Assembly: GCF_009834535.1 (NCBI RefSeq)
Contig: NC_045696.1
Span: 11,224,001-11,288,000, forward strand
Length of the DNA: 64,000 bases
Direction: 5' to 3'
DNA from: Camelus ferus
Lineage: Eukaryota
Numbering within the stretch: position 1 is the first letter of the stretch; every line of letters starts with the position of its first letter. The position numbers were made by a program, and so were the translations under genes. The notes below the pieces were generated by a model. That model saw only the letters and a program-made list of their open reading frames with translations, did not search any database and was not told where the DNA came from. Shown piece by piece: positions 1 to 64,000 of this stretch.

Positions 1-329
1 CCCCGGTCCCATCAGCTGCGGCCGGGAGAGAGATGGTATAGGGACCCTAGTAAGCACTGTCACCGGGGCAGCGGTAGCTGCATTGGGCAGATGAAGCTAC
101 CTGGGAGAACCGGACAACTGTCTAGTAAGGAGAATTAACAAGTCCTGAGCTCGGCTCGAATCACTACTCGGAACTCATAGATTTTACCCCCAATTTAATT
201 TACCCACTGAGGCACACAGTAGGCATTCAATGACAGACAGTGGCCATAGATGCCTCAGTGAGGGTCCCATTTTCCTGGTGAGCTGGTTGGCAAGACCTAA
301 CTAACACAGAGAGTCACCTTGGCTTCACT

Positions 330-715
330 GTCTGCAACAGCTTAACTGAGATCTGTTTTATACACAACGAAATTCTTCCTTTTAAAATGTAAAATTCAGT
401 CATCTTTAGTATATTACCCTGAGTTGTGTGACCACCACAATCTGTTTCAGAATATTTACACCATTCCCCCCAAAATCCCTGTACCCGTCGGCAGTCACTC
501 CCCTTCCTCTGCCTCCCCCAGCCCTAGGCGACCGCTAGCTGTTCTCTGTCTCTACAGGTTTGCCTCTTCTAGGCACTTCACATCCCCGGAATCGCACGAC
601 GGTGGCCTTCAGTGTCTGGCTTCTCTCACGTAGCCCGATGCCTCCAAGGTTCATCCGTGTTGCAGCATGAACCGGCTTCATTCCTTTCTGTGGCCAAATA
701 ACATTCCACCCTGAG
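330..715 (-). mobile_element. Old L1 (L1MB-like) 3' end fragment
   Basis: Resembles the antisense L1MB 3' end (gagttgtgtgaccaccaca...ggcagtcactcccc...gttctctgtctctac). Confidence 0.65.
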
Positions 716-779
716 GACAGATGGTCACTCCCTACTTGGCCGGGTAAGTCACCACCGCCCCCGCGCCACCCTTACTCAC

Positions 780-879
780 CTGGTCTGCGAGGGGCCTGAC
801 CAGGACATGTAGAGCAGGATGAGGAAGAGAAACAGCACGAAAGCAGCCAGGCTCACCCAGAAGGCGATGACGATCGAGT
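780..879 (-). CDS. MRAP: MRAP second coding exon (transmembrane segment); last coding exon is outside the window
   Basis: 100-nt exon between acceptor ccccctcccgcag and donor gtgagtaag. Spliced to the first exon it reads (H)[32 protein letters not shown](R/S), the MRAP TM helix; phases are compatible. Confidence 0.96.
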
Positions 880-3284
880 CTGCGGGAGGGGGACACGCGT
901 CTCCACGTCAGTGAGGGAGATACGGGCCCCCACGTGCTGTGGGAACAGGGCCCTGAGTGTAAGCGTTCCTGGCTGTGACCAGGGAGAAGATGTTTCCATT
1001 ACCCTTGAGAAGGAACAGGGCAGCAGGGACCTGGCTTTTTCCCTGAGCCACTGGCCACTGGGTCAGCTTAGGGTGGACACTGAGTGGAAAAGAGTAACTG
1101 AGATTAGGTGGCATCTCATGGATTTGTTTTATCGGCTGCTCCTGCTGCTCAGAGGATGATTTCCGCTCCCGTCTCTCTCCCTGGGAGGGAGAAGAAAGAT
1201 CTGTGGGAAACCTCGTGCGGCAGACTGGCCTCCCCTTCCCAGTGAGGGCTGCGGCCCCTACCAGGAGCCTTTCATGACCAGCCCATTGGGGACAGCTTCA
1301 GAGACCCCAAGATGAGAGACTTAGAGAAAGGATGTGTGCAGACAATGGTGCCAGCTGCTCCACGGAGGGCCAGGCCCTTCCCTCTGCAGAGTAGTTAACC
1401 GTGGCCCGCCCTGGCCAGCCTGCTCGGGGACGTGGGGAGAGCTGGCCCCTTTCTTGGCGGTGGACAAGGGGCCAGGGGAAACCAGAAAAGACGCTTAGAC
1501 CTTTCCAGGCCCTGGGTCGAACCTCGCAGGTCAGGAGTGCCTTTTCTCTGGGGCTCCAGTTCAGGAACATTCGGCAAATTGCTAGGGAACTGCAGCCACC
1601 TGACAGTTTTTCTTGGTGGTTGTCTATGGCTGTGGGCACCAAGTACCAGCTCATAATTAGTGTCTGCAAGCATCTCATCCCAGACCCACATGCCCCAGGA
1701 TGAGATGCCCCCAACCGGGATGTGCTAGGTGCCTACATGTGGGACCAAAGGAGGCTACTAAAGGATGCTAATCAGCAGGTAGGTATTAAGCACCTTTGTG
1801 AGCCAGGTCCTGCTGGAGGCTGTTAAGGATTCAGAGCAGGCCAACCTGGCACCCCAGAAACCACTGACACCTTTCCCCTGCCCCTCCTCCTGCAGCATCC
1901 TCCTCGAAACCCCTGTTGTACCAGCAGCGCTAGCCCTGCCCTGCTTTCTGTTCAAAGAGATGTTTTTGTGTTGTATTTAAAGGAAAAGATGTTTATAAAT
2001 GAGTGGACAAGGGAACAACTGAATGAATGGATGAATCAGTGGAAGATAGAGATTTGTGAGTCATTTGTGGGGTAAACAATGGTATTTGAGTAAAGGGTGT
2101 TACCTCCGCCCTCCATGACCCAAGACAGGTAGAGAGAGAAACTGAGACCTTGTAAGAGTTGATCTTAGACCCTAACAGTTAGCGTCCAAGACAGGTAATA
2201 AGGAAAAGATGCAGTATTTGCGAAAAGAATCACGAGCTCCTGCCACCTTGTAATGCATCAGCAACTTGGCACTCACACTGCAGAGAGGATGGGACAGCAG
2301 AGACCCCCAGGTTGGCTCTCACATTCTCTCCATTTTGTTTCTGAGCTGAGAAGCTGCTGGTGGTGCCCTAGAGCATCGAACTGTTGAAGGGGACATACAG
2401 GCTCCTGGGACAGAGGAAATGAGGTTGTTGCTGTCTGTCCTAAGCATAAGGATTTTCAGAAGAAGCCTCTGACTTTCTTAGTCTTTCCTGCCTGCTCACT
2501 GTGCATTATTCTCCAATACCTGCTTCAGCTCAACTCCATCCCAAAGAATCATAACTCATTGTATAACCACCAAAGTATGACAGTGTGTATGTTTTCAGAA
2601 AATTTGGTTTGCGATTTCACTGGGTAAGGATGTTTCCAATTTCGGCAGACACTGACGCTCTTTTTCCTTCCTAAAAATGAAGCAGGATTTGAGGTCTTTG
2701 GCACCTAGGTAAGTTCGTCAGAGCCTTTCAGGAAGCAGCTTCAAAAACTGAGCGGTTGTGATACCCGCTCCCTGTCCCAGGCTCACACTGTCTGTCCCAG
2801 CCTTTGGCCATTATCTCCCCAGATACTGAGCTGGAAGTGAGATGATACCTCTCCCTGAGCACGGAGTCTTCAGAGAAGCAAACTTTGAATTTCATCAGAC
2901 CAAAGAGATCATCAGTAGCCACTAGCTGTTTCCTGTAGTACGTTCTCCTTCATCATGTTGAAAAAGGCAGCCAAGAAAATAGTATTTTTCCTTTTCCTCC
3001 TGAAGATTCAGCCTAAGTGCTTGGAGAGAACATTTTGTTCCAAGGGCAAGAGCTGTCATTCTCCAGTGTTGGAAGTGTTTAAACATCTGTGGGCTTGTTT
3101 TTACAACCAGGAGCACCAGGCTGGCTTGACAATGAAACTGGTCCAGCCACGGAATACTCCGCTTCCCGCGTGTCGTCTCCCCACCCCTTCTTCCTTTCTC
3201 CCCCTTCCTCTTCCCTTCCCTCTTCTCCTGAGTCCTAGTAGAAGATTCACCCCAAGAATTTCCCCTTCTTGGGGAATAATAATG

Positions 3285-3520
3285 GGGTTAAGGACCCTAG
3301 GCTCTGGAGGTGGATGGCTCTGAGTTCAAATTCTGACTTTTCCATTTCCTAGCTATGTGAGCTCAGGCAGTCTGGGATTTTTACATCTTTAAATCTGTTC
3401 TCCTCATCTGTTAAATGGAGATAACAGAATGTGTTATATGGGCTGTTAGGCAAGTTAAATAAAATAATATGTCTATGCAATGCACGTGGCACGAGTCCTT
3501 GTTTAATGGTTGTGAACAAT
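3285..3520 (+). mobile_element. MIR SINE
   Basis: ggctctggag...tgagttcaaattctgactt...tcctcatctgttaaatggagataa (CORE domain). Further MIR-like pieces occur near 8290-8420, 14640-14860, 43570-43680 and 50230-50400. Confidence 0.7.
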
Positions 3521-4118
3521 ATGTAAGTAGAACTAAAATTATTTCTGTTAAGAGGCTTTGTGGCCCGTGATATCATGACATCCTTCAAGCTCACTACAGT
3601 GTAGGCTATGAGTAAAGGTAACTGTGGCGTAGACTGCTGGTCTAATGTCTGCTTTCAGGTGCCTCTGTACTGACAGAAGCCTTCCTAAAGGAGGGCACAT
3701 GGCTGCCTGGGGTAAAGACTACAATTCCCAGCCACCCTTTCTGCTAGGTATGATCATGTGACAAGGTTCTGGCCAATGAGATGTGAGTGGAGCAGTTACA
3801 GGACAGCTTCTAAGAGTCCGTCCTGCAGAGACTGCTGGATTTCTAATTCCTATGTCCCCTCTTACTCCCTTACTTCCTTTCGGTGCCCAGAACATGGATG
3901 TGATGGCTAGAGCAAGGCTCGGAACATGGTGATGAGGACACATCCACAAGCCGGTTCCCGAAGATTTCATGGAGTTGACCCACCACCCTACCCTGCAAAC
4001 TTTTACATGAGCGAGAAACCAACTTTTAGTTTATCTGGTACTCTGTTCATTGTAACCAATTTTCTCTATTTTTAAGAAATGACTTTTTAAATGATCATAC
4101 CAAAGCTGACAAGTCCAA

Positions 4119-4212
4119 GGAGGAGGGAAATAGCTTAGTGGTAGAGCACTTGCTTAGCATGTAGAAGTCCTGGGTTCAATCCCCAGTACCTCCATTAAAA
4201 AAAAAAAAAAAA
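4119..4212 (+). mobile_element. tRNA-derived SINE (camelid Vic-1-like), short form
   Basis: A box TAGCTTAGTGG, B box GGTTCAATCC, then cagtacctccatt and a poly(A) tail. Confidence 0.85.
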
Positions 4213-6434
4213 GGCAAATCCAAATGAATGCTAACCTTCAAAATAATCATCCTCTATCATAGCATCATCTAAATTTTCCTAAAATACATATGTTGATCAA
4301 ACATTTATAAACATTTATAAATTATTCTTTTGAAATTACCTTCAAGGACACACACACACACACACACATCCCAATTTTGCTGCTTTATGAGAGCATAATT
4401 TATTTTTGACACCCAGGTGGTATCAATCAGCTTCTTTTCATTCACCTGATTGGTTTCTGGGTCATTTTTAACTATTTCCCAGCAGCAAATCCACCCTCAA
4501 AAGAAATACATGATTTATTACTGTGGACATTTCATAGAACATGTCAGGCCACACAAGCCAGTTCCAAAGGAAGAGATCCAAGCAGTTTTTGAGCAATGAC
4601 AGACTCATTCAAGTGTAGCACCTTTTCAAGGGGCTACCTTGATGGAAATTTATTCCAAGGTAAAACATTCTCGTATCTTTGTTTAAAAATCACTTTCACT
4701 GCTTAGATCACACCCACGGCACTGACCATTTGGTGAAGACTTAGACATCATAATTAAAGTTGTAACCTGAGCTTGATCGCTCTGAACAAGAGAGAAGACT
4801 TAAATACATAGGTCCTTTGTCCAGTCTTTACACTGAAGTCTCTGTATTCAGAAGAGGTTGGTTCATGGGGTGTTTTTATTCTTTCTCTCCCAGCTGTCGG
4901 GGCAGCAGATGAGCAGACTGCCTCATTACTGAAGCTGCCAGAGGCAGTGTGTCAGCAGAAGTCAGTATGGGCTCTGACAGATTCCTCCCCATCCATAATT
5001 AAAGGAAAAAAAACATATTGACCTGAGAGGTAAATAATACAGCAGCAACACCAGGCATGGCCGGAGGGAAATCAGTCCATCTTGCTGCGCCCAGCAGTGG
5101 GGGCACTAGTGTGGTATCCAGGTACCCGTCGTATTAAAATCATGTGTATTGCCGCTGTAAGATTGGAACATAGGACTGTTTTTCTCCTAAGCTTAGCCTC
5201 TGAAAAGGGAACAGATGGAAGGTCAAACATAATTAGTCTGTTTAGCCAGGACCTCAGGAAACAGATTTGCATTTTCGACCTTCTGGATGGCAGTGGGGAG
5301 ATTCTTAACCTTTTCTGTGAAACAGTAGCCACATCTGAAAATCACAGGGGTCACAATCCTTGTGAAGCCCCTGTAACAAAATCACACCAGATTCCAAGCC
5401 ACCCATGGGAAAGGGCAACCCACAGCCTTCAACTCAGCACCGAACGCTCATAAAAATATATCTAAATCCCTAGATGTTTCCAATTATCTGCCCAACCGTC
5501 ATGGAATAAATTCCATTGTATGGGCATGAATACAAAAATCTTAAAAATCCCTCCTGCTTGTTAGGTTAGCACATGAGCCTGGGTATTTTTACTTCTATTT
5601 TTGTCTCCTTCTTTACTCAGCACAGGAGTTGAAGCCCGCCTGGCCTTCCCTATGTCAACCAGCTGCTTCAGGTGACCTTCTAGTGAGATGATCTGAGAGC
5701 GCTTTGCCTCTTTATCTCACCCGAAAGCATTCCGAGCATCCTTCTGTCTTTGATGTGCACCTCTGCAGAGACCTAGGATGTGATGCTTTCTGATTTGTTT
5801 GACGGGTTGGACACCCAACCCAGAGGAACTGGCAAAGAGAGAAAGTCGCATTTGTCAGCGAAGAAGGTCACCTTCCTGTGGCTGACCTCTGTCCACCCTC
5901 ACCTGCACTCATGCTTACCTTTCCCTACCTTCAAAGCCAAGTGACAGAGCATCCAAGACTGCCCGATGCTGCCTTTTGCTGATTAATCAGAGAAAACCAA
6001 AGGGACACAGTGATAACAGTAGCCCAGAGTGAGGATGAGGGAGGTTTCTGTTTTTGCAGATTTTTTAGCCTTTTTCTTTTTTAGTGAACTTATTTGAACT
6101 CAAATACTGAGGACAAAAGTAGGCAAGACATCTTTACTTAACACACAGCAGTGGAAGAAGTTCTTCTCTCCCCAGGTCATTACTTATAAGAGCAAAATCC
6201 TAGAAACATCCTATATATTCAGAGACACAAATTTCTAGACCACTGTGCAGCTTATTTACAAGGTTTTTGTGAAAGAATATTTAACAACATGGGAAAACAA
6301 GATATTGTGAGGTCGATAAGAGCAGAGTACAAAATAGCACATAGAGCCAGGTCCTATTTGAAATATATTTAGGAGACAGGATGTCATAGTAAACTCTCTG
6401 TGTCTGCTTCAGCTGATGTCCAAGACAAAGGTGC

Positions 6435-6832
6435 TGCTATGGACTGAATGTCTGGGCCCTTCCCGCTCCAATTCTCATGTGGAAGCCCTAATCCCCAGTG
6501 TGATGGTATTTGGAGGTGGGGCCATTGAGAGGTGATTAGGTTTAGAAGAGGTCATGAGGGTGGAGCCCCTTGTTGGGAATAGCGCCCTTATACTAAGAGA
6601 AAGAGATACACATACACTCTTTCTCTCTCCGTTTGCACAAAGGGAAGGCTGTGTGAGCACACAATGAGAAGGGGGCCACCTACAAGCCGGGAAGCAAGCC
6701 CTCACCAGACAGTGAGTCCGTGGCCACCTTGATCTTGGACTTCCAGCCCCCCAAAACTGTGAGAAATAAATGCTTGTTGTTTAAGCCATCCAGCCTGTGC
6801 TATCTTGTTATGGCAGCCTGAGTAGACTGAGG
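6435..6832 (+). mobile_element. MaLR solo LTR (MLT1A/B/C-like)
   Basis: tgctatggactgaatgt...ccctaatccccagtgtgatggtatttggagg...ttgatcttggacttccagcc...gagaaataaatg...gcagcctgagtagactga. Confidence 0.8.
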
Positions 6833-7099
6833 CGGATGTTGACTACTTAAAATCTGATTTAGTGATGCTTAACTCTAAAGAATTTTCTTTAGGGACAGTA
6901 GACAATATTCAGAGTCCACCACACCCCTCACCTTGCAGGAGAGGGCAGTTGGCGCCCTGCCCTTGAGTCAGTGGGGCTGCCCCAGGGCCTTGCCTATGTG
7001 TCTGATGCACACGTCCCAGCCTGCGGACCCGTGAGAAGTACATTTCAGCTGTTTACAATCCATCCAGTCTATGGCATTTTGTTGTAGCAGTCTGAATAG

Positions 7100-7497
7100 A
7101 CTGACAGGCTGCTGGAACAAAAATACCACGTCTGGATAATTTAAACAACAGACTTTTATTCTCTCACAGTTGTGGAATTCTGGATGCTCGAAGTCCAAGA
7201 TCAGTGTCAGCAGGGTCGGTTTCTTCTGAGGCCTCCTTCCTCAGCCTGCAGATGGCGCCTTCTCGCTAGGTCCTCACGTGGTCGTCCCTCGGGGTGTGTG
7301 TCTGTGTGTGTGTGTGTTCTAAGCTCCCCTTACAAGGACACCGGTCATTTTGGGTTAAGGCCCATCCCAATGACCTCATTTTAACTTAATTACCTCTAGA
7401 AAGGCCTTGTCTCCATATACAGTCACATTCTGGAGTACTGGGGGTTAGGACTTCGACAAAGGACTGGAGGCAGGGGGACATGATTCAGCCCGTGACA
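7100..7497 (-). mobile_element. MaLR solo LTR (MLT1C-like)
   Basis: aacaacagacttttattctctcacagtt...tgacctcattttaacttaattacctct...gttaggacttc. An adjacent short MLT 3' end lies at about 7010-7103. Confidence 0.75.
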
Positions 7498-10175
7498 CCA
7501 AGGAAGAACAAAGTGGGATGGGGTTCAGACCTCCCTGGAGGAGATGTGGTCTGGCCAATGGATGGCAGAAAAGTTGGCTGGTTTAGTCAGGTCTGAGCTG
7601 GCCTGGAGCTCCTGCACAAACCACACACAAACCATGCGTACTCCAGAGCCCCAGCCTTGAGGGGAAGGGATGGAGACGTGAGGGGGGAGCTGGCTGGTGG
7701 GGGCTCTAGGAGGCACAGCCCCTCTGTGTGTGACCCGGTCCTCAACAGGCTACAGCTGGCCCAGGGGCTTTGGTTTCTGTGTTGAGATGGCCACAGAGAG
7801 ATTACCACTATGCCGAGGCTGCACGATCTTAGAGAGACCAGATTCTGCGCCAGGGCCCAGGGCTGGTTCCACCAGACGTACCCATACCCTCACTGCTGAC
7901 CTCTCCCCCTCCCCGCCCACCACCCTCTTGCAGAAGGTGCCTCTCCAGAACCCTTTCCTGAGAAGGCCTAACATGTGCTCACTTTAAAGGAATTCTGTCA
8001 TTGGTCACAGAGCACATTTTGAAAGGTTCATTCAGAGCCAAGAGGCAATAAATTAATAACTGATGGAAATATTCATCATAAAAATTAATGCATGCAGTAG
8101 CTGCCCACTTCACATGTACTTACTCATTCATTCATTCCACAAAGACCTATGGTGTGCCTACTGTGTGCTAGCCACTGGTCGGGAGCTGGGGAGAGAGAGA
8201 GAGATGGCCGAAGTTTCCTGCCCTGCTGGGTCTGGCATCGTGGTGAGAATCTGCCCCCAATCTGCCAAGTGTGCTGGGAAGAGTCCTGAGGCGTCGGAGC
8301 TGGAATGTAGGTCCCGGCTCTGTAAGTATCTCATGGGGTGACATTAAGCAGGTCACTCGGCCCCTCTGTGCCCTTGTTCCCCTACGTACTTCCACCTTCG
8401 CATCTGTAACACCAGGGCACAGGGGAGGGATCTGTTCAACTGCATGCTTCCAGCCCCAGCCTGTGGCCGTCTCCTGCCCAGATCTCACCACTTCCCTACC
8501 CACCCTCACATTTCTACGTTCACCAGAGTGAGACCCTTAGCAAGCAAACTGGACCTTGTGTCTTCCCTGCTTAACAATTTGAAACGACCCCCCACAGCTT
8601 CCTGGGGTCTTCAGAAGCACAGCCTCTGTCACTTTTCCCAAAACACCCTTCCGGACGCACGTCCTTTATGCACAGGAGTGTAACTGTTCTCTACCCTGCG
8701 CCCGCCCTCCGTGTAGCAGGCAAATTCAACCTTTTGGACTCAGCTTTCCCGAGTCTTCCCTGGGAAGCCTTCCTTCACCTCTTACTTCTCTCTAAGGATG
8801 TCCTTCCCTGTGCTCTGTTGGCAAATTTTGCAAATCTCCAGCCTAATGTCATGAGCTGAGTAACTGTTTATTCACGATCAGTGTGTCCCACCCGATGGGA
8901 CCTTGAGGATAAACAGTGACCTGCTCGATTGCTTCCTCAAGCCAGTGTCATCTACAAAAAGGGCCTATTAGACAAAAAGACACTTCAGGGACATCACCAG
9001 ATGCAGCCCATCAGCATGGAGCGGACAACAGTTCTCACACACATTTGGGGAAAATTGGAGAATTGGGTATTAGATGATACTAGGAAATAATTACTGAAAT
9101 CTTTAGATGTACTGTTATGTTCTAACTTTTAATAGTTTCCTAAGTTTGGTAGAGGAATGTTATGATGTCTGTAACCTACTTGGATTATCAATTATCTATG
9201 ATCACAAAATGGGTAATAATAGTAATAAAATAGCTATTGCAAAAAAATTGAGGACATGGATTTAGTCTTTTTGCTTTTGTACCGCCAGCTCCCAGTGCAG
9301 AGTCTGGCCTGTAATGGATAGTCACAGAATTTTGATTGTTTAATTATTCATGAGTAACATCCAGAAGGTGGGAAAATGTGTGGAGTGTTTCTGGTCTACT
9401 GTGGAAGTGGGTCTCATGCAACAGAAAGAAAACAAAATTGACAGTGCCTAATTTCAGAAGGACTAACAAGAGGGAAGGGGAAACTTAGACCTACTGGGAA
9501 AGGAAGGGGCAGGGAAATGAGCAAAAGGCCTGTGGTTGAGCCTGGAGTCTCTCCTATGCAGGGACGCCGTGAAAAGTTACACATGTTGTGCACTGCCTGA
9601 ATGGGTTGTGATTAGCTGTGTGCCCAGAGAAGGAGCTTTTTCCTAATTTTCTCTGCCTGATGGGGTAGCGCAGCCCTATTACTATGTCTGTGGGGCTTGT
9701 GGAAGAAGAGGAGAATCAAGATGACCATTTGATGTTCCTGGGTGCCCTGGTATGCATCTGTGGGACAGTCCTTGGCAAACCTAGAAGGTTGGTTACCCTA
9801 AGGGGAGTGCAACAAGGGGAAGAAAAGGTTGTGGAGCTGGAAGTGAAGATGGAGAGAGACAGAAAGCAGGGGGAAGAAGGAAGTAAACTTGTAGGTTGAT
9901 GTTTTCTAAAGTTGCAAGAACATGGAGTTATTATCACCAGCTGATGACACAACTTCCAGCAAGCTCAGCATCCCGTCCTCCCTCCATTGGAGAGGATGGC
10001 CACTTGCCCACCCACTGGGTCCAGCCTGATACAATTACAGACAGGCCCAGGGAAGAGGGAGGGGACTCAAGGAAGTTCTCAGTTTGCTCACAGCAGCTCC
10101 GGGAAGGAGTTATTGCAAATACTACACAGAGTAGGAGACTAATTGTAAATGGGTGTATAGGTGTGTGTACGTGCA

Positions 10176-10347
10176 AAAACAGACTTACCATATGACCCAG
10201 CAATTCCACTCCTGGGCATATATCCAGAGAAAAAAATAATTTGAAAAGATACATGCACCCAATGTTTACAGCAACACTATTTACAATACCCAAGACATGG
10301 AAGCAACCTGAATGTCCATCGACTGACGACTGGATAATGAAGATGTG

Positions 10348-10394
<47 letters not shown>

Positions 10395-10827
10395 AATACT
10401 ACTTGGCCATGAAAAAGAATGAAATAATGCCATTTGCAGCAACATGGATGGACTTGGACATCATCATACTAAATGAAGTCAGTCAGACAGAAAGACAAAT
10501 ATTAGGTGATATCATTTATATGTGGAATCTAAAAAATAGTACAAATGAACTTATTTACAAAACAGAAACAGACACAGACATAGAAAGAGGGGGAGGGATA
10601 AACTAGGAGTATAGGATTAACGGACATGCACTACTGTATATGAAACAAATAAACAACAAGGATTTTCTGTATGGCCCAGAGAGCTGTATTCGATGTCTTA
10701 TAATAAGCTATTATGGAAAAGAATCAGAAAAAAGAATACATATATATGTATAACCGAATCACTTTGCTGTACAATCGGAACTAATACAATATTATAAAGC
10801 AACCATAGTTTAATTTAAAAAAAAAAA
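10176..10827 (+). mobile_element. L1 3' fragment (end of ORF2 and 3' UTR) with an internal (CA)n
   Basis: Typical L1 motifs ccatatgacccagcaattccactcctggg and gaaataatgccatttgcagcaacatggatggac; ends in an A tract; (CA)n at about 10349-10392. Confidence 0.9.
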
Positions 10828-13179
10828 GACTGCCTTGAATTTTTAACCCTTCTCCCATTGGAACACATCTCATTCCCTCCTCCTGAATTTGGCCCGGCCG
10901 TCCCAATTTATTTGCCCAAAGTCACAGGGCTAGTAAGTGGCTGAGCTCAGATGCGAATTACAGCCGACAGCCTCGGGAGTCCACATCCACAGCCTCTACA
11001 CAGCCGCTGCCCCGGAGCCAGTCTTCCAGAATGAAACAGGCAAATGCCTATTCAGGGCGTAAACACCCTGGTTGGGGGGGGGGGAGGGATTTTTGTCTAG
11101 CACCAAACATCTTTTCCAGAGACAAGAGAAATTAAATTCGGATAAGACACGAGGCCTGTGATGTGTGAGGGACAGATGGAAATAAAGGCACCCTCTCCCG
11201 TGGGTGTCGAAGATGCCTGACACCGGGGGCTGGATGTAACGTGGTATCTGAGAGCTCCTGTAATACAGTTAGAATCAACTTCCTAACACACAAAGATACT
11301 TTTGAGACACTTAAGATGGATTTCTTGATAAAGTTTAATTTATTGGAGTGGGGGGAGTTCCAAGAAGCTGGTTGAGTTTTTTAAAATTATAGATGTCACG
11401 TTTTCCATTGTCTGTATGAAAATATGGGGGAGAGCCACTTTGTGTGTCCCCTGAGATGTGTAACTTGGATAACTTCTATCAAAGCACCACTGGATGTTTA
11501 CTCTTCATAGGAGGGACCCAGTGAGTGGCCCCTCCCTGTGGGTGTCAAAAGCCCCCAACATCTAGGTTGTCTGGAGGGCCAGTGACTGGCATCTGAAGCA
11601 AGCTTCCTCTCTAAAAGGGTCTTTACTGGGTTTGAGAATTTGGGGAGGAGTTTCTTATTGAACTCGATTTCTGGGCTCACCGGGTATAAACTTCCAACTC
11701 TGGTTCATGTGTGCAAGAAAGATCATCTGCAACCTCACACACAGTTTAGAGAATACAAGACATTTTTCCCAGAAATGGAAGTTGTTTAGTGGGTAAGGGA
11801 GATGGGGGCAGAAGATTGAGATTGTTGGTCCTAAGATTCTAAAGTTGCAAAGGGACCCCCCCACCCAAAGCCTCAGGGAGGAGTTTTGAAACCCAGGTTA
11901 TGGTCAGGCGGCATGTCACACAAAAGGAGGGAAGTGTCTCAAGCTGAGCCAGGATTTTATTTAATCAAGTTAATTTTTTAAAAGTCTTTCCTGACTGCAG
12001 ACCTACATGTTGTTGTCCAGATCAAGACATATCCTGAAGTTCTGGACTTGTGATAATATATACATGAGAGTGGGCTTTTATTTCAAACCTGCCACTTTAT
12101 GCCTGTTCCTATATGTCTTCCTTACTGTGAGCTGTATGTGCAAAAATCTGCATTTTAATTTCATGATCATATACCTTGTATCAGAAAACACACGAAAACT
12201 ATTGTCCCGTCCAAAAGCTCTGCTGCAGTGCTGGGACAGTAAGTCCTCAGCAAACATGGATGGGCACCTCAAGTTCTGGAAGTTGTCAATGAAACTGGAA
12301 ACAGAAATACTTCCTAATCAGACGTTCTAAAAGACTTTCACGAAGGGTCCTGCCAGGGATCTGCCTCCTTTTATTAAATACTAACATCTGAGTGAACTTC
12401 AGTTCTGAGCTGGGGTGTAATAGACTATCTTTCTTTTCATACGAGAAGCATCTCATTCCTTCTAAAAACTGCATTTATTCTTTGATGGACACATTGCATG
12501 ACCGTAGTGAAATGCCCAAAGCATCCCAGACTTTGGGACAGGCAGAGAGGATGTGCTCCTGGGACTGAAACTTTGTTTCTGTTTTATTTTGTTTTGTTTT
12601 TCATGCTCATTTCCTCAGCTTACTTGTTATCTTGCCTGAGTAGCTGGAAAAATGCGAGAAGATTGCTCACGAAGTACCAAGTTACTCAAGAGATAAAGAC
12701 TGAGCAGGGAAGATGAGGGAAAGGATGTTAACTCGTGCGATTGTCCGTCCCGAGACCGTGAAGAAGATTAAACATTGGTGGGTACTTTAATAGGAGTTAG
12801 TGAATCATACATCTGAGGAGTGGACATAATGACTCTCTCTCTCTCACATGTGCACAGAGTCAATAGAAAACTCAAAATCTACAATTTGAAGAAACTTACT
12901 CAGCTCACTGGAACCCTAGAAAAATCAAACTCTATTAAGAAATCTATCTTACTGGTCTATTCTGCTCCCATAGCGTATTTTTTACTTTCTCAGGGGGTTC
13001 GTTCCAAACTTATTACTGAGAATAACAGGTGTCACCCTCCTTTCACCTGTAGCCATGAATCCGGGGGCACGTCCCGGCTTCCCCATGATGCCTGCCAGAG
13101 TTCACAAGTGAATGGATGGAAGTTGTTTGGGCCAAACCCCAGCCTCTGCCTGGCTGGCTTCCCCAGTTCAAGGACTCAC

Positions 13180-13285
13180 GTTTGTTGGCTTTCAGCTTCT
13201 TCTCATCCACAGGAATGAGGTCCAAGTAGTCCATGTAGTATTCGTAGCTGTAGTACGCGGCGGAGGCGTTGGTCCTGTTGGCCAT
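13180..13285 (-). CDS. MRAP: MRAP (melanocortin-2 receptor accessory protein), first coding exon
   Basis: ATG at 13285 in a strong context (ggcATGG) encodes [35 protein letters not shown], matching the recalled MRAP N-terminus (N-glycosylation sequons, YEYY, xDYL, LKANK). The 106 coding nt end at a GTGAGT donor (13179), phase 1. Confidence 0.96.
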
Positions 13286-13354
13286 GCCTGCGGCGCTGGG
13301 AGGAGGCACCTCGGAGCCGCCCCAAGCTCTACCAGGAGATCGCCCAGCGGATTT

Positions 13355-13710
13355 CTGTAAAAATCATCCAAGTGTGTCTGTGGGTCTCCAGGCTCAAGGC
13401 CTGCCCACTTATCGGAGCTGTTGGGCTAGGAGAAAGGTCAGGGGGGTGTGCCTGACATCTTCAGTGTGCAAGCAGAGTGTTCCATACCGCCCGGCTTGAC
13501 GGGACTCCAAGACAAACAGATCTGCGAGGTGGGAGCCTGAGGTCCCAGCGCAGGTCCAGGTTGGCCCTCAGCTTTCAGATAGGAAAACAGATCCCACTGG
13601 GCCTCGTGAAAGACAAGATGTGAACTAGGGGTAGAAAGGACAATCACTTTTGGCCTTAAATACTTAATAACTTAGGAAAACCAAATCAAACGACCGGCAG
13701 TGCCCTTGAC
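13355..13710 (-). promoter_or_regulatory. Candidate MRAP proximal regulatory region with nuclear-receptor half-sites
   Basis: TCAAGGCC (13394-13401) and the reverse complement TCAAGGGCA (13701-13709) are NR5A1/SF-1-like; AAAGGTCA (13433-13440) is an NBRE. A possible acceptor tttttacag precedes 13354 on the minus strand. Motif evidence only. Confidence 0.4.
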
Positions 13711-14517
13711 TTATATTAAGGCAGTTCTTGCTGCTATTAAGCAACCAGTACAGCTCACTGGCTTAGATTCATTATTCGAGGGCAGAAATTGAGTGATGTC
13801 GGCCCTGAACTTACAACCCCTCTCATGCAATACACATCACCAATTAATTAAACCAAAAGAACTCCCTGTTCCAATTGAGCACACCTCCCAGCTTTTATAG
13901 GATCCCCCAAGAACCAACAAGCCAGCAGCCTCTGTTCAGACTGGAGAGGCTGTTTTGCGGGCCAAGATCCCACATGGATTGCACTCTGGGGAAATAGGGC
14001 CCCAGGGTTCACCAGCCCTTGGCTGACGACAAGGACTCCAAGTCTTCTAAGAGCACAGATGCAATCAAGAGAAACATTTCAAATATTTCGAATGAGTAGG
14101 ACTAAATGTGAGAGGAGCCCTAGAATTTAGCCTTTGAGAATTAGTTATGAAATATACCAATTTTCTAGAGTTCTTGATTCAGGTCTACACTACCAGAGTA
14201 CAGCTGGGCACTGATAGTGTAGACGGCGAACCCAGATAACTTCAGGCCCTCTGCTGGTTTTGATCCAGTGCCCCCAAGCCTGCTGGGCCTGAGGCATTTC
14301 TTGTGGACCCCTCCCTCTGAACTGAACCAAGGTGGTTCAGTTGATTGGAAAGGGAGAAATGAGCTCCAGGGTTTCCAAAGTTGGGGTGGGGTACCGGGGG
14401 GAAGATCCACTTGAAAAGACACTCTGTACGCCATGCACATAGCTGTGCACCTCCGATGTTGCTGTAGACACAGCTGTGCACATGCCACCCAGGAGTACTT
14501 GGTTAAGGGACAGTGCA

Positions 14518-14611
14518 GGGGGGCGGGTATAGCTCAGTGGTAGAACAGTGCTTACCATGCATAAAGTCCTGGGTTCCATCCCCAGTACCTCCATCAAAAA
14601 AAAAAAAAAAA
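14518..14611 (+). mobile_element. tRNA-derived SINE (Vic-1-like), short form
   Basis: ggggcgggtatagctcagtggtaga...gggttccatccccagtacctccat followed by a poly(A) tail. Confidence 0.85.
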
Positions 14612-16559
14612 TAGGACATGGAGTGTAAGGGACATGGGGATGGATTCTGGAGCCAGACTGCCTCCTTCAAATCCTGTCTCTTCCTCTTCACAGCAGTGTG
14701 GCCATGAACAAGTGACTTAGCCTCTCTCAGTGGGTTTTTCTCAGCTGTGAGATGGGCATGACCACAGCATGTGTCTGCTGGGGAGCTGGGGAGGACAAAT
14801 GGGGACAGCCAGGTACAGTACTGACAGCAGCCCTGACCGTAGGAGGTGCCCATAAATATGAGCTGTTATTGTCACCTGCCAGCAAATGTGCCTTTCCTTC
14901 CATCTCATCATCTTCTTTTCTCATTTCTCACCCTCCAACAAGCCCATCTTCTCGTCCACCTCTACTTTCACCCCATCTGTCTTAATCCATTCCATCCCTT
15001 TCTGTGCATAATGTCAACCTAGGATACATATGAATTCCTTCTATTTCTTGCCTTAACTGTTCATGTTCTCCAGCCCTCTGTTTGCCCTTATTGAAGAACC
15101 TCTAGTAAAAATCTCCCAATCTTCAGCTACCATCGTCATCCACCAGCATGCACCCACGTGCATGCACACACACAATATTTTCCAGAAAGTTGACTGGCTT
15201 ATTCAGTCTTACCCATCCAATTAGTGACTGAGTCCAGATTGGAATCAAGTCTCCCAACTCCCAGTCTAATGAGTTCCCCTTGGCACCAGGCAGTCTTCAA
15301 AAATGTGGCTCATAAAAAGCAGCTGGCAAGGAACATTGCGTTCGTAAGACACAGACATGGTTACAAGGAGGGAGAAGGGACAGGGACTCTTCAACTGGGA
15401 CTTGAAGGTCAAATGCATTGACCTAGACTAGACTATTAGCAGCAGAGACATGTGACCAAAGAGGGGTTCAGTTTCAAGGCTGAATGAGATCTGGTTGATA
15501 AGAAGATAGATACAGGATCTCTGACTTTTCAGGATGTGTCGAAGTAGAAACAATTATGCTACTAGCTCTCCCTTAATTGGGGTTGTATATATTTTTATAC
15601 TTTTAAGCAAGTATCTGACCAAGTCACTACAATTTCTTCCTAAACTTAGAAGGTTGGAAGGTTGGAGTAACGGGGATTGGCAAAATTGGCAGGTGGAGGA
15701 CAGCTGACTCAAGAGGGAAAATGGGCCCCCTCCGCCAATATCTAAATCTTCCTATTCGGCTCCTTCACGTTTAAATTCCCCATGGCCCAAGACAACTTCT
15801 CTGATCCTGCCAGGCCCCAGTGACTTACCCTCCCCTCAACTCCAATCACGCAGATTTATCACCACTACCACCCTTTAAAGAAATATTTTAAAATTGTGGT
15901 GTAACTTATAATAAATTAAACACATATGTCTTAACAGATATAGCTTGATGAATCACACATATGCGTATACACACATGTAACCATCATCCAGATCAAAATA
16001 TAGAGCATTTCAGTGCCCGAGCAGGCTTCCTCAGGTCCTTCCTGGTGGAGTCCTGTCCCCCATCCCCCCATAAACATCAAAGAAACCACTTTTCTGACCT
16101 CTGTCATCACAGATTAGTTTTGCATAGTTTTAAGCCTCACTTAGATCTAATCATGCAATACAATATATACTCTTTTGTATCTTTCTTCTCTTATTCAACA
16201 TGTTGCTTTTTTTTCCCTGTATGCTATTCCATTGTATGAATATTCTGTGGTTGATTGATTTATCCATTCTCCTGTTGATGAATACTTGGGTTCTTTCCAG
16301 TTTTTCACTATTATGAACATTCTTTTTCACATATATGGTGGACATAACTACTAATTTGTATATTGGTTATATATGAAGAGTAGGTTGATGAGCATAGCTT
16401 TGCTAGGTACTGCTAAACAGTTTTCAAAAATGTCAATACCAATAGATATATATGGTGTATTGGAAAAATGCCTGTAATTCTTCTCCTGGTACACCCAGTA
16501 ACTTTGCATTCTCTTCACATCAAAAATTGAAGCCAATTTCTCCATGTTTTTGATTTGAT

Positions 16560-16597
16560 GACTTGTTTTGTCTTTGACGACTTGTTTTGTCTTTGAC
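16560..16597. repeat. Perfect 19-bp tandem duplication inside an MLT-like LTR remnant
   Basis: gacttgttttgtctttgac occurs twice in tandem. Confidence 0.9.
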
Positions 16598-16914
16598 TAA
16601 TAGGTAGAACTGCTAAGTTGTGTAAGTTTCAGGCCAAGGACTTAAGAGGCCATCCGTGTGCCCACTGTCCCAGGCCCCTGCCCAGTCACTGTGTGAACAA
16701 GCACCGGCTAGCCTGCTGGGTGATCGGAGACATGCCACCCAGTCAACAGCCAGCTAACCCCTGGGAGTGGAGCGCCCTAGCTGACCAGCCGCTGACCATA
16801 GACCCGTGGGTGAGCACAGCCAAAATCCAAAGAGCACCAGCTGAGCCTGAATTAAATGGCTCATCTATAGAATCGTGAGATTTTGAGCTACTTGAATGGT
16901 TGTTCTTGTTTGTT

Positions 16915-17212
16915 TTTTATTTTTTTTTTTACATTTTCAAATTGAAGTATAGTTGATTTACTATGTTGTGTTGTTTCAGCTGTACAGCAAAGTGATTCAG
17001 TTATACATGTATGTATGCCTGTTCTTTTTCAGATTCTTTACCTTTGTAGGTTATTACAAGATATTGAATATGGTTCCCTGTGCTGTACAATAGGTCTTTG
17101 TTGTTTATCTCATTTATGCATAGTAGTGTGTATCTGCTAATCCCAAACTCCCAATTTATCCCTGCTTGCTCTTTCCCGTTCGGTAACCATAAGTGTGTTT
17201 TCTATGTCTGTG
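16915..17212 (-). mobile_element. L1 3' UTR fragment
   Basis: A T tract followed by ttgaagtatagttgattta..., the reverse complement of the L1 3' ends seen near 10800 and 35940. Confidence 0.88.
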
Positions 17213-17281
17213 ATATATAACCTTTTTAAAATTGAGGAATTATAGACAAATTTACTTTTTCTTATTTTCTTTCCTTCCTTC

Positions 17282-17735
17282 TGTATTAAAGTTCTCAAGA
17301 TACAGAGCCAATAGGAGGAGATATATATATGTATATACATACATACACACACGAATTCTCAGCTTTCATAATTGTATAAGCCAATTTCTTATAATCAATT
17401 TCATTGCAAATACACATACTATAATATATGTGTATATATGTGTGCGTGTATAAATATATGTACATATCTCAGTGTGTGCAAGCAGTTCAAGTCTGAGGGC
17501 TTGAGAACGAGGCAGAGAAAGACTGATATTCAGTCAGGTAGAGACAGAATTCAATTTTTTATTCTATTCAGGCTCTCAAAGGATTGAAGGGTGCCCACCA
17601 AGTTGGGGAGGGTCATCTGCTTTACTGAGTCCACTGATTCAAATGCTAATGTCTTCTGGAAACCCTCACAGACACTCCCAGAAATAGTGTTAATGAGATA
17701 TCAGGGCATCTGGTGATGCAGTTAAGTTGATAACT
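17282..17735 (-). mobile_element. ERVL LTR (MLT2-like)
   Basis: tgtattaaagttctc..agagccaatagga...tgctttactgagtccactgattcaaatgctaat...aagttgataac. Confidence 0.65.
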
Positions 17736-18396
17736 TCACCCCTCCCTTCTTCTCTTCCCTCCCTCCCTCCCTTTCTTCCTTGATACACTTTCCAATTGAA
17801 CATAATTTTAATTTCATTAGTTTGGAATTTTCACTTCTAACAAACTACTGATTGTTAAAATGAATTTTCTGCTCTGGTAATAATCTTAACTTTTAAGTAC
17901 CCACAAAAGTGCCCTGGTAGAAAAACTGATTAAAAAATTATTTTCCCCCTTGACATAAGTAAGAACTAATACTTCCATCAAGGTCAACTCTCTGAGATAA
18001 TAATGACATGTCTATCTTAACAAATACCTCGAAGACCTTGACGTTTGGCATTGGTTTTTGTCTCACTTTAATTTATAACCCAAAACTTGAAGGTGACGTT
18101 GTTTTTCCTTCAGTGTTTTCTTTATAGGAAATGCGCACAGTCATTAGGCTATCACTGTGACCAGAGATGGAGTACGGGGGGTGGGGGGGGGGAGGAGACA
18201 GGAAGGGAAGAGAGGCGGGAACAAAGGTTTACTGAGCAATGGCCTGAGCTGTCCACTGTGCTCAGTGCTTTCTGTGAATCTCACAGTACTCTGCTCAGGT
18301 GTCAGGAGCCCCGTTTTCCAGGCGGAGAGCTGGGATCCAGTCAGGTGGGGCAGCCTCCGTGCTCCGCCCAGTACACCTGGGATGTGCAAACTGGGA

Positions 18397-18885
18397 TGTA
18401 TTTGTCCTATGGCTACCATAACAAATTACCACAGATTTGGTGGCTTAAAACATCACAGATGTATTATTTTACAGTCCTAGAAGTCAGAAATCCAAAATGA
18501 GTTACGCGGTGAAAATCAAGGTGTTGCCAGGATGGTTTCCTTCTGGTGGCCCTGGGGGAGAACCTGTTTCCTGGCCTTTTCCAGCTTCTGGAGGCTGTCT
18601 TCATTCCTTGGCTCCTGTTCCCACCACACTTTTTCCCCCCCTCTCAATTCCTTTGTCATATCTCCTTCTTCTGTAGTCAAATCTCTCTTCTTATTTCTTA
18701 TAAAGATATTTATGATGGCATTGTGTCCACCCGGATAATCTAGGGTAATCTCACCATCTCAAAATCCTTAATTTGACATCCTTAAGGGACATCTGCAAAG
18801 TCGCTTTTGCCATAGGAAGTAATACTCACAGGTTCCCAGGATTAGGATGTGGATATTTGGAGGGAGCTATTATTCAGCCTACCAC
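18397..18885 (-). mobile_element. MaLR LTR (MLT1D/E-like)
   Basis: tgtatt..ctatggctaccataacaaattaccacag...atctgcaaagtc...attcagcctaccac. Confidence 0.75.
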
Positions 18886-18990
18886 GTGGGGCAATGTCAT
18901 GTTGTGGGTATACAAATCCTCAAAGTAAACACAGCAATTCTCTCTGGGGTATCCATTTTTGGCAAAGATTTTTGGTAAAAAGTTACATTT

Positions 18991-19141
18991 AAAAAATGTA
19001 TTTATTTTTGTTATTTTTCTGGGGGGGAGGTAATTAGGTTTATTTATTTATGTTTAGAAGAGGTAGGTACTGGGGATTGAACCCAGGATCTCATGTAGGC
19101 TTAGCATGTGCTCTACTACTTGAGCTATACTCACACCCCCC
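18991..19141 (-). mobile_element. tRNA-derived SINE (Vic-1-like), long-tail form
   Basis: Reverse-complement SINE head plus the aaataaacctaattacctcccc tail; 13-bp TSD aaaagttacattt at 18978-18990 and 19142-19154. Confidence 0.9.
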
Positions 19142-19305
19142 AAAAGTTACATTTTAATGTTGAAACAAGCATCGGTATATAACAGAGTATATGCAAAATT
19201 TGCATGATTCTTTTAAAATAAATTTTTATCATAGACAATTTCAAACGTTTGCCAAAGCAGCAAGAATGGTACTATAAAACTTCCTGTAACCATCATTCAA
19301 CTTCA

Positions 19306-20757
19306 GAGGGTTGAGGTGGAGGTGGGAGTGGGGGTGGGGAGATTGTCCCCTTCCCTTAGCCCTCCAGCCATGGCAGCTGCAACCCGACCCCCCCAGTGAG
19401 CCAAGCTGTGTCAGTGTCAGCGGCGAGAGCCCCTCCCCACCACACACACACCAGAAGACCAGTAGTCACCTCTTCCCACTGTCTCGCCTTGGCGACCTAC
19501 GGACAGAACTGCCGATGTGTATTCCTTCATCTTACGCTGACCTTGGCAAAGCTGCCAGAGATATTTTCAACAAACAATTTGTTCTGGGGTTGGTGAAATT
19601 GGATATGAAAAAAAAGTCAAGCAGTGGCATGGAATTCTCAACATCTGGTTCATCCAATACAGACACTGGTAAAGTTACTGGGATCTTGGAGACCAAAAAT
19701 AAATGGTGGGAGTATGGCCTGACTTTCACAGAAAAGTGGAAGACTGATAACACTCAGGGAACGAAAACCACCATCAGAGACCAGATCTGCAAGGTTTGGA
19801 ACCGACACTTGATACCACCTTTTCACCAAACGCGGGAAAGAAACACGATGACATCAAGTCGTCTTACAAGAGGGAGTACATAAACCTTGGTTGTGATGTT
19901 GACTTTGGCTTTGCTGGACCTGCCATCTATGGTTCAGCTGTCTTTGGTTATAAAGGCTGGCTTGCTGGGTACCAGATGACCTTGGGCAGTGCCAAATAAA
20001 AGCCGACAAGGAATCACTTTGCAGTGGGCTACAGGAGTGGACATTTCCAGCTACACAGTAATGTCAATGGTGGGACAGGATTTGGAGGATCAGTTTATCA
20101 GAAAGTATGTCAAGATCTTGACACTTCAATAAACCCTGCTTGGACATCAGGGACCAACTGCTCTGGCTTTGGCATTGCAGCTGAGTATGAGTTGGTTCCC
20201 ACTGCTTTCATTTCCGCAAAAGTCAACAACTCTAGTTTAATTGGAGTGGGCTTTGCTCAGACTCTGAGGTCTGGTGTGAAGCTGACACTGTGCTGGCAAG
20301 ACGGAAGAGCCTATAAACCTGAGCTCGCCCTGGAGCTGGATCCAGCTGAAATCCAGCTGAAATAAAACCTCTGGGAATGGCTATCAGAAGATTTGGCCTT
20401 AATATATTCCAGTGTGACCAACAGGCTTCCCCCACCACACCCAAGAAGGTGATCAAAACAAAAGATGATCTAGATAAGAGCTGTATTTTAAATATTTATT
20501 TTATTTTTTATTATATATTTTGTATTGACGTGTAGTCGAAGCACAATGTTAGTTTCAGGTGTATAGCAAAGCAATTCAGTTATATATAGTATTTTAAATT
20601 TTTAGATTGTTACTTGTTAGCTGGTTTCTAGTTGAATCGGTTACCTAGTTACTAACGCTACAGCCATGCAGTCACTGTACGTTGTTTAAATGTATTTAAC
20701 TGTTAAATGGGCTACCCACCAATACTGAAATAGAACTTTATGAAAAATGAAAAAAAA
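19306..20757 (+). pseudogene. VDAC2: VDAC2 processed pseudogene (retrocopy) with 5' UTR, CDS remnant, 3' UTR and poly(A)
   Basis: Intronless VDAC2-like peptides: (TTG at 19489) [95 protein letters not shown]. Disablements are the lost ATG, a small 5' deletion, a frameshift near 19790, a TAA at 19997-19999 and C-terminal deletions. A-tail to 20757; 14-bp TSD atca(t/c)tcaacttca at 19292-19305 and 20758-20771. Confidence 0.95.
20499..20588 (-). mobile_element. About 90-bp 5'-truncated L1 tail inserted into the VDAC2 pseudogene 3' UTR
   Basis: T-rich tract plus tattgacgtgtagtcgaagcacaatgttagtttcaggtgtatagcaaagcaattcagt; 16-bp TSD gtattttaaat(a/t)ttta at 20483-20498 and 20589-20604. Confidence 0.8.
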
Positions 20758-21587
20758 ATCACTCAACTTCAACAACCCTCAAGTTGTGAGTAATTTAATT
20801 TCATCCATACATCCATCCACTCTCCCCATTCTGGACGACTGCGAAGCAAATTCTGAATATGTCATTTCATCTGTATAAATATTTCAGTACCTATCTCTGA
20901 AGGAGGATTTTTTCAAAAATAAAACCATAATACTATTATCTCACCTAAACATTAATAATAGTTAATTGCATCAACTATCTAGTCAATGTTAAAAACTGCC
21001 CAGTTTGTCTCATAATTTCTTTTATAATGAATTTGTTCAAAGCGGGAGCAAGTAAGTTAAGTGTGTTGGCAATTGGTTGAAATGACTCTGAAGTCCTGCT
21101 AAATTTATAGGTTTCCTCCCCTTCCTACTCTTTTTTTCTTCAATTTGGGATTTATTTATGCAGGAAATGAGTTATTCACCCTGAAGAGTCTGCCAATTGG
21201 ATCCCATGTGGTGTTAGTCATGTTTCCCATTCCCTGCATTTCCAGGAAAGTGAAGTTAGATTTAGAGGCTGGATCAGATTTATATTCTTTTTGGGGGGGG
21301 GAGGGGGCAAGAATACCTCATAGGTGGTGTGGTGTCTTATCCTTAAGGGACACGTAATGTCTGGTTAGGGTTAGAGTCTCTTTTTGTGTGATGTTATCAG
21401 CCAGGGATGATCATGGCTGAGATCCTTTAATGTGTTAAGCAGGGTAAAATGGTGATTTCTTTATTCCATCATTCCTTCTTCATTTATAAACTACCATCCT
21501 TCTAAAAAAAAAAGGAAAAAAAATCTTTCTTCAAGAACTATTTGGTTACCTGTGGTACTGTTCATAATAAGGTGGGATAAATGTTTG

Positions 21588-21851
<264 letters not shown>

Positions 21852-24780
21852 TGCCAGTTTTCAAAATAAGAGTTGGGTTTTCTGGCATCTTCCAACAGTG
21901 GACATTGAGGGTTTTTTTTGTTTTTGTTTTTGTTTTTAATCATCATGGGCTCATGCAATTAAACCTATTTGTGTGCTCCAATCCATTGGATTATCACCAC
22001 TATCTTTACTGATGCCCAGATTACCTCATATTTGGACAGTGAGAGCCTCTTCATGTTGGTTACAGTAGTAGTTGCTTTGTTTTGGTTTTTATAACTTACT
22101 TGCTTTCTAGAATGATAAGATGTTTCAGGATCATTTTGTGCATTTCTTACCGCTGATTCTGGATTCAGCCATTTCTCCAAGTACTACTGATTTCTTTAAG
22201 TAGGAAATATTTAGCTATCATAATCCGGGTGCTAATGATGCTTATTATTGCTGGGTTGGTTACAATGTTCAGGCCTATTCAATGTAGAGAGCTAGTAAAT
22301 ATTTATTTTTTTGAGATAAAAAACATCATAAGTTCATACTGATACTTTAAAATTCAAAGTCACCTCCTTAGAAGTTTTACTTAACCTTATCTTTCTAACC
22401 TGTATCTCTTTTTTCCAAAACTTAAAATCCTATTCCCAATAATAATAATGTAATTACTCAATATATAATCCACACACAGACTCAGAATAATAATATTAAT
22501 TTCAACAACAAGAACATGATTACTGAAAATCATTTAAGATCTTTTGGCGGGGAGCCAGGGTTTTTGTTTTTTTTTTTTTTCCTGGTGCTGAGAATATCTC
22601 CTAGAAGATATGTATTGTCAATTTCATGTTTTAAAGTCACTTGAAATAGTTCTTCTCTAAGAAGTTTTGCCATCACTAAATATGTTAAATATTTCAGTGT
22701 TTAGAGATTGCTTTTTAAATTTTTGTAATTAATATAATATGATTTTATAATTATGTAATATTTATATGATTCCAAAGTCAAACCTACAAAATAAAGTATT
22801 AGAGCTGTAGCTTCTAATCTTCTCTCTTCCTGTCACTCTCCACCCAAGTAAGCACTTACAAGACGTTTTTGGTTTATCTTTCAATTTAAAAAATATGAGT
22901 AAATGTGTGTATATACTTAGTCTTTCCCTTTCCCTCTTTTTAGATGTGCAATAGCAAATCACATCTTTTTTCACACCTTGCTTTTTTCACTTAGTTTATT
23001 CTGGGGACCTCTCTGGGGCATGTAGAGATATTTCTGTTTCTTTTTTACAGATACACAGTGCCGCCTCTGTGTGGATATATTACAGCCCATCCATCCAGTT
23101 CCCAGCTGGCGGCTGTTTGGGTTGTTTTCAGTCTTTGCTATTGCAGACAGTGCGGCAATGCCTTGAGTTCATGTTTTTAATCTTATTTTTGGAGTTGGTT
23201 CCTGAAAGTGAGTGAGACTTCTGTGCCAAAGGATACATACGTATGTAATTGTGTTACAGACTGCCCAGTTCCTTTCTATAGAGGTTATAATGTCTTGTAT
23301 TCCTATCAGCAGTGGAGGAAACTACCTGTTTTCCCCAACAATAGTCTAGGCAACAGATTACGTGGTTAAACTTCTGGATTTTATCAAACTGATAGGTGAG
23401 CTACTGGTTTTCAGTGTAGTTTAAAAATAACACTGGTAGAGAATCTTTTCAATTATTAAATATCTACTTTTCTTGAACTGTGACCTTGTATCTCACATTT
23501 CTTGTTGCAGCACATTTCTGCATAAGAAAGGATATGTTTAAGATTTTTGAAGTTTAGTTATGTCTGTAAATGTCAACTGCACATGGATCATGATTCAAGT
23601 GGATACATAATTCTAGTCTGAAAACTATTTGCCCTCTGAATTTTGAGATTTCCAGCTTCCAAAGTTGAGTGGCTGATGAGAAATCTAACATCACTCTGAT
23701 TCTTGGAGTTTTTTTCTCTGAAACTTCGGGATCTTTTCTGAAGGTTGGAATTCTGGTCTTTACCATGCTAAGTCTTGCTATGAGATTATTTCATTCTTTG
23801 TGCTGGGCAAGTGGTACATCCTTTCCATATGAAGAGTCACCTCTTTCGGCTTTGAGAAATACATTGTATTATTCCTTTGATGATTTGGTCTCCTTTATTT
23901 GGTCTTTCCTGTCTGTTTGAACCACCTGTCAGACGTTGCACCTCCTGGACTGACTGCTTCTGTCCCTTATAGTTCTTCCTAATTTTTATGTTTCTTAGTT
24001 ATTTTATTCTCCTTTTATGTGAATTTTCTTAAATGTTATCTTCCAATCCTTCTGCCATGGATGCAAGATTGCCTCAAATCTCTTTAAAGATACATAACTT
24101 ATATCTTTGATATTTAAGATCTCTCTAGTATTATTCCAGATTCAGGAGTCACAATTTTCACTTTTGGATCAGTCTGTGTTGAGTTTAGGTGTTTGGTACA
24201 GGTATTAAAAACTATTATTCCCTAATCAAGACCTTCCTCTGGTTATACACAAAAAAGATGGAAAGAACTAGGAAGAAACAAAGGCATGCTTGGAAAGGAA
24301 ATGAAGGGCTGACTTTAGAATTTTATACTGGAAATACATTCTTCCCTTACGTCATATTGCAATTCTCTAGAGTTAGCCTCTTGAGGGACCATATTTTGAA
24401 AACTACAAGGCATTATCAAATATACGGTGTTATAGTTCAACAATTTGGTGTAGTGGTGTGACCACTGTCCTCAGGGTTGAGAGACTGAGGCTCTGGATCA
24501 GAATCTGTGTATTAGTCAGGATTCTTGCTGGTAAGTGACAGAAACCCAATTCTAACTAGCTAAACACCAGCAGTGTTTGATGGGGACATACTGTGAGGGG
24601 CACCCACAGAACTGGAGGGACCGCAGAGGGAGCAGGGATGCTGCTGTTACTCCACCTCACCTCTGGTTCTGAGGATCAGTGTCCTGCCAGGCTATTCCCC
24701 ATGGCTGGGGACATGACTGATGACAGTTCTGTGGTCATGATTCAAGAGGGAAGGGTGAGCAGAGGACTCTCCCTCCAAGC

Positions 24781-24936
24781 TTTTTAAAAAAATTATTTTA
24801 TTTTATGGGAGGGAGGTCATTAGGTCTATTCATTTATTTATTATTCGTTTTTTTTTTAATGGAGGTACTGGGTATTGAACCCACGACCTCTGCATGCTAA
24901 GCATGTGCTCTACCACTTGAGCTATACCCTCTCCCC
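24781..24936 (-). mobile_element. tRNA-derived SINE (Vic-1-like), long-tail form
   Basis: ggaggtactgggtattgaaccc...gcatgtgctctaccacttgagctataccctctcccc is the reverse complement of the shared consensus. Confidence 0.85.
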
Positions 24937-27900
24937 ATTGGCCTTGAAGCTTTGACATGAAAAGTTCCAAGGATGGACCTGGATAGGCTCTCATTCTGAT
25001 ACCTGCTCAGCTAGAGCCAATCTCTGTGGCCAGGCAGATGGTGGCTAAGACTGACCCAAGCCCACCTCTGGGATGGGGTGGCAGTGGGGAAAGTCCTTCA
25101 GGATGGGAAGCCCCACCACAGCCACATTGTTGGAGTAGGGGAGGGGGGACAGTTTTCCCAAGAAGAGGGGATGGTGCTGGACATCGAACAGCCCAGACAT
25201 CCACCAGTCTCTTCCACTAACTGGATCCTTGATTTCTGAACCAAACCAGATCTCAGCTTTTCTATTTGTAGAGTAAGATGGGCAGGTGAAGCATCTCTGT
25301 GATTCTTTACCAGCACAAACACATGATTCTGCTGAAAAAAAATCACAAGTTCTTCTCCTATTCTTTTTAAACTTGCATGAGAATTAAATATCTCTGTTCA
25401 AGACCAGAAAATCGTGATTCCACACACTAACTAAGAGGGGGAAACAGCTATTTAAAGAGCATCCTGCCTCTGAGGATTTTTAAGAAGGTGAAGCATATTC
25501 CTGTAGTTATTGTCTCACCCCTGGACCACAGATATAAATATCAACCACACTATTCCCACACTGTGTTTTATCCCCCTGGAAAGGCTCTGGTTGTAGCAGA
25601 AGGTCTTTGGGGGCTGAGTGTGTGGCATGGCTTTCTCTTGGTACCAGCTGGTTGGGGAGGGCGGTGCAAGTGCTCTTTGGCTCCCAGACATCACTCTACC
25701 ATTAAGAGTTGGACCAAAAGCTCTTCAAATGCAGCTGCAGCCAGCTCTCTAAATACTAAAGGAGTCAGCTGACTGACTCCAAGCACCTGTAATCACACCT
25801 CATTGTTATTCTGTGTGTACATGTAAGGAAGAAGTGTGCAATTAACATCCAGTTCATGATTGTCATCAGAAGCTATTAATTTCTGATCTTCCCCAATTGC
25901 CAGAGCATTTTTTTAAAAAAAACTATATATTTTTTCCAGACCAAGTGTCAAGGTCTCATTCACTTCTTCTCCCATTTTTCCTGTCCCTTCTTTCCCCTAG
26001 TTTTATTTTCTTACTTTGTCTCTCTTTTTCTAGTGCTAGCTATAGATATTAAATGAGATTAGCATCTGTTTGTTAATTACTCCAAGGCTTTTGAACCCAG
26101 CCAGATATGCGAGTTGAATTAGGTAGTCTGAGTAACTGGTATGTTGGGCAAGATGGGCTGAAAGACAGAATCAAAACAGAACCTTATTTTGAATTTTGCT
26201 CCCTACTGTGCCCTTAGAGCTCATTAAGTGGGGACAGCCTTTGTGTGCCCCTCGGGGAGAACAAGGACACTCTGTGTGTGGGGTCCCTTTCCTTTGCCCC
26301 TCCAGGTCCACTCTCCACCCCGATGTGTATGGATCCTATCCACATGCTTCGTGCCCTCTGCATTCCAGTTGAATTTGAGCAATGGGGAGCTCCAGCAGGA
26401 AACTGGAGGGAGGGATGAGAACAAGGTCAAGGAATTTAAACTCCAGTGTCCTTCCCTGTGAGGTCACCTCACCTGGCTGCATCCCTTGATGGAAGGGTGA
26501 TCCTCTGCTGGTGCTCTGCTCTTCACAACTCTCTCTCCCTCCCAGTTCTAGTAACCTCTCTCTCCCTGTGCGTTAGGGAGGGGTGGTGTCAGCTCTGTGC
26601 TATTAACCTGGGTGCCTGTAACCTCTTGAGGCTCCCCTGTGTGCAGTCTTCACCTTCGTTATTTGACACTTTGTAAGGAAACCCTCCCCCTATTATTGGA
26701 ATTTGAGTGCACCCCCTTAGGGAGTAGACAAATTGGCAGGCACTTAAGTTGTGAACAGAATTTCAATGATAAAATGACAGTATTCAGCCCAAGATATTAA
26801 TCAACACTGCAATCTTCACTCCAGGATAAGAATCATCCTCCTTCCCCAGGGAGGATGTGGAGGTGGGCGCCTGCCTCTAATGGGGGCAGGACATGTGGCT
26901 GGCTCTGCTCTCTTTAACACCCCCAGCCCCCATTCCCACTCCCTGCTGATGCCATTCCTAGACTGAAATGGGGACAAAGGAGAGAGGACAGTTTCACTTG
27001 AACTGGTTCTGTCATAACCTGGTTTTGAACTCTCCTGGCATGGTTAGAACCAACTCTCTCTCCTGGCCCCTCAGAAACTTCCTGCACTCCTACCCCCAGC
27101 TGCACACCCATGACCAAGAAGGTCTCCCCTCTGACTGGTGGTCCCCTCTGCCCTGGTTTTCCAGGGTCCTTTTCACACTTGGATGCTGCCTGATAGAGAA
27201 TCTTCATCCTTCTGGCCTATCTTTTTGGGCAGAACTTAAGATTCTAGGTGATCTTCCCACCATCAAAGTTCATATCTGGTTGACAATCTACCTGGCTCAG
27301 CTTTGTTGTGCCCCCTAGTTAGCTCAACAGCTTGATTCTCCTGCTGGTCACTGTGTCTGCCATCACCTGGGGACACATGGGCTCTGGAAATGGTTCCTTG
27401 AAGTCTCCTTTCAGCCAGATTGAAGCAAGGGAGCAGATACACTTCACCTTCTCTATTGGGAGGAGGACTGAAACTCACAACCCAGCCAGTCTCCAAAGAA
27501 AACCTTACGAAGTCATCCCTGACACCACTTTCTCCAGTCTCTAATATTCCTTAAATATGGGAGGAGGTTTAAGGGCAGGAGGGAATTCATTCTCCAATAT
27601 CTGCTCTGCAGACTCCTCCAGGGGCAGCAGGTAGGGTAGGGGTGGGGGAAACAATTGTTCTCATACACACTTTGGTAAGTCATCCTTACCACATCTTGGA
27701 GTCTCAGTCAAAACCTCAACTGGAACAGAACTGGAACAGTGTGTTCTGTATGCTTTTCATTGCTAGTAAAAAGAAACACAACAAAACCGTTCAAACTGGC
27801 TTCCACAATAAAGAGAATCTGTGAATTCACATATGTGAAAAAAGTCCAGAGATCAGATGCTCCATTTCTCTGTAGTTCTCAGTTTTGCCCTTCTCCAGGG

Positions 27901-28464
27901 CAGCCCTTCTCCATGTTTATGAGGTGGCTGCCTGAAGCAGCCGGGGTATGTGCGTCCTTGTTCATATCCAGGGAACAAAGAGGATATCTCTTCTTTCAAC
28001 TACTGAAAAAAACTCTTGAGATTTACTCTGACTGGATAAAATTCAACAGTTTACGTAAAGGTCTTATCCTGAGTCAATTCCCAGTGCCAGGGGAGCACCA
28101 TGTGATGACTGGCTTAAGCCTGGGGTAGGAGCCATGGCTCCACCAATCACTATGGAAGAGAGGTGGGTTATCCCCATTGGGTTAAACCACTGGGGACCCA
28201 TTCCTGGAACTGGTGGTGATGGTAGCGGAGGTGATGGGGGTTAGACTCAACCTGATCCATATCTCCTAGTTGTATAACTAACAGGATGGGTGGGAAGGGT
28301 TGTTTAGGAAGCATCTACAACCACCCAGTCCAAAGTCATCTTGCTCAAGCATCTCTTTTTGTCCACGTAAAATATGACTTTTTAGGTATCTAAACAGTTT
28401 ATATTCATAATACAAACGTATCTGTGACTATAGGAGGAGTTCATTTTGCATTGGGGATGAGGAT

Positions 28465-28682
28465 TTTTTAGGGCCCCATGAAAATGTCTTAATTTTGAAA
28501 TCAGAAATACAGTGAGCTTTTAGGCAAAAGTAAATATTTTAATATATAACATTTGTATATTTGTCTTAATAGCAATGCCACTGTAAAACAGAATTATTAT
28601 TATTGTTGTTGTTTTTAATGGAGGAACGGGCCTACTAAGGCAAAACTGCTCAGGACCGCTGAAAGTCATCAGGCAGCCTTGC
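28465..28682. mobile_element. MER53-like hAT MITE
   Basis: aatggaggaacgggcctactaaggcaaaactgctcaggacc..aaagtcat resembles the reverse of MER53. Confidence 0.45.
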
Positions 28683-29660
28683 TTTGCATTCCTTCCTCAC
28701 TAGAATATCCCAGCACAGAGTTTAAATGTTACCAGTAGGAACCCAAAGTCTGAGGCAAAGACCTGGATTCAAGGTTTCTACCCAGTTACTTGTACCAGAG
28801 ATGTTGTGCTTGAAAACAAAAGTCTGGGGAGGTCAGGTTTGCTTCCACAAAAGGAAATTCTATGGGAGAAATAAAAACTAAAATATTTGAAGCATTGTCT
28901 CCTAGTTGGAGGCTAATTAACATGGGCCCAGCGTGCTAGAGATAAAGTATCTCCATGCATATTATATCACTTGATCCCCGTTTAACAACCCCAGGTGTAT
29001 TGAATAATTAAACTCAGGGAAGGCAAGTAGCCTTTCCACAGGTTCCTACAGGTTATACCTCTTGGAGGGGTAGGTCAACCCAAGGCTTTTGAGTCCAAAG
29101 CTTTTGCTTTCTGCTAGTGAGTGGCCAGAGGCAGGAAAACTGGAAGTAAATTTTTTGTAAATAGTTTATCTGAGCAAGCAAAGTGGGCACTGACTTAGGG
29201 CACACCCAAAGGGTCCTAACAGCAAGGGACTCCTTTATTCCCAGATACCTTCCCAAGTGTCTTCCCTGGGGATACCTTTCTTCCTAGATACGCTGCCAGG
29301 TTGTCTGTGAGGCAGCTGGTCCCTTCTTTACCAGCCTTTCCCGCCTCAATCTGTGGTGCTTTAAAGTCGGAAGTGGCTTTCTGGGGCAGCTGAGGAAAGC
29401 TGTCCTTACTGCCCAGAAGGGATGCTTGCTCCGTGTAAGGGCTGAATGGCTCCCAGATCCAGGCAGGGGAGGCTCTTACAAGCTTTCCGGCCACACCGCC
29501 GCTGCCTACTCCCGCTTCTCCAGCTTTTCCTTGCAGTGCTAGCCTGAGTGACCTGGGGCCTTCTCCAGAGTCTTGTTCTAGCAAAGGAACGTGTGACAGG
29601 GTGGTTCCCCAACCACCCCTGATTTCTCCAGCTCGAGGAAATCAGGCGGACGAACTAGAG

Positions 29661-29840
29661 CAGTGGCAACCAGAAGTGACCCCGCCGGTACCGACAGCAT
29701 CTGCAGCACCCAGGAGCTTGCTAAGCAAATTCTTGAGCCCGCCCCCGACCTACTGAACCAGAATCTAAAGGTGCGACCCAAAAACCTATGTTTTAATCAG
29801 CTCCCAAGTGACTCGGGCACCTTAAATTTGAGGGGTTGTA
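29661..29840. mobile_element. MER5A-like hAT MITE upstream of the MIS18A promoter
   Basis: gcaaattcttgagcccgcccccgacctactgaaccagaatct...ttttaatcagctcccaagtgactc...taaatttgag resembles the recalled MER5A consensus. Confidence 0.7.
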
Positions 29841-29919
29841 GCATCTCGAGGAGGGACGAAAGCAGGAGTGTGCCCCAACTCCTGTCTCTGGGTGGTGTGT
29901 GGCCGGCGTATTCGCTTTA

Positions 29920-30760
29920 GTAACCACTGTGAAGGTCTCGGTAAGGAGCTGGTGACTTAGTTTGCGGCGCGTAATTTTCTCAAACACGCTTTCCTCCTAT
30001 ACAAGCGACAACTCTCCTCGCCAAATAGCCCGTCAGGCGAACCTCCAGCAGCCTCCATTTCCGTGGGATTAGAAAGCCTGACGCAGGTGCAGTGACTCCC
30101 GGCTCAGGCCCAGTTCCACGGCGAGCATGCGCGCTACCAGGCGGCCCGCGATCAGTCTTCCCTCAGGCCCCGCCCCTCAGGTTTTAGCCCCTTCTCGGCC
30201 TCCGCCGCCGCGCCCTGCCGCGCGCATGCGCAAGGTTTTTTGTTTTTTGTTTTTTTCTTTTTTCCCGCGGCTCTCCGCGGCGCGGGCAATTTGTAGGTAA
30301 TGGCGGGTGCTTGGTTTCCGGGTTGTTGCAAAGGATGCTCCTCTGCTAGCTGTGCATGTGGCGACAAAGGCAAGTGGAGTGACTCCTCGCTGTTAGGCAA
30401 GCGGCTCTCCGAAGACTCGGGCCGCCACCAGCTGCTGCAGAAGTGGGCGAGCATGTGGAGCTCCGTGAGCGGGGACGCGTCGGTGGCCTGCACGGAAAGG
30501 ACGCAGCGCGAGGAGGCTGCGGAGCCAGGCCGAGGAGGAGGACAGGCCGCTGGTGTTTCTGTGCTCCCGCTGCCGGCGGCCTCTGGGCGATTCTCTGAGC
30601 TGGGTGACGAGCCAGGAGGACACCAACTGCATCCTGCTGCGCTGTGAGTTCCGGCCGCGGAAGCCCTAAGCCTTGGGGCCACCTTCTTTCCAGGTGTGCC
30701 GCACCTGGGCGGCCCAGGAGGAGGCGGAGGTGGCTTTCGGGCTGCCCAGGGTCTTTAAAA
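29920..30760 (+). promoter_or_regulatory. MIS18A CpG-island promoter and first exon
   Basis: CpG-dense, GC-rich block. NRF1 palindrome cGCGCATGCGCA (30221-30232), a second NRF1-like GAGCATGCGC near 30123, GC box CCCCGCCCC (30168-30176) and E2F consensus TTTCCCGC (30261-30268). This is typical of a cell-cycle gene promoter. Confidence 0.85.
30300..30643 (+). CDS. MIS18A: MIS18A (Mis18-alpha) coding exon 1, with an apparent +1 frameshift at 30527/30528
   Basis: The ATG frame encodes [51 protein letters not shown]. The conserved continuation [38 protein letters not shown] (first CxxC) is in the +1 frame from 30529. GTGAGT donor at 30644. Confidence 0.93.
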
Positions 30761-33024
30761 GCAGAAAAACCAGAGAGGGTGAACTGTCCCAGATAAAGGG
30801 ATGGAGGGTCACCCCTGCATCTTGGGCTCACGAGTCACAGGTCCTTCTCTGGGGTCCCCCATCCCAGAAAAGCAGCAGAGGAATCAGCATCGTCCTGAGC
30901 ATTAGTTAGGGAACAAAGACCAATTAGGCTGAAGCATTTGGGGTGTAGCGTCTTACTCCTCATAGATATTAGCAGGCTGTTACTCGTTAAATAATATTGT
31001 TAACAGTTTATTTAGGAAATTAAGCTCAGCTACCTGCTTCCTGCAGGGGATGTCAGTGTTGATTACTCAGACCTTATTATCAACGGACGCCTTTACAGTC
31101 TGACGTGTTAAAACCATAGAGTTGACCGAACACAGTGCTATAAAAATTGTTTTTTTTAGAAAGTAGGAAACTTTCAGTGAAAGCTTTCAGTAAATAATCC
31201 CATCAAAATTTGGAGAGGAAGGAGGTTGTTGTAAAAGAGTTAAGGTCGGAGTTCTAGCTTCTAATACTGGCTCCACCAGTTATCTGTAGGTTTTTCCCAG
31301 CGTTCTTTTGCTTTGTTGTTTTCCTAGTATTTATTTAGGGGAATTTTTTTTCAGCGTTGCCACCATTAGAACAGCATGTATGTATTTCGGTTGGGATTTT
31401 TGATACAGTAGGAGAAGTTCTTTATTTTGGTGGGTGAGTTTATGTTACGACTTTTTAAGAAATAATACGTTTGGTGTTAAGTTTTCAGTTTTACCATACT
31501 TACATCTTTATCACATGGGCCCTTTCCTTTGTTTTGTTTTATCTATTAAAATAGGATTCTTTTATCCAGTTGTTCTATACTAGTAGTTTTTAAAATTTAA
31601 GTATTTTATATATTTTATGTATGTATGTGTGTATATATATATATTTTTTTGTCAGCTTTAGAGAAATCAATTTAACACACCCCTTCATCTTTCCTCCCTC
31701 CCAAAGAAAGGTAAAGAAATGAACTTTTAGATTAATTTCTATTCCCGCGACCCCAATTTGAGTTAGTTTAATTATTTTTACTTTGTCAAGATTTATAACA
31801 TTTCTGTAGCCATAGCCTGATCATTTGGCTTAATGTTTCTATGAACTGATTTCTCAACTCCAGGACTTTTATTAATAGGAAAGCTTATTAATAGCTGTCT
31901 CATTCCTGAGTTGTTTATTTGATTAATCGTCATCAGTGGTCTCCTCATCCCCAAGAAAACTTCAAGTTGGAGTGCTTGAAAATGTCATTATATTGTCTTT
32001 GTACATGAATGTCAGCTTGGCTGCATGTTCAGTTCTGGGGTCATGCGCGTTGCTTTTTCCAGGCACGAGGGAGCAGCTAGTGCAAAGGCCTTGAGGCTAG
32101 TGTGGCCGGATAGTAGAATAAAGATAAGATTTAAGGAGAAAGGAAGGGGCCAGAAAATTCAGGACCTTGTAGGCTGTTCTGTAGAATCTATTCTAGTGAA
32201 TGAGGTGTTTAAGCAGGAGGGTGAAATGACCCAGTTTTTTCTTTGGAGGACGCACTGAAGAGGAGAATAAGCGTGGAAGTGGGGAGGTCAGTCAGGAGCT
32301 AGTGCAGTCGTCCGGGCAGGGGAGGTGGGGGTGGTGTGGGGGTGGAGTGAGGGTTGTCAGGTAGTATTGATAGGGCTGATGAGTGGAGTGGATGTAGGGG
32401 AGCAGGGCCAGGGGATGAGGAATCAAGGATGACACCGGGTAGATGGAGGTGGATTTACCCAGTTAAGGTGGACTCTAGGAAGAGGTGACATCAAGAGTCT
32501 GCTCTGGCCGTTTTAGGTCTGATGTCCCTTCTTCATGTCCCTCCACCCCCTCCTCTAATGTATCCTGGACTTGGGTCCCCCGGGGATGTTTCCTGCTTTT
32601 CTAGGGTTCATCTGTGACCCCTGTCCAAGCTGTGGTCTAAAAGATTTGGGGCTGGGTTCCTGAGGACCCTCTCAATTACTTCTAGAAAAATGAGCTCTGT
32701 GTTTGAGATCTAGAGATGTGTATGCAGGCTTTTATCGTCTTCCTTGGTTTTCATCCCAATTTTACTGTCTGGTGAATATTCTTGGTAGTCTGTGGTTTGA
32801 GGTTCTGGTTGTTCCAAGTTTTATTGTCAATTGAATTTCATCCCCTAATTTTATTCATTTGGTTAAGTTCATGGGATGGGAAGGAAATAACTTCTGTTCT
32901 GCCATCTTTTTCCAGAAGACCTGTACATTTAGTTTTAAACCACCCCTGTGTGTATGTGACTTTGGACCCTTATTTTTTTTGGCCTTCTGAGTTCTAAAAT
33001 GAAAATTGAATTAGAAGTTCTCTA

Positions 33025-33201
33025 GGGGTGGGTATAGCTCAAGTGGTAGAGTGTGTGCTTAGCATCCATGAAGTCCTGGCTTCAATCCCCAGTACCTCCA
33101 TTTAAAAGATAATTAAATAAATAAACCTAATCACCTCCCCCATCCCCCCCCCAAAAGGCTTGTAACAATACCAAAAGTAAATAAATAAAATCTGTGTAGA
33201 A
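33025..33201 (+). mobile_element. tRNA-derived SINE (Vic-1-like), long-tail form, in MIS18A intron 1
   Basis: SINE head and tail; 13-bp TSD tagaagttctcta at 33012-33024 and 33202-33214. Confidence 0.9.
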
Positions 33202-33274
33202 TAGAAGTTCTCTAAATGTTTTCATATGTATCACAACAAACCGCATTAGTAAGTAGTTACTTTCTTCTTTCTAG

Positions 33275-33341
33275 CTGTTTCCTGTAACGTTTCTGTGGAT
33301 AAGGAACAGATACTGTCCAAACGTCAAAATGAAAATGGTTG
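33275..33341 (+). CDS. MIS18A: MIS18A coding exon 2
   Basis: Acceptor tttcttctttctag, 67 nt encoding (S)VSCNVSVDKEQILSKRQNENG(C), donor gtgagt. Confidence 0.95.
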
Positions 33342-35421
33342 GTGAGTAAGGCTTTCGGTGTGAATATATATGTTAGAGAAAATGTTTTTGAAATAAAAAT
33401 CTTTAAAAAGATCATTAGCAGTAGGATTTGGGATAAAACTTTTTCATAGTGATCAGTATAAAATCAGTCGTTCTGATATATCAGTTTTTGAGTGGTGGTG
33501 GTCTACTTATAGATGAGATGGAAGGGTTTCTAAATTTCTCAAGGCACATTCTGACACTCCCTTTTTGGATCTTTGGGTTTGGTGCTGAAGAAAATTGAAA
33601 ATAAAAATAGAAGAAGAAAATACCTGCATCATGAAATCTCAGAGCCAAAAGATGGTTCAGACAAATGCTCCCCACCTTCTTCATGTCATGACAATCAAAG
33701 AAAATGCTAATGTGCATTCCCACATGCACACAGACATAGGGCCTTCTGAGGTCAACAGACAAGGCTGCGGAAGGAACAGCGTGGGGCTCCAGCAATCGCA
33801 GGGCCTGTGCTGCCACCCTGAGGCGTGAAGTGTCAGTATCTGGCTCTGCCTCCCACCCACCTGCCGCAAGTGGCGTCCTCAGCGAATGGAATGGGAAGCT
33901 CTGCCTTACAGAATTGCTGCCCATTGTACGTAAATAAGTGGTACACAAGCAATTAAACAGAAATTAATAATCATAAGTATACTTTAAGTGTATTTTAAAA
34001 TATTGGGTTTTCATCTTTAATAATGCTAGAGAGTCCTATTCAAATAAAGTGTATTTTAATTAAAATTACTTTACCTAAGGAGAATTAAATTCATGATAGG
34101 ACAGGTACTATGTGGATGTAATAGCAGTTGTACTGCTGGCGTTCAGGTGATTTGGAAAACCCAGTGCTAGGTCATTTCTCATTTTGTAGCTGAAGAAAGT
34201 GAGGCCTGGGGAGGTTAGAACTCACTAAGGATACAGGACTAATCAGTTAAAAGCTAGGATGATGCTTTGTTATCTCTCTTTGCTTCCTGCAAAGTTTTCT
34301 CTGCTTCCCGACTCTAGTCACCTTGATGTCACCTTTACCATTTTTGCCCTATCTCTGATAGCTGTGCTATCATGTACTTAATATTTTTCATTAAATTGAC
34401 ACAATTTTTAAAAAAAGGAATCTTTATATTACTGTCATAAGGGTATCACTTGCTGTAACCAGAAAGTAACTGTGAAGATAATTACAGTGAAAACAAATGT
34501 TATTAAATTCTAGCTGAGATACTATTCCCTGGCTGGTTCTGAGCCTGAGGTCTGTTCTCTTACTGTTAAAAGATTTGCAGCTGTGAGATACAAGCTAAAG
34601 ACATTCTAGCACCAGACTGAGACTTCTTTTAACAATTAGGATTGATAAAGAATTGAAAAGGGAATTGACTTTCAGTCTTTGGACCAGTGTTACTTAGTCC
34701 TGTTTACTTGTATCCCCTGAACACGTCCTTTATGCCGTGTTCCATTGTCTTGAATTTCACTAGCGTCACAGGTCACTTCGGGAAATACCTTATTGCTTTA
34801 GGATGCTCATGAATTTTTTCATAGAGCTATCCTACTGAATAGCTGCCTGAGCCATTCTGCAGAAGGTCGACAGGAGTACTTGTGGGTTTTGGAATTACAT
34901 TGTAAAGGTAGCAGTGCTCTCTTTCCTCTATTCACCCTGATTCTGTCATTTGCTAATTTTCCTACAAGCTAATTCATTCCTTGTCTAAAATCACCTTATG
35001 ATTTCTGGCACTGCTTTCTCCATAAATGACAAGGGTGAATGCTGGCCAAATATTTGCCAGCTGTGAAAGCAGAAAGATGCTGTGATAACAGAGACTGCCA
35101 TCTCTTCATTGCTTCTCAAGAAGTGAATGGGTTTGCCTGCACTCTTTAGTGGCATCAGTCTGACTTTGATAATTCAGAATAAAAGTCTTATGCATTGATC
35201 AGTCTATTTTGTGTTTTAGTTTTATCTAAGAATCCTTTCTTGTCTGATGACACCCACGTTAGATATCATTTCACAATCTTGGTAATTGTGTATAGTGGCC
35301 TGGTCTCAATCACTAGTTTTGATATGTAGCAAATTTTCCTTTCACTGTTGGTAGTATAGGTAGGATTCCTCTGTGGGGCTTATTAAAATGCTTTTCTATT
35401 TCTTATATAAAAACATAATTG

Positions 35422-35957
35422 ACCTAAACATCCGTCAACAGATGACTGGATAAAGAAATTGTGGTATGGTTTTACAATGGAATACTACTCAGCCATAAAA
35501 AAGAATAACACAACGCCATTTGCACCAACATGGATGGACCTGGAGATCATCATTCTAAGTAAAGCAAGCCAGAAAGAGAAAGAAAAATACCATATGATAT
35601 CACATATATCTGCAATCCCTCCCATCCCCACCAAAAGACACAAATGAACTTATTTATAAAATAGAAACAGACTCACAGGCATAAAAAACAGACTTATGGT
35701 TACCAGGGGAGAAAGGAGATGGGAAGGGATAAATTAGGAGTTCGAGATTTACAGATACTAACTACTATGTATATAATAGATAAACAACAAGTTTATACTG
35801 TATAGCACAGGGAACTATATTCAATATCTTGTAGTAACCTATAATGAAAAAGAATATGAAAAGGAATGTATGTATGTGTATGTATGACTGAAACATTATG
35901 CTGTACACTAGAAATTGATGCAACATTGTAAACTGACTATACTTCAAGAAAAAAAAA
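35422..35957 (+). mobile_element. L1 3' fragment in MIS18A intron 2
   Basis: caacagatgactggataaag...ggaatactactcagccataaaaaagaat...actatacttcaa followed by an A tail. Confidence 0.9.
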
Positions 35958-36587
35958 TAACAGAAGCTTATAAAAGCCCATATAAAGGCTTAATATATGA
36001 TTGTGATATATTATCTAATTATACCATCAATGAGAGCTTATAATATCAGGCAGTGATCCATTTTGTTTTTTGTTCTTTTTTCTGTATGTTGCCACAGCAA
36101 TTAAGACTGTCTCTTAGTATCTAGGCAAACAGTAATGCAATCTATAATATGCTGTTTGAGTCTTGGTTAGCTCCAATTTGCTTGATAGCAGAAATAGCTA
36201 TTTAGTTATTAAAAGTGTCTCACATACCCAAAGGAATTATAATACTTTTGGAATAACAGCTACCTTTTGTGATATATATTGCACTATCATGATCATTACT
36301 AGATTTGAATCTCCAGTTATCAATTTGCTATGTCTTAGAACTGTAACTTTTGTATGGGTATTTCTATTTGGGTCAATTAGACAAGGCATTTGGGAGACAG
36401 AAGATTCTAAGTGCTAAAGAAGACCTGAATTGACATGAGGAAATATTTTCAATTTTGCAGAACCTGAGTTGAGAAATATTGGGAATGAAGGAACAGTGTT
36501 GTGGAGAAATAATGATGGATCAAGTGAAATATTTGTGAATTATCTCTGTGGAACATATTTGTAGTTGATAGAGAAGTATTGGTATCT

Positions 36588-36750
36588 GGGGGGAGGGCAT
36601 AGCTCAGTAGTAGAGTGTGTGCTTAGCACGCATGAGGTCCTGGGTTCAATCCCCAGTACCTCCATTCATCAATCAATCAGTCAATCAATCAATCCCTAAT
36701 TACCTCCTCCTGCAAAATGTAAAATAAAATAAAGGAAAAACTTAAAAAAA
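36588..36750 (+). mobile_element. tRNA-derived SINE (Vic-1-like), long-tail form with (TCAA)n
   Basis: ggggagggcatagctcagtagtagag...gggttcaatccccagtacctcca, then ctaattacctcc and an A-rich end. Confidence 0.88.
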
Positions 36751-37085
36751 ATTAGTATCAAAGAATAATTTTTAAAAAGTCATCTCTAACAAATACGTAA
36801 TGAGCACATGTCAAGGTGTTTTTAACTCCTTAGTGAGGGAACCAGGATATAGCAAAGTTGGTTTAGAGGAGGATACTCTATAGGACACATGTAGTTAATG
36901 TCCTACAGGACAGTAAAACCTCAGCCTTTGGGGTTATCTTTTTTTTTTAATGGAAAACATTTGCATCTGTACCAGGCTAAAATGATTTGTAACTTATCAG
37001 TTTTCTTTCTATAAGTCATCATCTAACTTTAGAGAGTCTGGGCACCAATCAATAGTAGGTAGTAACCAAACAATGTTACCTCCAT

Positions 37086-37314
37086 GGTAGCAAACTATGG
37101 CTCGTGGGCCAGGCACCAGTTTTTTGTGTTTTTTTTGTAAATATATTTTTACTGGAACACAGACTGTCCATTCAGGTCCATTCAGTTGTGTATTACCTGT
37201 GGTGGCTTCTGTGATGCACTGGTGGAGGCAGGTAGTTACGACAGACACCAGCTAGCCTGTGAGCCTAAAATATTTGTTCTCTGGACCATTACAGAGAAAA
37301 TTTGCTTACCCTGG
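37086..37314. mobile_element. MER58A-like hAT MITE
   Basis: gcaaactatggctcgtgggcc...gcctaaaatattt..ctctggaccattacagagaaaatttgc..accctg. Confidence 0.7.
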
Positions 37315-37705
37315 CCCCAGAGTGTTAATGATCCTTGGTGCACAATATAACATTAAAAGGGCATGTAGAATCTTTTTGTCTTATTTCCAGATTGTAGATA
37401 ATTTTTCTTAATACCAGATTGAGGTGCTTACATTCTAGAAAAACACCGCCTTAGTGTACTCCCTTCTTGCCACTTTTGTATATGCCCCTTGTCGCTAGTG
37501 CTTAAGGCAGTGTGGCCTGGAGGTGACTCTGCATTTCCAATGTAAGCATCTTACTGTCACTTTTTCCTTCTTTATATATGTGACTTAGGAGGGTCAGGAT
37601 AACATACTTCAGCAACTTAACCGTTTAGGTGTTTCTGGATCTGAACAGTGGAATCTTGTTGACCAGTTGCTGCTTTGCTGACGCTGTGGCGTTTCTGTGC
37701 TGCAG

Positions 37706-37828
37706 CATTCTGGAGCCTTTGTACTGCGCGGGGTGTTCGCTCAGCCTTGGCTACGTTTACAGATGCACACCCGAGGATCTAGACTACAAGAGGGACTTGT
37801 TTTGCCTCAGTGTTGAAGCCATTGAAAG
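37706..37828 (+). CDS. MIS18A: MIS18A coding exon 3 (second CxxC of the Yippee-like domain)
   Basis: Acceptor gctgcag, 123 nt encoding [40 protein letters not shown](S), donor gtaagt. Confidence 0.96.
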
Positions 37829-39764
37829 GTAAGTTTGCTATATAAGTGAATAGCTCAAAACTGAACTCTCAAAGTTCTTTGCAGAGAAACTGGTATGAAA
37901 ACATTGGAATTAAATCAACACTGGTTACAATTTTTAAGTAGTAATTTCTGACAAAGCCAGTGATTTTTTTTGTTTGTTTGCACCTGATTTATTTGGTATT
38001 GGAAAAGTCTGTCATTCTAAATTGTAGGAGAAAACACTGAGAACATTTTTCAGAGTAAAAATTTGTTCAGTTTTTTTGTAGTAGATATTTATTTTAATAG
38101 GATTTTTAAAAAGCAGCTGTGTGTATCAGTATATTTTGCCCATTTTATTTTTTTCTCTACTTTTTAGCCTCCTAGAATATCATGAAGAAATAGGAGTTTC
38201 AAAAATAGGTCAGGAGAGAAGTCCCTTTGGTGTTCTGGAAAAGTAGACATACACAGTCCAACTATTTCCTTGAAAGTAGTGAAGGATTGTGTGCTTTTTA
38301 TTTTCTTGAGAGATGCAAGGAAGTACCTTCACTTCTCAAGATTTCTGAAAAGTGTTAGGAGACAAGGTGAATCAGGGGCTGATGACAGATGTCTTAATGG
38401 CTATCTAATTATTAGCCTTTTTAAATGGGGAACAAAATTAATCAATTGATCCCAATGTATTTTCACTTATCCTGGAGAAGATATAACTCTTAAGACTTTT
38501 AAGATATCTAAGAAATCAGAAAGAAGAACAATTTAAGAAGAAAAGAAAGTGTCCACACTTGCATTTCTCGAGGTATTTTTGTCACTCCTGTTGAATTTCT
38601 TAGTTTTTTTCTTCAAAAAATTTAAAACAGTATTTTTATTACATTATAATTTCTCATTTAATTATTCTTTGATAACTGCAGTTTTGCCACCTTCTTTGAA
38701 AGTAGATAGGTTTAGATCAAAATTATAAAATCTTCAAACTTTTTACCGTCCTTACACAAAAGAATAATACAGCAAGTACTGCTCATTATTGTAAAGCATG
38801 TAGGCTTGCCTGGAGAGAGGTCACATCTGTCTTGTTTTTTTAATATTTAAATGGAAGACCCAGGCCCAAACAAATCTTGTTTCCTTTAATCTCCATGAGA
38901 ACTTTACCCGGATTTGTGAAAATGAAGTGAGTGAGAGTACAAGTATGAAAGACACGGACTCTCAGTCCAGCAGGGTTGGTACAAAACTTCGAAAAGTGAT
39001 GCAGGTGTGTGTAAAAGAAAACGTGTGGGAGGTTCTCCCACAGGGGGTCATAGTATTGAAGCAGTTTTTTCCTGAACAGTTGAATTTAAGGTAGTTACCT
39101 CTTGGGGCAGAATTTTAATGTCAAGGAACCTGGTTTGTGGTAGAAGTGCATGCTGTCTGTAATGTTTATTTGCAACTTTATAAATTGCTCATTGCCATTT
39201 CATTTTTTCCCCTCATCTCATTTTTTTTCAGAATAGGATGTTAATTGCCTTCCGTAATTTTGCTTCCCATGCCATTTTTCAGAAATAGGGTTTACAAGAG
39301 AAGATCGTTCTTATTTGACAAAAGAAGTGACACACTGGAATTGTCACATGTGATGAAAGACTACTAAAGAAATGCAAATGAATCAAGTTTTCTTTTGAGA
39401 AATACTAGCACTTTCCTCCTTGCTGTTTAGATTTATTTGGTTACCGAAGCTGGGCCTATTTTCCTCCCGTTGCCAGGCCAGTTTTTCTGCTCGTGTGGCA
39501 TTTTCTAAATCACAGCATCTCATCATCCCAGAGAGGGAAGCCAAACATAACTTACAAGTGTTGCAGTTGCCCAAATCTGGGAAATCAGGAGTTGATGCCA
39601 CAAATTATTTACTGAAAGTCAAATTTGAAAATGCACATGTTCCTGAAAAGTTACATAAAGCAAAACAGCAGTGGCTTCTTAAGGATCTTTTTAAACTGTA
39701 AAATAGAATTTTGAACTGTAAGTGTTAATGTTTTGCCTCCCATGGAGGGGGCGCCTGTATGATT

Positions 39765-39873
39765 GGGGGAGGGGGAAATAGCTCGGTGGTAGAGCTCATG
39801 CTTAGCATGCACGAGGTCCTGGGTTTAACCCCAGTACCTCCGTTTACAAAACACACACACACACACACACACA
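39765..39873 (+). mobile_element. tRNA-derived SINE (Vic-1-like), short form with a (CA)n tail
   Basis: SINE head followed by (AC)n; degenerate TSD gcctgtatg / gccttgtatg. Confidence 0.85.
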
Positions 39874-40161
39874 GCCTTGTATGTTTTGCCGCCCAGCTTA
39901 CTAAAGAGCAAGTTTATTCCCAATAATGAAATACTTACGATACTGGGAACTATGTGGGGCTGTCTGGACAAAGCTGTTACAGAGAAAAGCATGCTTTCCT
40001 GTGGTATAACTTTCTATGTAGGTTGCTATGAACAAAAGTAGTTGTTTCATGTGTTTACTTGGTACTAACATATAGTTTAATACATTTTGAGTTTTAATAT
40101 TACATAAATTTTATATTTACTCCCATTTCATCTTTTAACTTTGTGTTGTACTATACTTTAG

Positions 40162-40258
40162 TTATGTTTTAGGGTCCTCTGAAAAGCAAATTGTGTCAGA
40201 AGATAAAGAGCTTTTTAATCTTGAAAGCAGAGTTGAAATAGAAAAATCTCTAAAGCAG
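40162..40258 (+). CDS. MIS18A: MIS18A coding exon 4
   Basis: Acceptor ctttag, 97 nt encoding [32 protein letters not shown], donor gtaatt. Confidence 0.95.
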
Positions 40259-40870
40259 GTAATTTTGTTCTGCACTTTTTGTATCTTTGTATGAACAACT
40301 TCCAGTCAGTGAACAAGAGCTTCTCCACAAATAATGCTTATAATGTCTTCTGTTTTGATCTTAGCACTTTCCTGGTGAGAGTGCTTATTTTGTTTTATTA
40401 TTAATTGTTTATTTCAGTTGGTAAGGTTGATTTTTTGGGAGCCAGATTACAAATTATGCTAAAGCTTTATAAAAAAAATAATAGTAAAGAAGACATTTCA
40501 TGCTAAAATCAAAGTAATATATATTCTGAAACTATTAAAATGGAAATATGTTTTAATGAAATCAATATTTCCTTTGATTCAACTCACATGGTAAAAATAA
40601 CCTTGTTATTGATTGTTAACATCTCATTGCCAGATAAGCAAGAGAGTGATGAATGTATAAAAAAGCTGTAGATTAGAGGTTGAGAACTACTGTTAATAGA
40701 TGTATGTCTTATATAAATAGAATTCCATTAAATAAACACTGAATATCTATGTGTAATCCATAACATTCAGAAATTATATTAATGGTATATATTTTAATCA
40801 TATTTAACCAAGTATAATTTTAATCATATGTATTTTTTTTTTTTTTTGTATTCTTTTTTCAATCCAATAG

Positions 40871-40951
40871 ATGGAGGATGTTTTGAAAGCATTACAAACA
40901 AAGCTGTGGGAGGCTGAATCAAAATTGTCCTTTACCAGTTGCAAAAGCTGA
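40871..40951 (+). CDS. MIS18A: MIS18A coding exon 5 (C-terminal helix and stop)
   Basis: A long T tract and caatag acceptor precede MEDVLKALQTKLWEAESKLSFTSCKS*, with TGA at 40949-40951. With one base removed from exon 1 the CDS is 711 nt (236 aa). Confidence 0.96.
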   Translation: MEDVLKALQTKLWEAESKLSFTSCKS

Positions 40952-41270
40952 AATCGGTTCCAAGTCCCCCTTCTGGAGTCTTCCACTGGTGGACAGTTGT
41001 TTCACACGTAGCGTTTCTTGTTATAATTTACTTCACTTCGAATGGAAAGAATTCTGAATGGGCATGTACATTGTATTCTCTTGTACTGGTCAAATGAGAA
41101 GAATCGTAAATTACTTTCCCGGCTGTACCTGATGGTAGAAGGAGGATTGTTTCCCAAATTCCAGTTTTAAAGTCGTGATACTTGCTGGAAGTGGCATTTA
41201 GGGGTTTTTGTCTGGATAACAAACTGCTGTGATTTTCTAGACTGTTTTCTCTGTACCAAATTCATTATTC

Positions 41271-41330
41271 TTTATTTCCTATTTCTTTAAACTTTATTTC
41301 CTATTTCTTTAAACTTTATTTCATCTTTAA
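41271..41330. repeat. 22-bp tandem duplication in the MIS18A 3' UTR
   Basis: tttatttcctatttctttaaac at 41271-41292 and 41293-41314, plus a degenerate third unit. Confidence 0.9.
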
Positions 41331-41688
41331 TACTTTGAACAATATTTAATATTGAGTGGTAAGAAAATCTTAGAGGTTTTTCTACCCACTATGTGGTTGA
41401 CTCTTCTCTGAAACGAATGCGTACAGCTCTGTGGAGAAACTGATCAGCTGAGTCACTTGTCAGGACTGTTTGAAACCTTGCACAGGAGCAGAACAGCATG
41501 TATTCTAGTAGTCGCAGAATTCCACTTACCCTGTTAATTTGCTACTGTATGCCCCCCAAATCTGGCAGGATATTTACCAAAGTGGTAGTCATTTCTGAGG
41601 GTGGGATTCTGGGGATATTTTCAGCTTTCCAGTTTTCTATAATGTAGGACTTAGAGTAAGCGCATGTTATTTTTATAATCAGGGAGAA

Positions 41689-41701
41689 AATAAAGATTAA
41701 A
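41689..41701 (+). terminator. Candidate MIS18A polyadenylation signals
   Basis: AATAAA (41689-41694) and ATTAAA (41696-41701) about 740 nt after the stop, followed by T/GT-rich sequence. Confidence 0.55.
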
Positions 41702-44177
41702 GCAAAATGTTTTACAGTTGATTTTTACAAAACTGAATTATTTAACTGAGCTCAAAAATCCTGGTGCCCTGAGTTCCGCACATTCCAGGACGTGGCTGAG
41801 TGGCGGGCCTGCTCAGGCCTACAGAGTAACCCCAGGGTTCCCCAGCCCCCCCTCTGTTTTTGAGTACAGAAGAGGCCACATAACACTAGTACTCAGCGCG
41901 TGTGAGTAACTCAGCTTCTGCTCTTCCCTGATGATTTCTGAGAATACTTAAAGTTACCATAGCAAAAGGTCCTGAGTCAGATTGACTTGATCACTGACAG
42001 TTACTGAGTTCTTTTCGATAGGTCATCAGCAGCCTCTAATAATCTGAAATTAGCAAGCCCTCCAGGTCTCTCGACACCTACTGGCAACAGGACAGTCATC
42101 CTGCCTCAGCAGGCTCGATGAAGTCCCAAGGGTCTGTCCTTTTAGTGCTTCAGTGGCACTTGTGTCAAAGTTCATTTAGAGCAGATGGGAGAGCATTTTA
42201 ACAATAAGATCCAGCTAACTTTGGTTGCACGGGTAACAGAATCCTCCAACGATCACTTTCAGGGCCATTCCAAAGAGGCAGGCAGTCTGGCTCCCCAGTT
42301 CCTTTTACCGTGTTCATTCTGGGCCAGGATTTCTAGCTAATCCAAACATTTTGAAAACTACTCATTTCACCAGTGAAAAATAATTTCCACAGTGCTAACC
42401 AAGCTTCTGTTGTGGATTGAGAGATAAACAGCCCAAGTGCCTTTGTGGCTCCTCTAAGTGCGGGCCTTTGATTAGCCTTTTCTGGCAAACTCACCACCCT
42501 GGAATTTTATTTCCAGGTAGGGTCAGATGAAGTTAACTAACCATCCCTGGAGTGTGGGTGGAAAGCTCACACACGCTTGTATCACATGGTCTTTGCTGAA
42601 ACATCTGGAAGTAGATAAATGCCAGGAAGCAGTCGTGTCTCATAAGGCACAGCCCGCATCTTTGGCCTCTGCCTGTGATGTCACTGAAGGGGTGGCCTTG
42701 CCATCGCCGAGGGAGAGGCAGCTCTGAGGCTCCCACACTGCTCACCCCGAGGGGCCCACGTGGGACCGCTTTGTCCTCCCTGTGGCTGCTGTGGCACTTA
42801 GAGGACAGAGGCCTTTCCCACACTGTGGGCCAGCCTCCCCTGGGGCCACCTGTTTCCCTGAAGCCTGGTAGCTTGGCTTTTCTGGCTTTGCATGGGAGCT
42901 CATTGGAATGCTGTGGGTTTTTTGTTGTTTTTTCCTACTTGCCCTGTATGTCCACATACTAAAACCTCTTCCTTGGGAAGTGGGTTCTTGCTCCCATATT
43001 CCTTATAAATGCCACATGCTGTTGTTTCTGGTTACCAAGCCCTGGCAAAGCACTGCCCATGAACAGAAATGAGGGTCCTGAAGCAAGAAACGGGCATTCC
43101 AGCCCATATTGCACAGGACCCAAAAAAGAGGCTTCAGAAAGGATCTACCCAGAATTTGTTTCTTCAGCCATCGTTGAAAAGGGGACTGACTCCCTAGTCC
43201 TTTAGGGAGCAGTGGGAGACTGGTGTCAGGACCTGTTACGTGGCATTTACAGACTGTTGTAAATGCATGTGTGTAGAACACTGTACATGGTTTTCATCCC
43301 AGAATGTGGGTTCTGTCATGCTCAGCTAGCTCTCCTGTTACGTTCAAACATTTCCAAGCTGAAGAGCCCGCTGTGGGCAGGCTTGTGTAGCGTCAGTGCC
43401 TGGATGGAGTGTGTCCTGCCTGGGTGATTCTGGTCATGCTTGGGGCATTTAAAATGAGCAAAACCAGGAGAGTGCCTCCTTGCAGGACTGGGTCTAGGTG
43501 TTCAGTAAGAACTTCTTGAAAGAAGGAACCATGATGAGCAAGGTGATGTGTTTTTGAGGGAAATCTCAGGGGTAGCAGGGATCCTGGGCCAGAGTCCCCG
43601 CTTCAACTGCTTTATTAGCCGGGTGACCTTGGACAGTCATTCAATCATTTTGAGCCTCTGTTTTTTAAAGTGTCACAAAAATGAATGACGAAGGGTAGTC
43701 TTGCTTAAAATGAGTCGATCTAATTCAGTCTTCTAGCCAGTCTCCCTGTAAGAGTGTATTGTATGGACATAAAAGAAAAACATCTGAAACACCATATTTA
43801 AAAAAAAAATAGTAACACTAGATTTAGTTCTCCAATTACAAATACACAGACATTGTAGAAAACTTGAAAAGTAGAACAATAGCACAAAGAACAAAATAAA
43901 ATCCACAAACAATCTCACAACCAGAGTAATGATCACTTTTTCGGAGTATATCCTTGTAGTCATTTTATATGCAAATTTACCGTTTTTACTTAAAATATTT
44001 CATAAACATTTCTGCATCATTAGACATTCTTTTATAACCGGATTTTATTCACTGCCTAGGACAAAATATCTTTTTTAAAACCTGTGTTGGGATCCTAAGG
44101 TATGAAATTCACACTTTTTAGTGGCTTAACAACTGAGTTTGGACAAATAAGAGAGAAGGCATGAAAGAACTCTTAAA

Positions 44178-44371
44178 GCAGCCCCCTCTGGCTCCAGGGC
44201 CTGCAGAAACTGAGTCAATTGTTCAGTTTTCAGGAATTTGTGAGCTGACTCTTAAATCTTTGGAAGCTTCAAATTGTCGGTGATTAGGAGTATTTACACC
44301 AGAGCAATCAGCAAGTGCTAAAAAATCAGGATTTCTTCTCCCCAGAGAGCTGGTTTCCCAGCATATTACTG
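44178..44371. mobile_element. MER63-like hAT element
   Basis: attgttcagttttcaggaatttgtgagc...ggagtatttacacca...cagcatattactg. Confidence 0.55.
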
Positions 44372-44571
44372 TCTATTTTGAATTCCCCTGCTTACTGTTA
44401 ACTGACTTCTCTATTCAACACCCAAAAGACTAGATCCTGATACCCTTTCATTTAATAAATCTGAAATGAGACACTGTATCTTAAGACCTTGGTGATTACA
44501 GTCACCATCTTCACCTCTTCTGGGGGAAAAGCAAAACACTTGTGAACAAATGACTTAAGATTTTATATAAA

Positions 44572-45150
44572 AGTTGCTGAAAGATTTGGCCCCGTCCCTG
44601 ATGAGCCAAATAACTCAGAGACAGGGTCTTGGAGCTTAGAAGAAAAGAGGCAGCTTTATTACTTTGCCGGGCAAAGGAGACTCACAGCAGGGTGGTGCCT
44701 TCAGAACTGTGCACCCACCTTGGGGACGGGGCAGGGTGATTATACAGCCAGGGCTCAAACAATAAACAACAGAATCATTTTCTGGTCATAAGACTTAGAG
44801 TGGCGTCATGATGCCTCCAGGCGACCCATTCCATAGAGGCTGGGGTTGTCACTTTTTCAATCTTTATCTCATAAGAGCCCAAGGCATGGTCTTCTTGGTA
44901 TTTAGCCTGTTTTGTAAGGTTACAGTTCTGTGACTTTCTCCCTGGAGAACAACTCAGAAACCAAGCATGATTATTACTTTTGATTACTGGAATAAAGCAG
45001 AAACAGTAAAATTAATAGCTTTATTTTAACAACGGACCTGGAGCTGTGAACAGCAACTGGTTGGTCAGTCAGGCCAGTTGACCGTTTTAAGGGCAAGCTC
45101 AAGAATAAGCAATCCATTAGCCTAAAAGTGTCATTTTATTAATTCTTCTT
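44572..45150 (-). mobile_element. Probable ERV solo LTR, relatively young
   Basis: gttgctgaaagatttggcc...gagccaaataactcagagac...gctttatt has an antisense LTR U5/poly(A)-signal layout. It appears to interrupt an older AT-rich element. Candidate TSD tataaa at 44566-44571 and 45151-45156, but no clean TG..CA termini. Confidence 0.55.
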
Positions 45151-48100
45151 TATAAATAGTCTATGTTACACACACCTTTTTTGTCCTTCCTGAATACAGT
45201 AAATAACTGAGCAGTTGCTTGCCTGTGAACAAACAGAAAGTTTGTTTGCAATCACTTGTGAACTGAGAGAAGATAATTTACTCTTGAATCTAACCCAGAC
45301 ATGTTTTGGGTGCTAAGTGTTAATTTTGTTTAATGAGAGCTGAGTTCCATCTGCGGGGTGTTTTGTTATCCGAGCTGCCGGTCACGATGGTCCGAGTGCA
45401 GTCCAGGCCAACCTATATAATTGTAGTCTCCTCAGAATGTTTACACTCATCTAAAATTTTGAGATAATAAACAGAGGCAGCGTGAGGTGAAGGGGGCTAA
45501 GGAAGTGATGTGCTGGGGTCCAGCGTTTTATTGGCCCAAATGTGATTTCCAGTAGAACTGGCCCCACTTCATTCAAGTTGGTCTCGACCTCTGCTAGCTT
45601 GACAAAATTAAATTAACTATCACTTTTCTTCCCCCGTAAACGATTACCACCATGGTTTTTAGATCCTCTCTAATTTTAAGGCAGAGAAATGGACAAGGTA
45701 ATCTCTCAAGGGCCCCTTCAACCTATGTAAGTTGAAAGGAAAACAAATAATTCAAAGGAGGAAAATGAGAATCCAGGCACCGACTTCGAAGAGTTGAGGA
45801 AATGGAATAATTTAGTTCTCTTCTTAACATTGTCACCTTTATGTTTCTCCTGGGAGCTGTAGGCTTGTAATTTTGAAGGTTTCTTGAGAATCATAGAAGT
45901 TTTGAAAAAGTAGGATGTATGTTTGATTGAATAACATTTTCCAAAGCAAATACAAGGGTGTGTAACCATTTTGAAGAGAAATCTTAAGAATTCTTTAAAG
46001 GGTTTTCCCTGAAGGGGACAGACAGCAGCTTGTGGCTGGGGGTGACCGCTCTATTCTTACCGTTTAATGATCATTAGTGTGTACCCAGCACTGTGCTTGG
46101 AGCTCCGCCAGTTCTCACAAAACCCTCTTCCGCAGAAACCCTTCTTCCCATTCTATGGATGCCCAAGTCTGGCTCTGCCAGCGAGTGGACCCAGGGCTTT
46201 TCTCCTGTGCGTTGCTGCCTCCTCTCCACGCCGAGTGCAGTCGCGGTGCCTCCTTGCGTCTTGACAGTAAAACACATGCAAGGGAGCTGGATCCGTCGCT
46301 GTAGTATTAGCAATCTTAGTGCCTAGCAGGGTTTAGAAGTCATGAACTTCTCCCTCTTTTTCTTCTGTAATTGAAGCTGATTGAGCCCCCTTGACAAGAG
46401 TTCCCTCCTCTTCCTTCATCCCTACTTTGGTTCTCTGGCTGCGGTGTCTCCCGGCCTCTCCCCTCCTCTGCCCAGAGTCGCTGGCTGGCCCGTTTCAAGC
46501 TCTCACCTCTCCGTGTATCCTGGATCTCCCTGGCAACCACCTCCCTTACATGCCATTTATTTTGCTTTACTGCAATTATCACGTTGAACATCGTAGTTTA
46601 TGTTTGTGTGTTTAAATTCTGTCTCACTGCTGGAGTGTCACCTCCACGAGAGCAGCGATTATATGTCTTGTGGTTGTGCTGAAAGGAATGCAGCCACGTG
46701 GCAAATGCTCATTTAATGTTTGGTGGAATGAATGGGATTGTTGCTTCACATACCTGTTTTTTTTGACGTCTTCAGCCTCTGTCCACTTTCCGCATTCTTG
46801 AATCTCACCCTACAAGCATGCTCAGGTCTCTTCCTGGTGACAGACATCCTTCCTGCAGCCCATACCTCCCTGAACTGCTGTCCTGCTTGTAACCATAGCC
46901 CCTCTCCCCGCCCTGGTCTCCCACTCTGGGCATTGCTGAATCTGCTCTCTCGAGGGCCACTGAGGACTTCCTACAGAGTGCTTCTGTCTGTCTGAAATCC
47001 CTAAAATTTCCAACAACTTAAGATTGTCCTCCCCTTTAAAATTCTCCTCTCAGTTGTCCATATGTCTCAGCGAGGCGTGATAAAATGTGCAGGGGCAAGA
47101 TGCTATGAGGCGTGGGATTTGCTGTAAAATGCTTCAGTGAAGTAGCCGCACAGTGAGAGGCATTGCCTGGGCATCACCTGGTCACTGATCGTCGCTGAAT
47201 GGGTGTCGGGCTTCATTATATCTTTGTTAGTGTGTGTGTGAAAGTTTTCTTGTCAGACCAACAAGCAAGTGCACTCATACTCCATCTTTAATGGCATCTG
47301 CCCTGCCCTCCTCCTCCCTCGCTGCCCTTTCTGGCTGCGCTCCTTTCTCCTGCTTCCCCTGAGCTCTGCCCTTGCCCTTGTGTCTCTCTCCAGGCTCTCT
47401 TGGATACTTCCCGCCCTGCCATGACTTCAGGGACCATCCCTGGGTCTCTGACTCCCACAGCCCTGAACTGTCTCCCCGCCCCGGTTCTGATTCCCCAATG
47501 ACCTGACCACACCCCCATCCCCTGCAGCCCCCATCACTGGCCCCATGTCCTCCAGGTGTGCAGAGTGTGTTCACTCTAATGGAAACTGATGGTTTTGTTC
47601 TGAAGGCCCTACACAGCCCTGTCCCCTTCCTGTGCCCCCTGAGTTCTTAGTGACATCGTCCCCCTTCTTGTGGCCTGGATGCAAAACCTAGAATCACATG
47701 AGCTCTTCACCATTCCTAGCCCTACTTCTGATCAATCGTCAGGTCCCCTCTCTTCTTTCCCAAAGCCTCTTACTCCCCACCCTGTCCATTTCTCTCTTGT
47801 CACTTGTTCTTTTCAGGCTTCGTTATCTCCTGAGTTATTGCTTAATTTGTCTTCATGCTTTAATCCCCCAATTCCACAAACTCACCATTGTCAAATGAAT
47901 CTTGACTCATTCAGCATTACTCCATAGCACACAGAATACAGTTCTCTTAATCTGAGTTTCCAAGTCTCCTGATCTGGCCCCAGATGGCTTCCCAGCTGTA
48001 TCTCCCACTTTTCCTATTTGGCACTTGGAGCTTCTGCAACCAGAACACTCTGACTCACAATTCTTACTTGTCCTTCAAGGTCCTGCTTGAACGTCACTTC

Positions 48101-49139
48101 CTCCAGGAAGTCCTTGCTGATTTCTGAGTCAAAAGTAACTTCTCCCACCTTATCATTCCTAAATTACTCCAGGATGTTCTTCTTGCCTCATTTGATTTCA
48201 TATTATAGTTTTTGTGGGAACCTTTCCTGCAAGACTGATTTTTTTCCCCAGAGACCTAAGATGTGAGACCTTGTATGTTGGAGGTAATTAATACTTGTTA
48301 AATAAAGAGAATTTTCATCCCCTGTCTGCTTTGTACAGTTATGACAGTAAATGGAAAAATGTGAAAAACATCTGAGAAAAATTTTTATACCAAAGCATTC
48401 TGAATTGCTTTTAATGTTTCAGAATTGACATATAAGACTAAAAATAAACTACCCTAAAATGCAGTGGTGATGTGGGGTTAGAATTCAACGTTAACCAATG
48501 TAAATAGGAATCCGAGGGAAAATTACCAAATTGAACTCATTTACATGTGTAATTACCCACCTGTGATCATTCTACTGCCTTATCTATTCCATCTTTCTCC
48601 TCCCACACCAAGTTAAAAATACTTTGTATCATTTTTCCCCCTAACCAAATACAATGAATTCTTGGAATTGGGGGTGGGGTGTAGATGCAACTTTGCTACT
48701 TGAAGCAAGATGCAGAATTACAAGGGGCCTCAGGGTGTGGGGGAGAAGCCTAGTAGATAAACACACAAGCCACCTTCAAATATGCAAGAGGAGATTTGGA
48801 AATAAAAGAACGTTGGAAACATCCTGCTGCTTTCAACGACCAGAAAGCCAAAGAAAACCATGACTCTTATTAACATGGAAATCCACAAAGCACAGGCCTA
48901 TGGCAACTCTGACAAGAAGTTCCTTGATAAGGTAAGAAGGTGTCAGGGGCTTTGCCTTCTCAAGACATTCTTTCCTGGGGAGGAAAGGCTGTCTTAGAGC
49001 TTGGGGAGAGAGGCCCTTTAGCTTGAAGAAGCGAAAGAAATGTGGTTATTTGGGTTCCCTAGTGTTTGGGTACGGGAAGGCATTGTAACCCCAGGGGATG
49101 CTCTCCAGGGTGCCTGTGGCCCCCGGAGTTAGAGGGGTC

Positions 49140-49710
49140 TGATGGAGCAGCCTTGGCTCATCCAAAGGCCGGCGCCTTCCTGCGAGCCCCTGGCCTCTCA
49201 AAGCGCGGGCATCTTCCCCCAGGCCCTGCCAGGCCTATGTGAATCAGAGCCGGAATCCACCAAGACCCCCAGTGGCCGCCACCCACGTTCACATCTGAGA
49301 CGCGCTGTTTTCGAGGACAGAGAATAAACGCCCCTTTCGTAGGCTCATCTGTTTGCTCACGATTATTAATGACTCTGAACACTGTAGTCATTTTTTCAGC
49401 GCCTCACTTGACACCTGTAAAGTAGGTTAGTATTACTCTGGCTTTGAGTTCGACTTTTTTTTTTCCTTAATCAGACCACAAGGGGCCGCAATGCACCACG
49501 TAAACGTTCGTCGCGTCCAGCCTGGTCACCGCCGCAGCGGCGAGAGGAGCGGCAGGAGCCCCTTCCCGTCGGCTGCCCCGTCTCCACCCGGAGTTTATCC
49601 CTCTCTGCTCTCGTAACCGGGCTCCTTAATCAACTGACGGTCAAGACCTCTCCCCGCCAGCCCCCGCCAGTGCCAGGGGCTTGGGTTAGTCAGCATTCAT
49701 TCCGAAACCG
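49140..49710. promoter_or_regulatory. Small orphan CpG island (candidate enhancer or ncRNA promoter)
   Basis: 20 CpGs counted in 49481-49670, with tandem CCCCGCCAG motifs at 49652-49670; no recognisable coding exon nearby. Confidence 0.5.
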
Positions 49711-50445
49711 TCTACACCTACCCTCCCACAGGCTTTCCCCCCAAGAGATTTGCATTTTACACTGGGAAGTTAATTATGTTTTCTCTTTCAGTCATTTTTT
49801 CTGTTTCCACGACTCAGGGTCATTACTAAGCATCCCCACCCCCACACCCCCAGGACCTTCTGAGTCCTAAATGCTGCTAAATGCTTCCAGCTCCGGTTGG
49901 ACTTGTCAAGAGGGTGGTGTCAGGCTTGCAGAGAAGTTCGTTTCTGATCACCTGGCTCCTAAGTCTGACTCATGGGACTTCCTGGGAATCCTCGCTGTCT
50001 CAACGCTGTCTATTCCTTTGGAAACGTTAAGGAACACTTATTTCTTTGTAGGATGAGGCATCAAAAGCATTTTATTTAAAATGATGAAAACAGTTTCCAA
50101 AACCTTAAATTCAGATAATTTCACTTTAAGTCAGACTTCCATTGACTGGAACGGAAGGTTTTATATATGTATATATGTGCATTAAATTATTTTGCTCAAC
50201 AGAAGGTCGGGGCAAAGAAGCAGTGCAGTGAGGTGGGACCAGACTGGGAAGCCTGGAGCCTCAGGATCTAGGTCCTGCCTTGCCTCTAACTAGCAGAGCA
50301 GTTGGCGTCCTCGACTTCCCATCCCCCAGCCTCAGCTTCCTCATCTATACAAAGAGGAAGCTGGGCTAGAATGATCTGGAAGTTTCCTCCTCTGATTCAT
50401 CTAGTAAAAGCAATCAGAAGTTTTGTTGTGTTAGTGGAACACTTA

Positions 50446-50912
50446 TTTTTTTAACCTTTTTAAATTTATGTATTTATTTTACAGTATCATATTTTTTAAT
50501 TGAAGTATAGTTGATGTACAGTGTATGTTACAAGTATACAATATAGTGATTCACAAATTTTAAAGTTTATACTCCATTTATAGTTATTATAAAATATTGC
50601 CCATGTTCCCCATGGTGTACAATATATCCTTGCATTTTATTTTATACCTGATAGTTTCTGTCTCTTAATCTTCCACCTCCATCTTGCCCCTCCTCCTTCC
50701 CTCTCCCCACTGGTAACCACTAGTTCCTTCTCTACGTCTGTGAGTCTGTTTCTTTTCTGTTATATTCACTAGTTTGTTGTATTTTTTTTTAGATTCCATA
50801 TGTAAGTGGTATCTTATAGTATTTGTCTTTCTCTGTCTGACTTATTTTACTTAGCATAATGTCCTCCACATCCATCCATGCTGTACACCAGAAACTAATA
50901 CAACATTTTAAA
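50446..50912 (-). mobile_element. L1 3' fragment (antisense) with a short inverted terminal piece
   Basis: ttgaagtatagttgatgtaca...ctctgtctgacttattttacttagcataatgtcctcc, then a sense-oriented piece tgctgtacaccagaaactaatacaacatt. Confidence 0.85.
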
Positions 50913-52320
50913 TTTTAGTAGAAACTTGCTGAGATGGAGACCTTGATCAACAGCTGATAGAGGATGGTACCAACCATCTGTCATCTGGTGGATGTGGACA
51001 ATATTCTGCCCTTGAGAGAGCCAAGACCATGAGAGAGACTTCGAATGGAAGCACCGCCCATGTTTGCTGCTGCTGCTTAATTAACAGTCGGAGGTGGCTG
51101 GCAGGAGGCACATCTTGAAAATATTCTTGAATCGGTTCGCGGAATCCTGAATAGAATTAACACATGGGCACGTGAACACTTAACAGCATCTCTGGTCACC
51201 AATGTTTGCTCGAGAATCATAGTTATTAAAATACATTAGTGATTTCTTTTGTCACTACTTGAGTTGCTTTCAATGAGGAAAAAAAGTCCTGCTGTAATCA
51301 TTTCACTTTCGCTTGTCCTCCTGTTCTCTCCCTCCCATCCCTGTGTCCCCTTAGCAAAGCCAGAAGCAACCAGAACTTAAATTAGTCAGGGTTGGATGTC
51401 AGCCACAGAGTAGGGCGAGTGAAATCCCGTAATGTCAGCTCACCGGGCAGAGTTTCCAAGGCAACCGCTGTTGTCTGTGTCTTCACTCTGAAGGGAAACC
51501 TGGGAGAATCCAGTCCTGACGTGGCTCTGAAGAGAACCAGCCTGGGGGCAAAACGACCTGTGCATGAGGAGACTTCGGTTCCAGTCCTGTTTTTGTTTTA
51601 TCTCTGTAAGGATGGGTCTTATTCACATTTATTTTCTCTCGCTCTGAAATGAGGATTTGATCTGAACTCTTTTGGGGCGGGCAGTTAAAAGCATATTTAA
51701 AATATGCACAGACTACTGGTCTGAGAATCACTGCATGATCTTCCAATGATGAAGAAGAAACAGAGCCAGATTCGTACATGAAAACAGAATGATTTTTGCC
51801 CTTAAATGAGGGAAGGATTAGCAGGGGCCAAGAAGCAAGAAAAAAAAGGCAAAGAGCAGTCCCCAATCAGAACAGCCCCCATCTTCAGGTTTTTCTCATT
51901 GTTGGTGAGATTATAAGATTTGTTCTCCAAACCCAGGCACATTAGAGGGTGCAAGGGGGAGATTTAATAATTAAGGGTCAGGCCAGGATGACAGAGGGAA
52001 ACCTTCCCAGGCAGCCAGTGCCTGCATCACCCTCCCCTTTGTGCTGCATGGTAATGAGTCTTTGGAACAAAGGTCTCCCTGTTAATGGGCTTTGAGACCC
52101 GCAAGGCTCAAGTGATGAAGATTACAAGTTGTCTGATAAGATTTAGTCAGGTGGGAGCAGAAAAGAAAAATGGAGAAACATAGGAGGGTTTGACAGAGAA
52201 TCAAACAGAAATGAACGAAAAAGACTTGGAGGTCTTGGTTGTCTCTGAGTAAGCACAATTTGGGGTGGCCCCAGTCAGCAGATTGGGGACTTTGTCCAGT
52301 AAAGAGTATAGTAATTATGG

Positions 52321-53586
52321 GAAAACTGGACAGCTACCTGTCAAAGACTGAAATTAGAACATTCTCTAACACCATATACAAAAATACACTCAAAATGGAT
52401 TAAAGACAAATGTAAGACCAGATACTATAAAACTCCTAGAGGAAAACACAGGCAGAGCACTCTTGGACATAAATCACAGCAATGTTTTCTTTTGAACCAG
52501 CTCCTGGAGTAGTGGAAATAAAAGCAGAAATAAACAAATGGGATCTAATTATATTTAAAAGCTTTTGCACAGGTAAGGATACCATCAACAAAACAAAAAG
52601 ACATCCTACAGAATGGGAGAAAATATTTGTAAATAATGCGACCAACAAGGGACTAATTTCTAAAATATACAAACAGCTCATATACCTTGATATCAAACAA
52701 AAACAAAAACAAAAACTAAGCAACCCAATAAAAAAAAATGGGCAGAAGACCTAAACAAGCAATACTCCAATGAAGACATACAGATGGCCAACAAGCACAT
52801 TAAAAAATGCTCAACATTACTAATTTTTAGAGAAATACAAATCAAAACTACAATGAGGTATCACCTCCCACCAGTCAGAACTGCCATCATTAAAAAGTCT
52901 ACAAACGATAAATGCTGGAGAGGCTGTGGAGAAAAAGGAACCCTCCTACACTGTCGGGGGAAATGTAAATTGGTGCAGCCACTATGGAGAACAGTATGAA
53001 GGTTCCTTAAAAAGCTAAGAATAGACTTATCATGTGATCCAGCAATCCCACCCCTGGGCATATACCTGGAGAAAACTATAATTCAAAAAGACTCCAACGT
53101 TCATAGCAGCACTATTTAAAATAGCCAAGACGTGGAAGAAACAACCTCAATGTCCATCAACAGATGACTAGATAAAGAAGATGTGATATATATATACAAT
53201 GGAATACTACTCAGCCATAAAAAGAATGAAATAAAGCCATTTGCAGCAACATGGATGGACTTGGAGATCGTCATTCTAAATGAAGTAAGCCCAAAAGAGA
53301 AAGAAAAATTCCATATGATATCGCTTATATGTGGAGTCTAAAAAAAAGACACAAATAAACTACTTATGAGTTATAACTTAGATGACTGATTTCTTGAATA
53401 TATGTAAGCACATTTGCCTGTCCTTTATGAGTGGACTACTTACTGCATTCTGTTGATTTGTATTTTGTAGTTGGCTTTATTCCTTGGATAACTATGTAAG
53501 TTTAAAAAGATAAAGCTCTAAACTGTTCCTGGAAACAACTAACAGTACATATATGTACATTTTAAAAAGTAATTAATTTAAAAAAA
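52321..53586 (+). mobile_element. 5'-truncated L1 (ORF2 C-terminal part) with a non-L1 3' segment, bounded by TSDs
   Basis: ORF2-like peptides EIKAEINKWDLI..KSFCT.K.TINKTKRHPTEWEKIF and [46 protein letters not shown], frameshifted. Exact 14-bp TSD tatagtaattatgg at 52307-52320 and 53590-53603. Confidence 0.92.
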
Positions 53587-53916
53587 GCATATAGTAATTA
53601 TGGTTTACCTCTGAGAAGTTTTTTTGGGGAAAAAAATTCCCAACACAATAAACATGAAAACAGGGTTTATGGCTTATGATTAATCCTGTTTCCAGTGAAG
53701 AAATTCACTCAAAGTGGACATCAGTAAGCCTACAAAATATGTTTACTGTTCTCCTCAAAGGAATAAACTGAGTTTACCATACATTGTGAGTTAATGATAA
53801 GATAAACTGGGAAGGTTCCAGTCCTTTAAGGTGTTAAATCTCCTTACCTCGGGTATAAACACATGCTTGTTCTTTAAGCAGTTTCCTGATGGAATCATCT
53901 TGAAAGTTTAAAAAGT

Positions 53917-54268
53917 ATGTCTTAGCTCGGGTGGTTATAACAAAATACCAGAGGCCGAGTGGCTTGTAAACAACAGACATTCATCTCTCACCGCTCCTGG
54001 GGCGGGAAGTCCACGGTCAGGGTGGCCCCAGGACCGGGTTCTGGTGAGGCTCCTCTTCCAGGCTGCAGGCGGCTGTTTTCTGGTCGTTTCCTCATGTGGT
54101 AGAGAGAGGGTGAGAGAGCTCTCTGAGGTCTCTGTTATAAGGGCACTAATCTCACTTTTCAGGGCTCCACCCTTGTGATCAAACAGACCTCACCTCCTAA
54201 CACCATCACACTGGGAGTCAAGATATCAATGTGAATTTTGAGGGGGACACAAACATTCAGTTCATTGA
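53917..54268 (-). mobile_element. MaLR LTR (MLT1A/B-like)
   Basis: tgtcttagctcgggtggttataacaaaatacc...ggggacacaaacattcagttcat. Confidence 0.75.
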
Positions 54269-54444
54269 AAGGCAGTCAAGAAATGTACTTTTATTGTAGA
54301 AAACTTAGAAAATATCAGTAACTGAAATGACAATAAAACCATCAGTAATCTAAACACTATTAATATTTCAGTATATATCCCTCGACACTATTTCCTATGC
54401 ATTTTATTTATACATATAATTATGAAAATGATAGCTATAATTAT

Positions 54445-54613
54445 TATTTTTAAAATATTTTATTTATTTATATTTATTTATTATTTTATATATATCTTTT
54501 GGCAGGGGAATAGGTAACTAGGTTTATTTATTTTTAATGGAGGTACCGGGGAGTGAACCCAGGACCTCGTGCCTGCTAAGCATGTGCTCTATCACTTGAG
54601 CTGTACCCTCCCC
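54445..54613 (-). mobile_element. tRNA-derived SINE (Vic-1-like), long-tail form
   Basis: Reverse complement of the shared SINE consensus with an AT-rich tail. Confidence 0.85.
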
Positions 54614-55696
54614 TGCCTATAATAATAATAATTATTATTATTATTATATTGTGAAGTTTTCCATGTTAATAGATATACTTTTACAACCTTGTTTTAATGA
54701 CTGTATTAGAGTTCACAGTATTGAATAGTTCATTTAACCAAACTCCTGACATTAGGTATGAGGTTGCTTCCAGACTTTTTGTATTATAAACAACGTGGGC
54801 CCTAACATCTTCTAGTGGAATCTTTGTGCACATGTAGTGGATGAATCTGGAGTGCATGACACAGTGGTCGGTCTGAGATCTGAGCTCTGTTAGCTCTGGG
54901 CTCTGTTTATGATTCACTTGTGGAATAAACACACAACAAGAACAAAAGAGGGGACATGGGTTCTGGTTCCCACCCAGACACATCACCTTGATCGTGTCAC
55001 CTAACCTCTCCAGGTCGTAGTTTTCTTACGTGTAACATTATAAAAATTAGAGATAATGAATGAACCTGCCCCTTGAACTGGACTCCTGTGAGGATCAGAC
55101 AGGGTCAAGGAGTGAAGAATCACTGAAAGTTATAAAGCAGTTTACTTTATAGTGATTTATTCTCTTCTTTTCAAAATGCTATTTTAAAATTTTAAGTCAA
55201 CTAAAACTGTTTCCAATTTTTGACATCCTCCAGGAAAACTGATTTTTATGAGACAACTGATTTTTATGATTTTTATGACTTTTATGAGCCAATTTGGAAG
55301 TTGTGGTTTGTGAATGGGCACTTCCTGGGGGAAGCGGCTAGGAGTGTTTCAGGCTGATCAGACAGGCTGGTCACCTCCAGGGTTACCGCAAACCAAAGGC
55401 AGAGGGAGCAGGGCTTGCAGAGGCGGATCCCTCGCTGTGTGATCCTGAGGGGGCGGGGAGTTCGCTCCTCTGCCCCCCTCACCCTCCCTCCTGCTCCCAT
55501 CAGTCAGGGGGCTGCTCTGAAGCTGGAGAGTGATTCGGGCCTGATCCTGTCCAGCCCGACAGAGACAGAGCCCAGCCTGCTGTCAGAGATAACAACGGCT
55601 GCTAGAAGGGAAGTCTGGGGAAAATATTTTTAAAAAGAATCCTGGGAATTCCAGCTCCAGTTGGGTGAGAGCCCCCAGGGGGCAAGTAGGGTGCAT

Positions 55697-57078
55697 GAAT
55701 GGAAATTTGCAGCCTGAATTAACCCCAAAGGGACAAGCCTACAGCTGGAAACTGCATGCCTCCCACGTACCTGTCACTCATCCGTAAGATGGAAAGGCAA
55801 AGGGGGCAATTCTATTCACCAAATATGAAGGGGTTTAGAGGCTTCCTTCCCTCTGACCCTTGTCCTCAGGGTGCCCAGCCCTGCCGTTGGGGCACCATTC
55901 ACAGGGTGTCCTGTGAGATACTATAGTCCCCTCGTGCTGGGGAGGCCCCAGGGGCCGCTTTGCCTCTCTCCTCCTCCCGTCTTGGGAGGTGCAGGCTCGT
56001 GGGAGATAACTCCTTGTGTACTCACCGAATGAATGAGTGAGGAGTGGAGGACGTGGCGAAGGGAGGCTGAGGACCTCCCACCCACCTATGGGAGGTCTTG
56101 GCACCACCTGCCTGCCAATGATGCAGCCTGTAGGTAACTGCACAGTAATTCGCAGGTCCCTAAAGAAAATAACTTATTCCCATCCTCATGGGAAGAGGTC
56201 TCGGGTTAGAAGGGGAGGACAACTTAAGTAAAGGAGAAAGTGAAGGCTATTTTTGGCTCTATGCTGGGGCCGACGGACAGGAGTCCCCACATTTTACTAG
56301 AGCAGTGATGGACAAGTGGTAGGTTTTTAAAAGACCTTCCTTTAGTTTGCTGTAAATCTCTCTGTTGCAAGTATTTGAAGTTCTCCTGGCTGTTTTAAGT
56401 ATGATCTATAAAGCGGACCAATTAAACACACCAGCACATTTCCTCAATTCTTTTAAACTCTACTGACGACAATATGGAAGAAGGGAAGCCCTATTAGTAA
56501 AACGGATTTTTATTTTATTTGCTATTTATAAAGAAAGGCCTAAAGTACAGATAAACATAAGAGGCAGCATTCTATGATAGACCATAAATGGCGAAAACCT
56601 GAATGCTTCCATGTCATTAATTCCTTGTCCACATAGAAACAGTCTCCCGCCTTCAGGAAATAGAGTCTGGAGAAAGACATTTGTTTGGAGTAAATAGCTA
56701 ACTTTTGGGGTTGCCTTCAGATCTCCAGTTTCTATTTTTGTTTGATGACTTCATTTTTTCAATTGCTGTCAAATGATAAAAGTAGAGACAGATGGTATAT
56801 GGGTTTATTCTCTTAAATGTTATGTTCAAGAGATGTGCAGAAGCTCCATTTGGGGGCTGAGAGGTTCAAGGTTATGTCTCTGTTTCAAGCTTCCCAGACC
56901 CCGGCATGAGGTGCTTAAGGAGAATCATTTCTTAAAAGAAGTGATAGTGATGTAAGGATTGGGGGTTAGACAACTTGAAGAGAGGGGTGTGGGAGGAAGG
57001 GGGGGTGGTTAGAAAGAGAGAACAGGAATGGAAACTTGTAGCCTGAATTAAGCCCAAAGAGATAATCCTACAGCTGGA
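55697..57078 (+). repeat. Two copies of a 53-bp dispersed direct repeat (55697-55749 and 57026-57078)
   Basis: 47 of 53 positions are identical without gaps by manual alignment. Confidence 0.9.
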
Positions 57079-59791
57079 TGACAGCTGGAGAGACTGAGAC
57101 CCTAGGAGTGGAACTGGTATATCTCAGAGCCACAAAAATGATCCCGGAACATTGTTTCCACAAGGCTGTTTTCAAGCAGGTGAGAGAAAGACTCACTGAT
57201 ACTTTGCTGCCTCTTCAGAGACAGCCTTGGAGGAAATTTGCTGAAAACTTCGCCTTCCCCTTCTTCGCCACCCCCAGGACTCACAATTCTATGGGTTTTC
57301 TCCACTGAGAAAGAGGGAGGCAGGCTGTCCAAGGGTTGTAACTGGAGCAGCCGCGCCAAGGACTCTGGGTGGTTAGAGAGAAATTAGATTTCACATCCGT
57401 CCCATCAATCTACGGGCAGGGAGGCTACTTCCGGAAGCTCTGAGGGTTCCTCTGGGGCTCAGCCAGGGGAGCGAGTACTGGAGAGGCAAGGCAGGTGGCT
57501 GCCCGGGCCTTGGGGAGTGGCCTGCATGTGAGCTCTGTGGGGAGCTCCCAGGAGTCCCCAGGGGATGGGGGAGACTGGGGTCCTGCAGCAGGTGGGCAGG
57601 GCTTCGGGCTCAGGGTCCCCACAGTCTAGATGCTCAGAGCAGGGGGACCTGTTCAGAATCCTAGCCGGTCAATGTGGGAGATGGTCAACATGCTGGTCAC
57701 ACACGTGTCTCTACGAAGATAACTGGCCACCTTCGGGGGTCTGCTACGGGAGAGGGAGGCTTGGCTGGTACAGAACACCAACTGCGTTGTTAAAAAGATT
57801 TTTTTTTAACCAGTGTGCATTTTATAATTAGAAAAAAAAATCCAGTATAGATTTTCATTTGGGGGAAAAAAAATTGGGGCAGGAATCAAGGCTCATTTAG
57901 GTTCAGTGTGGGGGGCTGGCTGGTGGGCTCCATGCTGTCGGTTGGCTCACAGGCTGGGCCTAATGCCAGGGAAAGAGTGTCAAGTCTGAAGTGAGTGGAT
58001 GGGGCTTTTGTTTCTGCCCTGCTCCCTTCTGTCAGGAAGCAGCCATTTTCTGAGCCTCAGTGTTCATCCCTGTGAAATGGGGTGGATGAAAGGCTTAAAT
58101 GACACCTCACAGAATGGTTGAGGGGCTTGCCTGAAAATGCCCCATAAATATTTAAGTTCTCACCAGCCAGTTGGTGTGTTTTTCCCCCCACCTTCGCCTC
58201 TAAATGTCCACAAGACATTCTTTTTCTTCTCTAAACAGTCAGTTATGGCTGATGTGTGAGAGAAACACAAACGTGGTCAATGAGCGCCTGCTCAGCATTT
58301 TTATTGCGTATACGGTGTGTCTTTCCTCATGTGCAGCCCGGTTTCCAGGTGCGGGAGATGAGGTGATGGAGCAGGGGACCTGCAGGGCTCTGTACGCTGC
58401 CTCTCTCCTCAGGCCTGTGAAATGCCAGAGAACTGCTCCCCCAGCGCTCTGTGAGGCTGCGGTAAGAGGCCAGGGTCCCCCCAGTCCAAACTTCAGGCTT
58501 CCGTGTTGAAATACAAGATGGCGAGGCCCTACCAACCCTCACTCTGTCTGCCAGCAAACCCCGGAGTCCTGCTCAGCCTGGGAAGTTTAATGACAACGAG
58601 GCAAGTGATCTCAGATTTATTTTGGGGGCTTTCCAAAGCCAGAGGGAAAAAGTAATTTTATTTTTATAAAGAAGAAAAAAACTACCCAGAAACCCTTTGC
58701 CAGCCAAGGCCTTTCTTCATCTTTTTTTTTTTTCCCCTAGCTCCTTGAGTCCTATAGCTTCCTAAAGCAAGTTTACTGTCTTGAACAAAGAGTGGTTTAT
58801 ATCCTTTTGCTACAAGACAAATGGGAGAGGGGGAGGAAGTAAGTAGGAGAGACTCAGGGCTCAGACCTTTCTTTCTGGAGGAGATGAAGTTCTGCTGGGG
58901 AGGTAGCTGCCGCCATCCATAGGTTAAAAAAACATCACACATATGGGAAGAGTTAAAGAGGACTTGTGAAGTCAATGGGGCCAAAACTGTCTTCTTGTTA
59001 CTGAGTGAACCAAAGAGCTCCCCTGAGAGCCTGGGGTGCAATCTCTGACCCCATTAGGTCTGAATGAAGAAGAAGAGTAAAAAGATGAATGAATTTCTGA
59101 CACTGATTTTATTTCCCTTTGGCTCCAATTGTTTGAACTTGTTATGTATTTGTCTGTGTTCTGGTTGATAAGTGGAACCTAAGTCCATGTGTTCAATTCG
59201 ACTTAACAAGCTTTTATTGAGCACCTACGATACGATATGCCTGACCCCTAGCTGAGTACTGTCGGGGGACAGAAGAGATGGCAAGGTCAATGACACTCAA
59301 GGACAATGTGGAGAATGGGAGGAGCATGAATCTGAATCCTAGTTCCAGCATCTGCAACCGTGGCTTTGAATCTCAGTTCCCCTGTCTGTAAGATGGGGAG
59401 AAATCAGCTAGGGGAGATATTAAACTGCACGAGGTAACACATGTGAATGTCAGAGTTAGAGTTCTTTGAGTTGCAAGGAACAAAATTAACTTAAGACAAA
59501 TTTAACCAAGAAAGGGAGCTGTGTGTTAGAAGGGAGTTGGGGTCTCTCCTGGAATTCACTGAAAAGTTAAGCACGGGGGCCACAGGGAGGGCTGGGAGCG
59601 GGGCTGTTCTGGGTCTCAGCATGGGGAATGTCCTCCCCACAAAGTCTCTTCTGCTCCAGTGCTGCCCCCTGCCCCGTGCCTCTCTTAGCTCTGCCCCTTG
59701 TCATGAGGAGTCTGCGTGAATTAGCTGAATCAGCTCTGCCTGAGGAGCAGGGCCCCAGTGTAGAAGCTCGGGGAGGATGGGAATGGATGCC

Positions 59792-60160
59792 TGTATCTGT
59801 TGATGAGGTCCGCCATAACGTGCCACAGACTGGGGGCTTAAACAGCAGGCATTTATTTCTTCCCAGTTCTGGACTCTGGAAATCTGAGATCAAGGCGCCG
59901 ACGGGCGTGGTTTCTTCTGCGGCCTGTCTCCTTGGCCTGCATAAGGTCCTCATCTGGTCTTCGCTCTGTGTGGGTCCGTGTCCTCATCTCCTCTTCTCTT
60001 GAGGACACCAGTCCTATTGGTTTAGGGCCCATCCTAATGGACTTATTTTAACTTAATCACCTCTTTGAAGATCCTTTATCCAAATATGGTCATATTTTGA
60101 GGTGCTGGGGTTCAGAACTTCAAGTATGAACTTTTTGTGGTACACAGTTCAGCCCATAAA
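59792..60160 (-). mobile_element. MaLR LTR (MLT1C-like)
   Basis: gccataac..ccacagactgggggcttaaacagcagg...ttaacttaatcacctctttgaag...cagttcagcccataa. Confidence 0.75.
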
Positions 60161-62454
60161 ATTACCCTCCAACAAAGAGGGTTGTTGGGGGCTGGGAAGA
60201 CATGCCCACAGTGTCTGCTCTAGTAACAACCCGAGATCAGGGCTGGGAACATAGGAGATGCTTTTCAAATGTGGGTCCTCTCCCCTTCTCCCTGCAAAAC
60301 ACCATGCCTCTGTCATCCAGGGACTTACCCTTCTCCAGGGGAGATGGTGCCCAGGGCCGTGAAACAAATCTCCAGCCCTGGGAAGGACGGGGACTTGGGA
60401 CTCAGGAGTTTCGGGTTCTGGTCTGGGTTGTGCCTCTGCTCACCAAGTGGGTAAGAGATGCTGCCTTTCAAGTCTGTTTCTCATGTGTAAAATGGGGAGG
60501 GTGGATAGAGGTGAGTGGGCTCAATAACCCAAGGAGTCAATGACTCCAAATCTGGCATTGGCTAAAGGCAGAACGCCAAAGGGAAGGGCAAGTAATTGGT
60601 GTTGGCTCGAGTCACTGGGAAAGGTTTTGTGCTTGCTTAGAATGGAGTGTTTCCCATAGTTTTTGCTTGGGCTGCAGCCAATCATCCTCCAAGACTGACT
60701 TTTTTTTTAGTCAAAAGCAACTCATCTCTTTTTCTTCTGGCCAAGGGGGAAAAAAAAAACCTCCCCAAACAAACAAAAAAACCCCAAACAAAGAACCTTC
60801 TGCCCTTTGGAATCCGAGTAGCACATGTTTTGGGGGGAACCTCAGAGAAAGATGCTTTCTGCTCGTTTCTCTCAGTCAACTCCCTGTCTGCCTGGCTCCA
60901 GCTGTGGCCAAAGCTGCTGGCATCTCTGCACAGCCCAATATGTGCCCTGGAAATTCTGAAGGCTGGTCACAGAAAAGGCTCTGGAAAGGGTCAGCCAGGA
61001 CCCTGGTGACAAAGTGAAGGAGTTAGGACAAAGGTCATACAAACAGAAGGAAGATTTTCTCAACGCCGTGTTCTGGAGTGTTCCCACAAGGAGCCTGCCC
61101 TTGACTGACTGCTTGCTTGAATGACTAGGGGATTTTACTTTATGCAGACACCCTGGTTGGGTTTTGGGAGCTCCTACCTCACCCTCTCCTTCTTGCCTGA
61201 ATCCTGCAGTAACTGATGATCAGAAAAAAGGGGCAGGAGGATGAGCCACAGGGGCATAGTCACACTCCCAACAGAAGCACACGGAGTCAGACACAGGCCT
61301 GCAGAAATGACAGTAAGAAGGAACAGACCAAGTGCTGTGTGATGAGCCAGGGAGGGAGCCGGGGACTGAGTGATGCTGCCTGGTGACTCTTTCCAACAAA
61401 TGGTAGAAGAGTCACTGAGGGTCTTTCCAGAGAAACCCTGAGTGTTATGCCAATAAACATTCTCCAACAGGAAAGGAAATAGAAGAATAAGGAAGAATAG
61501 CTTCTCCTTCACACTGCTCTCTCCCCAAGACACTCAGGGGTGAGAAGTCTGATCTGACAGAGAGGGGGTCCACACTGCAGGACACCAGCAGCTTCAACAC
61601 TGAAGATCAGCCGGGAGCCCTCCTTGTCTTTGGAAGGCCTTTGGCTTGACGGCCACCAGGAATTCCTCCCCGGGCTCCTCTGCCCCAAGCTGTGGCCCCG
61701 TCTTGTGTTGCAGGATCTTCTGCACCTAGAAGGGACTTCTCCTGCACAATTCCCCTGGTCTAGCTGTTCACCCCTCCTCTGGACGTCCGAGGACCACTGA
61801 GTGCCTCTGCTGCCATCCACTTCGCATTTCTCCGTTTAGCATCTCAGAAGAGCCCACAGGAACTTGGCCGTTTCTCTCTCCTTTGTCTGTGTAGGTGGAA
61901 GGGAACAATTTAGGTATTTCCTTTCCCATTGTGATGAAAGATGCCACCTCCCGTTAGAAGGCAGAAGTGACTACAATCAGTTTGGGTGTTTGGTCGAATT
62001 CATCTACAGTAGTACTCCGCCACAATGTGCTAAGTGGTTCTCTAAGCATGTCGCAGGGTAACGAAATCAGTGGAACGAGCCTTCACTGTGAGGTCAACGA
62101 TCGGTTAACCAGCTAAGATTTTACTCTTTAAGAACGGTGTGAATTACGGAGCTAATGTGATTCTTTTTCTGAATGGAATCCAGATTTCAACTCGATTTAT
62201 TCAATAGCGGAGTTCCTTCGCCACTAATTTCAATTGCCGACTAAATTATTTACTGGGTATGTATGTCGATCTGGTTTTGGACTCTGCTTTATGTCAGTTG
62301 ATCTATTTGTCTGTTGCTGTGCCCATAGCACACTTGGAAAGTTATGATAACCTTATGGTATGTTTAGCCATTTCCTAGAGCAAATCCTTCCATGGTTGAG
62401 CCTTTTCCAAAATTTCTTGGCTTCATGTGTAGATTTTTATCTTCCGTTGATTTA

Positions 62455-63760
62455 AAAAAAATCAGCTTTATTGAGGTATAATTTACATATAATAACATTA
62501 GTGGAAAATAGTGTACAATTTAATGAGTTTTGACAAATGAATACAGTCATGTGACCACCATGCCATGATGATACAGAACATTTCCATCACCCTAAAAAAT
62601 CCCTTTGTTCCCTTTGGCAGTCAATCTTCTTCTCACCCCTGACCCCTGGCAGCCGTTCTTTTCTCTTTTGTCACACAGGTTTCTCTTTTCTAGAGTTTTA
62701 TATGCAGGGAAGCAGACAATTCGTAGTCTTCAGTGTCTGACTTTTTTCACTTAGCGTGATGCTTTTTGAGATCATCCACGTTGTTCTGGGAATCAGGAGT
62801 GTGTTCCTTTTTATTGCTGGTGGTGGTCCCCCTGCAGGGATATCCTGCAATTTGTTTGTCCAATCACCTGGTGATGGGCATTTGGGTTGTTTCCAATTTT
62901 TTGACTACTATGAATAAAACTTCAAAAGAACATTTGCTTACAAATCTTTGAGTGGACACATGCTGACATTTCTTGTGGGTAAATACTTAAGAGTGGGATG
63001 GCTGGGTCATTCATATGGTAAGTTTATATTTACTTTTATAAGAAAAGTTTAGGTGTTCTGGTTTCTCTGCACCTTCATCAACACTTGCTATTGTCAGCTT
63101 TTCAGTTTAGCTATTTGGAAGAGCCCGCGGCAACTTCGCCATTTAGATGCAGTGGTACCTCATGGGCAATTTAATTTGCATTTGCCTAGGGACTAATGGT
63201 GAACACCTGTTCATATGCTTGTTTGTCACCTATTTACTTTTTAGTGAAGTGTGTCTGTTTAAGCTTTTTGATTTTTTTTAAATAAGGTTGTTTGTTTTCT
63301 TACTGCTGAGTTTTGGGAGTTCTTGATACATTCTAGATACAAGTCCGTTTTGTCAGATATGTGATTTTCGAATAGGTAGCTTATCTTTTTATTCTCTTCA
63401 CAGTGTTTTCACAGAGAAAAGGTTTTTAATTGTGATGAAGTCCAATTAAACAATCTTATCTTCCTTAATGTCCCATCTGTCCTTTGCCTCTCCCAGAGCA
63501 TAAAGATTTTCTGTTTTCTTCTGAAAAGATTAAGCATTTATGTTTTTTACTTAGGTTTATGATCTATTTGAGTATTTTGTGTAGAAGGTGTGGAGTTTAT
63601 GCTGTATTTCTTTTCTTTTCCCCTATGGATGTCCCATTGCTTCAGCACCATTTGTTGAAAAGGTCATCCTTCTTCCATTGGATCATTTCTACACCTTTGA
63701 GAAGCATCCATTGGTCATATTTGTGTGGGTCTGTTTCTAGGTTTGCTGTTTTGTTCCACC
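62455..63760 (-). mobile_element. Old L1 (L1MA/L1MB-like) 3' end and ORF2 remnant
   Basis: cagctttattgaggtataatttacat...cagcaccatttgttgaaaag are typical antisense L1M motifs. Confidence 0.8.
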
Positions 63761-64000
63761 AAAACCCTACTGTCCTGGGGAGATGGAAGAACAAACGAGA
63801 GAGCTCACTCATTTGTTAGGACCCAGCTCACACCTTTATTGGAAGAATTCTTTTAAAGTATTTCCAGGTAGAACTCTTTCCTCACCTTGAATCTTTGCTG
63901 TCCATCCCACCTATCACTTGAGGGCAGGGATGGTGACATTCCTTTCTGTAAGCCCAGCACAGGGCCTGTCACAGAGTGGGTGATCAATAATACTTGCTGA

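Follow-up and report, generated by a model that had tools for sequence, protein, structure and literature searches.

The window, by which we mean the whole 64-kb stretch of Camelus ferus DNA analysed here, carries MIS18A as a five-exon gene on the forward strand (Table 1). We located the gene by tblastn with camel and whale Mis18-alpha proteins and then checked it by exact translation. The first exon matches the camelid protein P0091 in two portions: the translation of 30300-30527 gives residues 1-76 letter for letter, and 30529-30643 supplies residues 77-114 together with the first base of codon 115. Read through the splice junctions, 30529-40951 translates exactly to residues 77-236. With the surplus base between the two portions set aside, the translation agrees with P0091 at 236 of 236 residues, and each of the eight splice sites is canonical. 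No second lesion or relaxation of constraint is visible in MIS18A beyond that one base. AATAAA/ATTAAA signals follow 3' of the coding part of exon 5, at 41689 and 41696.

The promoter and first exon lie in a CpG island with a CpG observed/expected ratio of 0.85, and GC content rises from 0.64 over the island to 0.70 in the interval 30450-30600, which contains the surplus base. Within the island, 37 bases upstream of the ATG, there is a T-rich tract of about 28 bases made of GTTTTTT repeats. An alternative acceptor of exon 3, before 37667, inserts 13 further residues within the Yippee domain, giving the 249-aa isoform X1 (P0001) that is annotated in three camelids.

Assignment to the Mis18-alpha family is based on a full-length collinear match, conserved exons and the presence of a single copy. 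A search with the N-terminal 76 residues returned 90 Mis18-alpha proteins (E ≤ 0.001), and Pfam PF03226 is precomputed for 90 of the 90 relatives. The Yippee frame of exon 1 (30538-30642) aligns to residues 1-35 of human Mis18-alpha (7sfz chain B, E 1.8e-16), with 32 of 35 aligned residues identical and the first CxxC motif reading CSRC in the window vs CSGC in the human protein, an ordinary orthologue-level difference. The conserved frame also matches Mis18 of S. pombe (5hj0_A), more weakly (E 0.0025). The domain layout of Mis18-alpha is a Yippee domain followed by a C-terminal coiled coil. Both zinc-binding CxxC motifs of the Yippee-like domain are present, CSRC being paired with CAGC in the exon-3 translation. 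Against the PDB, the N-terminal 76 residues gave chance matches only (E ≥ 0.42), this part of the protein being covered by none of the solved structures. In the genome that carries the window (2,087,093,976 bases), a search for a second MIS18A copy found none: the 6 matches among 19 candidates are all exons of the MIS18A locus.

Other features surround the gene. On the reverse strand, an ORF piece matches profile positions 1-36 of the MRAP family (PF15183, E 6e-15). It is one exon of the gene for the melanocortin-2 receptor accessory protein, head-to-head upstream of MIS18A, a neighbourhood that is presumably the same as in human. An intron-less VDAC-like sequence (Pfam Porin_3) is made up of three pieces, at profile positions 2-91, 89-152 and 158-256, spread over two frames; a stop separates the last two pieces. 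The sequence resembles a processed pseudogene derived from a mitochondrial porin. Seven weak matches to a tRNA model (33-48 bits), in introns and intergenic DNA, are most likely the heads of tRNA-derived SINEs rather than tRNA genes.

Table 1 Features of the MIS18A region. Positions are those of the window, except for the two histone loci, which are given in coordinates of the genome assembly.
Feature	Position	Strand	Remarks
MRAP-family ORF piece	13046-13363	-	PF15183
VDAC-like sequence	19290-20362	+	Porin_3, intron-less
CpG-island promoter and first exon	30000..30700	.	GC 0.64
T-rich tract	30235-30263	+	GTTTTTT repeats
MIS18A exon 1, coding part	30300..30643	+	ATG 30300, donor GT 30644, GC 0.65
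TGA closing the conserved (Yippee) frame upstream	30466..30468	+	zero Met between TGA and 30529
Surplus-base site	30527..30529	+	CCA GGC C in the window vs Pro-Ala (CCN GCC) in in-frame relatives P0001, P0003, P0091, P0092
MIS18A exon 2	33275..33341	+	AG/GT
TAA met by the as-assembled ATG frame	33285..33287	+	in exon 2 of 5
Alternative 3' splice site of exon 3	37667-37705	+	adds 13 residues
MIS18A exon 3	37706..37828	+	AG/GT
MIS18A exon 4	40162..40258	+	AG/GT
MIS18A exon 5, coding part	40871..40951	+	stop TGA 40949-40951
tRNA-model matches	4124-4194, 14523-14593, 24860-24931, 33028-33100, 36593-36664, 39772-39842, 54538-54610		33-48 bits
Histone locus L012	G000:C20:17712700-17714000		H2A gene paired with H2B gene; one inserted base
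Histone locus L014	G000:C21:25407700-25409000		H2A gene paired with H2B gene; one inserted base

Reading frame of MIS18A exon 1

The ATG frame opens with MAGAWF and runs to ...TQREEAAEP, the last six residues being encoded at 30510-30527 by the codons GAG GAG GCT GCG GAG CCA. At this point the exon reads GAG CCA GGC CGA where the in-frame relatives encode E-P-A-E, i.e., it holds one base too many, and the ATG frame departs from the conserved frame at 30528. Dropping any one of A30527, G30528 or G30529 restores E-P-A-E, three solutions that protein-level comparison does not separate. The run in which the surplus base lies consists of only two G, and a long homopolymer is absent.

As assembled, MIS18A does not read in a single uninterrupted frame from ATG to stop. 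Spliced from the donor after 30643 to the acceptor before 33275, the ATG frame yields a product of 118 aa that ends in ...HPAALCFL, at the TAA in exon 2. By the usual rule, a premature stop in exon 2 of 5 makes a transcript an NMD target, and the as-assembled transcript would be expected to be one because its TAA falls there. The conserved frame is closed upstream of the surplus base by a TGA, with no Met between this stop and 30529; therefore, initiation in the Yippee frame cannot rescue the gene.

These readings agree with a preliminary description of the same DNA, which had proposed that the frame from ATG 30300 matches Mis18-alpha through EEAAEP and that the Yippee domain starts at 30529, one base out of frame. 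The codons at 30510-30527 confirm the former, and the alignment to human 7sfz_B the latter. Its placement of the extra base at A30527 or G30528 also holds, G30529 being a further candidate. The predicted encounter of the shifted frame with TAA after splicing was recovered with the 118-aa product, and reading of the frames bore out a conserved frame without an ATG that is shut upstream by TGA 30466. The description had further regarded the other exons and the splice sites as intact, in keeping with AG/GT at every junction and the exact match to P0091.

Camelid records, sequencing runs and histone genes

The frame of exon 1 was compared among camelids at the protein level. The models from C. bactrianus and C. 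dromedarius (P0001, P0091) and from Vicugna pacos (P0092) are in frame and read EEAAEPAEE. The same is true of the older gene model of C. ferus (EQB78514.1, P0003), which lies on a scaffold of 5.46 Mb. Five further mammals are in frame in five of five cases, namely blue whale, peccary, hippopotamus, warthog and human (P0004, P0005, P0007, P0011 and P0064). The Mis18-alpha of C. bactrianus and C. dromedarius (P0091; XP_010954894.1, XP_010989934.1) shares with the window the same 236 residues, the five exons and the alternative acceptor of exon 3, and the window differs from it by the additional base at 30527-30529. Logan assemblies of public runs also contain P0091, which spans the five exons and therefore presumably derives from spliced transcripts. 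In metagenome contigs, a search for host-derived MIS18A gave 83 pattern matches with P0091 and no relatives.

The NCBI RefSeq protein of C. ferus, XP_006187562.2 (P0002), bears the label LOW QUALITY PROTEIN, and its sequence at this site is EEAASQAEEED. Identity to the window is 100% over 30300-30521 and 30523-30642, with base 30522 skipped; the model therefore represents the same DNA as the window with one base passed over by the annotator. The skipped base precedes the probable error by a few positions, and the public sequence has S-Q where all relatives have E-P. S-Q is an annotation work-around and not a distinct sequence. Because NCBI flags this protein, the frame break in MIS18A was already implicitly known.

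We also searched for proteins in which the N-terminus continues into the shifted tail. With the 115-aa as-assembled ORF of exon 1 as the query and at near lengths (22 of 32 candidates passed), none was found in a collection of about 15 billion proteins. P0097-P0100 were considered as shifted products and rejected, being alternative-frame ORF calls from other species.

The chromosome-level assembly of the wild camel was produced with PacBio Sequel at 130x and comprises 2.09 Gb, whereas the older wild-camel assembly, of 2.01 Gb, was built from Illumina/SOLiD/Roche data (Table 2 of PMC9374477). The agreement with the NCBI model is one of the grounds on which we infer that the window is part of the PacBio-based assembly. 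Camel genome authors explicitly examined whether uncorrected PacBio indels had truncated proteins (PMC7468183), and the abstract of PMC12007338 describes frameshifts from long-read errors that pseudogenise genes.

Twenty-four sequencing runs were matched to the region. The 14 DNA-type runs share 0.97-0.99 of 316 sampled words, with six runs being possible sources, and the share is 0.43-0.53 for four runs of RNA type, one of which is only presumed to be RNA. No DNA-type run, the possible sources included, contains all 316 sampled words. The top share of 0.99 is close to what one 1-bp difference would cost, a weak and circumstantial hint. CpG-island first exons, such as the one that carries the surplus base, typically have poor short-read coverage, and polishing with short reads is weakest there.

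Similar lesions were sought in conserved genes of the same genome. A search for the histone family PF00125 gave 94 matches, from which 12 regions were fetched, comprising nine truncated or split matches and three intact references. Two of the 21 H2A-class matches (L012 and L014) are each broken by a single extra base within a short homopolymer (TT to TTT and CC to CCC, respectively), near codons 81-84; the other 19 are full length. Compared with an intact paralogue, L012 and L014 have 47 and 48 codons with synonymous changes only vs 11 and 9 non-synonymous ones, a pattern that points to clear purifying selection on both H2A genes apart from the insertion. The two loci are candidate assembly errors and could also be young pseudogenes. 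Their resemblance to the MIS18A lesion suggests, as support rather than as proof, that insertions of single bases are no rarity in this assembly. The remaining seven of the nine suspect loci (L008-L011, L013, L018 and L019) carry several lesions each, were judged to be degenerate pseudogenes and were rejected as evidence of assembly error.

Origin of the surplus base

Taken together, the MIS18A frameshift is very probably an uncorrected consensus insertion in the assembly, and the feature is most likely not biological. The base is absent, at the protein level, from the other records of the same and the sister species, and MIS18A shows no other decay. The window would then hold an intact, functional camel MIS18A with one spurious base in its GC-rich first exon, CCAGGCC having been assembled where CCAGCC or CCGGCC would be expected. 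The proposed cause is an insertion from a long-read (PacBio CLR-type) consensus that polishing would have left in place, and the animal would most likely produce a normal Mis18-alpha of 236 aa, with the same sequence as in its sister species. We infer that the sequenced animal's own DNA lacks the extra base. In several respects the case resembles the long-read indel errors that are known to fragment genes: it is a single-base insertion in GC-rich coding DNA within an otherwise perfect ORF, it is absent from a short-read-based record of the same species, and it was flagged by the annotator. It differs from them in that such errors typically fall in longer homopolymers, whereas the run in MIS18A is only GG. 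The preliminary description had given first place to an indel of the assembly or consensus in GC-rich DNA, which the in-frame camelid models and the LOW QUALITY flag of NCBI support. It had also held that camelid orthologues one base shorter would mark the base as an artefact, and at the protein level those of C. bactrianus, C. dromedarius and Vicugna pacos, as well as the older C. ferus model, correspond to such a sequence.

Deletion of Mis18-alpha in mice is reported to be embryonic lethal (introduction of PMC5788582), as the preliminary description also states. A homozygous, real frameshift would be null in an essential gene because there is no second copy and no Met in the conserved frame until residue 211, and it should be inviable because Mis18-alpha is essential in mouse and no second copy exists. 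For a heterozygous carrier, it would be enough that the mutant haplotype had been chosen during assembly. The surplus base would then be a real 1-bp insertion, a recessive-lethal MIS18A null in the sequenced wild camel that was picked up by a pseudo-haploid assembly. Small, inbred populations do carry recessive lethals, the otherwise perfect gene is what a very young mutation would leave behind, and the in-frame C. ferus model (P0003) may stem from another individual, in which case it rules out fixation and is still compatible with a private allele. Nevertheless, we consider such an allele unlikely. The thousands of essential genes contribute only about one or two recessive lethals per individual, whereas in CLR assemblies the share of genes hit by uncorrected indels is at the percent level; the prior of a heterozygous allele is therefore far below that of an uncorrected indel. 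Against it also stand the look-alike single-base insertions in conserved histone genes of the same genome and the absence, from the collection of about 15 billion proteins, of any transcript- or DNA-derived protein with the shifted tail.

A real frameshift that is fixed or homozygous would need to be rescued, whether by programmed ribosomal frameshifting, by transcript slippage or editing, by an alternative start or by a second copy. Only the frame break in the assembly and the essentiality of the gene speak for such a rescue, and we regard it as highly improbable; rescue of a homozygous frameshift by recoding is more improbable still. The frame break is not conserved, as every other camelid model is in frame, one from C. 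ferus included. No antizyme-type stop-codon shift site was seen at 30519-30541 when the sequence was read by eye, and such a +1 site would go with a conserved frame break, whereas the camelid and mammalian Mis18-alpha proteins compared are all encoded in one frame. Rescue by downstream initiation was rejected, since the first Met of the conserved (Yippee) frame is residue 211 of 236 and the TGA at 30466-30468 closes that frame upstream. Rescue by a retrocopy was likewise rejected, the genome having no second MIS18A locus. The premature stop of the assembled gene could alternatively mark MIS18A as a young unitary pseudogene in this lineage, a reading to which we give very little credence. It is opposed by the lack of any amino-acid difference from the sister species over 236 codons, by the intact splice sites, by the essentiality of the gene in mouse and by the lack of a replacement copy.

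Should the base instead be real and heterozygous, conservation breeding of wild camels would have a candidate recessive lethal to track, and a heterozygous null of the centromere-licensing gene MIS18A would represent a concrete genetic load in the critically endangered reference wild Bactrian camel. With an uncorrected consensus insertion, as we favour, the meaning lies in the use of the genome. The work-around protein of NCBI (P0002) carries two wrong residues, S-Q for E-P, and scans of this assembly for gene loss or pseudogenes would wrongly score an essential centromere gene, MIS18A, as broken.
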